Origin: Podarcis gaigeae | Lineage: Eukaryota | Length of the DNA: 64,000 nucleotides | Assembly (NCBI GenBank): GCA_964106915.2 | Contig: OZ066925.1 | Reading direction: 5' to 3' (one strand) | Shown: positions 1 through 64,000 of the stretch, in pieces | Numbering within the stretch: the stretch's first letter is position 1 | Layout of the letters: the number at the start of each line of letters is the position of its first letter | The notes under the pieces: generated by a model | What the model was told of the DNA's origin: nothing | The model's database searches: none | Seen by the model: the letters and a program-made list of their open reading frames with translations, nothing else | Program-made: the position numbers and the translations under genes

Positions 1-423
1 ATCCTACTGGATTGACCTTTCATAGCTTCAAGTAAAGAGACATCCCTGTCCCAAAATGTACCTGGTACAGGTAACTCCATTCCTACCCCACAACAAAACT
101 TTTTATTTCCTCCCTTAAGAGAATTTTAGACATATACATAGAAATTAGTTGTAACATGTCCTTTCTCATCTTTGTTCTTTCTTTCACATGCTTTAAGGCA
201 GTGAACAGGACCTTGAGGAAGCAGAATTCTGGGCTTCCCCTCAACTGTAGAGAGATGTGGCACTAACAAATGTGCAAAGGAACAAGGATTGCATATAGCT
301 CACAAAGGACTTGGTGGGGGAGACTTGAGGGAGGAAGTAAGGGAGGTGGATGTAGATGCTGTACTAAAGCTTACATGTATCATGTAACCCACTGGCTGTT
401 ATATCTACTGTGGTGAGAGGAAT

Positions 424-477
424 GGGTTGGACTAGATAACCCTTGGTCCCTTCCAATTCTCCAGTTCTATGATTCTA
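424..477 (+). mobile_element. CR1-type 3' terminus
   Basis: gggttggactagat...ggtcccttccaa...ttctatgattcta. Related reverse copies at about 5512-5590 and 51396-51470. Confidence 0.7.
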
Positions 478-1643
478 CAAGCATTACTGGTGAGCAATCT
501 GTGTCAGCAGTTGCTTAAAAGTAGCACCTGACTCCTTCATAGCTGGCAGGGCCATGCATTCACTCCTCTTTATAATGCTCGTTTTGACATTTCTTGCACA
601 TCAAGTGGAAACTTTTCTATCCCAAGATCTGCTTTCTGCTCATCCAACTCATTAATAACGGCATCCTTCCATTTCCCAAAAATCCACGTGGCCATAAGGG
701 GAACCAAGAGAAGGTGCAAAAGGGAGGCGGAAATTCCTAGTAAGCTTTGCAACAAGAAACTTTCCTTTGGAAGTTGAATATCTTAAATAGTTTTATGTTC
801 ACATGCCTCAAAACTGCTTCTTTTAAGTTAAGAAAAGGTGAAGTACTAAAAGTATGCACAGAAATGGTTACACTGTTTATTAATTAAAATGTTTACTTAT
901 TAAAATGAGCAGTTTTTGCATGAAAAAGTTAAAAAATATTTTTAAAATGTCAACGTGTCTAGAAGACTGTGTTGTGCAGTGATCTTAACATTATTGTAAA
1001 AATGTTAAGATGCTGGTGATATGTAGGTTCACCTATTTAGAATTTGCAAAGAACTAGGCAAACAAACAAACACAAATAATTTTGTTCAAAACCCACAAAA
1101 GTTACCTGGGTCTTTTTATTAGCATTAGGTTTCCTATGGAAGTCTGGAGATAGAAGCCAAATAGCTAAAGGTTTACATACTACTCTGAAGTCTGCCCAGT
1201 CACGATCAGGCCTTACTTTGACATAAGTCACGGAGATTTCATTTTTGTTTGCTGCTCTTTGTTGTTGTGAAAGCAACACAGGAAAGAAAACAGTACAAAA
1301 TTTGTTCAGGGCTCAGGTTCCTATATTCCCGCACTTAATGTCACGAACTATTATGGCAACTTTGGTCTTTATTAATAAGCTCATATGAAAGGATATTTTA
1401 AAGACATTTCTTCTAAAGGTAAACAAGGAAAGTAGGCAGGATGTATAAAGGGCAACAAGATTGAAATGCAAGACCTTGCTGTAAAAAGGAAACAATATAA
1501 ATAATTCTCTTTTTAGTTCTGAATTAACATGGTTTAATGAACTAATTTGCAGAGTTTAGGAAATATTATTTAAAGCAACGGGAACCTTGATTTAAATCAA
1601 TCCACTCTTTGCACAGAAAGTTTAGATTTGAAGTTCTGTATGT

Positions 1644-2006
1644 GGACACAGGTGGCGCTGTGGGTTAAAGCCTCAGCGCCTAGGACTTGCCGATCGAAAG
1701 GTCGGCGGTTCGAATCCCTGCGGCGGGGTGCGCTCCCGCTGCTCGGTCCCAGCGCCGGCCAACCTAGCAGTTCGAAAGCACCTCCGGGTGCAAGTAGATA
1801 AATAGGGACCGCTTACCAGCGGGAAGGTAAACGGCGTTTCCGTGTGCGGCTCTGGCTCGCCAGAGCAGCGATGTCACGCTGGCCACGTGACCCGGAAGTG
1901 TCTCCGGACAGCGCTGGCCCCTGGCCTCTTGAGTGAGATGGGCGCACAACCCCAGAGTCTGGCAAGACTGGCCCGTACGGGCAGGGGTACCTTTACCTTT
2001 ACCTTT
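1644..2006 (+). mobile_element. Sauria SINE (Squam1), full length, subfamily A
   Basis: tRNA-like head (GGTGGCGCTGTGGGTTAAA; B-box GGTTCGAATCC), (ACCTTT)n tail, TSD tatgtgg at 1639-1645 and 2006-2012. Confidence 0.93.
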
Positions 2007-4552
2007 ATGTGGTATATAGAAGCTGTGCTGCAGCAATCTGTTCATTCAGGATTCAATGCTCCAAAAGGGAAAAAAAAAATATGAGAGCCCTCCAGTGGCC
2101 AAAGTATCATCCATGTTTGTACATAGTTCTGGTTTATGAACACACAGACATTTCCAGCCATTTAAAAAGACAATTCATATGGAGTACAGATGACTCTCCC
2201 TGTTGCCCCACACATATGTTTCAAAAGTTATTATTGAGCGTTAGTAAGAAAAATGCATGGGAGTTTATAGAATAGATGGAAGAGTATAAATTTTAAACTA
2301 ACCCTCCAGGAATTATAATAACTGTCCTCCTGAATGATGTGCTTTACTGCCAAAGTTTAGTTTGGTCTTATGAAATGCAATGCAGTGAATACAACACAGG
2401 GCAAAATATATTCTGCTATGAAGGTTTATATTTACCTACAAACTGCCACCGTCCTAGAAGTTGCAAATGCACTATCATTAGAATTTAATTTGATCCATTC
2501 CCTCAAATCTGAAAATCAGCAATCCTGATTTTTTTTGCCCAATCTCTAATGTTTATTGAACACTTACTAATTTCTGCAGCTTGAATCTCACTTTTTATTC
2601 ATTTACCTGGTATCCTAAGCGAGTTTCCTTTATGCCAATTCAGGGAGACGTGGCAGAACGTGTTTTGCATATGCTACAGTGAAAAAAGTTTATTAAACAT
2701 CATCTGTTCCGTTGTCCTAAACAACTCAATGCTGCTTCTATTTATTTATAGCTCCATCAACGCCAAAAAGCTCTTCATTACTTGCACAGTAATGATTGCT
2801 ACTTAATTCTTCAGCTGTTCCAAGTTTTCTTCCCATTCCACCCTCTCTAAAAACACCAGAAAAACCTGCTCTTGTTAATATCAACATTCAAAACAATCCA
2901 ATGCATTTCCAACTGTTACACAAATGGAATAATCCAGACTCCAAAAGTCTAAGCCCTCACCTGACAGTGAGTCTGTGGGGATTAGGTTCAAAGCTTTAGA
3001 TGAAATATTGCAGGGTATGCTTACTTTTTTAAAGTATCACTCATCTTGGAGAAGCTGGGCCTGAGCTGTCTATCTGGATAAATACCTCAAAATAGCAAGG
3101 AAAGCAAAAATGTTACACCACTTTAGCTTCCATGAGAAAGAGCTGATGCCAAATCATATGATACACATTTATAAGGCTTGTAAATAGCCAGCTGACTAGT
3201 GACCTGTGGCAAGTAAGAATCCCACTGAGACAAGTGGACAGCCGAGGGTAAAGCAGTTTTTAAGGCCGCATATAATATGCTTAAGAGTGGGCTAGTTAAA
3301 TTGTATATGCTAATAAATGTTGCAGACTTATTTGCAAGGCAGCATTAAACATTCAGTTGGGAAAAATAGCTACATGTGTATTTTACAGTAAACTTTCAAA
3401 TTTGCTTTCAGCTGAGCAGCTACCACTGAGAGGCTCCCTCAATATTCACAAGTTAGCTCCAGTAAAGCATAACAGGTTAATTAGTTTTTAAAAGGTCTTT
3501 CAAGTCATGGTTCACACATAAAGCAATCAAAAGTACTCATTCAAGCTCTATTCAACAGGAAATGAAGCAGAAAGTCTAGCAGACATCTACCAGAGACAAA
3601 TGGCAGATTCTTCATGTGCTCACGTTATCTGCTGACCTTCATTATGAAGACAGAGGATCAATTTAGACCCCCAAATTAGCATTCACCTACATTTCCCAAC
3701 TTGACCCTGGATTAGAAAAAATGTGTTCACCCACTTTTGCATATTGAGACACACTTGAAAAAAAGATCTAGATTCACAGTGCTACTAATTTAATATGCCC
3801 TTTTCAGTGTACATAAATAGCAGCTATCATTTAAGACAGGTGTTTTGCTTTCCAGAGCAATTATAATTTTCCTCAAATCAGTGAACTACTACTGCTTTTT
3901 GAGAATATTTTGGTCACACAGGTGTATACTTCATCATTTTCCTGCCCTAGTCCTGCAACACTTGTGCCTGATTTTCCACTGTTTGCAATATTGTTTGCTA
4001 TAAGGAACCTCGCTTGCATAAACTTCCACCTTGGCCCTTTTGCACATATGAGTTCCCATTTATGAACATACAAGCAGCCCTGCTGGGTCACACCAAAGTC
4101 CTATCTAGCACAGCATCCTGTTTCACACAGTGGAAACACAGATGCCTATGAGATGCCCATAAGCACAGCAACAATCTCCTGCTATAGCAATTTATCCATT
4201 GGCCAGTGTAAAAAATGCATGCTTGACTCTTACGGTTAAGAACCAGAAAGGTGTTTATTCTAGGCTGCCCTAGCACATTATGCTGCAAACTCTTCTATAT
4301 CTGGAAAGCTTATGTAATTTTACTGTTTTTTATGCTTTTGGTTGTATCTTTTGTACTGCACTTATATTTTTCTCTCATTTGCAAGCTGCCCCACAAACTA
4401 ATTTTGAAGGGCAGTAGAGAAATTTAATAAAATAAAAGATGCTTAGAACAAATTGCATTCCCATTGCTGGGCTCTTGTTAGGTCTCCACCCAGCTTGGAA
4501 TAGGATCATTGTAGTACTGTCCATGCTTATCAGAGGAAATGAAAAGGTATTA

Positions 4553-4794
4553 CCGTATTTTTTGCTCTATAAGACTCACCTTTTCCCTCCTAAAAAGTAA
4601 GGGGAAATGTGTGTGCGTCTTATGGAGTGAATGCAGGCTGCGCAGCTATTACAGAAGCCAGAACAGCAAGAGGGATTGCTGCTTTCACTGCGCAGCGATC
4701 CCTCTTGATGTTTTGGCTTCTGAGATTCATAATATTTTTTTTCTTGTTTTCCTCCTCCAAAAACTAGGTGCGTCTTATAGAGCGAAAAATATGG
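4553..4794. mobile_element. Tc1/mariner-superfamily MITE (CCGTATTTTT TIR)
   Basis: TIRs CCGTATTTTTTGCTCTATAAGAC and GTCTTATAGAGCGAAAAATATGG, flanked by TA on both sides. Confidence 0.85.
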
Positions 4795-5686
4795 TATTTT
4801 TGGTATCGTTTCCTTCCCCTGCCACCAAGTCTTGCCTTGCTGTGCGAAATAGTGCCAAGGGGAGTTGCCACTCAAGAATGGAAGTGGCAAAGGAAGATAC
4901 TTTCCCCTCTCCTTTCTCCTGAAACATTCCTGAATAATACATGAAGGGGAATTGCATTTCATGGCGCATATGCCTCCCCAAACCCTAACTCCTCCTTCCC
5001 ACATCCTGTAAGCTGTTTGAGAAGATCAAGTCTCTTCCTATCCCCTTCCACCATCCTCCAGGTAACATCCAACTGCCTGCATCCAAGCTGACTGCATGGA
5101 TTTCTATCAAAAGTAAGAGCAACTAAATTCTGTATAAATAATGTATGCATATTAAATATATAGGCAAGTGGAATCAAACGTTCTGCTTGAATCATTTCTG
5201 CCTGAAAAGAGGGGGTGGCTGTCTCATCTGTAGCTTGTTTTCACCTCGAAAGAACACTCAGTCTAAGAGGACATTCTGGAGCAGTAGGAAACACAGCAAA
5301 GAGCAATGCTATATATTGAAATTAGTGTGGGGAAGCAATGATCTCCTTGTGCATGAGCAAAAGAGCTTATTTTTCCACTGGTGGATCTTTGGATTCAAGC
5401 CGAAAGTAACCCTAGCCAGGTCCCCTATGGTTATAGTTTAAAAGTATCTACCCGGCAAAGCCACAAAAATCATTTATCCTTGGGTTGACAAAGTCACATT
5501 ATTCCAGTTTAGAATCATACAATCAGACTCATAGAATTGTAGAGTCCCAAGGTATCTAGTCCAACCCCCTAGAGTGCAGGAATCTCAAGAGCATCCATGC
5601 TAAATGACCACCTGTCCTCTGCTTAAATACCTCCAATGTAGTTTCGTTTATGAAATAGTTTTATATAGCACTTTTAACTGCACAAA

Positions 5687-5957
5687 GAGCCAGTGTGGTG
5701 TAGTGGTTAAGAGCGGTAGTCTCGTAATCTGGGGAACCGGGTTTGCGTCTCCGCTCCTCCACATGCAGCTGCTGGGTGACCTTGGGCCAGTCACACTTCT
5801 TTGAAGTCTCTCAGCCCCACTCACCTCACAGAGTGTTTGTTGTGGGGGAGGAAGGGAAAGGAGATTGTTAGCCGCTTTGAGACTCCTGAAGGGGAGTGAA
5901 AGGCGGGATATCAAATCCAAACTTTTCTTCTTCTTCTTCTTCTTCTTCTTCTTCTTT
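5687..5957 (+). mobile_element. tRNA-derived SINE, Squam3-like, with (CTT)n tail
   Basis: Head GAGCCAGTGTGGTGTAGTGGTTAAGAGC, core GGGTGACCTTGGGCCAGTCAC, L2-like 3' end GTTAGCCGCTTTGAG...GGCGGGATAT, then (CTT)n. Confidence 0.8.
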
Positions 5958-6379
5958 TCGATTATTACAAATCCTCACAAAATCCCATTTACAAAAAGAA
6001 AACTGGGAGAATGCATAAAAATATAAAGTCCTGCTGGATCAGAACAAATGGGTATCTAGTCCAGCATCCTGCTCTTACTCTGGCCAAGCAAGTCCTTCAG
6101 AACAAGGACCTGATTGCAACAAAATACAGACACTACTGAATGACCTTACTAAATGGCTGCCTTATCACACACACTATTAGTGAAATCATTAAGTTTTAAT
6201 TCCCTGATACAGTACAGTATCAGGTACAGTACTGATGTACAGGTACATACAACAGTATAGTAGTTGTATGATACCATAAGTTAATAATTTCCAGTCAAAC
6301 ATAATTTGTTAATGTAAGCAACTGCTACTGTGAATCACTATTAAGATGGTTACTTTCTGAGCAGTAGAAGGCTATATAT

Positions 6380-6492
6380 CAGGCATCCGCAAACTCGGCA
6401 CTCCAGCTGTTTTGGGACTACAATTCCCATCATCCCTGACCACTGGTCCTGTTAGCTAGCGATGATGGGAGAGCCAAGTTTGGGGGTGCCTG
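6380..6492. mobile_element. hAT-type palindromic MITE (internally deleted)
   Basis: CAGGCATCC.CAAACT ... AGTTTGGGGGTGCCTG. 8-bp TSD ctatatat/ctatatag. Confidence 0.8.
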
Positions 6493-7768
6493 CTATATAG
6501 CAACATGCAAGTAGGCAAGTCAAAGGGAAGACCTGCTCAGATCAGTTTTACATTATGAGCACTAATATATTTTTAACAATTCTTATCCAGGTGCCTGGTG
6601 AGATTCTTTTACTTTTTTAATACAACACAGCTCTGGGACATTGGATGGATGGGGGGGGGCAGCAGATTAGTTAACAACTGTAAGACCGCATTGAAGAATG
6701 CTGGAGGCCATAAAAAGTCACTTTATAGAAAGGTCTAACTGGCTGTTATCTGTCAAGTGAGTTCCAGGCAGTGTTCCATGTTTTCACTCACTTGCCAAGA
6801 CTCCTGGTGAGCATGATTAGCCCAAGCATTCCTCCCAACCTTGGTGCTGCAGAGGTGGGTGAAATCATCTCAATAAATGCACAGCGATAGCTGCCCTCCC
6901 CCTAAGCTCCATGTTTTGGAGGAAGGGTTGGAGTTGTTTAGCCACAACACTGTGGCAGTGACCTGAGAAACTCTATCAAGCAGGGACACAGCAAAGACCT
7001 CCCATAATTTGCTGTTCCTTGATTGCTCTGCATTTGAAGCTCCCAGAGTGGCCCAGCAACTGCACCAGGAAGAGGAGGGGAGGCCAATCAAGGCCAGCAA
7101 AAACCTTTGAAGCTCTACTTCCATGCCATCCATGAAATGGCCTTGAATCTAGTGCTGATCCAAGCATGTTTGCTGCTTAAAAAAGAAAAGAGGGTGGACG
7201 TGTGGGAGAAACAATGCCAGGCACCAGTAAAAACATTTGTGTTTTTTCTTTATTTTAAAAGACAAACCATGTTTTCTTCCTATTTGAAAAACAGGACAGG
7301 GGAAGAAGAAGTTGCTTTGGGAGTTGCACGAAGGCCAGCCAGTTATCACCCAAGCCAGCTCCTGCTGGAAACTGGTTGCCCCCCATCTTCGACCTCCAGA
7401 AGGAGGCAACTAAGGAGCCAGAAAAGGCTTAAAGCTGTGTTCGTATTTATGCACCCTTAGACACTTTGGGACACTAGTACTACTGCTTATTTGTGGGATT
7501 TTAACACTCTCAATCCAGTGGTTCAATGTGGTCGTAAATAACTTATCACAGTAAAAGTCATAAAACCAATATAAACAGTGTAAAAAGGTGGAGGCAGGTA
7601 GTCTACATTCCACCATCACTGGCCAACAAAAGCAGAAACCTAACAAGCTCTCTTAGTCTTAAACATACAAAACATGGGTTCAAATATATTTCTATGGGAA
7701 GGCATGTTTTTATACTACACTGTTTAAAAAGATCCTTTGACGTTCAAATGAGCAAAATTAAAGAAATA

Positions 7769-7994
7769 CAGTAATACCTCTGGTTACGAACCGTCCTCGA
7801 GAAAGCTTCGGCTAACCCAGAAGTAGGTGCTCCTGGTTGCGAACTTTGCCCCAGGATGCGAACGGAAATAGCACATTAGAGGAGCGCACGCAGTGTGAGT
7901 CCCCATTAGCGAAAGCGCGACTCAGGTTAAGAATGGTTTCGAGTTGAGAATGGATCTCTGGAACAAATTAAGTTCATAACCAGAGGTACGACTG
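7769..7994. mobile_element. pogo/Tigger-like MITE
   Basis: TA-CAGTAATACCTCTGGTTACGAAC ... GTTCATAACCAGAGGTACGACTG-TA. Confidence 0.85.
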
Positions 7995-8035
7995 TAAGGC
8001 ACAACAGGATAATGTGTGGAATACACATGGATATA

Positions 8036-8260
8036 CAGTGGTACCTCTGGTTACGTACTTAATTTGTTCCGGAGGTCCGTTCTTAATCTGAAGCACCACT
8101 TTAGCTAATGGGGCCTCCTGCTGCTGAAGCACTGCCGGAGCAAGATTTCTGTTCTCATCCTGAAGCAAAGTTCTTAACCTGAGGTACTATTTCTGGGTTA
8201 GCAGAGTCTGTAACCTGAAGCATATGTAACCTGAAGCGTATGTAACCCAAGGTACCACTG
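8036..8260. mobile_element. pogo/Tigger-like MITE
   Basis: TA-CAGTGGTACCTCTGGTTAC ... GTAACCCAAGGTACCACTG-TA. Reverse complement of the 16436 copy. Confidence 0.9.
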
Positions 8261-9016
8261 TATAGCCATATCCAAAGAGCAATGATGTCAATGCACTCAA
8301 CACACTTCTGATGAAGCAGTGGCCATGGGATGTTTGAGAAGGTAACAAACAGTTCTGTTGAAAGCTGCCTGGTTGCCTCTGTTAGACACCTGGACAAAAG
8401 AGAAATCTAATATACTCAAGTTTGCAAAAGAAACAATAGAGGGAGTATTGGAAAAGTCAAGGCATTCATGCAGGAAGTAGCTTTTGACTGTTTAAAGCCA
8501 CAAGCTGGTTTAAAAGAAACACACAACAAAACCAGCACAAAGTTTGAGAGATGAAAACAGATACTCAAAATCCTTCCAAATCATCCTTAATACATTGCAT
8601 ACCAGCTCTAGAAAGCAACATGATATGCAGTTTCAGCAGTTATAAAGCAACGTGTGCTACCCAGGTGCTAAAACATCATTCCAACCCCAAACCAAGCCTT
8701 AAGTAAATAGAATTACAATTGTCAAGGAATTTGAAACAAACTATGCATTAAAAGCAGTTGAATATTATATTGTAATGTCTATTCCAAGGCATGTATTTTA
8801 GGTTGTCTTAACACTCCTAGGGCAGACCTGTACTGCTATTAAACACCTTCACAGGTGGTAGATAGGGCAATAAAAAAAAATGAACAGTAGAGCAAATTCC
8901 AGGGGAAACTCACTGTGAAATATGAGGTACTGAACAACAAAAAGTCAGAAAGTCAGCTCCAGGGCATAGTGGAATTAGCTGGATGCTATTACTATACATT
9001 AAGTATTCACATTACC

Positions 9017-9350
9017 CAGGGGCGGAAGAATGGGGGCGCGGTGGGTGCGGACCGCCTGGGGTGTCACCACTGAGGGGGATGACAAAATGCTGGGCAGCAC
9101 TCGCTGCGGGGCCTGCAGTGCGTCCGAGCCAGGCGTCTCTCCTGGGAGAGACGTGGTGGCTTGGGTGGGTGCAGGCTCCATGCTGCCCAAACGGTTCGCC
9201 CGCTGCCTCCCCCCCCCCCAGCTACAGGGTGGCTGAGTGGGAGGAGGCTGGCAGACTCCAGAGGCCGTACGGTGCCCCCAAACCTATGAGCGGCTCACCC
9301 CGCCCTTTGGTGCGCTGACCCAGGCGCCCAAGCAGCTTCCTTCTCTGCTG
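9017..9350. mobile_element. GC-rich non-autonomous hAT element
   Basis: CAGGGGCGGA ... CTCTGCTG termini. Perfect 8-bp TSD acattacc at 9009-9016 and 9351-9358. Confidence 0.85.
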
Positions 9351-10536
9351 ACATTACCTCATGATACTGTGTAACAGGTAGTCAAATATACCCCTTTATT
9401 TGTTTGAGTATAAGACTGAAGTGGCAGACTATGTTCTTGCAAACAGCCACAATCTAGCCAGGCTCAGAAATAAGGATTAAGTGGTCAATTAAGCAATGTA
9501 AAATGCTACTTGAATATACCATAAACCAAGAATGTACCTGTGCAGTGACTGATATTTAGCTGCCTATATTTAATTGCATTATTCAATAGCTAAGGCTTGA
9601 ATGTGAGCTCTTTGCTTCCCAATGTTGTTGTCAGCATCCATTTGTTTCAAGAGACAATGCAGTGTGCCTCTGGGGACGAGGTCAAACCACTGCATTAGCA
9701 GCACCAAAGTGACCTCCCTGGGGTTCAAGCCTGAGCAGTGTGTACGGATGTCATGGTCTGCCCTGACGAGATCCCCCCCCCCTCAGTCTCACTGATTTGG
9801 ACCAAAGGAAAATGGATGCTGCAAGTCGCCCCAATTTAGCCTGCTATCAGAAACGATGCAAATTTCATAGGAATGCATTTTGGGGGTGTGGTTGCTAGGG
9901 CAAAACATCACTTGCCCTACTTGGCTACCTGTGGAACATTAGCAATACTATACTGTTGTTATGCATGGAAACATTTTCACTCCATGTAAAGTAGTTGGAC
10001 AGTCAACGCACAGACATTTTGGAATCATTTAAGAATAAGAACTGCATATTTTTTTTCATTAATAAGACCACTCCCCTTATTTGGCAGCATTCACAAAAGT
10101 TTGCATATGTAAAGCTAATGAAACCCAAAATTAACATGTCTAACTGTCTTGACAGGTATCAAACCTTTCCCCATGGGAACAAATTACCCAGAAAAATACT
10201 AGGCTTGCAATGTTTATAATTGTTTACATTTTAAGTTTCAGCTTATGTTTTAATACATATTTTCCAAGAGAAAAATCTATTTTAAATTTATGTTTCCAAA
10301 TCACAACACCTATTCAAAGTCACTATCGTCAGAAACACTTTCAATCCAAACTGCTGGATTAGGAAACTTTTATTCATTGGTACAATTCTGACACATCTAT
10401 CAATCAGTGCAAGGTAGCTGAAGACATGAGAGGAGCATCTTCTTCCTTGGAATGCCATGTGGTTGAAACTATACTGCACTGCCTGCAGAATATTACCTGT
10501 CACCCAGATGATGGCAAGCACCTTCTCTTCTAAATA

Positions 10537-10769
10537 CAGTGGTACCTACAGTGGTCCTGTTTATGAACGATTTGGTTTATGAACTCTGCAAAACTGGAAG
10601 TATGTCCTGGTTTGAGAACTTTACCTCGGTCTAAGAACGGAAGCTGAAGAGTGGAAGGGCACCGGCGGTGGGAGGCCTCATTAGGGAAAGCGCACCTTGT
10701 TTTAAGAATGGTTTCGGTTTAGGAACAGACTTCCGGAACGGATTAAGTTCATAAACCGAGGTGCCACTA
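10537..10769. mobile_element. pogo/Tigger-like MITE with a duplicated left terminus
   Basis: TACAGTGGTACC-TACAGTGGTCC ... AAACCGAGGTGCCACTA-TA. Internal sequence related to the 7769 and 16436 copies. Confidence 0.8.
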
Positions 10770-11217
10770 TAGTTTACTATTGAAGAATAGCTTAACTGAT
10801 CTTCAGTTGGCAGGTTGGTCAAAGTCTAAGGTGTGTTACAGTAACCACCATACACATATATGGTAAAAATTTGAGTTGTGCCCCTAAATGCATGTTTGGG
10901 TTAAATATGGTTCCTGAGTCTGAAAAGGTTGAGGACTATATTCTGAGTGTCAGCTATAGCCAACTGTAGGGAAGCAGTCATCATGTGAAATGGAAGGAAA
11001 TTAGCCACAACTTGGAATAATACAGCAAATGGAATCTCCGTTCCATACAGTTACCAGAGCCAGCCAGCCAGCACACTCCTCCCTATATTTGTATGAAAAT
11101 TGTGCTACCAATGATGGATGGGCATTAGTGCCACAGAAATGCTAAATAGCAAAATTGTTCCTGTTGTACTAAATATTGTCTGTTCACAATCCTTGGGGAA
11201 GATGCTATCCAATAATC

Positions 11218-11353
11218 CAGTGTTTCCCAACCTTGTGCCTCCAGATGTTTTTGGCCTACAACTCCCATCATCCCTAGCTAGCAAGACCAGTGGTCAGGGA
11301 TGATGGGAGTTGTAGGCCAAAAACATCTGGAGGCACAAGGTTGGGAAACACTG
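11218..11353. mobile_element. Palindromic hAT-type MITE, perfect 58-bp arms
   Basis: 11218-11275 is the exact reverse complement of 11296-11353. Same family as 6380; decayed relatives at about 54030-54150, 56190-56320, 60895-61030 and 62065-62330. Confidence 0.88.
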
Positions 11354-14300
11354 CTAATTTCCAGTTGTGTTACCTCATTCACATGAAAAGTACTCATTAG
11401 CAAGCAGGAAAGGAGGAATCTTTTTTTTAAGCCTTCATACTATTCTGTTAGGACACATCTGCTTGTGTATACTGGATCTGATATTATTGGACAGTCTATA
11501 ATGCACCTTGACAGTCTTTCTCTTGCCCCGCCCTTGTGTGAACAATTGTACATGAATGCTATGAGATGCATTAGCTTAAATAAAATGAGAGGGAGCACTG
11601 CATACCTATGCATATTCGTGAAAGAAAATACACAGGATTCTATTCTCAAAGGTTCTTTATATATGGGAGACCATGAGCTTGTTTGGATGGTCCATTCTGT
11701 GTAGAACTTATCTAGCAGGACCGAGTGTGAATTAGTCATCTTTGGTGTACACAAAAAAAGTGTTCTGCTTTCTTTGGCATGTTTATGGCACATTGAACAC
11801 ACTTATGTAGGCATGAGAATAAATGTCACTGTTTACAGTCAGATCTCAGATTCTGTGTGACAATTCCCTAGGCAACAACTATTCCCTTAAGCAAAATTGC
11901 ATATAATCAGGATATTTAATTTAAAGGGTTTAAAAAAGAGTAATTGACCATTATTTTTTGTAAATGAAACTAATAATCATATCACTGTTTCCTACATATG
12001 CTTAGAATCCAATCTGTTTTACACAGAACCATCAGGTTTGAACTGCTGAGCCTATGGAGAATCATCCATAGCGATCATCCTTCTGAAATTTTCCCCAATT
12101 GATGTTGCTATAGTGCAGTGAGAACATAGATCAAAATAGCTAAACACATCAACTAGCTCAATACATAGTGCTTAAAACTAGCTGTGAACAGAGTTTAGCA
12201 AAAGACCAGTAACCGGTGTGTTTGACTTGTATTTTCAAACTGCTAGAGAACAGTTACCCCATCCCCCATAAGCCACTACAATAGTGTTATGATAAATGTG
12301 GGATTACTACAAGTTGACCCTGTGTGCTTTGTTCTTCCTCTCCTGGGCACACCAAGTGAAAAGATTTAAATACACATCTGATTTCACAAGCATTCAGGCT
12401 CAAAGAATGTGGTGAAAGTGAAGTCATACACAGAGCATTTGCAAGCTCTCCTGTGTCAAAGGTTGTTAGTTTTTCAGCTGCCAAGTAATGTTTGATATGG
12501 GTCTGTCAAGTCTCTGTACACTACATATTTTGGCAAAATCTTGATTTGGCAACCAAAACTTACTGTATTTTTCTCTGTAACAAAATTAAGATGCCACCAG
12601 CTTGTGCAAGTACTAGCACTTAGCCTTCAAACTAGTTTTAGATCATTTATAAAATGTGAAATATTATTTACTAATCAGACCTTTCTGAATTTGGGCTTTC
12701 AAAAAATTAATATATTATTGGAATTCCAAGAAACAAAAGTTTGTTTCAGGATCAAGTGGGTAAATGTTTAAAATTCTAATAACCAATTAGAAATGGTCTT
12801 TCATATGCAATGGCAGCCAAAGATTTTATGTGATACTGCAGCAAGAGGGGGGAAAAAACTTCCATAAAATGTTAAATGCATGGTATCTCATTCCTTGTAG
12901 GCTACTATTTTTAAAAATAAACTTTCTACTGCATTATGCTGGCAATGTGTCAGACCAAGCAGATTTTAAGTATATTCGGTGTGACTTCAAATAAGTGAAT
13001 ATTTCAGACTGAAGTTATAAAGATGAATGAAATTACAGCACACAAAAGAAAACTAAACTGTGTGGTTACATTGTTGGAGAAACTGAAATGATAAATTGAA
13101 AAAAATAAAATAAAGATGGTAGGAAATATTAGCTGCAGCTGGAATATTGATTGCTAATTAATAGAAAACCCAACAGTTACCATCAATCAATATGTGGGAA
13201 CAAGCAACTTGGCACAGAAGATTAGTGTATAAAACATACAAGAAATCCTCCCCCCCCCGCCAAAATAGTAGCAGCACATTTTGAAAGATCTTTGAGAGTC
13301 AGAGCTATGAATATTTAAATTTACTGAATGTCCAACACAGAAATATCAGAAAGGCCATACTGGAAATGTTATATATGCATGATAAATATTAAAGAGCAGC
13401 AAAACAAAAAGTTACTAAACAAAATATGAGGATTTTATTTTTTGCAATTAGTCCCTTCTATTTTTGTTATGACTGTAAAAGTCTCTTTGGCAGTACTGTA
13501 TGTTAAATATTATGATGAAATCTGAAATATAAAAATTGCAGTAGCTGTCAAAAAACTGCACTGGTCTCATGCTAGAATAAAATGTCCAATTGCCTCCGTT
13601 GATGAGTTCTGTGCAATATGCAAAATGATATCTTTCAAGAGCTTAAAATTGTTTTTCATAAGAAATTAGTTTTGATCCAGTCGAGTGGCATCACTCAGCT
13701 CAGTCCTGTTATTACTAAGTTTACAAAAATGCCAGAGATTCTTGCTTTTAATGATATAACTATTAATACTTTAGAGTCTAAAAAGAGGAAGTGGATACAT
13801 CTTAGTAGGTCATGCCAGAAATAATGATCTCGAACTATGCACAGAAACCAAAGCTGACTCTCAAGAATGATTGAAGCAAACCCCTGAGGTGCTGAACTGG
13901 AGAGAAGTTTTTTGCTGTCCAAATAAGTCTAGAAATGAAAGAAAATATAGAATTTGTTCAGTTCACACAACAGACTGTAGTTCAATCCAGAGTTCCAAGA
14001 GGATGCCCTGCGACCAGAGGTTTTCATATTCACTTCAGAGGGGATGTGCGCATGGAGTGGTGCTCAAAGTGAATGTAAAATAAAAGGAGGATTCCACTAA
14101 TGCAGGAACTTCACATATTAATCACAGCTTTCAGATCAGGGAGTTGCTGTACTGCAGCCTGACTGCAATTGGAATTGTTCCCAAATGCTGCAATTGATCA
14201 TTCCTGACAGTCTAAAAAAAGACAAAACAAAACAAAAACCCTCTTTTGTGGAGGATATTGGGTTGGCACTTTACAAATGCAGATCTCAACTATTCATATT

Positions 14301-15679
14301 GGCATAGATGCAAACATGTGTAATAACTAATTGTTTTAACATAAGCTGTTTTTAAAGAGTCTTCAGTGGCCTCTCATTTGTAATTCCTCTCCTCCCTTTC
14401 ATTACCTTGGTAATTAATAAGTCAGAGTGTTTCAAATTCTCAACTAGTTAATCTAAGGCCACTAAAGGTCATGGACACTAGTTGTGCTAGAAATGCCAGA
14501 TTTTTGAAAAAGGTGCTTTAAGTAGACCAACACTGACAAGCAATTTGTTCTGATAAAGTAGTTTTTTGAGAGATCTTAGTGTATTCAGACAGTGCAGAGT
14601 TTATTATGTGCTCAATGACTTAATATTCATCCTTTTCTGGCAGAACAGTACGAGTTTTATTGAGCAAACATTCCTGAAGCCACCCAATTCCAGCTGCTAC
14701 TTTTTGTATAGCTTCCTATTAATGACTTTCAGGAATCTGAGCATCCATCAGTCTAAATGGATACATTTGGAATAAATAATTCTAACCTTGATGCTTGCCT
14801 GTTTCAAATATGTTCTGGTCATCTAGCAAGGAGTACCAGATTCAAAATTTTATTCCCATAGCATCCTCAGAGTACATCTGATGTCTAGATTAGGTCACCT
14901 ACTTAATATATGATTATGATTGATTGGATTACCAGGGCGGGTCACAACAATTTAAAACACAACATTAAAAACAGTTTAAAACAAATTACAATCACAATAA
15001 TATGATAGATTCTAAATAAACACACACAAACATAGTGTCAAAGAGACTTAATTCAGCATATGACTATAACTGTCAGATCCAATTCAAGGTGCTTGTACTA
15101 TTACACCCAGCTCAACAGCTTAGGATACAAGTAGCTGAAAGAGCATCTTCCCAGTACCAGCCAAGCCATGGTTTGTGATCTGTAGGGAAGGCCCTGCCTG
15201 TGAAATTTTGTTCACAAGAGACAGCAATTCCTCAGTTGGGTGCCCCCTGTTCTGTAGAGATCAGATTGTCCCTTGCACAGTGGCACCTTAAGACTAATTT
15301 GTTCTAGTAGGTCTCTGGAGCAAAATGGGAGTGACACCATTTGTATAAGGTAACATTATTATTATTGTTAGGTTTTGCACTGTGCTTCTACTTTTATTGA
15401 ATGCTGGACTATTATAGTTAGCCACACTGGGCTCCTGGGAAAAGGTGGGGTGCATGAATTGAATAATAGACACAAAATAATTTACACTAAAATATTCTTC
15501 TGCCCCAAAGATGGTTCAGAGGCTGACCATCAGTGATTCACAATTCCACTTTCCAGAGAGCATTTAAATTGCTTTTGGGGGAGAGCGAGAGGGCGATTAG
15601 GGGTCCCAAGCTTCCAACTTGAAACCAGGCAGGGGAGAGAACTGTCCTCTCAGTTGAGCAGGGAAGCTACAGGGAAGAC

Positions 15680-15778
15680 TAGGGCTGCCATATTTCAAAA
15701 AAGTAAAAACCAGGGCACACTGAAAGTTGTTGGCACCGCCTTTCAGAAATCCCTCCTGTCTTTGAAATGGCAGCCCTA
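15680..15778. mobile_element. hAT (Blackjack-like) MITE
   Basis: TIR TAGGGCTGCCAT / ATGGCAGCCCTA. TSD gggaagac/gggaagag. Confidence 0.8.
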
Positions 15779-16435
15779 GGGAAGAGACCCAGGGCTGGAG
15801 GTCAAGTTGGAGAATCCTGTGCCAAAATCAGAATCCCAAGACACTGCCAAATGCCACTGCAGGAAAATGCAAAACCATGGCCACCTCAGCCCCATGTTTG
15901 GAGCTGGCAAGTGGATGGAGACTATACCAGCAGCTGCACTAGGCTTCTGTAACTGCAGGGACACCCAATCTATTTATCCAGTTGTGAAAGCTTATCATGG
16001 AATGTAGGCTTTCAAGAAGTGCAAACAGGCCTGGGAGGAAAATCCTAACAGTGATCTCTTTACACCACTTCACATACCTGATATGCTGTGGTGGCACCAT
16101 ATATTTATAGTTTCCAGTTACATTATTATTTGTTATATATGTACATCCTTCCATCATATAGCCGGATTTGGCTATGTGGTGAATTTCTGATGGAAAGTGA
16201 GCTTCTCCCATTGCTCTTACTCTGAATTGGGATGAGGGGAAAATAAGAGAGGATGTGATTCCACTGCACAGCCAACAGGGCAAGGTATCCTGTCTAGTGA
16301 GCTATTTTATTTCATTGCCTGCCAGGGCTCAGTGCAATACTTTCACCCTAGTTTGATTCTCATTATGTAAAACTCCATGTGGATAGCTGGGACAGAAAGG
16401 AGATGAGCAACTGAAAGCATATCACATTGGAAGTA

Positions 16436-16677
16436 CAGTGGTACCTTGGGTTACATACGCTTCAGGTTACATACGCTTCAGGTTACAGACTCCGCTAACC
16501 CAGAAATAGTACCTCGGGTTAAGAACCTTGCTTCAGGGTGAGAACAGAAATCGTGCTCCGGTGGCGTGGTGGCAGTGGGAGGCCCCATTAGCTAAAGTGG
16601 TGCTTCAGGTTAAGAACAGTTTCAGGTTAAGAACGGACCTCCGGAACAAATTAAGTACTTAACCCGAGGTACCACTG
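16436..16677. mobile_element. pogo/Tigger-like MITE
   Basis: TA-CAGTGGTACCTTGGGTTA ... TAACCCGAGGTACCACTG-TA. Confidence 0.9.
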
Positions 16678-18624
16678 TAATGCAGTGCGCTTCTCTGTCA
16701 ACATTCAATCCCCCCTAACTAGTAGGGAGTAGATCATGAGGGGAAATGTCAACCTGGGGCTTGCTTGGCAACACGGATCTCTTCTCTTTTCTCTCCAACT
16801 ACCGCCTTACAAATATGTTTCACACCTTTCCACAAAGGAGCAATGAAATGTACCGTAACTTGGAGAGAGGGGTATTTTGCTAGATACAAAACTGTTTAGC
16901 ACCGCCACCATTTTGTTTTACAGCAAGTTTACACATATTTTAAAGTAACAGTACTGAGAGTCACCAACATGGCCCCTGTGGCAATCAATGCACCCACCCG
17001 CGAAATGCCTCAGTAAATAATAATACATAAGAAATGGTTAGTTCTTCTTCCTGCTCAGTTTGCGTTTGCACTTGGGCTCAGCTTCTTGTATGCTGAATGT
17101 GTCCAATCAAACATGTCCACATTTCACTGGATGCTAGGACTGGACAGCTACCAATCCTTCCATTCCAAACCGAAGTGTTATACCCACTGCAGCTATTTTA
17201 TAATTGGCGCCAACAGCACTTTCTCAAAATTCAAAGTGTGCCAACTGGCTCAGAAAGGCTGATGAACCCTGGTATTGACTATATTTCTGATAGTCTATGA
17301 TACTTAACATCCTATTTTCATGCAAGATAGAATAGAATGTATGTGGGATATTTAAATAACTTCCCCACCTGTTGCAACTGGCCATAGATATTGAAGTTAT
17401 GGAAACAGGAAGTTATGAGTAGTGGTTTATAATACAGCAGCCCAGCCATACTGGAACATGGAATATGTTTTAAGGAGTTATCTATTCACTCCTCCACTCC
17501 ATTTCAAGCTCAAATTTCAGTGGATGTAAACAGTCATCCCATGTGACATTGCTTTTCCATTTGAGAAGAGAAGATTCTGTATAGCAGAACAATCTTCTAT
17601 TAAACCCAAAGACAACAGAGCAGCACACACTGAACAATATTTCTGTTGGTCTGCTGGATCCAGCTGCCACTCAAACATGGTCCGCTTGCAGCCAGCCAAC
17701 ATGCAGCTAGCAAGAGAGAAAGACAGCTCAGCCCTTGCACTGGCAAGTTGACCTATTGTATTTTACAGTGCTTTTATTAAACACCTGAGGGTTGTGTTTT
17801 TTTTTTGAAAATTTAAACTGAATTGTAAGTATGAATAAATCTTTGGCCATTTTCAAAGAGCAGAAATAAAGTGACTCAGCATAACTGAAATTTCTGCAGG
17901 AAAAGTTTCTCCCCCTAGAAGGAAGATATTTTTTTTAAATGTTAACTTTACTCCTGATCATTCTTCATTTTGTGTAGTCTTAAGACCAGGCAAGCAGACC
18001 AGAAGCACCTTTCCTTAGTTACCATCCTTAGCTAAGCATGAGCCCAATAAGCAGTAGCTGTTCTGCAGAGAGCATAGTAGTTAGTCCAAATAGGCCTGTG
18101 TCAAACCTCTTCATAGAATGGTTAGTACTGGTGCAAAGTGTATAAAAATCCCCATTCATTTTTTGCTGATTAGTGTGTGTGTTCAGCAGTGCTGTCTGAG
18201 AGGTTGCATTCCTTCGTGGTAATTCTTACATATACAAACTTCCTTGGAAATATCCTAAACAAGTTTGAAAGCAAACAATGAACAACAAAAAAAAAGAAAG
18301 GGTAGAGAAGAAACACAATGAGATTATTCAACCCATCCACTTCCTCCTGTGACAGTAATAATAATAACAATAATTTTATTATTTATATGCCACCCATCTG
18401 ACTAGGTTGCCCCAGCTATTCTGGGCAGTTGATATACTATTTCCTCCCCAAGGAAGAACAGGTACCACACATTTCTGTCCCGTTCACTTGCCAAAAACAC
18501 CAGTACTAGATTTGATCTGCCATAATGGGCAAATTCAATCAATATAGGGATTAAAACGGTGAACTCCCTGCCCCTCAAATACAGAAGCAAATTATGGGGA
18601 GGGGGTTGTCAAAAGAGGTAAGAG

Positions 18625-18778
18625 CATAGCTGTCAACCTTCCCTTTTTTTGCGGGAAATTCCCTTATTCCAGCGCCGTTTCGTGCTGCTTCCCGGATTGT
18701 TAGATATCCCGTAGACTGCCCCCGGGACAGGTGAGGCTGCTGATCCCTTATTTTCAAATCTGGAAGTTGACAGCTATG
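18625..18778. mobile_element. hAT MITE
   Basis: TIR CATAGCTGTCAAC / GTTGACAGCTATG. Perfect 8-bp TSD ggtaagag at 18617-18624 and 18779-18786. Confidence 0.9.
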
Positions 18779-18879
18779 GGTAAGAGGTACCAGCCTCATG
18801 GACAAAGATACATTAATACAGTAGCTGCTTTTTGGCTACACAAACTCTCAAAGCAACTTACAAAAGATACAGTACATGC

Positions 18880-18925
18880 TAATAATAATAATAATAACAA
18901 TAATAATAATAAGAATAATAATAAT
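18880..18925. repeat. (AAT)n microsatellite
   Basis: Read directly. Confidence 0.9.
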
Positions 18926-19856
18926 ACAGTACATGCATTACTCAGCATTCCACTTCATCCAGCTGAGAAGCATTTGCTCCCTGTTAAGCAGTGGGAGAGG
19001 CCTAGTTCCTCCTGCCCAGCAAAGGAACATGGCAGATCTCAGGGGAGCAGTTTCTTTGGCAACCTTAACTTAAAACTAGTGACGTAACAGACCCATAACA
19101 GACCCCACCTGTTTTTGCATAACCTGATGCAGATGAGTTATTACCGGACAAGCTGCAGCTGTACCCACCATGCTGCAGACAAAGTTTCGACTTCTTGGTT
19201 GTCTTTTACAGTTCTCCTTCCCCAAGTTCCAAAGCAGGCAAGTGCTCTACACAAGTGTCCCAAAAATATCCTGTGACACAAAACCAAGGTGTTTTGGCTT
19301 CCTCCATAGGATCTATGCACTAGCAGTATTTTAAAGAGTTTTTATTTTAATAAAAAAACATGTTTGATGTTTTTATTATGTTTTTAGATATGCTGTAAGC
19401 CACCCAGAGTGGCTGGGGAAACCCAGCCAGATGGGGAATAAATATAACAACAACAACCTCTGATTCAGCTACCACACTTAACTTTTCAATTGCATCACTT
19501 GGAGTGAATACGGGTAACTAATAACGGAATAGGAGGAGAGAGAGCATAAAGCCATCTTCATACTCCTAGTCCTTCTTACAATCCTAACAGAGAGTGATAC
19601 AACCAGAACACAACATTGAACTATCACAACCTACAAATGCACTATTGAAAGAGACATGCAATTAAGCAGCCTGGAAAAATATTCCCAGAACATATGTAAT
19701 CATCACATATTTTTTAAAACTGTAAAATTAACTTAATTACAATAAGGTCATTTGAATTATCACTATAAAAGTTCTGAGTTCTGTCTCACAGAGATGTGGA
19801 ACAAAGAACTTTCAGGAAAAAATGTTTAGTATACAGGTCTTCACAATATGTATGGC

Positions 19857-19971
19857 CAGGGCTTTTTTTCCAGAGAGCTCAGCTCTGGCGCCTCTCAGGT
19901 AGGAGCCATTGCCATTCTAAGAGAAGTTCATAGTGAGCTCCAGCACCTCTTTTTCTAGAAAAATAGCACTG
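19857..19971. mobile_element. hAT MITE
   Basis: CAGGGCTTTTTTTC ... GAAAAATAGCACTG. TSD tgtatggc/tatatggc. Confidence 0.75.
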
Positions 19972-21492
19972 TATATGGCTGCTAAATATTGAATAATTCT
20001 ACCCAAGTGACCTTAAAAAAATAACAACCTAAGAAGACATCATCACCAATCATGTGATGGCAGCAAAGTAGAGTGTACTTTAGTTTACTGGCACAACCAG
20101 CATTTCCTTATTCAAAGCCTTCCAATAGCTTACTATAGATGAGTTTGTGTGCCTTAACCGATTGCATAGAATTAGAATATTGACCTGTGCATTTGCACCT
20201 GCCTGATCCAGTAACAGCTGGATGCTTGAAGATGTCAGAGAACAATGGTCCCATTATCAATATGTCACTTGGTATGTTATCATGTTTTATCTTGGTGTAC
20301 ACCAAGTTTCAAAAGTTTCTGACAATGAAGTAGGGTACTAATTTGTACAATAACCAATTTTAAAAATCATGATTGTGTCACATGGCACTGTGGTCAGCAC
20401 ACTAGACAACCAAAACAGCAGAGACTGATCATTTCCTCTTGCTAGGACTCAACTTCCTGTGCATCACTTCACCACTCGTACTATTTTGCAAAAAGAGTGC
20501 TGTGTTTTACCGATGCTGTCCAGAATGATATTGTCTTAAACATCTTTCTTCCTATTAAGTTCTCAGAATGGTTATTTTGAGACTGAAACCTTATCTTCAC
20601 AGAACATCACTGAAGTCACTGACAAGAGTTTTGCCTAGTCGAGCACTTTAAGACTAATGACCTAAATTTGTATCTTGCCCTTTCCCCAACATACTTCCAA
20701 TAAGCTCTAGACTGGCATACATAGGGTTTGCTGTGGATACCCATGGGTGTAGTGGTATTCTTAAAGCTACTCTATCAGACACAAAGTACAGATAACCAAC
20801 TTAAATCAAAAACCTTAATTACAAAACACAGTGTTTCATCACGATCTAAAACTTTAGGATAGTATTTCCATGGAAACTGTTGACTAGCTTGCTATGTGGA
20901 TATCTTTACTATGCTAGAGATTTTCAAGTTACCACAGGTATCATGTTTTTCACAACATTTATGAAAAAAGAAGCACAAGAAAATAACAAAAATGGATGTC
21001 AAGCGGCACTAACACCTGCCAACAAGCAATTATTTGCTTAATGCATTTATTAAGAGTATTTTTACAGCTGGCTATATATAAACTTGGCTATCTACTAAAT
21101 TGCGGCATTGTTTACTAGTCATGAGCGTACATCAATGTTGAATGTATGATGCTGTGTAACATTTAAATATTTGCATTCTGCAGAGAGCTAATGCATTACA
21201 GTAGTGCAATTTTCTTTTTAAAAACAATCATTACCCAGAGGAGTCACCTGTTGGCGATACAGTTCAAACCCTAGGGGAATAGTAATTTATGATTCAGAGG
21301 ATAACTATAGCAACTTTTATGTCGCGAGCAGGGGTGGGGAACCTGCAGCTCAAGCGCATGGGGGGGGGGAGGCAGATGAAGATGGCGGAAGGATGTGGCA
21401 GGGGAAGAGTCATCCCCAAAGCAAAAGTTTAGACTTTTGGCCAGAGTGAGCCACCCTTCTCTTATTCAACAGTTGATTATTACTACAGTATA

Positions 21493-21827
21493 AAGGTAAA
21501 GGTACCCCTGCCCATACGGGCCAGTCGTGTCCGACTCTAGGGTTGTGCGCTCATCTCACTTAAGAGGCCGGGAGCCAGCGCTGTCCGAATACACTTCCGG
21601 GTCACGTGGCCAGCGTGACGATGCTGCATCTGGCGAGCCAGCACCAGCGCAGCACACGGAAACGCCGTTTACCTTCCTACTATAAAGCGGTCCCTATTTA
21701 TCTACTTGCACTTAGAGGTGCTTTCGAACTGCTAGGTGGGCAGGAGCTGGGACCGAAAGACGGGAGCTCACCCCGCCACGGGGATTTGAACCGCCGACCA
21801 TTCGAATCCCCACGGCGGGGTGAGCTC
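21493..21827 (-). mobile_element. Sauria SINE, subfamily A-like, 5'-truncated with an inverted duplication
   Basis: Begins aaggtaaaggtacccctgccc (reverse tail). 14-bp TSD attactacagtata at 21479-21492 and 21833-21846. Confidence 0.9.
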
Positions 21828-22416
21828 TACAGATTACTACAGTATATCAAAACACAAACACATTATGCACATTTACTTGGGATTCAATTAGTTATGGTTT
21901 CTCCCTTTTAGGTCCTAATTGTTTGAGACCAGAGTATCTGAAGGATGAATTTGCCCGTATGAGCTCACCCATACATTAAGCTCCACGGCTGGGGCTCTGC
22001 TCCACTGGCAGTGCTGCAGCTGGTGATGCTGGAGACGGCCTACCAGAGCTTTGAAACAGGCTGCCTTGGCAGGATTGCTTGTCACCCACCCTTTCTGTTT
22101 TTAGGTACAGGGCAAGACATCACGGTTTCGGTGAGCATTTATGGCTGCCATTTGGCATATTTATTGCTGCTGAAATCATAGTTGCTCTGTTGGGTGGCTT
22201 ACAGGTTTGTTTGTTTGTTTTAATAAATCAGCAGAGTGCTATTGGCTAGGCTATTAATATATTCTTGTTATCTCATTTCTGTTACTAGCTGCAGAAAGGT
22301 CAGATAAAAAAACTTTGGCAAATAAGGGATTTGTGCTACACACGACAATAAGTGCATCTGCCCTAGTCATCTTACTTTCATATAGGGAATCAAGGTTGTG
22401 TTAATTTGCCCAAGGC

Positions 22417-22492
22417 CAGTGAGAAAATGCAGCATAAAATATTTTAACACATACAGTGAGAAAATGCAGCATAAAATATTTTAACACATACA
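22417..22492. repeat. Perfect 37-bp tandem duplication
   Basis: cagtgagaaaatgcagcataaaatattttaacacata twice, plus ca. Confidence 0.95.
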
Positions 22493-23583
22493 ACTAGGAC
22501 CCCCTAAATAGCACCCATGGACACCAAAAGACCCTTGGACATCTGCTTGATGCCCACTAAGGCCCCTATCCCTCCCAATTTATAAGGCTTTTTTTTTCTT
22601 TTTAATTTGGGGCTTGGCTGCTTTGAGAGAGAGCTGCCTGCTTTTCTACATGTTTTGTTTGTTCTGGAGCACGTGTAGATTTTTACTTGTTTGGGAGGCA
22701 GGGTGGTTCTGAACATTGCCAGCTTTTCTTCAGTGAAATGGGTATTTAGATTTTCAAATATCTCCTGGCTATGCTTGCTAAAGCTGATGAGAACTAGAGT
22801 TCAACAACATCTGGAGGTTAGTAGCCCAGCCCTAAATAATATTTAGCGTTTTGTTGCTGAGCTACCCTTGGGTTCGCACTGTCCCCAACACACTACAGTC
22901 ACAAGTCCAGAAGCTCTTGCTTCTGGTTTAAATTGTTCATATGCTGCCATGTTATCCATACCTGGAGAAGCTGTGGTTAATCTTAACTACGGTTAGGTGA
23001 AACAAGACAGCTTCATAAACTATGGTTTGAAGTTGACTTGTGGCAATTAGCTATAGTTAAGAAGAGTAACCACACTCTTTGCTTCGGATAGTGCATTACA
23101 TTGCAATATGGAAGTTTTTGCTTTCCCTCATAGACACCCTAGAGGAGAGGGGAGAAGAGAGCATGAAATCCTGAGGTTTGTTCTCATAATGCTAAATCAT
23201 GGTTCAGGGTTATCTCGGAATGCAGCCAAGTTGTATGTGACCACACAAAAGCCTATAATGACAGTTTTACTGCTGACACTCTCTGAACACTCTGGAAAAA
23301 ATACCAGTATCATTGTAGGGGTTCATATAGTGCAGCAACTAGAAGTGTGCAGCAGGAAGTCCAAATCTCACCATAGCCATTAGCTTACTAGGTAGCCTAT
23401 CTAGTCCAGTATCCCATTTTCCATAGTGGCAAACAGTATCTCTATGGGAAGCCTACAAGCAACACAGCAGGACAATGGCCTTCTTCCGTCACTGGTACTC
23501 AGCTGGAGGTAGTACATAGCCATCACGACAAGTAGCCACTGGTAGCCTTATCGTACACAGTAGGGAATTTCATTATTTAACTA

Positions 23584-24631
23584 CAGTGGAACCTCGACTT
23601 ACATATGGTTCTACTTATGTATGATTCCAGTTACGACCTTCAGTAGGTGCTTTGACTTATGAACTTTCCTCTAGATAAGAACAGAGGCCTTCCTGGCAGC
23701 CCAGAGCTCGCCTAGCCAGCTGCGGAGCAGCGCTGAGGCTTCTGCTGCCCAGGAGAGGGCCCCCCATCCCACCCCTGAAGCTGTGGAAGAGGTGCCGCCT
23801 GCAAGAAGCACAGCAGGGTTCACTGCAGCCCCAAACCCCACCGAGGAACTAACCTGAGGAAGTCCAGAGAAGAATCTGGCCGGGCAAGAAAAAAAAGTGA
23901 CCCTGGCTGAAGTGAATCAGTTCTTTACTGACCCTTGCCCCACCCCCAGCTTGTAGCCAGGTAAGCCTACCCACCCTCAGTGCACGTAAGGGAAAAAAAG
24001 TTCATTTTTTTCATCTACAATGCTGTCTTATTTATTTTATAGTAAAGTACATTGATTATTTGGGACGCGGGTGGCGCTGTGGGTTAAACCACAGAGCCTA
24101 GGACTTGCCGATCAGAAGGTTGGCGGTTCGAATCCCCATGATGGGGTGAGCTCCCGTTGCTCGGTCCCTGTTCCTGCCAACCTAGCTGTTTGAAAGCATG
24201 TCAAAGTGCAAGTAAATAAACAGGTACCGCTCCGGCGGGTAGGTAAACGGCATTTTCATGCACTGCTCTGGTTCGCCAGAAGTGGCTTAGTCATGGTGGC
24301 CACATGACCCGGAAGCTGTATGCCGGCTCCCTTGGCCAATAAAGCGAGATGAGCGCCGCAACCCCGGAGTCGGTCACGACTGGACCTAATGGTCAGGGGT
24401 CCCTTTACCTTTACCTACATTGATTGCTGCCTTCATTTTATAGATCTATGGTCTCGTTGGACAGTAAAATCCGTGTTAAATTGCTGTTTTAGGGGGTCTT
24501 TTTCATAGTCTAGAATGGATCAATTCACTTCTCCATTACTTTCTATGGAAAAGTGTGCCTCTAGTTATGTATGTTTCTAGTTATGACCGGACCTCCAGAA
24601 CAGATTATGGTTGTAAGTAGAGGTTCCACTG
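23584..24631. mobile_element. Longer non-autonomous pogo/Tigger-like element interrupted by a Sauria SINE
   Basis: TA-CAGTGGAACCTCGACTTACA ... TGTAAGTAGAGGTTCCACTG-TA (19/20 TIR match). Confidence 0.85.
24062..24415 (+). mobile_element. Sauria SINE, subfamily B, nested in a pogo/Tigger-like element
   Basis: Full head-to-tail match to the other copies. TSD tacattgatt at 24048-24057 and 24416-24425. Confidence 0.93.
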
Positions 24632-26930
24632 TATGTGTTGTGTGAACTGGTACATCCTTTTCATTTAAACTGATTTTCCCACCATTCAGCTTCACTGGAT
24701 GATTCTAGATTCTAATATTACGAGACATTGAGAAAAACTTATCTTCTCCTCACCAGGTATATCTTTATACACTTCCATGTCTCACTCCTTAATGTTTTCC
24801 CCCAAAACATAACATCTGAGCTGTTACTCTCAGCCCCAACCCAACTTGCAAAATGGAGATAGTATCTTACACAGGTGTTATAGATGAGAGAACGGAAATA
24901 AAGTACTTTGAACAATCCAGAAGGACCATATATTGTGGGAAAGTATTTAGGAATGTTGCAAATAAAAGGTATATATATTCAGACAAAGCCAGCCATGGCC
25001 ATGAAGAACTCTGTGGCAAACCACAATTGACCTAGCCATTGTTACATCATATGCTCCTAGATTTGGTTGGGGAGGTAGGTTCATCTGGAAATTGATTGCT
25101 CTTTGCCTTTAAGGCCAAGGCAGCCAGAACCTGAGTAGACATCAGGCAGTTCTTAGGACAGCCCAGTCCTACTGACACAGTAAACAACTTTATTCAAACA
25201 TGTACTAAATCCACCTTGAGGACCTAAGACATAGAAAGCTGAGACATAAATAGCTGAAATAAGCAAGTGCTATAATCAGTCCAAAGTAAGCTGTATCATT
25301 TAAATGTAACAACCAGTAGCCATTTTAGATTAATGAAGTGATTTGCATAGATCTCTTTATTTGCAAACTTCAAGAACACAACAGAGAGCAGAAGCAAAAC
25401 TATACAGTGTAATACTGACAGACCACTAAATAGTTCAGGACACTTTTATATGAAATTAATAGATTTATTTGTATTAGCTCAGATGACGTTTCTGTATTTG
25501 CCTAGACTAGACATGACAGCTCCTGTGCAAAAAACAAACATACAAACAAAAAAACGCTGCTCCATTTGAGCAGATTTCCTGACTCAAGTTCAGATTTCTA
25601 GCGGCAAATATTCATGTTTAAGTCTGCTCATCTTGGAATTCAAATACTGCAACTGTCAAATGAGAGGGCAGTGCAGTGATTACATTTAGAGATTAAAAAT
25701 GGCACATACCTCAGGTATACCTACATTGGCGCACAAAGATAATACACCTTTATACTGTTAAGGGGGGAGGGGGAAAAGAAAAGGTAGTTGATCAATGTAT
25801 AGTTTAATAAGAGCCAAAGGCAGTGGAATCAAAAAGTAAGTCCTTTAAAAAAAATTATACCATTTTAAAAAGGTGTACACTACTCCATTAAGACAGCAGC
25901 AGTACTTAATCTGGTGTTACAACTAAGTAAAAATCACATTGCTGGAAATCAGTTTATCATAGTCTGTCCTCCTTAAGACTGGAGACAGGAAAAATATTAC
26001 ACAGGATTAGCAGGAAGACATGGTACCTATCTTTGAAAGGCATGAAATCAACACCATCTTCATGGACGAGATTTGATATAGAAATAATTTCAACTGTCCA
26101 TTTGTGGGAAAGGTTTAAGGGTTAACTTTCCCTGGCAATTCTGATCGGTAAACATTTGCAAGTCAAACAGGAACCTACTGCTGAGAAATCTCTATTATCC
26201 GGCATCTATTATCTCGCCTACCCAGTGATGGTTAATGTAGAGCAGTTCAAGTTATTCTTTATGTGTTAAAAGATTATAGTATAATCAGAACCACTCAATA
26301 ATAAATCAAAGGCTTTCCTTCAGAACCTGAAAACACTGGGGTGACGATTTTAACCAAAATAATGAAAAATGAAAAGATACCTGGAATAGCATTATATCCC
26401 ACGCACCTTTTGTTTTCTACGAGTCATGCATACTGCAGACGAAATGGTTTGTGCTAAACAGCCTCAAATCTATTTTTCTAATATTAAGCACAAAGGAACA
26501 ACACTGACAGCAAGCATGGTAAATAAATATCTCCCTTGAGAACAAGAGCAGCAGTCAGGAGCGCTGACATGCATGCTAGAGAAACCTCACACACCATTTT
26601 TTCCCTACCTGCACAAGTTGCCATTTGCTGCAGCCGTCAAAATCCCTCTTCCCCCTCTTCCCTGGTTGATTTCAAAAGGAAGGTTTTCAGGCAGTCTCTC
26701 AAGGCATCTACTAATATGCTTTACAAGTATAATATTCCAATTAAGCGTATCTTTAAGAGAAAATCCATTTTCTTCCTTGCTCAGGTAAACATGTTTACAG
26801 CTCCTGCCCGGAGACTGGGTGGTTCAGACTCCCATGTCACACACATGTCGTCAGCAACAAGAAAAGCCCCCTTTCTCTATCATTAACATTTTAAATAAGG
26901 TAAGGAGAGAGGAGCACTTTGCAAACTTAC

Positions 26931-26975
26931 CTTTAATATTGCCTCAACATTAAACAGACCACACAAATGCGTGCT
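26931..26975 (-). other. ZEB1: Candidate 45-nt alternative ZEB1 exon
   Basis: Minus strand reads CTAATTTCCTGTTTTAG|AGCACG...AATATTAAAG|GTAAGT: an acceptor with pyrimidine tract plus a consensus donor, inside a TE-free zone. Confidence 0.55.
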
Positions 26976-29170
26976 CTAAAACAGGAAATTAGCATTACAA
27001 TATCCCGTATATATCCTGATACTTGCTATAAATAAACCCACCCCATACAGAGCAGGGAGCTACTAGTTCAGAACCACCCGATCAACTAGTTAGTCGATTA
27101 GAAGGCCAATGTTTATGTGCGTGTTTCACGTTAAGTATCAGAAGTCGTAGCGCCCTCTCACCCGGGGAAACCATAATTCCTTCTCGGAGATATAAAAAAA
27201 AAAAATCCTGTCCAAAACGTCATGATCTCGGACCAACCACTAGAACCCTTCCAATCCATAACCGTATACAGGAAATGCCAAACGAAAGCTTTAAAAAAAA
27301 CTGCCAAGAAAGGTTACAAAACCTCCCGTTTTACATCCTAAAAAGTCATCAGTTTTCCCGTTATTATTATTTTTTAATAGAATACGTAAGAAGAAAAATC
27401 CAACAACATAAGTTTTGAGTATTTATTCCCCCACTTTTCAACGCAGGTTTCAACTCATTTCAAAGTAATACGTATGCATAAAGGGGGGGGGGGTGAGAGA
27501 GAGAGACAGCCCTTAAATCTGAAAAGTAAGCGTCATTCCTTATATAGGCTGTAGCAGTTGTTCCTAGCCAGCGAAGAAAGGCGGGGAGGGGGCGCAGCGG
27601 ACAAACCGTTACCACCCATTATTATGATTATGATACAAACAGGTACCTCGAAATCCAAGAAGAGGGCGAGAAAGAGAAACTTGGCTGATTCACGTCCCCT
27701 CCCCAACCCACACAGAAAGAAAGCCTTCCTTTTGCTCGCTCTCTCTCCCCCCGCACCCCAATCACGTTGATAAAGGAGGGGAGAAGGGGGGAAAAAACAC
27801 CCACCCAACCTCACAGAAACACTTCCAACACTTCTGCCAAGATCTGGAGGTTGGCGGGGGTGTGGGAGGAGAAACAATATGTTCAATGGCTACGGAGATA
27901 AATCAACATGCACTGCAGGCACTAAAAGAGGCGGAGGCGAAAGTAGCGGGGGGGGGAGAAGAGGGGGGAGCAATACATAGAAGGCAGAGGAGGAGGGGCA
28001 GAGAAAAGGAGGGGGTCCCTTTCCAGGGCAATCTCAGGGGTGCGCATGTGGTGCGTTTCCCTTGTAAAAAAATGGGGAAAAAAGAAAATCAATACACACT
28101 GCAGCAAGCAACAGTACTTCCCCTCGCCTCCCGCTTTCCCCCCGCTTCTTCCCCAGCCGGGGCCAAAACACGCCACACGCCAGCGAACGAAGTCCCCATT
28201 ACAGTCATCCTGCCCTCGACGTTTTTGTTGCGTGTCTGGCAAGCAGGTAGTTCGGGAGTTACACGCAGTTTCCTCTGGATCTCTCCCCCCCCCCCACTCC
28301 AAACTATGAGCCTTAGCGCACCATCCACCCCCCACCATCCCAAAACAACAACAACAAACTATGGGGGGATCGCGAAGACTGGAGGTGGGAGGCTGCGGGG
28401 GGGAAAAGCGCCGCGCTTCCCTCGGGGGCTTTCCCCAGCGCGAGGGGAGGAGAGAGAGGAGGGGAAGTGACCCCCTCTCCCTCCGCAATAGCAAAGCCCC
28501 CCCCGAAACAAAAAGTTTGGGGAGCGGGGTCGGAGGGGGCGCCCCTTCTCCTCGGAGGCCGGCGAGACCCGCCTCAGCTCAGGTAATAAGTTTCCAAGTT
28601 GAGGTGAGGGGGGGACCGTTATAAGGTCGAAGGCGCGGCCTTCCTCTCTCTCTCCCCCCCCCCCCAAGAGAAGGGACCGGAGTGACTAGGAAAATAAGAA
28701 AGAAAGACACCCCCCGGCTCCGCTTCGCCCTCTCGCTCCTGAGGGAAAGAAGCCGGGGACGGGCGGCGGCCGGGCAAAATGAAGGGTGGGACACGGGGGA
28801 AGAGAAAGAGGAGGCAGCGGGCGGCGTGTAACGGTCCCCGGGCAGGGCTGATCCTCGCCGGCGAAGGAGGCTCGAGTGGAGGAGGCACCGCTAGGCGGAG
28901 AAGGAGGCAGCCCGGCGGCGGCGGGGAGGGAGAGCGCGAGGCGGGGAGGGAGGCAGGCAGGCAGGTAGCGGATCTAACGGTGCAGGGCGAGCCGGGCTCC
29001 CGGCGAGGAGCGCCCGGGAAATTACTTTCTACTTCTCGGATCTGCTTCTGTCTGTCTTCTTTCTTCTTCTTCCTCCCCCCCCCCCCGTTTTACTCCGCCC
29101 GACCCCCGGCCCGGTCCCCCCTGAGCGTCCCCGGCGCGGCGCGGGCCGTTGCCCGGCGGAGCTGACTGAC

Positions 29171-29228
29171 CGTTATTGCGCCTCGGGTTCGCCTGCTTCC
29201 TGCGCTTACACCTGGGGCCATCCGCCAT
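29171..29228 (-). CDS. ZEB1: ZEB1 (zinc finger E-box-binding homeobox 1) first coding exon, 58 nt, phase-1 donor
   Basis: Translates [19 protein letters not shown]+G, the ZEB1 N-terminus (ZEB2 has [24 protein letters not shown]). It is followed by the donor GTCAGT at 29170-29165. The 5' context GCATTTAGACACAAGCGAGAGGATC-ATGG has good Kozak (G at +4, A at -3). It lies in a CpG island. The ORF-track extension to 29022 is intron read-through. Confidence 0.96.
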
Positions 29229-29319
29229 GATCCTCTCGCTTGTGTCTAAATGCTCCAGTCACCTCCTCCCCCCTCCCTTCCCCCCTCCCCCTCGCCGCTC
29301 TCCCCCCCCCCACCCCCGC

Positions 29320-29535
29320 CCGGACCTGGTTTACGACACTGGGTGGTTGGGTGTATGTGTGTGTCTGTGTATGTGTGTGCGCGCGTGTGTGTATATGTCC
29401 TTTTCTTTTTTTTTTACTTTTTTACATCACCTTCCTACACCTAGTGCTCGGCCGCCGGAACCTTGTTGCCAGGGGAGACGGCCGCTTTACGGCAGCACGT
29501 TTGAACCGGCAGGAGGGAAAAGTTTCTTCTTCGCC
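29320..29535 (+). ncRNA. Possible 5' region of a divergent antisense lncRNA (ZEB1-AS1-like) / conserved promoter block
   Basis: Motifs TTTACGACACT, ACATCACCTTCCTACACCTAG, CCGGAACCTTGTTGCCAGGG and GAGGGAAAAGTTT occur in the order I recall for the human ZEB1 promoter/ZEB1-AS1. Transcription cannot be shown from sequence. Confidence 0.4.
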
Positions 29536-30419
29536 CCGCTTGGGCGCGACGCAGGTACCCGTGTGTGGCGCACGGGGCGCGGAGGGGGCGTCAGAAGGAG
29601 GGCCGGGGAATGGGAGGAGGAGGATTTGGGGTTAGAGAGAGAGGGAAAGTGCCTCTGGATGTGGGGTGTCTAAGGGGAGGGCCCAGAGGACGACACGGAT
29701 AGAGAGCGAGAGCGGTGCCCTCCGGCGCAATGGAGCCGGGCGAGCGCGCGTGAGCCGCTAGTGCTGGAGCCGGGCGAGGAGGCGCCGCTAGCCGCGCTGT
29801 TATTATTATTATTATCATCCTCATTATCACGGATTGCAATTTGTTGTCGCTTTATATCAGTACAGCACAAGCACACGCGCATCCGTATCAGCCCAAAGCG
29901 AACTAAAGGGAAAGCAACGAAAAGGCTTGCAGAGAGATAGAGAGGTGAAGTGTGGATTTGTTGTTTACACGTTTCATTCCTACGGTGTTTTTGTGCGCGT
30001 GAAGTTTTCGCGTGTGTGTAAGTTGTTGTGTCCTGGTTTTACCGGTAGAGCTTGGTAAAGCATCTTAAGTTCAGGAGTGTGGGATCATGCAGCTCGTTCA
30101 TGTGTACACTTGCTGGTGGTTTGCTGAATTGTGGGGACACGCACGGCCGGCTTTACTGTCGACACACGCCTTCCCAGGGATTCTGTTTGAACTGTTAGCT
30201 CGCTTAATGCAGATTATTTACTTATTTATTTAGAGTTTTAGACAATTCATCCTGCCCGCCCCTTCTGGGGGGAAAAGTGACAACAAGGCGATTTACAACA
30301 AAGTGAGAAGTAAGATGAAAAGAATACAGAAGGTTATAAAATAATGCAATCTTTAAAATTCACAACTCATAAAAATGCACGGAATGGCCATTTATTAAGA
30401 GCCGCAGTAGCAGCCGATT

Positions 30420-30625
30420 GATTGATTGCATTTGTAAAGCCCACCTTTTTTCTCCAAAGTGCTGAAGGTGGTGTATGTAGTTCATCCTCTCATTTAATTA
30501 CCACAACAACCTTATAAGGTGGGTTAGGCTGAGAGGCTGTGACTGGCCCGAGGTCACCCAGTGACCTTCATGGCTGAGTGGGAATTGGAATCCTGGTCTC
30601 GTAGGTCCTAGTCTAATACCCTCTC
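30420..30625 (-). mobile_element. Older Squam3-like SINE
   Basis: Contains gctgagaggctgtgactggcccgaggtcacccag, the reverse of the core seen in the 5687 copy, and a degenerate B-box. Confidence 0.65.
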
Positions 30626-31007
30626 ATCTGATCAGGTCTCTCTTCCAAATACCTGCAGAAAAAATGTGTTTCTTTGCCAGCTGCCCGAACTGGGGCCAGA
30701 TGCAGTTCAGTAGAAGAGAGGAACTTGTGCATGCAAGGAGCCACCACTGAAAATGCTCTACCCCCAAAAAAGAATGCTAGTGGAAGTGAGGAGAAACCGG
30801 AGCTACTTTGGTGAAAAGGAAGGAGAAAGCAGACACATGGGAACATCACGGGTTCTGAATGGCCACCCTGACTTGAGATTTGGTACAGTTAGTTGACAAT
30901 GAACAGGAAAATAACCATGAATTGCAATAGTGCTCAGTTGACCCGTCAGATGATTGCCTCCTAACATGACTGGTCAAGTATCTTCAAATACTGGGTGGAC
31001 ATCTCCA

Positions 31008-31063
31008 AAGTCCCATTGATGTAAAGTCCCATTGATGTAAGTGAGCAAGTCCCATTGATGTAA
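31008..31063. repeat. Three copies of aagtcccattgatgtaa
   Basis: Copies start at 31008, 31024 and 31047. Confidence 0.85.
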
Positions 31064-31246
31064 GTGCAGCTTACTTCTGAGTAAGCATGCATAGGCACAT
31101 GTTGCAAAATGGCCTTAGCCTATGGTTTTGAATAATTTCTTTATATATTTAAAATATTTATATACCACCCTTAAACCAGCCTTGCATTACAGGACAGTTA
31201 AATGCAAAAAAAAGAAACAATTGCAGTATGTTTAAAAAGTGCATTA

Positions 31247-31469
31247 CAGGCATACCTCTGGTTGAATGTGCTTTGGGTTGAGCGAGTTTGAGTTGCGCTC
31301 CGCGGCAACCTGGAAGTAATGGAGTGCGTTACTTCCGGGTTTCGCCACTCGCGCAAGCGCAGACACTACAAATGACGTCACGCGCAGACGCGGCGTTGCT
31401 TGTTATGTTCGCTTCAGGATGCAAACGGGGCTCCGGAACGGATCCCATTCGCATCCTGAGGTACCACTG
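31247..31469. mobile_element. pogo/Tigger-like MITE, CpG-retaining
   Basis: TA-CAGGCATACCTCTGGTTG ... CATCCTGAGGTACCACTG-TA. Confidence 0.8.
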
Positions 31470-32957
31470 TATGGTGATAGTTATGAGGGGCTGTTCTGCA
31501 TGCTTCCTTTCCACCTCACAGTGCAGCCTGTGCCATCTCACACCCAGTCATCAGTGGAATACAGAATCTTGAGTTGAATATGAGAGTAGCATTAATTTTA
31601 GGAAATATGCAACATGCACCTGCCTACGCAGTGTACTTTTTTGTATTTAATCTTTCATCAGAAACATGCAAATGCTCTTCATACAAACAATGCCAAAAGA
31701 GAAAACAAAATACTAGATGCTTGTTCAATGTGCACACTGTCCACGAGGAAGAGACAACTCCAAGCCATGTGTGCATCACACAACCTCACACAAAATGACA
31801 AAGATACCTTGGTAACAAGTTCTTCTCAAAGAGTTTTTTGGTGGGTATGGGCTGTTATTGGTCCCCCATGACAACTCACAACCCTTTCAGCTTGGCATAA
31901 CACCAGTGATGTGTAATCTTTAAATTGGCTGCTACCAGCAAAAATAAAATAAAATCTGATTTGATTTCTACAAAGTAGTCTACACACAGCTTCCAGAAAA
32001 ATGAAAAGCTGCACCATCCCAGGTCCCAGATTATTAATTGCTCGACTACTGCTGACATCTGCTGAAGGCTTCTGACCCAACAAGCATTCACAATAGGACA
32101 ACTTTATCACACATGATTTGAAGCCCCTTGGAGTATATTTCTGAACATGAGATGAAGGGACTGGTTGTTGCCTTCATGCCTGATTGCTGCGGGAAACTAA
32201 GCATTGGACTTCTGGCCTAGAATAACAAGTGTCTTAAACAGATTGCTGCAATGAACACATACTTATGAGTTGAAGTGAATTGTCCCATTGAAGAAAAAAA
32301 GAAGAGTTATTTCTGAGTAAGCCTGCATTGAACTAGGCTACAGGAGAATGAGGTTCAGATCCTCAGGTGGATTATAACAGAGGAGTTGTACTGCTTAGAA
32401 AGCTGTGCATTAGAGCGCCGTTCCTCCTCCAGTTCTACAATACAGTTTCACCTGCTTGTCTAATTGCTACCTCCGCCTCCTCCCTAGATTACTGGCAGGG
32501 ATTTACTTGTCATGTACTTAAGCCTAGGTGTTACCATAGGATGACTTGCATAATTATTACCTTATGGGACTTTTTAAAAAGGCTAGAAGGTAGATGCCAA
32601 GCATCAAGCAGCACCCGAGCACAAGAGCATTTCTGTGATTTCCAGCAACTGGTATTCAGAAGGATACTGCCTCCCAGGGCCAGCTCACTCATGAGGCAAG
32701 GGGAGACGAGCGCCTCAGGCGGCAGCAACCACCAAAACAACAAATCCTGATGTAGATCTTTATTCTCCCTCCTTGTTCCTGTGGTGGATCTTCACTCACC
32801 TCTTCGTCCCTTTGGGACGCCATAATGGGACGCCATTATGTGGTTTGCCTCAGGTGTCAAATGTGGAGGCTGAGCACAGCCATCGTGGCTAGCAGCCCCC
32901 AGCAACCATGTCCTCCATGAATTTATCTAATCTTTTAAAGCCAACCACATTGATGGA

Positions 32958-33314
32958 GGGATGCAGGTGGCGCTGTGGGTTAAACCACAGAGCCTATGAC
33001 TTGCCAATCAGAAGGTCGGCGATTCGAATCCCCGCGATGGGGTGAGCTCCCGTTGCTCGGTCCCTGCTCCTGCCAACCTAGCAGTTCGAAAGCACATCAA
33101 AGTGCAAGTAGATAAATAGGTACCGCTCTGGCGGGAAGGTAAACGGCATTTCCGTGCACTGCACTGGTTTGCCAGAAGCGGCTTAGTCATGGTGGCCACA
33201 TGACCTGGAAGCTGTACACTGGCTCCCTTGGCCAATAAAGCGAGATGAGTGCCGCAACCCCAGAGTCGGCCATGACTGACCTAATGGTCAGGGGTCCCTT
33301 TACCTTTACCTTTT
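32958..33314 (+). mobile_element. Sauria SINE, subfamily B
   Basis: Full length. TSD cattgatgga at 32948-32957 and 33315-33324. Confidence 0.93.
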
Positions 33315-33789
33315 CATTGATGGAAGGTTTGGGGCAGTCTGTATAAAAATGTGCAAGTGATGATAAACATATAAAAATACATTATATTAAGGGAAACTGC
33401 TCTGCAAAAATGCGTATGTTAGGGAAAAATACATAAGAGAAATGTGTATATTTGGATTAATTTGCACTAAATTGCTGATAAATTTTCATGGGATTTTTTT
33501 TTATAAAACCCAACAAAAAGCTTGCAAACTGAAATGTGGAGAGCTCAACTTGATTGGAAAAATGAGAAACTGAGAGAAACCAGAATTGGCAGAATCACCC
33601 ATCACTACTCAAGGACATGTATTGGAACTGGTGCTTTTTAACTTGTTCAGAAATAGAGTAGCCAAGTTTTCTGATGACACCATATTATTCAGGGTGCTAA
33701 AAAGAAAAGAAAGGAAGAACAAAAGGATTATGAAGAGCTGAAAAACAATCTCTCCAAACTGGGTGAATGAGCAATAAAATTCCCAATGT

Positions 33790-34055
33790 GGTTCAATGTA
33801 CACATGTGTAAAGTGATGTACACTGGAGCAAAAAAGAGATTCACATTATATAGTGATGGGGTCTGATCTGGCAGTGAATGATCCAGGAAAGTTATCTTGG
33901 GGTCATGGTGAATAGCTCAGTGAAGACATTGACTAGTGTGCAACAGTTGTGAAAATGAGGATTTTATTTTGGCAATCATTAGGAAGGGGAATGAAAACAA
34001 AACTTACATGATTATCATAATACAAATAATAATACAAATGTACAGTTCTGGTTGC
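33790..34055 (+). mobile_element. CR1 LINE RT fragment
   Basis: ttcaatgt...aagtgatg...gatggggtctgatctggcagtg...cttggggtcatggtgaatagctc (FNV..CKVMH..DLGV.VDS pattern), degenerate. Confidence 0.55.
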
Positions 34056-34084
34056 TTTTGCATATTCTTTTAATTTTTTTAATT

Positions 34085-34390
34085 ATCTACAGAATTTGGT
34101 TCATCTGGAGCAAAAGATCGGCTAATCTTACAAAGGCAACTCAACACTGACAAGGAGGTACCATATAATCTGGAATCTTGAAAGTGCTTGATAAGACAAA
34201 TGTAAGCCTTGATAGTAGAAGCACAGAAGTAATCTCATCTGAGATGCAGCACTGGCAAAATATTTTGGAAAGAGCCACTGAAGTTGTAAAAGTACTTGCT
34301 ACTCAAAACAGCACTGCACTGGAAAACAGATATCCTGTTCATGTTCAGCAATAGCAATTCCTTAAAATGGTAAAGTTAATACTGATAGTT
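34085..34390 (+). pseudogene. hAT (Tip100/ZMYM1-like) transposase fossil
   Basis: 34241-34309 translates EMQHWQNILERATEVVKVLATQN, followed by a DILFMFSNSN..LKMVKLI-like segment. This resembles the W..IL.R....V..LA.QN / NGNFL.LV.L pattern of Tip100-type transposases. Confidence 0.5.
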
Positions 34391-35170
34391 GAAGCCACGG
34401 CTTTGAAATAATCCATTAACAAGCTATGCATAACCATTATCTAGGCAAATGATCGAAGTGAGATAATTCAGCTTTTTGCAGCGGAAGTAAAACAAAAGAT
34501 TTTGGCTGTAATCAAGGCAGCAAATTATTCTGCACAGTCGATGGTAGTCACTAATAAATGGCTTTTGTTGCAGGGTGTGTGTCAGAGTGTCACAGAACAT
34601 TCCACCGACAGGCATATGCTCTGGCAAAGTCAACCTGGGAGCATTACGTGAGGCTTGAAAATTGTGGAGTCATCCTTTGCACTAGCGGCATTTAGACCTT
34701 TTCCTTATCTGGCCCTCCAGGTTTTCAGTAAGGAAAAAACAAAAGTACAAGGGTGCAGTTTTCCTCCCTTGCTCCAGGGATCCAGAAGCAAAATGACAAA
34801 AATTTACTGCAGGGATGCATCCGGCCAAACCTTTTGTCCAGGTGTTGTCTCTTCTGTCATTTTAAGGAAGACACATTTTTGTCCCATGCAGTTTACCAAA
34901 TATGGATTGGAAAGCATTTATTTTAAAGCTCAACAGGCACAGACCTGATCAGTAATTGGGTGACCAGTGTAATGTTCATGTGAGAGCAGGGTCTACATGT
35001 TTTCACACACACATGTAATTGCTCCTACCCCAACTGTGAAACTACCCAAACCACTTACCTGTGAGAGCGGGTGGGAAAGAAACTGTTGTGGTCAATTTTC
35101 CTTTCACCTCCATGTACCTGGAGTTTTTCATTTTGCTGAGCTATCCAGCAAAACCTTGGCATTGCTGATA

Positions 35171-35238
35171 ATATTCCTGCATTGCAAGGGGTTGGACTAG
35201 ATGATCCTCAGGATCCCTTCCAACTCCACGATTCTATG
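35171..35238 (+). mobile_element. 5'-truncated CR1-tailed SINE / CR1 3' end
   Basis: atattcctgcattgcaaggggttggactagatgatcc...ccaactccacgattctatg matches the 3' half of 39506-39650. Confidence 0.7.
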
Positions 35239-35387
35239 CTGAACTTTTTCCACTCTCCTGGATATGCAAGAGTCAGAGGTTTCTACATACAAATATACCT
35301 CTTTTTTCATTCTCCAACAGGTTCAAGAAGACAGCCTGGCAAATATACTCAGAAGAGTTGTGAGGCAGGGTCAGTGAGGGGTGGGGC

Positions 35388-35472
35388 CATTTTTATCGCT
35401 GAGATTCTCCCCATTAATGATAATTGCATTCTGCCCCATATATCTAAATCTTTATTATTATTGTTGTTGTTG

Positions 35473-35516
<44 letters not shown>

Positions 35517-37486
35517 TCTTTCCAAGCTCTCAGTTGTCTTTGTAGATATTATGATTGTTTGTTGATAGCCACACTCCTAAATACTTCACTTTTTTCTCTA
35601 TTTTCCAGCTGGCAATTTCCCTTGATTTCTATTTAGCTTGGTTATCCATGTTCTTAACTAACATTTTGGTTTTATCTTTGTTTATTTTGAGACCTGCCAA
35701 TTTTCCAAATTCAGTTATCTCCTTTAATAACTCTAGTGTACCTTATCGAAGTTGTTCCAAAGTTAAGACAATATCATCTGCAAAAGCTTTTGTTTTGTAA
35801 TTTTGCTCACCCACTGTCATTCCTCTAATTTTATCATTATTCCTAATACTTTGCGATAGAATTTCTAAGGTAAGAATCATAACAGAGAGTGGGCACCCTT
35901 GTCTTGTTCCTTTCATCAAATTGCATTTTTCTGACCCGATGTTATTTCTTATAATGTTTGCCCGTTGTTCCTTATATATAGCCTTGATACCTCCCAAAAA
36001 TGCTATTCTTATTTAAAACAATCCCAATACTTAATGACACACAATGTCTAAAAGATTGGCAAAAGGATCTGTCTAAGTTTATCTGGAGAGGGAAGAAACC
36101 TAGGATCAAAAAAATAAGATTCTTATTGATATAAAAGAGCAGGTTTTGCACTCCCAGATTTGGAATTGTATTTTGAAGCTGCTTGCCTGTATTGGATAAA
36201 AGACTGGATATTGCTAGAAAATACACAGTTGCTAAATTTGGAGGGTCATGATGTCAAACACGGCTGGCATGCCTGTATCTGGTATGGTAAAGCAGGAATA
36301 CGTAAAAGCTTCACCAATCATGTCATTAGAAAAAACTTAATTAGGCTATGGGAAAAATACAAAAACCTACTAGAAAACAAAACACCAAGGTGGTTATCCC
36401 CAATAGAAGCTGAGAAAAGGGAAAAAATAATAATAATATGAGTGATAACAGGGATACCTATAATGAATTGGTAGATTTTTCAGAGGGAGAGCCCAAAATG
36501 AGGAAAATTGAAGAGATCAAAGAATTTGTATTGGACTGGTTAAATTATTATCAAATCAAATCAAAATTTAAGGTAGATAAGCAGCTGGAGCGTGCTCTGG
36601 TCCATGGGGTCACAAAGAGACGGACACAACTAAACAACAACAAGCAATTGGAATTTGTAGAAAAACCATCACAATTTAAAAAAAACAACAACCCTAAGAT
36701 CCAGAGCTAAAAATTTATCTAAAACATATAGGGTATTACGTGATTGGGAAACGAATAATATTGATTTAAACCTGTGGGAACATTTGTGGAAAACAAATTT
36801 AAAATTCACCACTAGTTCCACACTAAACGAGAACTGTTTAAAAATGATCCACAGGTGGTACTTGACTCCAAATAAACTAGCTAAAATGTTTAGATCTAAA
36901 CGTGACTTATGTTGGAAATGTAAGGAAACAACTGGAACATTTTATTATTCATGGTTGTCTTGCAGATTAATAAAAGAATTCTGGGAGATGATTTATAACA
37001 AACTTAAGAAAATGTTTAAAATAACATTTCCTAAAAACCCAGGAATAATGACAACAGAAATACCAAAAAAATCACACTACGCTATGGATGTATGCGACCA
37101 CATCTGCCTGAACTTTGGTAGCAGAAATAAAAAAAATTAAAGAGGGCTGGGCATTATATTCAGATTTTGTGGAAAAATACTATAACAAGAAAATAAGTGT
37201 AACATTGAAAAAATGCTCAGCAGTAGACGTGACAAAATGGGATAGTATGGTAATAAAAATAATTTAGTAGAGTAAGAAAACACAGTTTGAAAAGATATAG
37301 GAAACCAGGAAAAGAATGGAACGCAAGTTGAAATCAAGGTTTATAAGAGTCAATTAAATTGGAGGAATAAGTTTCTGTTGTATTTTAAGTTAAGTTTTGC
37401 TTTTTTTTCTTTCTTATTACCTTGTACTTGACTGTAACACAGTCTGCATTGATGATATGATTAAATAAAAAAGCAAAAAAAAAAAA
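35388..37486 (+). mobile_element. Decayed L1-clade LINE with inverted 5' segment (35388 to about 35995 on minus; about 35991-37486 on plus)
   Basis: Minus part: RT motifs GTRQGCPLS, KAFADD, VKYLGV, then KDLDIWGRMQLSLMGRISAIKM. Plus part: LPKMLFLFKTIPI...FIWRGKKPRI...HRWYLTP...CWKC...GTFYYSWLSC, then AATAAA/poly(A) at about 37465-37486. Confidence 0.9.
36584..36641 (+). mobile_element. BovB/RTE 3'-terminal fragment nested in the L1
   Basis: cgtgctctggtccatggggtcacaaagagacggacacaactaaacaacaac resembles the BovB 3' end. TSD aagca at 36579-36583 and 36642-36646. Confidence 0.75.
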
Positions 37487-37871
37487 TTCCTGAGGGCCAT
37501 CTAGAGGCATGGAGGGGCATATCAGGATCTGCAAGATCCCAAGCTGCTTCTTTCCCCATTACACCTGAGAAACAGCCTAAAATTGTATGAGGTTTGATGA
37601 AGGGTCACAGCTCATTGATTTGTATACAGAATGTTCCTGGTTCAATCTCCAGTGTCTCTAATATGGGCTGGTAATGTCTGCTGCCTGAAACTAGAAAGTT
37701 ACTCCCAGTCAATATTGAGCTAGGTAGGCAAAAAATCTGACTTGGTATAAGGCAGCATCCCAGGTTCTTCTTGTCAGCCCTGGAACTGGCATGGTTAATT
37801 CCCTCCTTTTGCAGCCCATGAAAGAAGAAACGAAAGCTGCTTTTCCTGTGCAACTGCAGTGCTCTGCCAGA

Positions 37872-37876
<5 letters not shown>

Positions 37877-37926
<50 letters not shown>
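37877..37926. repeat. (TC)n(CA)n microsatellite
   Basis: Read directly. Another (TC)n at 38674-38720. Confidence 0.95.
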
Positions 37927-38099
37927 CCCATAAATAAACCCATAGAATTGCTCAGCCTGCACAATAACTGCTGTCAATACCTGTTTTTTCCCTTAAAGCA
38001 TAAACTCTATAAGGAAAAGCATTTACAATTGAGTTGCGAAAATATTTACAAGTTTTCAGATAAAAATAATTTCCCAATACAGCTTTGAATTTGTCAGAA

Positions 38100-38672
38100 T
38101 GTGAGATAACCGTCCATTGCTAAATCCGGCCACTTTCCCCCTTTATAACATTACAGAAATTCGCCTCTTTCTTTGTCCTTGGTCATATCTCACCTTAACT
38201 ACTGCAGTCTTCTCTCCAAACTTTTGTTGTCTCACCTTTGTCCACGTACATCCATCCTGCACTTTGCTGCCAAAATTACTCGCCTCTCATCACTCTGACC
38301 GTGTGACTTCCTTAAACCCCTTCCCTGACTTCCTGTACACACATAGATCTTGCACAAGCTTCTTGCCATCCCCTTTAAAAACCTCCTGGCCTTGCCCCTC
38401 CTTATCTCTCTGTACTTATTTCCCAACAGGTTCCTTCCTGTGAGTTTTCCTCATCAGGCTTTACCACCCACCAATGCCTAAAGGTTTCCTGCTCCCTGAA
38501 ATGACTTCATCCATTTTCCCTTCCTGTCCCTTATGCACAGAACTGCTTGTTGCATGACCACCTTAATCCCTTTTAAGTCGCACCTCAAAACTCAAGTTCT
38601 GTGGGGAAACTTTGCCACATCTCGCCAATCCTAATTTAACTAAGCCAAAGTATATGTAATTGAAGGAATCAC

Positions 38673-38722
<50 letters not shown>

Positions 38723-38870
38723 CTTATCCATGCCTCAATCTCTCCCCCCTCGCCCCAATTCTCTGTTGCTTCCCTGTGTCTATATTGTAAGCTCCTTGGG
38801 GCTTACAATATATGTCATTCTTGTTCTTTGTAAACTGCCATGTACATAGATGGTGCTATAAGTAAATAAT
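38100..38870 (+). mobile_element. Old L2-like LINE 3' fragment with internal (TC)n
   Basis: LYNITEIRLFL-like motif, then HVT..L..L pattern, ttcaagtc.cacctcaaaac and terminal gtacatagatggtgctata..aataat, typical of L2 3' ends. Confidence 0.55.
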
Positions 38871-39505
38871 TCGCAGTGCTTTTTAATATCCCAAGGCTTG
38901 GTGGTGAGTGGAAAAGGATTATGGCATTGACTTTAACTTGGCATTTCTCGGAGGGGCTAAGGATGCCACTGTTAGCCGTCAGGTGGCCAGAGAGATCGGG
39001 ACCTCTTCCCTAGCTGTGCCTGTGTTTGGAACGTGCAATTAAATAGTGGCATCTTTTCATCTAGTCATTCCCCCCCCTTCCCTATATTTCCACTACCCTT
39101 TAACAATCCCCATGTTATTTTCTTACACCATCTCCACTGTGTTGAAAGCTTCCCATTCATGTTGCTGCCTTTTTTGCCTAGCATGTCTAGCCATTGTGCT
39201 CTGTACTCTAATGATATCAATAAACCAATCCATGCAGATCAGCATCAGAGTGTGAATGACATTTACATTTCCCTACGCAACTGGAAACGCACTCATTTAG
39301 ATGCACCAAATATCTTGCCGAACCTATTGCTGGCTGGAAGCAGGATAAACTCGAGCAGCTTTTGTCACCCAGATGGATGGTTGGATACAGAGGTCGGGAA
39401 CCTCAGGTGTGGGGACAGAATCCAGTCCTCTTGTCCTCTCTATCTGGTACTTGGGACTCTCCCTAGGCCAAACCCCCACCAGCCCTGTCCTACATTGCTT
39501 CCTTG

Positions 39506-39650
39506 TGGATAGCTCAATTGGTTAGCGCATGGTGCTGATAATGTCAAAGTTGCAGGTTCAATCCCCGTATGGGACAGCTGCATATTCCTGCATTGTGTGG
39601 GGTTGGGCTAGATCCTTAAGAATCCCTTCTAACTCCATGATTCTATGATT
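39506..39650 (+). mobile_element. tRNA-Ile-derived short SINE with CR1-type tail
   Basis: Head TAGCTCAATTGGTTAGCGCATGGTGCTGATAATGTCAAAGTTGCAGGTTCAATCCCCGTATGGGACA resembles tRNA-Ile. Tail GGGTTGG.CTAGAT...CCCTTC.AACTC.ATGATTCTATGATT is the CR1 terminal motif. Possible TSD ttccttg. Confidence 0.75.
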
Positions 39651-42600
39651 TTTCCTTGGCTGGATTGTGTCCTAGAGCTACGCTAATGCCTCTTGGTTGC
39701 CTGGATAGAGATGTATACGTGGTGCTATAGAAGCCTTTGTGTACGTGTGGTTGGAATGTAGCCTGCTATGAAAAAGTAGGAGTTGCCTCCATTGCTCTGC
39801 CCAATTTAGCCTCTGTTCCCATCAGCCACAGGTAAGCAGTACCTCCGAATCATATCCGCAAGGGACTATGGCCGTTAGGCAGAAAGATCTTCCCTACCCT
39901 AGCTTTAAGGGTGTGACTTCCTGGTCTATCTGTCAATCAGATCCTTATTGTGATCCCTCCCCAACTTTGCCGTCCTCTTAAATAGCTCTTTTCCTAGGAA
40001 AACATACAACACTTTTAAAATGACTACCCTTCAGCGCATCGCAGCGTGTTGTAATTACTGCCTTGTTTCAAAAACTCTTGGGTTCATTCTTCACAGTGCC
40101 ACAGAAACTAATTCCCATAATGCCCCATACTTCGGTGTGAGTAGTCTCTTGTCAAATATGGTAGCAGCAAGTTATGTAATATGCCAAAGATAATTTATTT
40201 TATTTCAGATTTCACATCAGGTTGCAAACAAATGGGTTTCCTGACGAGTAACAAATGTTTTATTTGTTCTTTGTTTGCTGTGATTGCCATTGCCTTGTTA
40301 TTAAACACTAAGGCGTCGAGAATATTGCCCCCCTTTCCATATGGTGTGTTTTTGTTGCCTTCTGCAATGTATGTGCTGTTTCTGGCATCACTCTTTTACA
40401 CACAGCAATCCTTGCTATTTGCTTTCTCAAAATATTATGCCATTGCTCATTTGGCTTTCATTTGGAGCAGTTCTCTTAGTTACAGTCTCTATACAGCTGG
40501 CTCACAAAGTACTCTAAATCTTAACAAGGCTTCTTTAATTATTTCACCAAATAGGGTTTTCATTTATTCTTTCTTTCATGTTCATGCTTTTATTGCAAGC
40601 ACATGTCGGGGATACCGTTCATCTGTTATGTCCTCTCATTTCTTGTTTTAAATTTCAAAATGCTCTGCATTTTGATGGCATACACTGGCTGCCAACTAGC
40701 TTCTAGGTCCAACTTCAAGATATTAACATTGGAATATAAATCCTTTAATGGCTCAAGACTTAATACTTGATGGAACACTTCTCTGAAGCTCTGCCTACAA
40801 CCCAGTTGTACATGCTGGTCCCATGTACAACTGTGCTTCAGAGTGTGCAGGCACAAGACAGGGCCTTCACTGTTGTAGTGCCCCAAATGCGGAACTGCCA
40901 CTGAAAATACACTTGGTCCCTGTCTTGTAGCCTTCCGGCATTCATCTTTTTTTCTTATTCTTTTAAATTACATTCATTGGGCATAGCTGAGCCTATAAGT
41001 TATGTGTCTGCTTCACAGATGTATATACTGCTGGATTATTATTATTATTATTATTATTATTATGTTTATGGTTTAATTTTACATAGAATAAATTTCGTTG
41101 GATTAGATGTATACCATTTTTAGAACTTTCAGGGAGAAGAGCTGTAGAAATGTGATAAATAAAAATTACGAAGTGCTTCTTAGCAATATATGCTGCCCCC
41201 ACCTCTACTCACACATATACCTTGTGTCCAGCTAAGACTGTCATCCTATGAAAAGTTAGGCATTTCTAAGTTGCCAATGAAAGAAAAATCTTCCTTTCAA
41301 GTAGCCAGGAGCTACTTCCAGCTGGATTCTTGTAATTCACTTTGCATGGAGTTGCCCTTGCAGACTATCCAGATGCTACAATTATTAGAGCAGAATGCAG
41401 CGGCCAGAACGTCAACTAGTCACATGATTCCAGCTAGCCAGAATCATGTGACACCTATACAGGATTCTAAAATATCAACACTGGCTGCTTGTTGGCTAAA
41501 TGTTGACGGTGATGTTGATGTACACAACTTAGCACCCAAATATCCAAAGGAGCGCCTTTCTTTGTACCAGCCTGTCAATGACCTTAGATTTTGGGGAGGG
41601 CCTTCTCATTGTTCCACCTCTGGGAGTGGCGCATTATGTGATGATGTAGGATAAGGCCTTCTCCGTACCCCGCAGTAGTCAAATGAGCTTATTTGATTCT
41701 GTTTTCCAAATCGTGTCCTCTCACATTTCTCAACAGTAATTTTATACATTCTGCGCTCTATTCCTGGCCAGTCCTTCAACATTTTGGCACACTGAGTAAC
41801 AATTAAAATGCCACCCCTGTTTCCTCCCTGGCACATGACTGGCATTACTGTCACCCACCCTTGTCAAGCTAGACAAGGGTCGTATCCTCTGGGGCACACG
41901 CCACCTGCTTCTGCTATGCTGCCTCCCAACTGTTTGTCAGGCAGCCAGTCCTGGGCTGGGGAGCTTCCAGGGTTGCCTCTCCGCACTTGTGACTGTGGCT
42001 CAAGTCATGCCTGAGGACAGTGCTGGCCATCGCCAAATAGCTGTGAGGCAGATAATGAATTGCACTGGGAAGAGAATGTGCACAGTCAACTTGAAAGGGG
42101 TGTGTGTGTTTGGGTGTGTATGGCAGTGTACGTTTAGCAGTGGTGGGGGAAGAAAGGAAATATCCCTACTATAGGCAATTGCCTTGTGTCACCTGTGGAA
42201 AAACTGGCCATACCATGACCTTCCTTAGCTAATTTATTTCCTACAAAATCGGAGCAGCTCCTTTGCTATCAATTAGGAGTGTGTAGCAGCCAGAAGGTTT
42301 GGTTCAGATCAGATCCCATTTGGGGGTTTCAGAAAACAGTCTGATTTAGTGTAAAGTGTTTTGGATGGGACCCAGTCCAGTTTGGGTCCAAATCACAATC
42401 CTGAAAAATGAAGCTTTTTACATGTCCTTCTGTCCCAACAGCTTTCTACTATTAATGTTGTGATTGCACTAATTAAACACCTAGGGATTATTACTGAAAT
42501 GCCCAGTAATATTATTGTTAGGATGTAGGTAGGATCGAAGCTATTCCTGTGCTACCCAGAGTTTTCCTTGGGCAGATAATGCTTGTATTGGGGTTTTGTT

Positions 42601-44599
42601 TCCCTAGTCACAGGTGGTTAAAAAAAAGCTGAGGGGGAATGACGATTTTCAGGAATGGAAGGGGTGGTTTTTGTTTTTTTTTTAAGCTGATGTGACAGAG
42701 ATCTTGTCAGTTACTATTTCAATTTTCCATCGCCGCACTGAAAATTGCATTGTGTCATCATCATATAGATTATTCCGAGGGGAATTATGGAGAGTCGGAG
42801 TGGGCACCATGATGGGAAATTAAAATGGCATTTCTGACAGGAATGAAGAAAAAGGAAGTGAGGACATCCTTTCAGCCTCTGACCTGACACCCTTCCAAAT
42901 TCAGAAAGTTCACATTGGTAAACCTGTGGCTCAGTCTTAGTTTCTGTTATAGCTTGCATTTGTCCAAGGAGGAAACCTGAATGCTGTGTTTTTGTGTGAG
43001 AGTGTACAGTGTTCATGTGAAAAGAATTGTCCCTCATAAAGGGGAAAAAAATCCAAAATGTGTTTAGCATTTATAATTACAATACAAGAGAGAGAGTTGA
43101 GAACTCTTCCCTCTTTTGTTTTCTTCTGCTAGTTTAGGACCTTTTCTCTGACAATTATAAAAATGACCATACCAGAAGACATGGTTCTTATTCACTACCT
43201 GTCTCCAAGTACAAAATCTCTATAAAAGAGAACCAAAGAGGAGGAATGTCTCAGTGGGAAGATAGGTGTAAACTCTACCAGTAAAAATCTGCTGGCCACA
43301 TTAGGTTTTAGTTAAAAACCTAATGTACCTTGCAGAATCCGCTGCTGAAAGTTCTCAGTATCTTTTCTGAAATAGATTTCTCCTTAAGAAATGGTATGAT
43401 GGTAGTCCCACCAAATCTTGCAACCTTGTGGAAGTCGCTGCTTGTTGAGCATAACAAAAACCTAAGGGAAGGATGGAGACCCTTCACAAAAACGGAAACC
43501 AAAACGAGGAAGTTGGTGCTAATCAGTGACTGCTGAGAGGCAGGATGCCCAGAGCTAGTGGGCCAGGAAACCTCCGTCCAGAAAAAATACTTTCAGTGGC
43601 GGGTCATGAACTCTTTGTAGACTTGATTGCATGAGCAGGATGGTATTTTGTGACCGAACAATTTGCAAAGGTCCTGTTTGTACAGAGAGAACATTTTTAG
43701 ATGTTCAGTTGCTCCTTAATATATTTATATCCTGCCTCAAAGCTTTTTCACTGTAGCTTTATTTATTTTAAACGTTTATATCCCACTTTAACAAGAAATG
43801 TCAATGTAGCTAACGGCAGCACATAGCCATAAAAACATCAAAAACATCATAAAAAGTCAAGAATAAAATTACACAAAAGCAGCAGCCTGCAAACCCCAGT
43901 ATTGGCAGTAGTTTTTTAAAAAATCCCAGAGTAGTCAGCCAGCACAAGAACTTCCCCTCCAAAGTCATGTGCTCACTCAGTGGTGAAATGCAAATAGTGA
44001 TGGGGCTAGCTGGGCCTTCCTGCGAACATTATTCGAGGGTGTTGACATCATCAGTGAAAACGCCATGCTCTTTTCGCTCAGTTGTTCATTGGAGCAGTAC
44101 GAGTTCTTCCACTTAAAGCAGTGAAAGCAAGTGTAGTATAAAAACTCTGTTCTTTTAATTCCCTTAGGGGAGGAAAATGTAGAAGGGATTTGTGAAATCC
44201 TACATGCGAACAGTGAACTCAGTTCTCAGCATGGTTCCTTACATAGCCCAAACAGTTCAGGAGATGGGTACACCAACGTTTACAGTAGTAGAAAACTTCA
44301 CTTTTTTGGCCAGGGACGACTACCCCTTAGTGAGGGATGGGGTTGACTCCTAGAGTCACTGTGTATCAAGTTGAGTGTATCAAGTCACGGGAATCAAGTT
44401 GAGGTAGTTCGTCTCGAGGGATGCAAAGCACTAGGGACCAGTTGCCAACAGATGTTGAATGGATGAAACCAGGATGCAACAAACAAATATATGCTGCTGC
44501 TTAGATAACAATAAAACACAACTTGCTTGATCCAGGATAAGGAAATATGCCTCATTAAATTCCACAGGGTTTACTTCTGAGTTGTTGTTTGTTTGTTTG

Positions 44600-45085
44600 T
44601 TTTAAAAAAAATCAAAGCCCTATACGGGACTGCCTCTCCTGGTATGCCCCACGGTCCGCAAATAATAACATCTTGGAGGTCCTGGGCCTCAAGGAGATTA
44701 GACTGGCCTTGACCAGAATGCTCTGTCACAAGAGACCAGGGCCCTGTGGGATCTGACATCTTTCTGCAGGGCCTGCAAGACGGAGCTGTTCCGCGGCCAG
44801 GCCTTTGACCGGAGTTCAGTCTGACTCCCCCTCTCTCCTTATAAGAACTTGCATGAAAGTGGCTCCCCAACTTTTTTCACAGGCTCATATAAGATCAGTA
44901 TAAACAGGCCTGGTGAGCATTTAAGGTCCCCATCCCTAATTTGTGGGTTGCCATTTGATTAGATTTCACTTGATTCTGATATTTTAATTGATTGCTTGAT
45001 TTTATGGTAATATGTTATATATTTGATGTTAGCCACTCTGAGCCCGGTTTTGGCCAGGGAGGGTGGGATATAAATAAAATTTAGT
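44600..45085 (+). mobile_element. L2-like LINE 3' end
   Basis: aaagccctatacgg...gactgcctctcc..., terminal gttagccactctgagccc...gggagggtgggatataaataaa. Similar decayed pieces at about 15040-15470, 21910-22200, 40670-40940, 41310-41660 and 52720-53130. Confidence 0.55.
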
Positions 45086-46749
45086 AGTAGTAGCAGACAT
45101 GGCTGGGATTCTGCTGTAAGTTGCATTTAATCAGTGCGATAAATGAGACATGACTTTAGTGTCATTGATTTCAATGGAAACTAAGAGGGTTAAAAAAAAA
45201 GCTTGGGAGAATTAAAAATGGTTTCTATTGGTGCAAGGAAGAGAGCAATGTAGGTGCTAATCGAACCTCCTTAGGGAAGGCATTCCAGAGGCAGGGAATG
45301 ATGAACTTGAAGGTTCTCTCTGTTGCCACTTCCTGTCTGTCTCAGCTCATGTTGGGGCCAAACGGAGGAGAGCCGATTATCTCAGCACACAGGAAAAAGA
45401 GTTTCATTACAGGTTATGCGGCTTCCCGGCCTACTGCAGTATGTGAACACATCTCCTTTAACCCATTCTGCTGTGCTCTGCGGTCAACTGTATCTAAGCA
45501 CTGCTTTTCACATTACTTTTGAAGGTCAACTCTTGGGAGTTGTGTGCGTCTCTAAAGTTCTGTGGGAAAAGAAGGATCAGACTAAAATAATGCATCTAAT
45601 CTCTGAGAGAAGCAGCATGTAGGGCAAAACTCCAGAATCCAGAGGCAATGCTTTATGTAGATGCAAATATTATGGTCTTAATGTTGCATGGATCTTCCGA
45701 CACTGAACAGTCTTCTAAAGTAATGGGCAAGTAGCCCTAAACTCTATTAAAATCTAAAAGGACTTATGTCCATTTAATATTTGCAGCATTTCAGGCCATG
45801 ACATTACTCTAGCGTGGGTTTTTACTGATTCAAAGCTGCAGTACAATGCAGTGAACGGAATGGAGTTGTGACTAACTTCCTGGATCCTGCCCTAGATCCC
45901 TCTTCTTTTTCTTGTTTAAACTATCCCAAGTGTCTAATTCTGACTTGTTCTTCTAGATCCCCACCATGTCTTGGAACAATTTGTCTTTGTGCTATGGCCT
46001 GCAACAGAACAATTCATTAAAGCTTTATTTTCTGTGGGGAAAATGTTGGCAGTAGTTACTCATCCACCTGTCTGCCTTAATAAAACGCTAATACATAAAC
46101 TGAAATATGTTTCTTTTGGAGCTAACTTTTAGATGAGCGAGCACAATGCCTGGCTGAAGAGCCAAGGCCCTGATCTAAAGCCAACTGAAACCAATTATTA
46201 TTCCCATTAGTTTCAGTGATCTATGGTTTGGGCCTCAAGTACATCTGCTCTCTCCTTTTAAACACGCAGAAAGGGTAAACTAGTATGTGGTATTGCTGTA
46301 GTCAAATGGAGAAACAGTTCAAGGCAAGGAAACGCTCAACTACATGGATTTTATTATAACAAATGAATGTGTGGCATATGGAAATATACGGTTTCAGATA
46401 TTTGCAAAGAACACAGTATGTAGGAATATTGTGAGCTGTTGCCATGTCCCTTAGGTTTCATTGCAAAGAAAAATGGTGTCTGACATTTTCTGTGTGGACA
46501 CACAGAAGTAGAGTGCCAAATATCTCCGACATGTGATTGACCTGAGATTTTCTCTGAGCAATTGATCCGCCACACTTCTCGTGGTATACCAATAAAATTC
46601 CCCCCATTCCAAAATTTTAGTGTGGTGGAGCGGCTGAGGTGAACTAGCCAATTTGGGCTCAGAGAATTGTGATCAGTTCCATTTGGCTTGGCTGACTTCT
46701 AACTGGGACATAAAACCTGAATCAAGCCATTTTTATTTTACTAGTAAAA

Positions 46750-47035
46750 TTTGCTCTTGCTTTCAAAAAGGCTTTTGATAAAAGCCCCTCACCAAGGACT
46801 CCTGCATGAATTTAGAAGGCACGGGTGCTTTTGTGAATCAGTAAATGCCTAGGAAACTGGAGGCAGAGAGTAGGGATAAATCGACAGTTTTCCCAATGGA
46901 GGGATGTAGAGAGTGGAAGATTAAGGGCAGGCACAAGAAAATAATTATTTACACAGCGCATAGTTAAACTATGGAATTCTGTCCCAGAAGTGGCAGTAAT
47001 AGCCTTCCCCTCTATGAATTTGTCTAATCCTCTTT
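46750..47035 (+). mobile_element. CR1 LINE remnants
   Basis: tttcaaaaaggcttttgataaa (FQKAFDK) and tggaggcagagagtagggataaat...ttttcccaatggaggga (RQRVGIN..FSQWR), typical of CR1 RT. Confidence 0.6.
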
Positions 47036-47039
47036 TTAA

Positions 47040-49245
47040 AGAAAAAGAAAAAGCTTAGGCCCAAAGGGAGAGTGGCAATGTTTAACAGAGGCCTCTCGAA
47101 GGAGAGACTCAGTCACCTTTTGGAAAATAGTGAACTGGTTTCAGGGCAAACCGGTCAACTTTAGATCAAGGCCTAGAACTCCAACATCTTGTGGAAAAAT
47201 ACACCTCAAGAAAAGGGGTCTCTCTCTACATAGCTTTCATAGACTTTAAATCTGCCTTCGATTTAATATCACAAGACAGGCTTTGGGAAAAACTAAGGGC
47301 CTCAAACATAGACAGACATCTATTGCATCTCATCTGCAGTTTATACGAAAACACTCGGGTCCAGGTTAGGTGTCACCAACAGAGCCATTTATCCAAGGAA
47401 ATCCTACTATGGTGTTAAACAAGGCTGCGTCCTTGCGCCTACTTTATTCAACTTCTAGATTAACTCCTTAGTAGAAAACATGGAGAAAGAAAATGCCCAA
47501 CCCCCTAAATTGGCTGGTACACCCCCCCGGTTCTCTTATATGTGGATGACACAGTTCTAATATCCTTCTCCTGTGTAGGCCTAAGAAAACTTCTAAGATC
47601 TCTCACAGTCTATTGTAATGCCGAACAATTAACAATTAACTATAGCAAATCCAAAGTTATGGTGTTCTCTAAACAAATAATGAGATACAAATGGAGAATT
47701 GACAATCGACCTATTGAACAGGTATCGTCTTTTAAATACCTGGGTATAACCTTCCAGGAAAAGGGCTTGTGGCATTACCAGGTTAAAAATACTATTGCAA
47801 ATGCCCAAAGATCTACCAAAGCTATTATAAGGTTTTTCTGTGGAAAAGGGGGCCAATATATTCCGGCAGCCTCCCAGGTCTTTGCTGCAAAAATTTTAAC
47901 ACAACCGAAATATGGCTCTCAGATCTGCAGCTTCTCTAACCTTGCTCCATTAGAATCATTCCAAACTAAGTTCCATTGCTGCCTGCTAGGGATCCCTTCT
48001 TGTGTGTCTAATATAGCTGTCCGCCCGGAGGTCAGGCAAATCCCTGTTAGTGCTCAGTTATGGATTCTAATATCCAATATTGGTTAAAACTTACCTTTTT
48101 CCCTGTGGGTTGGCACCCTTGACCCTACTGGATTCCTACCAATCCAAATGGAAAGCTACACTGCATGAAAAGGCTTGGGGTTTTCCACACAGGCCCTGAT
48201 AGCTGTAGGTTGTGAGAAAGCTAGAGCAATAATCCGCCGATGAATTTGGAATGTGGAACTGCAATGCCACGTGAGCAAGATGAATAAACAACCAGCAATT
48301 ATATAATATAAGATAATGGGAGAGGATTTACCCCAGCAAATTATTTGGCAAAATTACAAATACTTAAATACAGACGGTCATTTACCCTCGCTAGATTCAA
48401 TGTGCTGCCATCCGCCTTACTGCAGGGCAGATTTGAGGGTAAACCATATGCAGAACGAGTCTGCTCCTGCGGCTTGATGGAGGTAGAAACTGTCTCATGC
48501 CTTGTTATGCTGCCGTTTCTACGGGGATATACACTTTGTATTTATGACCCCTGCTATGCAAAAATCTCCAAATGAATCTGAACTTCAATGTCTAAAATCC
48601 CTGGTAGAGGACAAGGATCCTGAGATCACGTTAAGGGTAGCCAAATTCTGTGAGATTGCCATCAAACTTAGGGAACAAGCTTTGCTATCATATTGATTAA
48701 GGCCTTAAATGATAATTTTAGGTTATCTGTTAGTGACTAAATTTTAATTTATATATTTTTAAACTGTTGCTATATCTATATTGGGACGCAGGTGGCGCTG
48801 TGGGTTAAAGCCTCAGCGCCTAGGACTTGCCGATCGAAAGGTCGGCGGTTCGAATCCCTGCAGCGGGGTGCGCTCCCGGTGCTTGGTCCCAGTGCCTGCT
48901 AACCTAGCAGTTCGAAAGCACATCAAAGTGCAAGTAGATAAATAGGGACCGCTTACCAGCGGGAAGGTAAACGGCGTTTCCGTGTGCAGCTCTGGCTCGC
49001 CAGATGCAGCTTTGTCACGCTGGCCACGTGACCCGGAAGTGTCTCCGGACAGCGCTGGCCCCTGGCCTCTTAAGTGAGATGGGCGCACAACCCCAGAGTC
49101 TGTCAAGACTGGCCCGTACGGGCAGGGGTACCTTTACCTTTACCTTATATCTATATTGTCCCTGTTACACCTAATTGCAATTTCAAATGTATCCCTATCA
49201 TGTGTTATGACTTCCTTGGTATTGTATTTGGGCTGGAACTGGTCT
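47040..49245 (+). mobile_element. Decayed non-LTR retrotransposon ORF2, RTE-X-like (clade tentative), running into the assembly gap
   Basis: FWKIVN; GFRANRSTLDQ; LYIAFIDFKSAFD; GVKQGCVLAP; LLYVDD; FKYLGITF; C-terminal Cys/His motif RVCSCG..VETVSH...C. Multiple stops and frameshifts. Confidence 0.8.
48783..49145 (+). mobile_element. Sauria SINE, subfamily A, inserted in the 3' region of the RTE-X-like LINE
   Basis: Highly similar to 1644-2006. TSD tatatctatatt at 48771-48782 and 49146-49157. Confidence 0.93.
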
Positions 49246-49389
49246 NNNNNNNNNNNNNNNNNNNNNNNNNNNNNNNNNNNNNNNNNNNNNNNNNNNNNNN
49301 NNNNNNNNNNNNNNNNNNNNNNNNNNNNNNNNNNNNNNNNNNNNNNNNNNNNNNNNNNNNNNNNNNNNNNNNNNNNNNNNNNNNNNNNN
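49246..49389. other. Assembly gap (144 N)
   Basis: Run of N. Confidence 1.
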
Positions 49390-50920
49390 GTTGGTGGCTA
49401 TTGGTGGCTGCTGGCCACAATGACTATTTTCTCCATCTGTTGCTGGAGGCAGTAAGCCTTCAAATATCTGTTGCTGGGAATCACAAGAGGGGAGAGTGCT
49501 GCTTACTTGGGTCCTATTTATGGGCCGCCCACAAGTACACTGGGGAAAACAGGATGCTGGACAACAATAGGCCTTTGTCCTGATCTTGCAAGACTTTAAG
49601 TTTGCAGGTCTCCTAACAACTCTCAGCACCTTTAACAAACCACAGTTCCCAGGATTCTTTGGGGTGAAACCATGACCATTTAAAGTGGTGTGATACTGTA
49701 TTGTGCAGGTGGGGCCCTAATCACCTGGGTGATTCCACCAATCCGGGCTCACGCAGTGCAAGGGAAGATATAACCATGTGACTGTTGCCTATGAAAAGTG
49801 AAAATAGGAACAGTCTATTGCGAAATGTCCAAGCAGTTCGGCCAGAAATGTTGAAAAGGAAGATGGTTTTTGACACTTATGAAAAGGATTGTGAAAAGCT
49901 GTGCTGAGTTTTCTTTTCAGCCTTATGTAAGAATATAATAAGCAGGTTTGCAGTGACTTTCCAAAATACAATAGGCACCTAAGCTTTCCAAATATATAAC
50001 CAGCCAGTGAACGCTGTAAAATATTTGTATAGCTGATTAGCACTAAGTAGAAGAGACCCCTACTTAAAGTATCGCCCTGTAAGTGAACAAAGGAGATTGG
50101 GGGCGGACAGAGAGAGAGAGAGAGAGTCCTTTTGTATTTTTCCTCCTGCTCTCTCACCCTTGATAGTAAACTTCCAAGGCATTAAAGGTAGACTAAACAA
50201 GAGGCAGTAACAATAGGTTTGCTTCTCCTGGTTTTTAACATGCAAATGCTTAAATTGCAAATCCCTGAACACCATTCTAATTAATAAACAAACTCAATGT
50301 GGAATCTATCTTCTTTCATCTGAATCAATAAACAGAGAAGTCATGAGAAAGGGACCTTTTCCCTTCAGGGAGCCTTTTCTTGTTAATGTTGACTCAGATT
50401 GTTAGTGCTTACACTTGTCCTTGTCCTTGTGTCATTCTACTTCCTTTTTAACCATCCAACTTCATCTCTGAAGATCTTTGCAAAGTGGTTCTTCATGCAT
50501 GACTTTCATATTTATTTATACCAGTAATGAATATTAGCTGCCAAAGTAAGCTTTCTAAATTGAAGTAACATTTAATTGCTACACCAGACATTGAAAGGTG
50601 GATGTCAAATGTCACCTTAATTCATGTCAAAGCATTTGTTGCAATGTGCTTTTGAAAGATACGCTTTGAAGAGACAGCCGAATCTCATCATTTCTGAAAA
50701 TGTGAGTATAGTACTACCTGCTGTCATGAGCAACGACCAAACTTGGCCATAGATGAGTTTGGCCTTTGGTTCTCAAACAGCAACCCCTTATGCTATGTAG
50801 CAAAGCATGAGGGGTGGGGGATTTCAAAAGATGTTTACAATTTAAAAATAAAATAATGTATTTTCTCATTTTTACCCTACTTTAAAAAAAAACAAAAAAT
50901 CAGCAGCCTGCCTATAAGTG

Positions 50921-51068
50921 CCATATTTTTCCGTCTATAAGATGCCCCCTATTTTTGAGGACTCCAATTTAAGAAAATGGGGGGAGATCTATCCATGTAT
51001 AAGACACCCCCAAATTTTGGACATTATTTTTTAGGTAAAAGCCTAGTCTTATACATGGAAAAATACGG
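50921..51068. mobile_element. Related CCGTATTTTT-TIR MITE
   Basis: CCATATTTTTCCGTCTATAAGA ... TCTTATACATGGAAAAATACGG-TA. Confidence 0.75.
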
Positions 51069-54000
51069 TAATCGCCACAATAAACCTAACATCAAGAATA
51101 AAATAGAAGCAATTAAAAAAACAATAAAACAGTTCAGCTTTAAAGACAACAGACACAGAAATCAGTTCTTAAAAGGCTTCTGGGGTAGAAGAAAAAACCT
51201 TTTCAAAACACCCTTAAAAGCAGACCATGAAGAGGCTTGGCAGGTTTTCCCTGGAAGGGAATTCTACAATCCTGGTTATGTTTAAAAAAGTGGGGCTTAA
51301 TTTTGATGCTTGCCCAATGAGTCTAGAGTTTAAAAAGAAACCAGAGGCTGAGATGATGAACTTACAACCTGGGTAGATTTTAGGCAACAGGTTCACATAG
51401 AATCATAGAATTGTAGAGTTGGAAGGGACAATGAGGGCCATCAAGTCCAATTCCTTGTAATGCAGGAATCAACTAAATCATGTGGTGTGCAAGTATGAGA
51501 TACAGAGAGAGTAGATAGATAAACACACACACTCAAGACCACTGTACATCTCTACTAGGCCGTTTAAATCCCTGCACATTGCTAAAATTTTAAAGCAATC
51601 AGCAGGCTGTATGTTTGTGCATTTTTGAAAGGAATCTCATGTCTTCTATTGCCCATGCGAAGTTTGATTCAACTTGTCTACCAAAACCAAGTATATTCAG
51701 TCCCCCCCCCCAGTTGACAAGGGGGAGAGCCATATAAACATCAATGCAAAACAATTCCAGTTTTAAATGAGATTTGAGTTCATAATACCATGGACAGTAG
51801 CTCAGGCAGTAATGGAAACCTGTGGTTTGTTTAAAATAAAAAAGGTAGCTTGACATTTTTGCTTTTAATGAGAGGTCATGCAGATTCTTTTTTCACCTAT
51901 TTGTGTGTCCCCTAAAACCATTTCCAATGACAGCATGAATCTAGAAACTCTGGAATTTTGCAGAGGGCCAGAATTCTTTTTGCTAAGGAAGTACAATTCC
52001 CTTCACACACTTGATTTTGTAAAAACCAGCCGGGTCAAACCTGCAAACGTTTCTTCATTGAAACGAACCCCCTGACATGCCTGTGTTTGCATGAGTGCAA
52101 GCAATCGGGGGATCTGCTCTGAATGTTGTAGACAGAGCTGCAGCCTGTATTAAAACACCAATGAGCTAGGTCACCGTTAACTTTCTTCTGCATCTCACCT
52201 ATGTAGCTATTTGTCCTTAGATTACTATGTAGAATAATGTGGAGGGAAAGGCTGAGGATTGCTCAGCTCTTCCATATTTGTCTTCCAGAAGCTCTCCCCC
52301 TAAATGAAAAAGCGAGACACTATGGTTGGATATTGTGTTTACATATAGCAGAACTCATCAATATCCACAAAATTGCTATCTGGCGCCATGTTCAGATTAA
52401 GGTATCCATTGATATACTGAGGAGAGAATCCACTAGAGGACTGAAAGAAAGCCACAACATAAAATGTTCTTCTATAACATCCATGATGTTCTTTTATGCT
52501 CCTCAGGAAGGCAGATTCAACATGTCCAAAGAAGGGTTTGCAGGAACAAGGTAATGGGAAGGCTAAAAAGAAACATGATTGAAAGTGCAAATGAAGGTTC
52601 ATAAACTAGGAAAGCAGCACATGCACGCTGCACATAGGGAGCAGAGATCAAATGTGTAAATGAGCTAAAGGGTGTAGAATATATTGCCTTTTTTGGCTCT
52701 TGAAAGCTTAGGACTCCGAAGATCTTCTATATTCCATGTGTGCCTGCCCAAACCTGATGATATCACCAGATACATTCCTTCAAGTTGTTCCGCTTTGTGA
52801 AGTCATATGGGCAATAACTAGAGGGAGAGGCACAGTGTATGTGGAACGCCTTCCCCAGGGGAGGTGTGGCTGATGCCAAACCTGATGTCTTCTCAGCACC
52901 AGGCAAAGAGCTTTTTATTTGACTGGGCTTTCCATGACGCACCCTGACGCATACTTAAAATGGTGCTTTTTCAGATTCTATGGAATTTATTTCTCTGCTA
53001 TGTTTCTGTTATTCAACTGGTTTCTCTTATAGTTGACAGTGTTTTTATTGCTTTCATGCCAAGCTCTTATGCTGAGAGTTCTGTAAACTGAAGAGCGGCA
53101 TGTAAATGTTTAAAATGAATTTAATAAATACTTATTATCGGTGTCCTTACTCTTAAGAAGGGCTGTTTTGCAGCTTACTGGAAAGTCCTGAGCAGTAAAG
53201 GCACAAATGAGTCACACATCTCTTGCTTGTGCTTCCAGGTTAATACGGGAAGAAATCGTGCATCGTATTTGCAGGCAGATTCACTGGAGAGTGATCCCAG
53301 GCGCCATTTCAGATTTCATTGAGTGACAGGTAAAAGGCTTATTAAAGATTAAAGATCTGCTGTTAGATCTATTCAAATAAAAATGGGCAGAGCACTCTTA
53401 CCAGATCAGGGAAGCTGCTGGGGCAGATAAACTACTAAATCCAAAGCCCTGCTAGACCCAGGACTGGAGGGAGCAGTTCCCACCCCCTTTCCCCTGTTTT
53501 TGGGCATAATATTCCCCGTCCACTTTGGTCACAACAGGATGGAAAATCAACATGCCAGCGCTAGTACTACCCCTACCCCAAATGTGTGGTTGTGTCAGGA
53601 TCCTGATCTGTACCACCCTGGCATGGCACCCACTTTTTTCATTGGCAGGGGTAACCCAGAGGTGTTTCCCTGCCCTCTGTGCTGGCTGGGAAAGGGCTTC
53701 CAAGGGCAGATTTCCCTCTTTGAGGCCAGACTTTTTCTGCATGTGCAGAGGAAGGTCCATGATATCCTGCAGCCTCTGAGACAATAGGCTTGTGCCCTAA
53801 ATTGCAAAAGGAAGAGAATGCCAGTGCAAGGGATCAAATGCTGTAGCTGGTGCCATCATGCCTTATGAGCAACAGTGTACGTTTCAATGAAACACAACGA
53901 GAAGGAAATAAAATATAATAGAATACAATTTAAGAGAATGGTGCCGGGGTGCTTTAAAATACCTCCGTAGGAATGATCGCAAAAAACTTGTGCCTTTGAT

Positions 54001-56124
54001 AGGAATATCTGGCATGAGGACTACATAACCCAGCAGCGGTTTCCAGTGTGGTGCCTCCCGAACGTTGTTGCCCCAACTCCCATCTTCCCTGACCATTGGC
54101 CAAGTTGGCTGGGGCTGATGGGAGTCGGAGACCAGTATGTTGCAGAACCAGTGAAATGGCTAGAAACAGAGGAGCTTCCGAAGAATGGAAGGCAGAACAT
54201 AGGAAGGTGCCTTACACTGAGTGCCTCTCCAGCATTTCAGACAGGGCTCTCTCCCATCCCTACCTGGAGATACTGGCAATTGAACTTAGGAATTTCTGCA
54301 TACATTTCGAGAGGGGACATGAAGGGTTTCAGACAGGGGACATTGCCAGTCCTACCCAAAGAGGCTGGATATTGAACCTGGGACTCTCTGCATATATATC
54401 AGGAGTTCTGCTCCTGCACATTGGTCCTTCTCCTCTCCTCCAGAGGAGACTGACGACAGCAACAGGGACGTGCTGAGGAGGGCAGTGGGAAGCCCCCTTC
54501 ACCAGTCTCCCTGGTTAGTGCTGTTCCTACTGGTCTGGACGACACAGCAGAAATCTGTATGTGCTTACACACAAAGAGAGAAGCAAACATTGGTACTTTC
54601 CGTGGTAAATTCCTTCTCTGTGTAACTAGAAATATACAGCAAATTAATTGTCACAAAGAGCGCCAGAGAATATTCAAAATCACACCACATAGTTTATCAG
54701 CACCCAAATAGCTATCATTAGAGTGTCTTTTCAGGGCATTAATCTGCATGTGATCGAATGTTATATGAAAGCAAAAAATGGGAACACAGAGAGCGCATTG
54801 TAAAAAAGCAAGCTTTGCTGAAGAAAGGAAGGAGGGGGAAGGATATGTTATGTAATTCAGGCCTCAAGCTACAAACCATAGCCAAAATCAGGCAAGGAAC
54901 TGAATTGCGTGCATAATAATACTCTAGCAGCGTACCGACCGGAGAAATTATGATCATTCGTGAAGGAAATGTAGAGCACTGCATCAAGGCATTATATGTG
55001 AATACAAAGGATCCATCACTTTTAAAAGCTTATTCCTTTAGGCATGGTGTGCTTCTTATTTAAATGCTGCTGTATAAAGCATTTCTACATATGTGCTTCA
55101 AAACTCTATTAGATAAAACCCACCCATCCAGCTGCTGATGGTCTAGCTTTCCAGTAGGTGCACCTAAGGGCTTCCTGGAAAAGTCCCCTTCTCCCCCCGC
55201 CCCACCCCAATGCAACACATCTTTTCCTCACTATTAAATGCACTGTTGTTTTGTTTTTAAAAAACGTTGCTCAATTTAATCTCATTTCAGATAACCACAT
55301 TCAGATTCCTTGACTTGGGAAGCTGTTCTTAGTGATAGCTAGTTTACACTCTAGAAGGTTTCTGACATCTATAGCATTTAGTGGCAGAAACTAAATGCTG
55401 GGAAGTCTGAAACAGGGATGTGTTCTTGCAAACATGCAGTGGACACACAGCAGAGAACTGTAGCCAAACTGAACTCCCCAACACATGTGCACCTCATGTC
55501 CCTATGTGTTTACCAAAACATACCATATTCACACAATATGATGCTCACAGCTGCAACCACCCCTATGTACAGGGCAAATGCGCCTGCAATATAAAATGTG
55601 AAATTAAGAGGCAGCATCTATGATTCTGTGATCTGCATTACAGACATAAACTGCTTCAGCAACCCCTGTTAGGATTTCTGCTCAGAACTTTATCTCTCAG
55701 CATACAAGGCTGTTTTAAGGATGAAAGAGACGCCTATAGACGTTTACTGAAACTTTATCCTCAGTCCATGCATTTAATTGATAGTTGTGTTTTTACCGTT
55801 GCAATTATTAGCAGGGCTGTAAAAATCTGGGCACCCAGTCACTACTGGCACCCCAAAATGAGTCCTGCTGACTGAGCTGCTAAAGAGGGCAGGACATGAG
55901 TTGTTCTGCTTTCTGTGTGCGCCCCAGTATGTGGGACCTGGTCACCTTTTTCTTTTACTTCCTTAGCTCCTCCCCAAAATCAGCTGCCATTTGCTGGAGG
56001 GAGGGCCATGGTCCTAGGTAGGCTTTAGCCTCTGGAAGAAAGGAAAGGGAGGGGATGGAGACCGGAACGCGATTTGTCCTCTTGCTGGTGACCTCACTTC
56101 TGTTCCTCCATTCTCCCTTCCAAA

Positions 56125-56184
56125 TCTTCTTCTTCTTCTTCTTCTTCTTCTTCTTCTTCTTCTTCTTCTTCTTCTTCTTCTTCT
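56125..56184. repeat. (CTT)n microsatellite
   Basis: Read directly. It produces the spurious poly-F and poly-R ORFs. Confidence 0.95.
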
Positions 56185-59100
56185 ATCAGTTCCTAGGTTT
56201 GCAGTTGCTATTGTTTCACTCCAACTCCCATGAGCCCCAGTGAGCCTTGTCAATGGGCAGGGACGATGGGCGTTGAAGTGCAGCAACATCTGGAGGGCCG
56301 CGAGTTCCCTGTTCCTGTTTCAGAGATTTTGGCCAAATATTTTTAGTCACTCAAGAAACATCCTAACCCTCCTAGCAGTCAGTCAGATCGTGTAATGGGA
56401 AACTTTGTATAATAAATGCTTGGTGACCTGGCTTACTTTCCCAAGTTCACCGTGATCCCAATGCTAATGCTCCTCTGAGCTCGTTCTAAGGACATTGTGC
56501 TGTAAATATTTTGAAGCGTGATGTATTAATTTGATGCTGGCTGTGAGATCTTGAGACTAGCAGGACAGGAATGAATGCTCTTGCGGAAGGAGGGCAGGAA
56601 TGGCAACCGTTTTGCAGACAGAAATCTCACTGGGTGATTTATTAATTCGTCTTCACTCAGTCAGGCCGTAATCCTTGCATTGTGCTTGCCTTTCCCAGTA
56701 TAGTTGAAGTGGCATGGGATGCTGGTTTACAGCAGCCTCTCCCCAAGGGAAGGAAAAACCTGAGCATTTTGCAAATGTTCCAAGTGACTATTTGCAAAGT
56801 CCCTGCTACCTCTTTCCCTTGCCCCAAGCCCTGCTCCTAGAAGGCAGCATTCCCCAGCCTGCTGGGGGCTAGAGTGGGACTAGTATCCCCAGCAACCTGA
56901 ACAGGAAAAATTATGCACTATGTGCAATTTCTGCTGAGCTGGCCCTTGGGGTCCTTCTGGGAGAATCATGCAGAGTATCATTTTCGCACCTGAGCTACTA
57001 GGATTTGTTAGTCCAGTTCAGTGTTCAGCAGGAAAAACGATCATCTACAGTGGAACACTTGAGATACCATCACAACCTCCTCTGCCTTCCTTCTGGCACA
57101 TGGCAAACCTCTGGGATGCCATGGGGATGGAGCCATGGTGACTCGCAGGGTTGGGGTGAGCACACCCTGATCCTGTTCATAAGTACAGGATTGCTCATAA
57201 CAACCCTAGTTTTTGTATGTGTTGGGGGTCTATGTGTTGAAAATTGCATCCCCAACCTGTAATCTGCATGGTTCATATTACCATTCCAGGATTCTGCCTC
57301 TTCATTCCACTGTGTGTGTAGACCAGGCCTATATGGGAATGTAAGAATCTTGCTAGATTAGATCAAAGGCCTTTCTAGTTCAACATCTAGTATAAAATCA
57401 TGCATGGCATGCAGATGGGTTTCTTCATTTCTCATCATACTAGAACTCAGGGCTCTCTTCCCATGAAGGTGAATGTTAGAAGATTCAGGACAAAGGAAAG
57501 TATTTCAACCATAATTCTCTTTCTACAAGAGACATTGGTGGCCATCAGTGTGGACAGCTTTAGAAGACAAATAGACAAATTCATGGAGGATATGCTGGGT
57601 GGAGCTAATGGGACTTCTGGTCCAATGTCTGGAGCGCATACTGTTGACCTTCCCTGCAGTGCACAAATATTATGGAAATTCATGTCCTTTTGTGTGTGGG
57701 GGGGGAATGTTTGTGGGTTTTTTTTGGGGGGGGGGGTAATGTGTAAGCAGCCCCCCTACCTGAGGCCCTGTCTTTCTGTGTGTTGATGAAATTAAACACT
57801 CAAGAGATTGGCTTGGAACATTTACCTTTGTGCAAAGAAAGACCACGGACCATCTCACTTTACAAATTTCTTTTCAACAAGTGACGTTTTCCAACACAAA
57901 TGGAGAGGGAGGCATCTGAGAAGAACGAATGCTGTTCCTAGCAAAGTTGAATCAAGTCCAGAAGAAAACAAACATTTCTGCTCCAATATCAGGACTTAGT
58001 TTGTGTGTATTTTTAAAAGGATTTAGGATTCGGTCTGCTTCTCACTGAAGGTATTGGAAAAATGCCCAATTGATCTTAATGGAGATGGATTACATCCTTG
58101 GACCCCGATCCAACTGCGCACATGCAACCAGTGCCAGCTTAGGGCATTTTTCTGCACAAGGCGGAGCCCAAATGGTGCCGCCCTGCTATGAAAATAAAAG
58201 TCTTGCTGCGCCATTCAGACACTTAATTCCTGCCTTCATTCATCTCCCCTTCATGGTGCTGTCTAAAGCTGGTCACTTCACCCTCCTGTATAGCAGTGCC
58301 TGACTCCTCAACTTTTAAAGAGACCATGGGCACATTCAAAAGCCTATAGAAAAAACTGTTGAGGACATTTCACAGAAGTAAAACTGGCAATGCTTAGACA
58401 TCCACCCCCCAACAGGCAAAACACCCCAACAACTAAGGGGTTGCACACACCCCAACAACTAAGCACAAAGATAAGATTAAGAGGCTAACCCACTTTAAAA
58501 AAAGGCAACCACCCACCTGGGCAAATTCTGCCTTTCAAAACATTAAAAACGGGGATGGGGGCTTTGGATGCCATTGTATCCTTGAGCACCATATTGGGGA
58601 CCGCAGGAATACACAGTCCCCATGGCTGGATTGGACCTGGCAGTGGTGTGTACAGCATCTGTCTTAATCCAGTTAGGTATACATGCATAGGAGCAAGCAA
58701 GAAGCACTCCCTTGCTGGTGCGAGGAAGTATCTTCTAAGGTTGTTCCACTATTTTCAGAATAAATGCAGAAGAATGGGTGACCTCACAGAGTAAATATTC
58801 TTTAGTATAAGTTAAGAATGCTGAAGTCCTGGTTGAGCAGCTGGCAGTGACCTCCATCAGCAAGTTCCCCCTTTTTTGGCAGCAGTTCCTTCCTTTTGCT
58901 GCAGAAGAGCGTAAATGTTTCCTTGGATTCCTCAGTGACATGCAGGCAAATCCAGCAGCGGAGAACAGCTGCAAAACAGGCAGCAAATTCAGAAGAAGCT
59001 GAAAATTGATTTAAGGGGGAGCATTAAGGACAAAGCAAGAGCTTATCACGACTCCCCCCCCCCCAATTCTTTGTTAACACATTGCTTTCTCGAAAGATAA

Positions 59101-62100
59101 AGCATAAAGCTGTTTTCTTCCTTTGCACTGACCAAAAATGCAGTTAATTTTAGGACTGCTTGGGGTTTTCTTCGCTGATTCTGGACATAACAGAATGGGC
59201 AGATAAGTACAATTGGTAAAGAAGTGGATCATTATAATGCTTTCTGTTTTGCATCTCAGCTGAAAATAAAGACCTGTTTTCCTATTTGGAGTATCTTGCA
59301 AGGTTTTTCTGAAGGCGTTCTCCACTTCTTCTTGAGGAGAATGGACACTTTTACACGACCATTTTAATCGTTTAGTACTTTTTCATAGTACCTACAGGTG
59401 TGTTTGGTGCTTTTGACAAATGATGCAATATACATGTTCCTGTCCACAGTAGCTTGCAAAAAGAGATGGAACAAGGATGTGGGGATAGGACAGGTGGGAG
59501 GGAAGGAACAGAGCACAGGGATATGCATACAAATAATTATAGTTCCAAATTTAAATTTGAAATGGAAGCACAATAGTAAGTTGCAGGATATATTATTGAG
59601 TTATATGTTAAATTATAAGAACTCTCTGAAGAGTGGACGAAGAGGGAGAAGATTTAGGTGGAAAAGGGAAGCAAAAAGATGCACCTTTTTTTCTATGCTT
59701 CTTAAGAGAGGAAGAGTGACAAATGTGTCCAGGAAGACCATTCCAGACGTAGGGGAAAGGAAGAGATAACGGACAACAAATCAAAAGAGAATGGTCAGGA
59801 GGAGCCAAACTCTTGAACGCCTCAAAAACTAAAACTAAAAGCAGAATATGAAGGGGGAAATTAAAGATCCAGTTAAGAGGTCAAAAGAGAAAAGTAATAT
59901 GATCATAATGAATTCCAGAGGGGTAGCTGTCTTAAGCTGTAGGTAGCAAATAAATAAATAAAAGCCCCACAACACTGTTTTTTATATTGTGGCATAAACC
60001 TTTGTGGACTGAAGAGTGGGGCCATGAAATGCACAGGAAATCAGCAAGTCTGTCAGAGCCCAATGTGTGACATAAGTTTTTCTTGCAAGGCTAATTTAGC
60101 ACCTAAGGCGAGACAAATAGTTTCAAAGTGCTTATGTGGTGTTCTAGTCTTGACTGGAAACAAATTTGTTGATTAAATTTTAGTCCAGTGTGAAATTGCA
60201 GCACCACTGTTTGCAATACATTTCCTCTGCCCCCATGCCCCCCTGTATGTGTATAATATACCTGCCAACAGAGATGTCCATGAAAGCCTATTCGAAAATA
60301 AATATGATCCAGCATAGTCCTGTGGGTGTTTGCTCAAAAGTAAGTCCCACTGAGTTAAGAGTGCATAGGATTGTTCCCTTCATGTGCAAGGTAGAGCGTT
60401 AGTTTGCTCAGAACCATTGGTGATCTGGACCAAGGTGGCAGAATTCTGGGATGAGAACAAAGGTTTGAGGCAAGCCAACAGCATGCCTCAAACATTGCAA
60501 TATGATAAAAATGATTAAAGACTGAGCCAATATCTTTGGACTAGAAGCAGAAAGAAAAAGGTAAATAGTAGGCTTTCTGAAAGCTACAACAACCTTGTCC
60601 TGGAAAAGGTAAGAAGAAAGGACGCAGAGTTTGAGAAATACATTATCTATGTTTCCCAGACACCAGGTTGTCCAGTTCCTGCATCTGCAAGTTCCTGCAA
60701 ATTTGTTAAAGCGATAACGCTGAATGCGGACACACCTTCTGCCTCAACTGACACAGTTACACACAGCAGTATGTTATCTGTTGTCCATTAAGTACCTTAG
60801 ATTGCCCCACCCACTGTTACTGTTGGTGTATTTTGAGCAATAAGGAAAGTCTACAACACCACTTTGTTTTTGGTTTTAGCAATGCAGTTTACAAAGCAGG
60901 AGTGGGAATCTATGGCCCTCCAGATCTTGTTGGAATCCGATTCCTATCATGCCCAAGCCATTGGCTCCACTGCCTGGTGCTGATGGCAATTGCAGTTCAA
61001 CACCTGGAGAGCCACAGGTTTCTCCCCACCACCGTCAACCTGCTATAAAGCGTCCCACTGTTTTCAGTTCTTGGCTGCATGGACCAATGGCCCTGGCAGT
61101 ATTAGCATTATATACAGTCAGACCATGGGTCCATCTTCTGATCTTCTGGGTTGCCTCTTCTGACCAGCAGCAGCTCTTCAAACATAGACAGGGATCCTTC
61201 CAGCCTCACTACCTTAGAAGGAGATGTGAGGAACTAAACCTGGAACTTGGTGCACGTAAAGCATGTCCTCTAGTGCTGAGCTGCAGGTCCTTCCCCAATA
61301 AAACAGTCCCAGCCTCTCTGCTCTTCACGTCCCGACTTTGCAAGGTCGTGTTTACAGAGCTATATGGACAAGACAAGGGAAAGAACATGATGCTTATACA
61401 CATCTCTCTTCGCAGGCTGCCTTTTATCTGCATTTGCCTACCTTAAATATCAACATTGTGACTTTGGAATTTTGTTATGAAGTTAAAAGCTTAAACGAAA
61501 AACTTGCTTCCCAGAGCAGCCAGAAATATTTGAACACTTAAAGGCTTTCTGTCTGTGATTCAGAGATTTATTTATAAGACTGCTGATTTTGGGACATCAA
61601 ACGTATACATTCAAACTGCAGGAATGAGTCACATTTGTAGGAGGTAATTACTACCAGAAAGTACATTCTAACTTTTGTCGGTTCCTCTTTAAAATGTCCA
61701 CTTAAGAGTGCCATGTTCTAAAAATAGCATTCTTTGTTATGCGCTCAGTAAAATCCAGCCTTACTGTATGCTGTGGTAATCTATGGAGGTTTAGCCCTGT
61801 GGTTAAGGGCATGTGGAGGCTTTACAGGAGGGCAAGTCCTGGACCATTTCAGGAGCGGCGGCCTGGTTAAAAATCACAAAAGCTAGTGCACCGATGCTGG
61901 TCTTTGTGGGCGCAGCTAACATTTGCAAACATGATACTTCTGCAGCACAAACCCTGGAAATGTTTTGCAATGCTCTTTGGCAGTTAGGGAATCCAAAAAT
62001 TATACGTGAGAGGGATTTCACAGTTGGAGGACATTCCAGGCATGCATGGTAACTTATCCTATAGCAAGGGTGGGGAACCTGTGGCCCTCCAAATTTATTA

Positions 62101-63468
62101 TTGGACTCCATCTCCCAGGCAGCATGGCCATCTGCCAGGAACGATGGGAGGTGTGGGCCAGCAACATCTGGTGGGACACAAGTTTCCCATCCCTGACTTA
62201 TAGTGCGTGGCTTTGGGATCACCCTCTATTGAAGGGCTGTGGCCTTCCAGATGCTGTTGGACTCCCATCAGATGTAGCCAGCATTGCCAGTGTTCACAGA
62301 ATGATGGGGGTTGTGGTCCAGCAACATCTGCTGCAGTTCTTGACACAGTACTTGGAGGATGCATTGGTTCCAGTCCCTGGCTTGGAGCTATTTTTGGCTC
62401 TTTTGTCCAGTCCTTTTCCTGCTCCAGAACTTCAGCTGTCTCAAATCCCCACCCTCCCAAGATTTATTCTTCAGCTCCCATGCGATCAGCCGCCCTTGCA
62501 AACACTGTTCCAAATGCCCAGTAGGACATTGCACTCCCAATGCGCTACTTTGCCCTTATCCTTTCTTAGTTCACTGGTGGCAAACTTGCCCTTCCAGCCT
62601 GGTTCTGCAGCATGAAGCCTCTTTGTTCAGTTTGTTGAAGCCCTGGCCAAGGCCCCGCCCTCTGTCTGAAGTCTGTCCTGCCCAGACTGGAAAGGGGGTG
62701 ATCTGTCAGCAATGCAGGATCACAATCTTCCGCTGCCTTGGAGTCTTCGGATTACTGATGACTTCATTGGATCTTTGAAGTCTTCTTCTTCTGGCAGATC
62801 AGGACTACCCTTCTCTCCTAGCAGCAGGAAAGGTGAGAATTAGCCAGCTCAGGAAAGGTGAGAATCGAGGGAGGTGGCTCTGTGCCGTGTCCAAAAGCAC
62901 AGGTCCCTGAAACCTGTCATTTCCAGGGGAGAAATGATTGCAGAGAGCTGGTAGGAGAGGCGAACCGGACAGCTAATTGTGCCAAAAGAAGACACTGGCT
63001 GGAAAGGTCCAATGAGTGTGTGCATGTGTTGTGCTCCTGCAGCTATCTGTGTTCATGCCACCTCTGGGTGTCCCCTCTCTCTGCAATTTCCCAATTAGCT
63101 GAGCAGCAGGAAAGAGAACTGCCCTCCAAAAACACAACACGTGATGTGTAATAATGCTCCTTTAGAGGAGTTTGTATCAGCATTACTACACATGTGTTGT
63201 GTTTTGGGCATGTGTGGTCTGCATGTGTGCAAGGGGGAATGTGGGGTGGCGATGCCCATTTTTGCTTAGGCCACACTTGTATGCACACCTCTGAGGGTTG
63301 GCTAAAAGGGAATGCAACCCTCTGGCCAAAAAAAGAGAGGTTAGTCCCAAGCCACCTGCTTTAGTTGTGCTATTGTTGCAAGAATTTCATTTACAGCACA
63401 AGCCTAGGCATCTATACTCTGAAGAGTAGGCCTTTCTCACTGATCAGTGGATATTGGATTGCAGCCTT

Positions 63469-63775
63469 CTGGGGTTGCGGCACTCATCTTGCTTTATTGG
63501 CCAAGGGAGCCGGCGTACAGCTTCTGGGTCATGTGGCCAGCATGACTAAGCCAGTTCTGGCAAACCAGTGCAGCGCACGGAAACGCTGTTTACCTTCCTG
63601 TCGGAGCGGCACCTATTTATCTACTTGCACTTTGATGTGCTTTTGACCTGCTAGGTGGGCAGGAGCAGGGACCGAGCAACGGGAGCTCACCCCATCGCAG
63701 GGATTCGAACTGCCGGCCTTCTGATCAGCAAGCCCTAGGCTCTGTAGTTTAACCCACAGTGCCACCCACGTTCCT
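63469..63775 (-). mobile_element. Sauria SINE, subfamily B, lacking the 3' tail
   Basis: Reverse complement of the 24062/32958 copies from the head to ...GCAACCCCAG. 14-bp TSD tggattgcagcctt at 63455-63468 and 63777-63790. Confidence 0.9.
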
Positions 63776-64000
63776 ATGGATTGCAGCCTTAGTTTAGCAC
63801 ATATCATTGCTGCCTTACTAGCCAGGAGAATTCTTCCATTTGCTTCTGCGGTTGTTTGTTACAGTTATTTTGCATTTGCGAGAATGATAGCATGGTGCAG
63901 TTCTGCATAAATGAATACAGGTTATGAATCAGCGTGGAATTGAGCCTAGTGCTGTCCTCTGCCTGTCACAACTTTATAAATTAATCTCCCCATGCAGGGG

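Follow-up and report, generated by a model that had tools for sequence, protein, structure and literature searches.

The closest described counterpart of the element studied here is exon 1C of human ZEB1, an alternative first exon whose leader measures 392 nt; it has been detected by qPCR and showed no IRES activity (PMC5775412). An "alternative exon 1" of human ZEB1 has also been screened in patients with primers, listed in Table 1 of PMC3611940 and read against NM_001128128.2, the record that PMC5488878 gives as ZEB1 transcript variant 1. The human exon is already annotated and in print, and the lizard stretch considered below is its probable orthologue. We take human exon 1C, NM_001128128, and the protein that begins MKV to be one and the same.

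Other described systems resemble this locus in part. Poison (PTC) cassette exons are, like the lizard stretch, intronic, equipped with strong splice sites (in the lizard, at the level of motifs), and positioned so that their stop lies upstream of many exon junctions. According to PMC12776119, nonsense-mediated decay (NMD) is weak over roughly the first 200 nt after the start codon, with gene-specific boundaries that vary from about 21 to 100 codons and fall at 21 to 25 codons in LMNA and HBB. Initiation at AUU is known from TEAD1 and PTEN-beta (PMC5666671), a source that ranks AUU below CUG, GUG, and ACG and stresses a G at +4 and hairpins for non-AUG starts. Rat Zfhep2, a 5' variant, is predicted to be without finger 1 and some of finger 2; PMC2939884 attributes it to exon skipping, one coding exon being absent from the splice variant, and in the accessible part of that source no link to the exon considered here was found. 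The variant is cited to Manavella 2007 and to Cabanillas and Darling 1996.

We analyzed a 64,000-nt window of Podarcis gaigeae DNA (contig OZ066925.1 of assembly GCA_964106915.2), in which a reading of the sequence by itself, here called the original prediction, had placed a hidden 45-nt exon in ZEB1 intron 1. In the literature covered, with subscription journals mostly outside its scope, no ZEB1 intron-1 poison exon, AUU start, or reptile state was found.

Results

The host gene is ZEB1, whose exons 1 to 9 were mapped by tblastn with the Podarcis raffonei protein as query. Exon 2 shows 98 to 100% identity to Podarcis proteins and starts at G000:C24:19883461, and intron 1 measures 47,709 nt. 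When exon 2 was used in a metagenome scan, 1 locus emerged from 401 candidates, and it proved to be genomic exon 2 of a distant vertebrate. The coding part of exon 1 (29171 to 29228, minus strand) comprises 58 nt, or 19 codons plus 1 nt, and ends in phase 1. A GC-rich island at 28001 to 30000 (0.60 to 0.63, versus about 0.40 elsewhere) covers exon 1 and the promoter. The donor of exon 1 itself (29170 to 29165, minus strand), ACG/GTCAGT, matches the consensus at 7/9 positions and is weaker than the intronic donor at 26931, which matches at 9/9.

The candidate exon is present on the minus strand at 26931 to 26975 and, as predicted, ends at a textbook AAG/GTAAGT donor (26925 to 26930, minus strand) whose phase of 1 fits exon 2. 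On that strand the sequence upstream of 26975 reads ...CTAATTTCCTGTTTTAG, and the sequence downstream of 26931 begins GTAAGT. The candidate 3' splice site (26976 to 26995, minus strand) ends in TAG, has 9/10 pyrimidines at -13 to -4, and has its nearest other AG at -42; it is the best acceptor within 27700 to 26609. The CTAAT proposed as branch site is there, but its A lies at -14, nearer than usual; a second candidate A lies at -20. Branch adenines are usually 18 to 40 nt from the acceptor. The 26975 to 26931 stretch is single copy, with one match genomewide and no tandem repeat, and an Rfam search of 26880 to 30500 gave 0 matches.

Joined to exon 1, the 45 nt bring TAA and TGA into frame and reproduce the predicted reading, E-H-A-F-V-W-S-V-stop, with codon 28 as the stop, at a distance of 81 nt from the AUG. 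No AUG stands in the frame of exon 2. Seven bases before the donor, where we infer that mammals have the AUG of the MKV isoform, the lizard has ATT (26935 to 26937, minus strand), with A at -3, A at +4, and the phase required by exon 2; the position, the A at -3, and the phase had all been foreseen. An out-of-frame mini-ORF of five codons, MLRQY-stop, lies at 26933 to 26950 on the same strand. The premature TAA overlaps the AUG of this mini-ORF (a stop-start overlap at 26952 to 26933), and the MLRQY stop in turn overlaps ATT-AAA.

The splice motifs alone are unremarkable and near chance. One MAG/GTAAGT was seen in intron 1 against 0.67 expected, Markov simulations of the intron yielded at least one in 13/30 cases, an equally good acceptor was found 30 to 200 nt upstream of 15% of positions, and the donor score of 9/9 was reached at 2/606 G/GT sites. 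Position and orthology must therefore carry the case.

Both are addressed by the published human primers. The reverse primer of PMC3611940 matches the lizard at 18/19 bases with one gap, including 13 contiguous bases, at about 100 nt past the 26931 donor as placed by eye; such 13-mers are expected 0.003 times in intron 1. The last 8 bases of the forward primer lie at 27031 to 27024, 93 nt upstream of the donor, a match that occurs at 3 sites in 47.7 kb and belongs to a whole-primer match of only 12/24 bases. Between 27024 and 26880 there are two G/GT sites, and only that at 26931 ends AAA-G; two further donors discussed below, at 26609 and 26407, fall outside the pair, which thus brackets the 26931 site and no other. 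When the exon 1C leader-end primer (Table S1 of PMC5775412) was anchored 7 nt before each donor, on the assumption that the AUG adjoins it, the score of the 26931 site was equalled or exceeded at 15/606 sites (7/606 ungapped), a modest result. In unanchored scans, none of four exon 1C primers had its best match here, and 76 to 471 of 4,767 windows scored as well.

The predicted homology with the human alternative exon thus draws support from the published primer positions, and 26975 to 26931 probably corresponds in the lizard to the 3' end of human exon 1C (ENST00000446923.6; NM_001128128.2). By primer mapping the two share their place in intron 1, both have a phase-1 donor that ends AAA-G and fits exon 2, and the end of the leader is similar; they differ in that the in-frame AUG inferred for mammals is an ATT in the lizard. 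Since the human exon is an alternative first exon, a pure 45-nt cassette is only one form that the lizard exon might take. Presumably the human exon is collinear with the lizard stretch and has the same internal acceptor, which we do not count as evidence.

That the stretch arose by chance, as a pseudo-exon with no relation to the human one, would agree with the expected number of perfect donors and with the presence in intron 1 of 5 sites within one base of ATG-AAA-G/GT, one of them exact. Exon 1C flanks, however, occur only at 26931, the one site that the human primers bracket, and we consider such a coincidence highly improbable. The exact site, ATG-AAA-G/GTCAAT at 23 to 17 of the window (minus strand), was tried as the MKV orthologue and rejected; it stands 29 kb inside the intron with a donor of 7/9, weaker than that at 26931, lacks exon 1C flanks, and is probably a chance match.

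Protein starts were compared in a sample of 280 rows, made up of the best 120 of 253 matches and up to 15 listed members from 20 clusters. The sample leaves out ten mostly placental clusters, and with them placental cassette forms and any human rows; its rows are gene models, not measured proteins, and models cannot show a non-AUG start. MKV stands before exon 2 in 10/280 rows and in 0/139 sauropsid rows, and the seven such rows with an assigned species are all from mammals (lemur, tree shrew, bat, armadillo [two rows], echidna, and platypus). The MKV isoform invoked by the original prediction therefore exists in mammals, and the AUG form appears to be mammalian in this sample, with no sauropsid row ending K-V before exon 2 (139 rows). 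Gain in mammals and loss in sauropsids would fit the sample equally; the suggestion that the mammalian AUG arose later is compatible with it as one of these two directions.

Several other models bear on the same intron. The opossum model starts MQV. In the sugar glider (Petaurus), 2 rows have a stop-free, in-frame cassette of 12 codons ending V-K, which matches the 26931 donor weakly (31/606 sites score as well); identity of the two exons would mean a stop that is not conserved, a possible difference from poison exons. N-termini of Podarcis X1, Ascaphus, platypus, Macrotis, Anolis sagrei, and axolotl models were also tried at the 26931 donor and set aside, 111 to 585 of the 606 sites being equal to it. 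Monotreme (P0228/P0229/P0235), tailed-frog (P0268/P0269), and sugar-glider (P0253/P0255) models have differing in-frame cassettes that sit between exon 1, or the MATCA start described next, and exon 2; those of monotremes and the tailed frog did not map to the lizard intron. Judging from these models, small exons seem to come and go frequently in ZEB1 intron 1.

A second alternative exon end, absent from the original prediction, lies at 26609 to 26624 (minus strand). It reads ATG-GCA-ACT-TGT-GCA-G/GTAGGG, giving a protein start of MATCA and a CAG/GTAGGG donor 322 nt beyond that at 26931. MATCAV maps here at 15/15 positions, uniquely among the 606 sites, and is modelled more widely than MKV, in 33/280 rows from coelacanth to mammals, Podarcis included, and in 21/139 sauropsid rows. 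The best acceptor upstream of MATCA is again that at 26975, so that an exon of 367 nt or a first exon with several donors is possible. A possible third donor, AAG/GTGCGT (26407 to 26434, minus strand; 8/9), has an in-frame stop in the lizard, and its upstream codons are the best match among the 606 sites to the Xenopus laevis N-terminus MMPPTQKTK (20/27, the next best being 17). It may be a third ancient donor of this intronic block.

RNA was checked in 4 of 24 listed runs over 26880 to 27470; exons 1 and 2 lie outside that stretch, so junctions would be visible only as loose ends. Raw runs X23 and X24 gave 0 reads, with about 12% of each run read, and X1 gave 0 contigs, leaving these three without coverage. 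Run X3, whose status as RNA is a guess, gave one unspliced contig of 219 nt (26955 to 27173, strand not assigned; depth 2.4) that reaches only 21 nt into the candidate exon and could stem from a long first exon, from pre-mRNA, or from DNA. It differs from the genome at four positions, all upstream of 27052, a distribution without significance (about 0.09 in a hand calculation). At the exon the 4 runs, of which X3 alone had coverage, showed neither junctions nor loose ends.

These data bear on the possibility that the stretch is orthologous but unused, its DNA being conserved for an intronic promoter or the MATCA exon while 26931 is no longer spliced. The 4/4 runs with neither junction nor loose end, the unspliced state of the sole contig, the absent AUG, the lack of K-V endings among sauropsid rows, and motifs near chance would all suit it. 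On the other hand, unused sites tend to decay, and here the donor still scores 9/9 against 7/9 for exon 1, with the best acceptor in 27700 to 26609, while three of the four runs, having zero coverage, amount to no test. We regard disuse as a real but rather doubtful possibility.

The candidate exon, if included after exon 1, would place its stop ahead of eight further coding exons and more than 50 to 55 nt upstream of the last junction. NMD of such transcripts, part of the switch proposed in the original prediction, may or may not follow. Lying a mere 81 nt (27 codons) beyond the AUG, the stop falls inside the 200-nt zone of weak NMD, though just past the LMNA and HBB boundary (PMC12776119), and in this the locus departs from poison exons. 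The exon would work most like a stop-bearing or noncoding alternative exon and may be a poison exon.

Re-initiation leading to a useful protein is unlikely, because the 618-nt interval between the stop and Met220 holds 22 out-of-frame AUGs, several with A at -3, and Met220 itself sits inside the second zinc finger. The re-initiation switch offered in the original prediction is accordingly weakly supported. The same AUGs weigh against the idea that the exon is the leader of a short, N-terminally truncated ZEB1 that starts at Met220, like rat Zfhep2, and competes with the full-length protein. Models starting at MTSHK, the Met220 type, make up 18/280 rows (13/139 among sauropsids, several with 2 to 4 accessions each), which is what transcription of leaders lacking an in-frame AUG would produce; these models may, however, come from other leaders, and annotation pipelines would be likely to output such models for any AUG-less leader. 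As Zfhep2 is described as exon skipping and not as a use of this exon (PMC2939884, in the part available), we find such a leader function unlikely.

Initiation at the AUU, yielding an equivalent of the mammalian MKV isoform, has in its favor that the ATT shares the frame of exon 2, that no stop follows it, and that, as in TEAD1 and PTEN-beta, a purine (A) stands at -3. Unlike those proteoforms, the lizard codon has A rather than G at +4 and no strong downstream hairpin (structure at +10 to +70 is weak, at -8.5 kcal/mol, z -1.8 versus mononucleotide shuffles), and AUGs compete upstream. One of these is out of frame 13 nt before the ATT, and a first exon starting at about 27350 would have eight before the donor (27355 to 26931), none of them open into exon 2. 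With AUU a low-ranking near-cognate codon (PMC5666671) and an AUG-bearing alternative start already available at 26624, the near-cognate start fares poorly and is in our judgment very improbable.

Discussion

The reading that we prefer, at about an even chance of being right, is that the lizard stretch is the counterpart of the 3' end of exon 1C and that its splicing, if it occurs, probably yields transcripts without full-length ZEB1. The 26931 donor would be used at a low rate and by either of two routes. In one, an intronic start site upstream would give a first exon lacking an in-frame AUG; in the other, the 45 nt would be included as a cassette after exon 1 and introduce the stop at codon 28. 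By either route ribosomes would meet many out-of-frame AUGs before Met220, and the exon would divert transcripts and dampen ZEB1 output through decay or unproductive translation. It is the MATCA donor, 322 nt beyond that at 26931, that would instead give rise to protein from this intronic block.

A more elaborate history can be imagined, in which a conserved ZEB1 donor switched roles across amniotes through single-codon changes seven bases before it. In monotremes and placentals it would serve a first exon begun by an AUG, in a marsupial an in-frame cassette free of stops, and in lacertids an exon whose AUU still initiates the same short-headed ZEB1, controlled by an overlapping five-codon upstream ORF. 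We give this scenario very little credence.

The preferred reading, in which transcripts are diverted from full-length ZEB1, may matter for the dosage of the gene. ZEB1 is dosage sensitive, with truncating alleles causing corneal dystrophy (PMC3611940), and a conserved transcript-diverting exon could therefore tune its level. Alternative first exons and stop-bearing exons are common, so that the lizard exon would be a detail of comparative value rather than a novel mechanism. Should lizards splice the exon although it has no AUG, the MKV protein of mammals would be younger, or less constrained, than the splice site. Such AUG-less splicing, if true, would suggest that the part of human exon 1C in RNA regulation is as important as the protein that it encodes.

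Follow-up and report, generated by a model that had tools for sequence, protein, structure and literature searches.

A candidate OVOL-bound silencer in intron 1 of ZEB1 in Podarcis gaigeae: an ordered block of short words with counterparts in mammals

Intron 1 of ZEB1 in the lizard Podarcis gaigeae contains a compact block in which the words CCGTTA, CAGGTA, CCGCTA and CCGTTA follow each other in a fixed order, and this block is likely to be a silencer that is bound by OVOL1/2 and keeps ZEB1 off in epithelial cells. The DNA analysed, termed the window in the following, is a stretch of 64,000 nt of contig OZ066925.1. In the proposed mechanism, OVOL1/2 would bind the two CCGTTA sites of the block (sites A and B) as well as its CCGCTA part in epithelial cells and, once bound, would repress the adjacent ZEB1 promoter, and loss of site A alone would raise ZEB1, as in the mouse Twirler mutation. 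Binding of OVOL proteins to the block in this species is presumed by analogy with human and mouse cells, for which OVOL2 occupancy and repression at ZEB1 intron 1 are published; the same publications bear out the statement of the initial annotation of this DNA that OVOL2 represses ZEB1 in mammals. Since OVOL2 repression of ZEB1 via intron 1 is already established in mammals, the presence of such sites in another vertebrate is expected. The footprint described below narrows the element to four short words whose order is fixed, with the Twirler base inside, and the other three words constitute specific targets for mutagenesis and candidate places in which non-coding variants of human ZEB1 may fall.

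The ZEB1 locus and its CpG island

The locus comprises a predicted coding exon and a CpG island, located in the window as follows:

29171..29228, minus strand: predicted ZEB1 coding exon 1, 58 nt (19 residues plus the first base of the next codon)
27000..30200 (edges approximate), no strand: CpG island with the ZEB1 promoter, exon 1 and proximal intron 1

We take the peptide encoded by exon 1 to be that of ZEB1, a name that is supported by the match to the mouse Twirler probe, and the 58-nt length of the exon agrees with the c.58 numbering of the mouse gene. The GT that directly follows the exon, at 29170-29169, is the predicted donor, and the words of interest lie in intron 1 behind this exon, which is the placement of the Twirler/OVOL2 element. 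The CpG observed/expected ratio is 0.67-0.93 across 27001-30000, and the island (27000-30200) contains six CCGTTA, five CCGCTA and five CAGGTA. Between 26900 and 64000 no Rfam family reached its gathering score, and of nine candidate exons with an open frame to the left of position 26800, none resembled ZEB1 exon 2. Among the matches listed, 20 of the 24 sequencing runs contain the stretch or part of it, and no RNA run containing it appears among them.

Elsewhere in the window, an assembly gap of 144 N occupies 49246-49389, and a small CpG-rich patch at 31325-31465 contains ACTTCCGG and TGACGTCA, presumably ETS- and CRE-like, together with a short inverted repeat.

Enrichment of OVOL words in the island

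The initial annotation had counted six CCGTTA/TAACGG sites, five of them in the longer form ACCGTTA, and had regarded other copies as merely scattered. These counts were reproduced: the six sites lie at 27358+, 27606+, 28616+, 28829-, 28975- and 29170+, ACCGTTA is found at five of the six, and six further CCGTTA occur in the rest of the window, which gives 12 in total. The accompanying expectation from uniform base composition ignored the location of the sites inside a CpG island.

For the whole 64-kb window, 12 CCGTTA versus 8.05 expected is unremarkable (11/100 shuffles). Within the island alone, six CCGTTA were found versus 1.39 expected (12/3,000 shuffles) and five ACCGTTA versus 0.25 expected (0/3,000), the latter value remaining at 0/3,000 under trinucleotide and tetranucleotide shuffles and also with the donor site left out. 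ACCGTTA ranks first among the 4,200 four-letter 7-mers of the island and survives correction for all words, given that any 7-mer as extreme arose in 6/300 dinucleotide and 0/300 trinucleotide shuffles. The hexamer CCGTTA fails this correction (288/300 dinucleotide, 174/300 trinucleotide shuffles), and its count is defensible solely as a prior hypothesis. Scaling by CpG share versus the remaining window yielded P = 0.026 for CCGTTA and P = 0.002 for ACCGTTA, and neither CCGTTA nor CCGCTA occurs in five further kilobases of the window that are rich in CpG.

OVOL2 is reported to bind CCGTTA or CCGCTA (PMC10682436), and both words together occur 11 times in the island versus 2.8 expected (1/1,500 shuffles). 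In addition, four of the six CCGTTA sites have a CAGGTA or CAGGTG box within 40 nt (P = 0.0017), which is a lead only, the cut-off being post hoc. Three further CCGCTA are located at 29755-29760, 29785-29790 and 27944-27949, the first two of them 30 nt apart and upstream of exon 1. The CCGCTA sites, the CAGGTA beside site A and the Twirler mutation are points that were absent from the initial annotation.

A footprint shared with two further ZEB1 loci

The exact 26-nt exon 1 DNA pattern served as the locus query, the 19-residue peptide being too short for a protein-based locus search. It retrieved two loci, L001 and L002, in metagenome contigs, with 0 matches in genome contigs and 0 in viral contigs. 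Both have the same start context as the window, and their exon, likewise 58 nt long, shows 8 (L001) and 4 (L002) differences from that of the window. They are 97% identical over 189 nt around exon 1 and are therefore not independent, and the intron of L002 is covered over 300 nt only. Judging by their compact, CA-repeat-rich sequence of lower GC content, both are probably from fish.

The introns of L001 and L002 are alignable with the window in short blocks only. Because MAFFT misaligned the expanded window intron beyond site A, k-mer footprinting was used instead; gapped global identities of 0.65-0.71 come without a null and are not counted as evidence. The proximal elements of the window are the following:

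28975..28981, minus strand: core site A, ACCGTTA; counterparts at c.58+161 (L001) and c.58+176 (L002)
28966..28971, minus strand: extra CCGCTA (second OVOL2 word), overlapping CAGGTA; in the window only, as compared with L001 and L002
28962..28967, plus strand: CAGGTA adjoining site A; a ZEB Z-box, or an antisense-transcript donor as in mouse Zeb1os
28887..28900, plus strand: 14-nt block identical in L001 and L002, containing CCGCTA (28888-28893) and all seven shared 8-mers
28829..28835, minus strand: core site B, ACCGTTA; order and strand unchanged in L001 and L002

In gene sense, the ordered block reads CCGTTA, TACCTG, TAGCGG, CCGTTA, with order and orientations the same in all three sequences, at these intron positions:

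Window: 191/204/278/337
L001: 159/165/190/222
L002: 174/180/207/229

The distance from site A to site B amounts to 146 nt in the window, 63 nt in L001 and 55 nt in L002. Nine of the 24 7-mers common to the proximal intron 1 of L001 and L002 recur in the window (3,000 shuffles gave 1.2 on average and 8 at most), as do seven of the 18 common 8-mers (shuffle maximum 5), and every one of these window-shared words is either ACCGTTA or part of the 14-nt CCGCTA block. An ordered-pattern test (0/20,000) is circular, the pattern having been taken from the same sequences. Moreover, the L001 intron is enriched by itself, with three ACCGTTA versus 0.17 expected (4/3,000 shuffles). Regarding conservation of the individual sites, those at 28975 and 28829 are retained in both loci; the donor site is retained in neither, and L001 shows no counterpart of the three distal sites.

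It was also considered that the cluster is an effect of CpG-island composition noticed post hoc. The failure of the hexamer under family-wise correction and the ordinary window-wide count are in line with such an effect, which is the probable explanation of the donor site and a possible one of the site at 27358. As an account of the whole cluster it is highly improbable, however, in view of the survival of ACCGTTA under the same correction, the conservation of the core in L001 and L002, the separate enrichment of the L001 intron and the lack of either OVOL word in the five other kilobases rich in CpG.

Two more blocks of the window are shared with L001, namely 26602-26627 (24/26 identical) and 26781-26793 (13/13), with counterparts at 269-294 and 431-443 of L001. 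Each holds CAGGTA or its complement, and together they may represent a second conserved element of intron 1 with Z-boxes or donors of alternative exons. Furthermore, CACCT follows site B within about 6 nt in L001 (1738-1765) and L002 (58-85), resembling site A with its TACCT, and is missing at site B of the window; given the CACCT in L001 and L002, sites A and B may go back to an old duplication.

Counterparts of sites A and B in human and mouse

In intron 1 of human ZEB1, CCGTTA occurs at +375 and +440, 65 nt apart, with FLAG-OVOL2 ChIP signal (PMC5928881), and OVOL2 was mapped to +320/325 by Roca et al. 2013 (PMC3790720). The ChIP primers were not found in the supplements of the latter study, and the ChIP amplicons are without single-site resolution. 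Of the ChIP primers of PMC5928881, 2F agrees with the flanks of site A in 10 of 14 bases and with those of the other 11 CCGTTA sites of the window in at most 7; a 10/14 flank match occurs at 6 of 6,412 island positions. The resemblance of the flanks to the primer and to the mouse probe is of moderate strength. Primer 1R reached 16/20 by chance in a purine-rich stretch, and the matches of four other primers were not meaningful. The forward primer of the 'non-binding' control in PMC5928881 starts with TAACGG, which is the OVOL core in reverse complement. Site A is likely the counterpart of the OVOL2-bound human +320/+375 site, and site B likely that of the +440 site.

The mouse Twirler mutation c.58+181G>A alters the G of an ACCGTTA that is followed by TACCTG (Kurima et al. 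2011, PMC3183090), and a knock-in of this base reproduces the phenotype. Among the 12 CCGTTA sites of the window, site A gives the highest score with the Twirler probe (31, versus 26 for the next), and the best match of the probe in the island is 28961-28992. In addition, CCGTTA with TACCTG following within 12 nt is found once each in the window, L001, L002 and the mouse probe. Hence, the G of site A (window 28978, c.58+193) is likely orthologous to the Twirler base. In L001 and L002 the probe aligns best to site B rather than A, and the orthology of A and B in these loci therefore rests on their order and on the adjacent CAGGTA. Taken together, the region of sites A and B is, by sequence comparison, likely the orthologue of a known mammalian ZEB1 silencer.

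The CAGGTA beside site A

ZEB1 recognises CAGGTA Z-boxes (PMC3979034), and a CAGGTA adjoins site A in all four sequences compared, the spacer being 7 nt long in the window, 0 nt in L001 and L002 and 5 nt in the mouse probe. The intron holds four copies versus 0.67 expected (10/3,000 shuffles). If conserved as a Z-box, the copy beside site A would add ZEB1 self-regulation to the OVOL2-ZEB1 circuit; within the available sections of the literature searched, self-regulation at this word was not found described.

The same word could, on the other hand, be kept for a Zeb1os-like antisense transcript, in which case CAGGTA would be the donor of its exon 1 and the flanking conservation would reflect RNA processing. 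In mouse, exon 1 of Zeb1os has its donor at this CAGGTA, at a distance of 12 nt from the Twirler base (PMC3183090), and all five island CAGGTA (27640, 28244, 28580, 28962 and 29552) lie on the plus, i.e. antisense, strand. Nevertheless, the G at donor position +5 that is present in the mouse Zeb1os copy is absent from the five copies of the window and from the proximal copies of L001 and L002, the spacer that separates CAGGTA from site A is of variable length (0 to 7 nt), splicing is unaltered by Twirler (PMC3183090), and site B and the CCGCTA block would be left unexplained. We therefore regard the antisense transcript as a very unlikely reason for the conservation of the block.

The donor site and the distal sites

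The remaining CCGTTA sites of the island comprise one at the exon boundary and three in the distal part:

29169..29175, plus strand: ACCGTTA over the predicted exon 1 donor (GT at 29170-29169); not CCGTTA in L001 or L002
28615..28621, plus strand: distal ACCGTTA, CAGGTA 36 nt off (28580); no positional counterpart in L001
27605..27611, plus strand: distal ACCGTTA, CAGGTA 34 nt off (27640); no positional counterpart in L001
27358..27363, plus strand: distal CCGTTA running into a TTA microsatellite, the weakest site; no positional counterpart in L001

The site at 29170 spans the Asn codons and the donor, as the initial annotation had stated and as the sequence confirms for the predicted donor. 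Its spelling requires AAT, AAC before G|GT, which amounts to 1 in 4 at equal use of the Asn codons. L002 retains Asn-Asn with the other first Asn codon, so that the opposite strand reads CCGTTG, whereas the two residues are Ser-Ser in L001; with CCGTTA kept in 0 of the 2 loci, the motif is not retained beyond the needs of coding and donor. The human +115 site, which was judged unbound by OVOL2 on an indirect argument (PMC3790720), precedes the bound site by about 205 nt, and the donor site of the window precedes site A by 195 nt; by position, +115 is probably its counterpart. The designation of this site as 'triple-coded' is thus unsupported, because the motif is lost in L001 and L002 and human +115 was judged unbound, and the donor site is likely a by-product of coding and splicing.

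Comparison of the distal sites involves L001 only, the intron of which reaches the blocks matching window 26602-26627 and 26781-26793. The result fits a turnover of distal OVOL sites around a fixed core, in which the three distal sites of the window would be lineage-specific additions to the same silencer. L001 has distal CCGTTA of its own at 418 and 567, and CAGGTA at 432 and 643. Of the homotypic six-site array that had been proposed, the enrichment in intron 1 holds, and positional counterparts are restricted to 28975 and 28829, which leaves the array as a single unit unsupported.

The array of six, including a triple-coded donor site, had further been interpreted as a lizard specialisation with a role in wound epidermis and tail regeneration. 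Sites may have been gained in this lineage to some extent, as the distal three are without counterpart in L001 and the CCGCTA at 28966 is confined to the window. The core, however, is common to distant vertebrates, L001 possesses two distal CCGTTA as well, the donor site is not conserved, and zeb1 and ovol go unmentioned in the lizard-regeneration literature among the matches listed, which leaves this specialisation barely credible.

OVOL, MYB and the Twirler allele

The conserved sites may alternatively be read mainly by the MYB family (c-Myb, A-Myb and B-Myb), OVOL binding being secondary. That MYB recognises the CCGTTA core, as the initial annotation had noted, agrees with what we take to be the MYB consensus, by which CCGTTA, CCGCTA and other hexamers were judged here. 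CCGCTA, which is enriched and conserved, falls outside this consensus, and CCGTTG, CAGTTA and CAGTTG total 2 versus 4.0 expected in the island, i.e. they are not enriched; word enrichment therefore favours OVOL rather than MYB as the factor that may have shaped the element. In support of MYB, recombinant c-Myb shifts the wild-type probe of the mouse orthologue in vitro and not the Twirler probe (PMC3183090), ZEB1 in breast lines rises upon MYB knockdown and falls when MYB is overexpressed (PMC3979034), and the blood phenotype of Twirler would fit a haematopoietic factor. The attribution of Twirler to Myb was based on the in vitro shift alone, and 'Ovo' occurs 0 times in the Twirler paper (PMC3183090), so OVOL and MYB were not compared there. 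MYB as the main reader appears unlikely; the two readings are not exclusive and are compatible across tissues.

The preferred reading, an OVOL-bound silencer, can be extended to the Twirler allele itself: Twirler would be the loss of an OVOL site within a silencer shared from fish (probably) to mammals and composed of a ZEB Z-box with three OVOL words around it. That this is both true and unpublished is a tentative proposition, to which we give less than an even chance. If it holds, OVOL and ZEB1 would meet within a few dozen bases of ZEB1's own intron, and Twirler would constitute an in vivo cis-test of the OVOL-ZEB1 toggle rather than a MYB allele. The proposition is supported by the motif grammar and by the likeness of Tw/+ mice to Ovol2 C120Y mice. 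Tw/+ mice show obesity, a small spleen and lymphopenia appearing after birth, while Ovol2 C120Y, a hypomorphic protein with 128-fold weaker motif binding (PMC10682436), leads to about 30% weight gain, a hypoplastic spleen and lymphopenia. However, since Zeb1-null alleles likewise give obesity and thymus defects, this overlap is not specific. Zeb1 protein is 2- to 3-fold up in Twirler knock-ins, the rise being non-significant in the original Tw line, and the companion paper terms the mechanism 'still unknown' (PMC3183091).

Two observations on the ear count against Twirler as an OVOL-site allele. Epithelial markers appear in CD326-negative cells of Tw ears, which in the authors' reading resembles MET (PMC3183091), and Zeb1 staining in well-preserved Tw/Tw ears is mesenchymal and at wild-type levels. 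The same profile after sorting could also arise if ectopic ZEB1 made epithelial cells lose CD326, and the authors themselves name the limitation of CD326 sorting (PMC3183091). A link between the Twirler site and OVOL was not found in the available sections of the literature searched, key OVOL papers lying outside it, nor did that literature yield anything relevant on mutated ZEB1 intron 1 sites. A vertebrate alignment is published (Kurima Fig. 3B, PMC3183090), and the published probes permit a direct comparison of OVOL2 versus MYB at the Twirler base.

Comparison with known systems

Within the mutual repression circuit of OVOL2 and ZEB1 (Hong et al. 2015, PMC4640575; reviewed in PMC13664146), the block of the window corresponds to the expected cis-element of the OVOL-to-ZEB1 arm. 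In contrast to the full circuit, this arm is the only one represented, the OVOL2 promoter being outside the window. As in the OVOL2-bound intron 1 of human ZEB1, two proximal CCGTTA are present and the primer flank fits site A, whereas the distance between both sites is 146 nt in the window and 65 nt in human. The three distal sites of the window have no described equivalent for human ZEB1 in the available sections of the two human studies (PMC5928881, PMC3790720). The block also resembles the mouse Twirler site, as both feature an ACCGTTA about 180-195 nt into intron 1 past a 58-nt exon with TACCTG close after it. Yet the spacer to TACCTG measures 7 nt in the window and 5 nt in mouse, and that of the window holds the extra CCGCTA. 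While the mouse site was described as one Myb site, its counterpart in the window opens a block of four parts, three of which are OVOL words.
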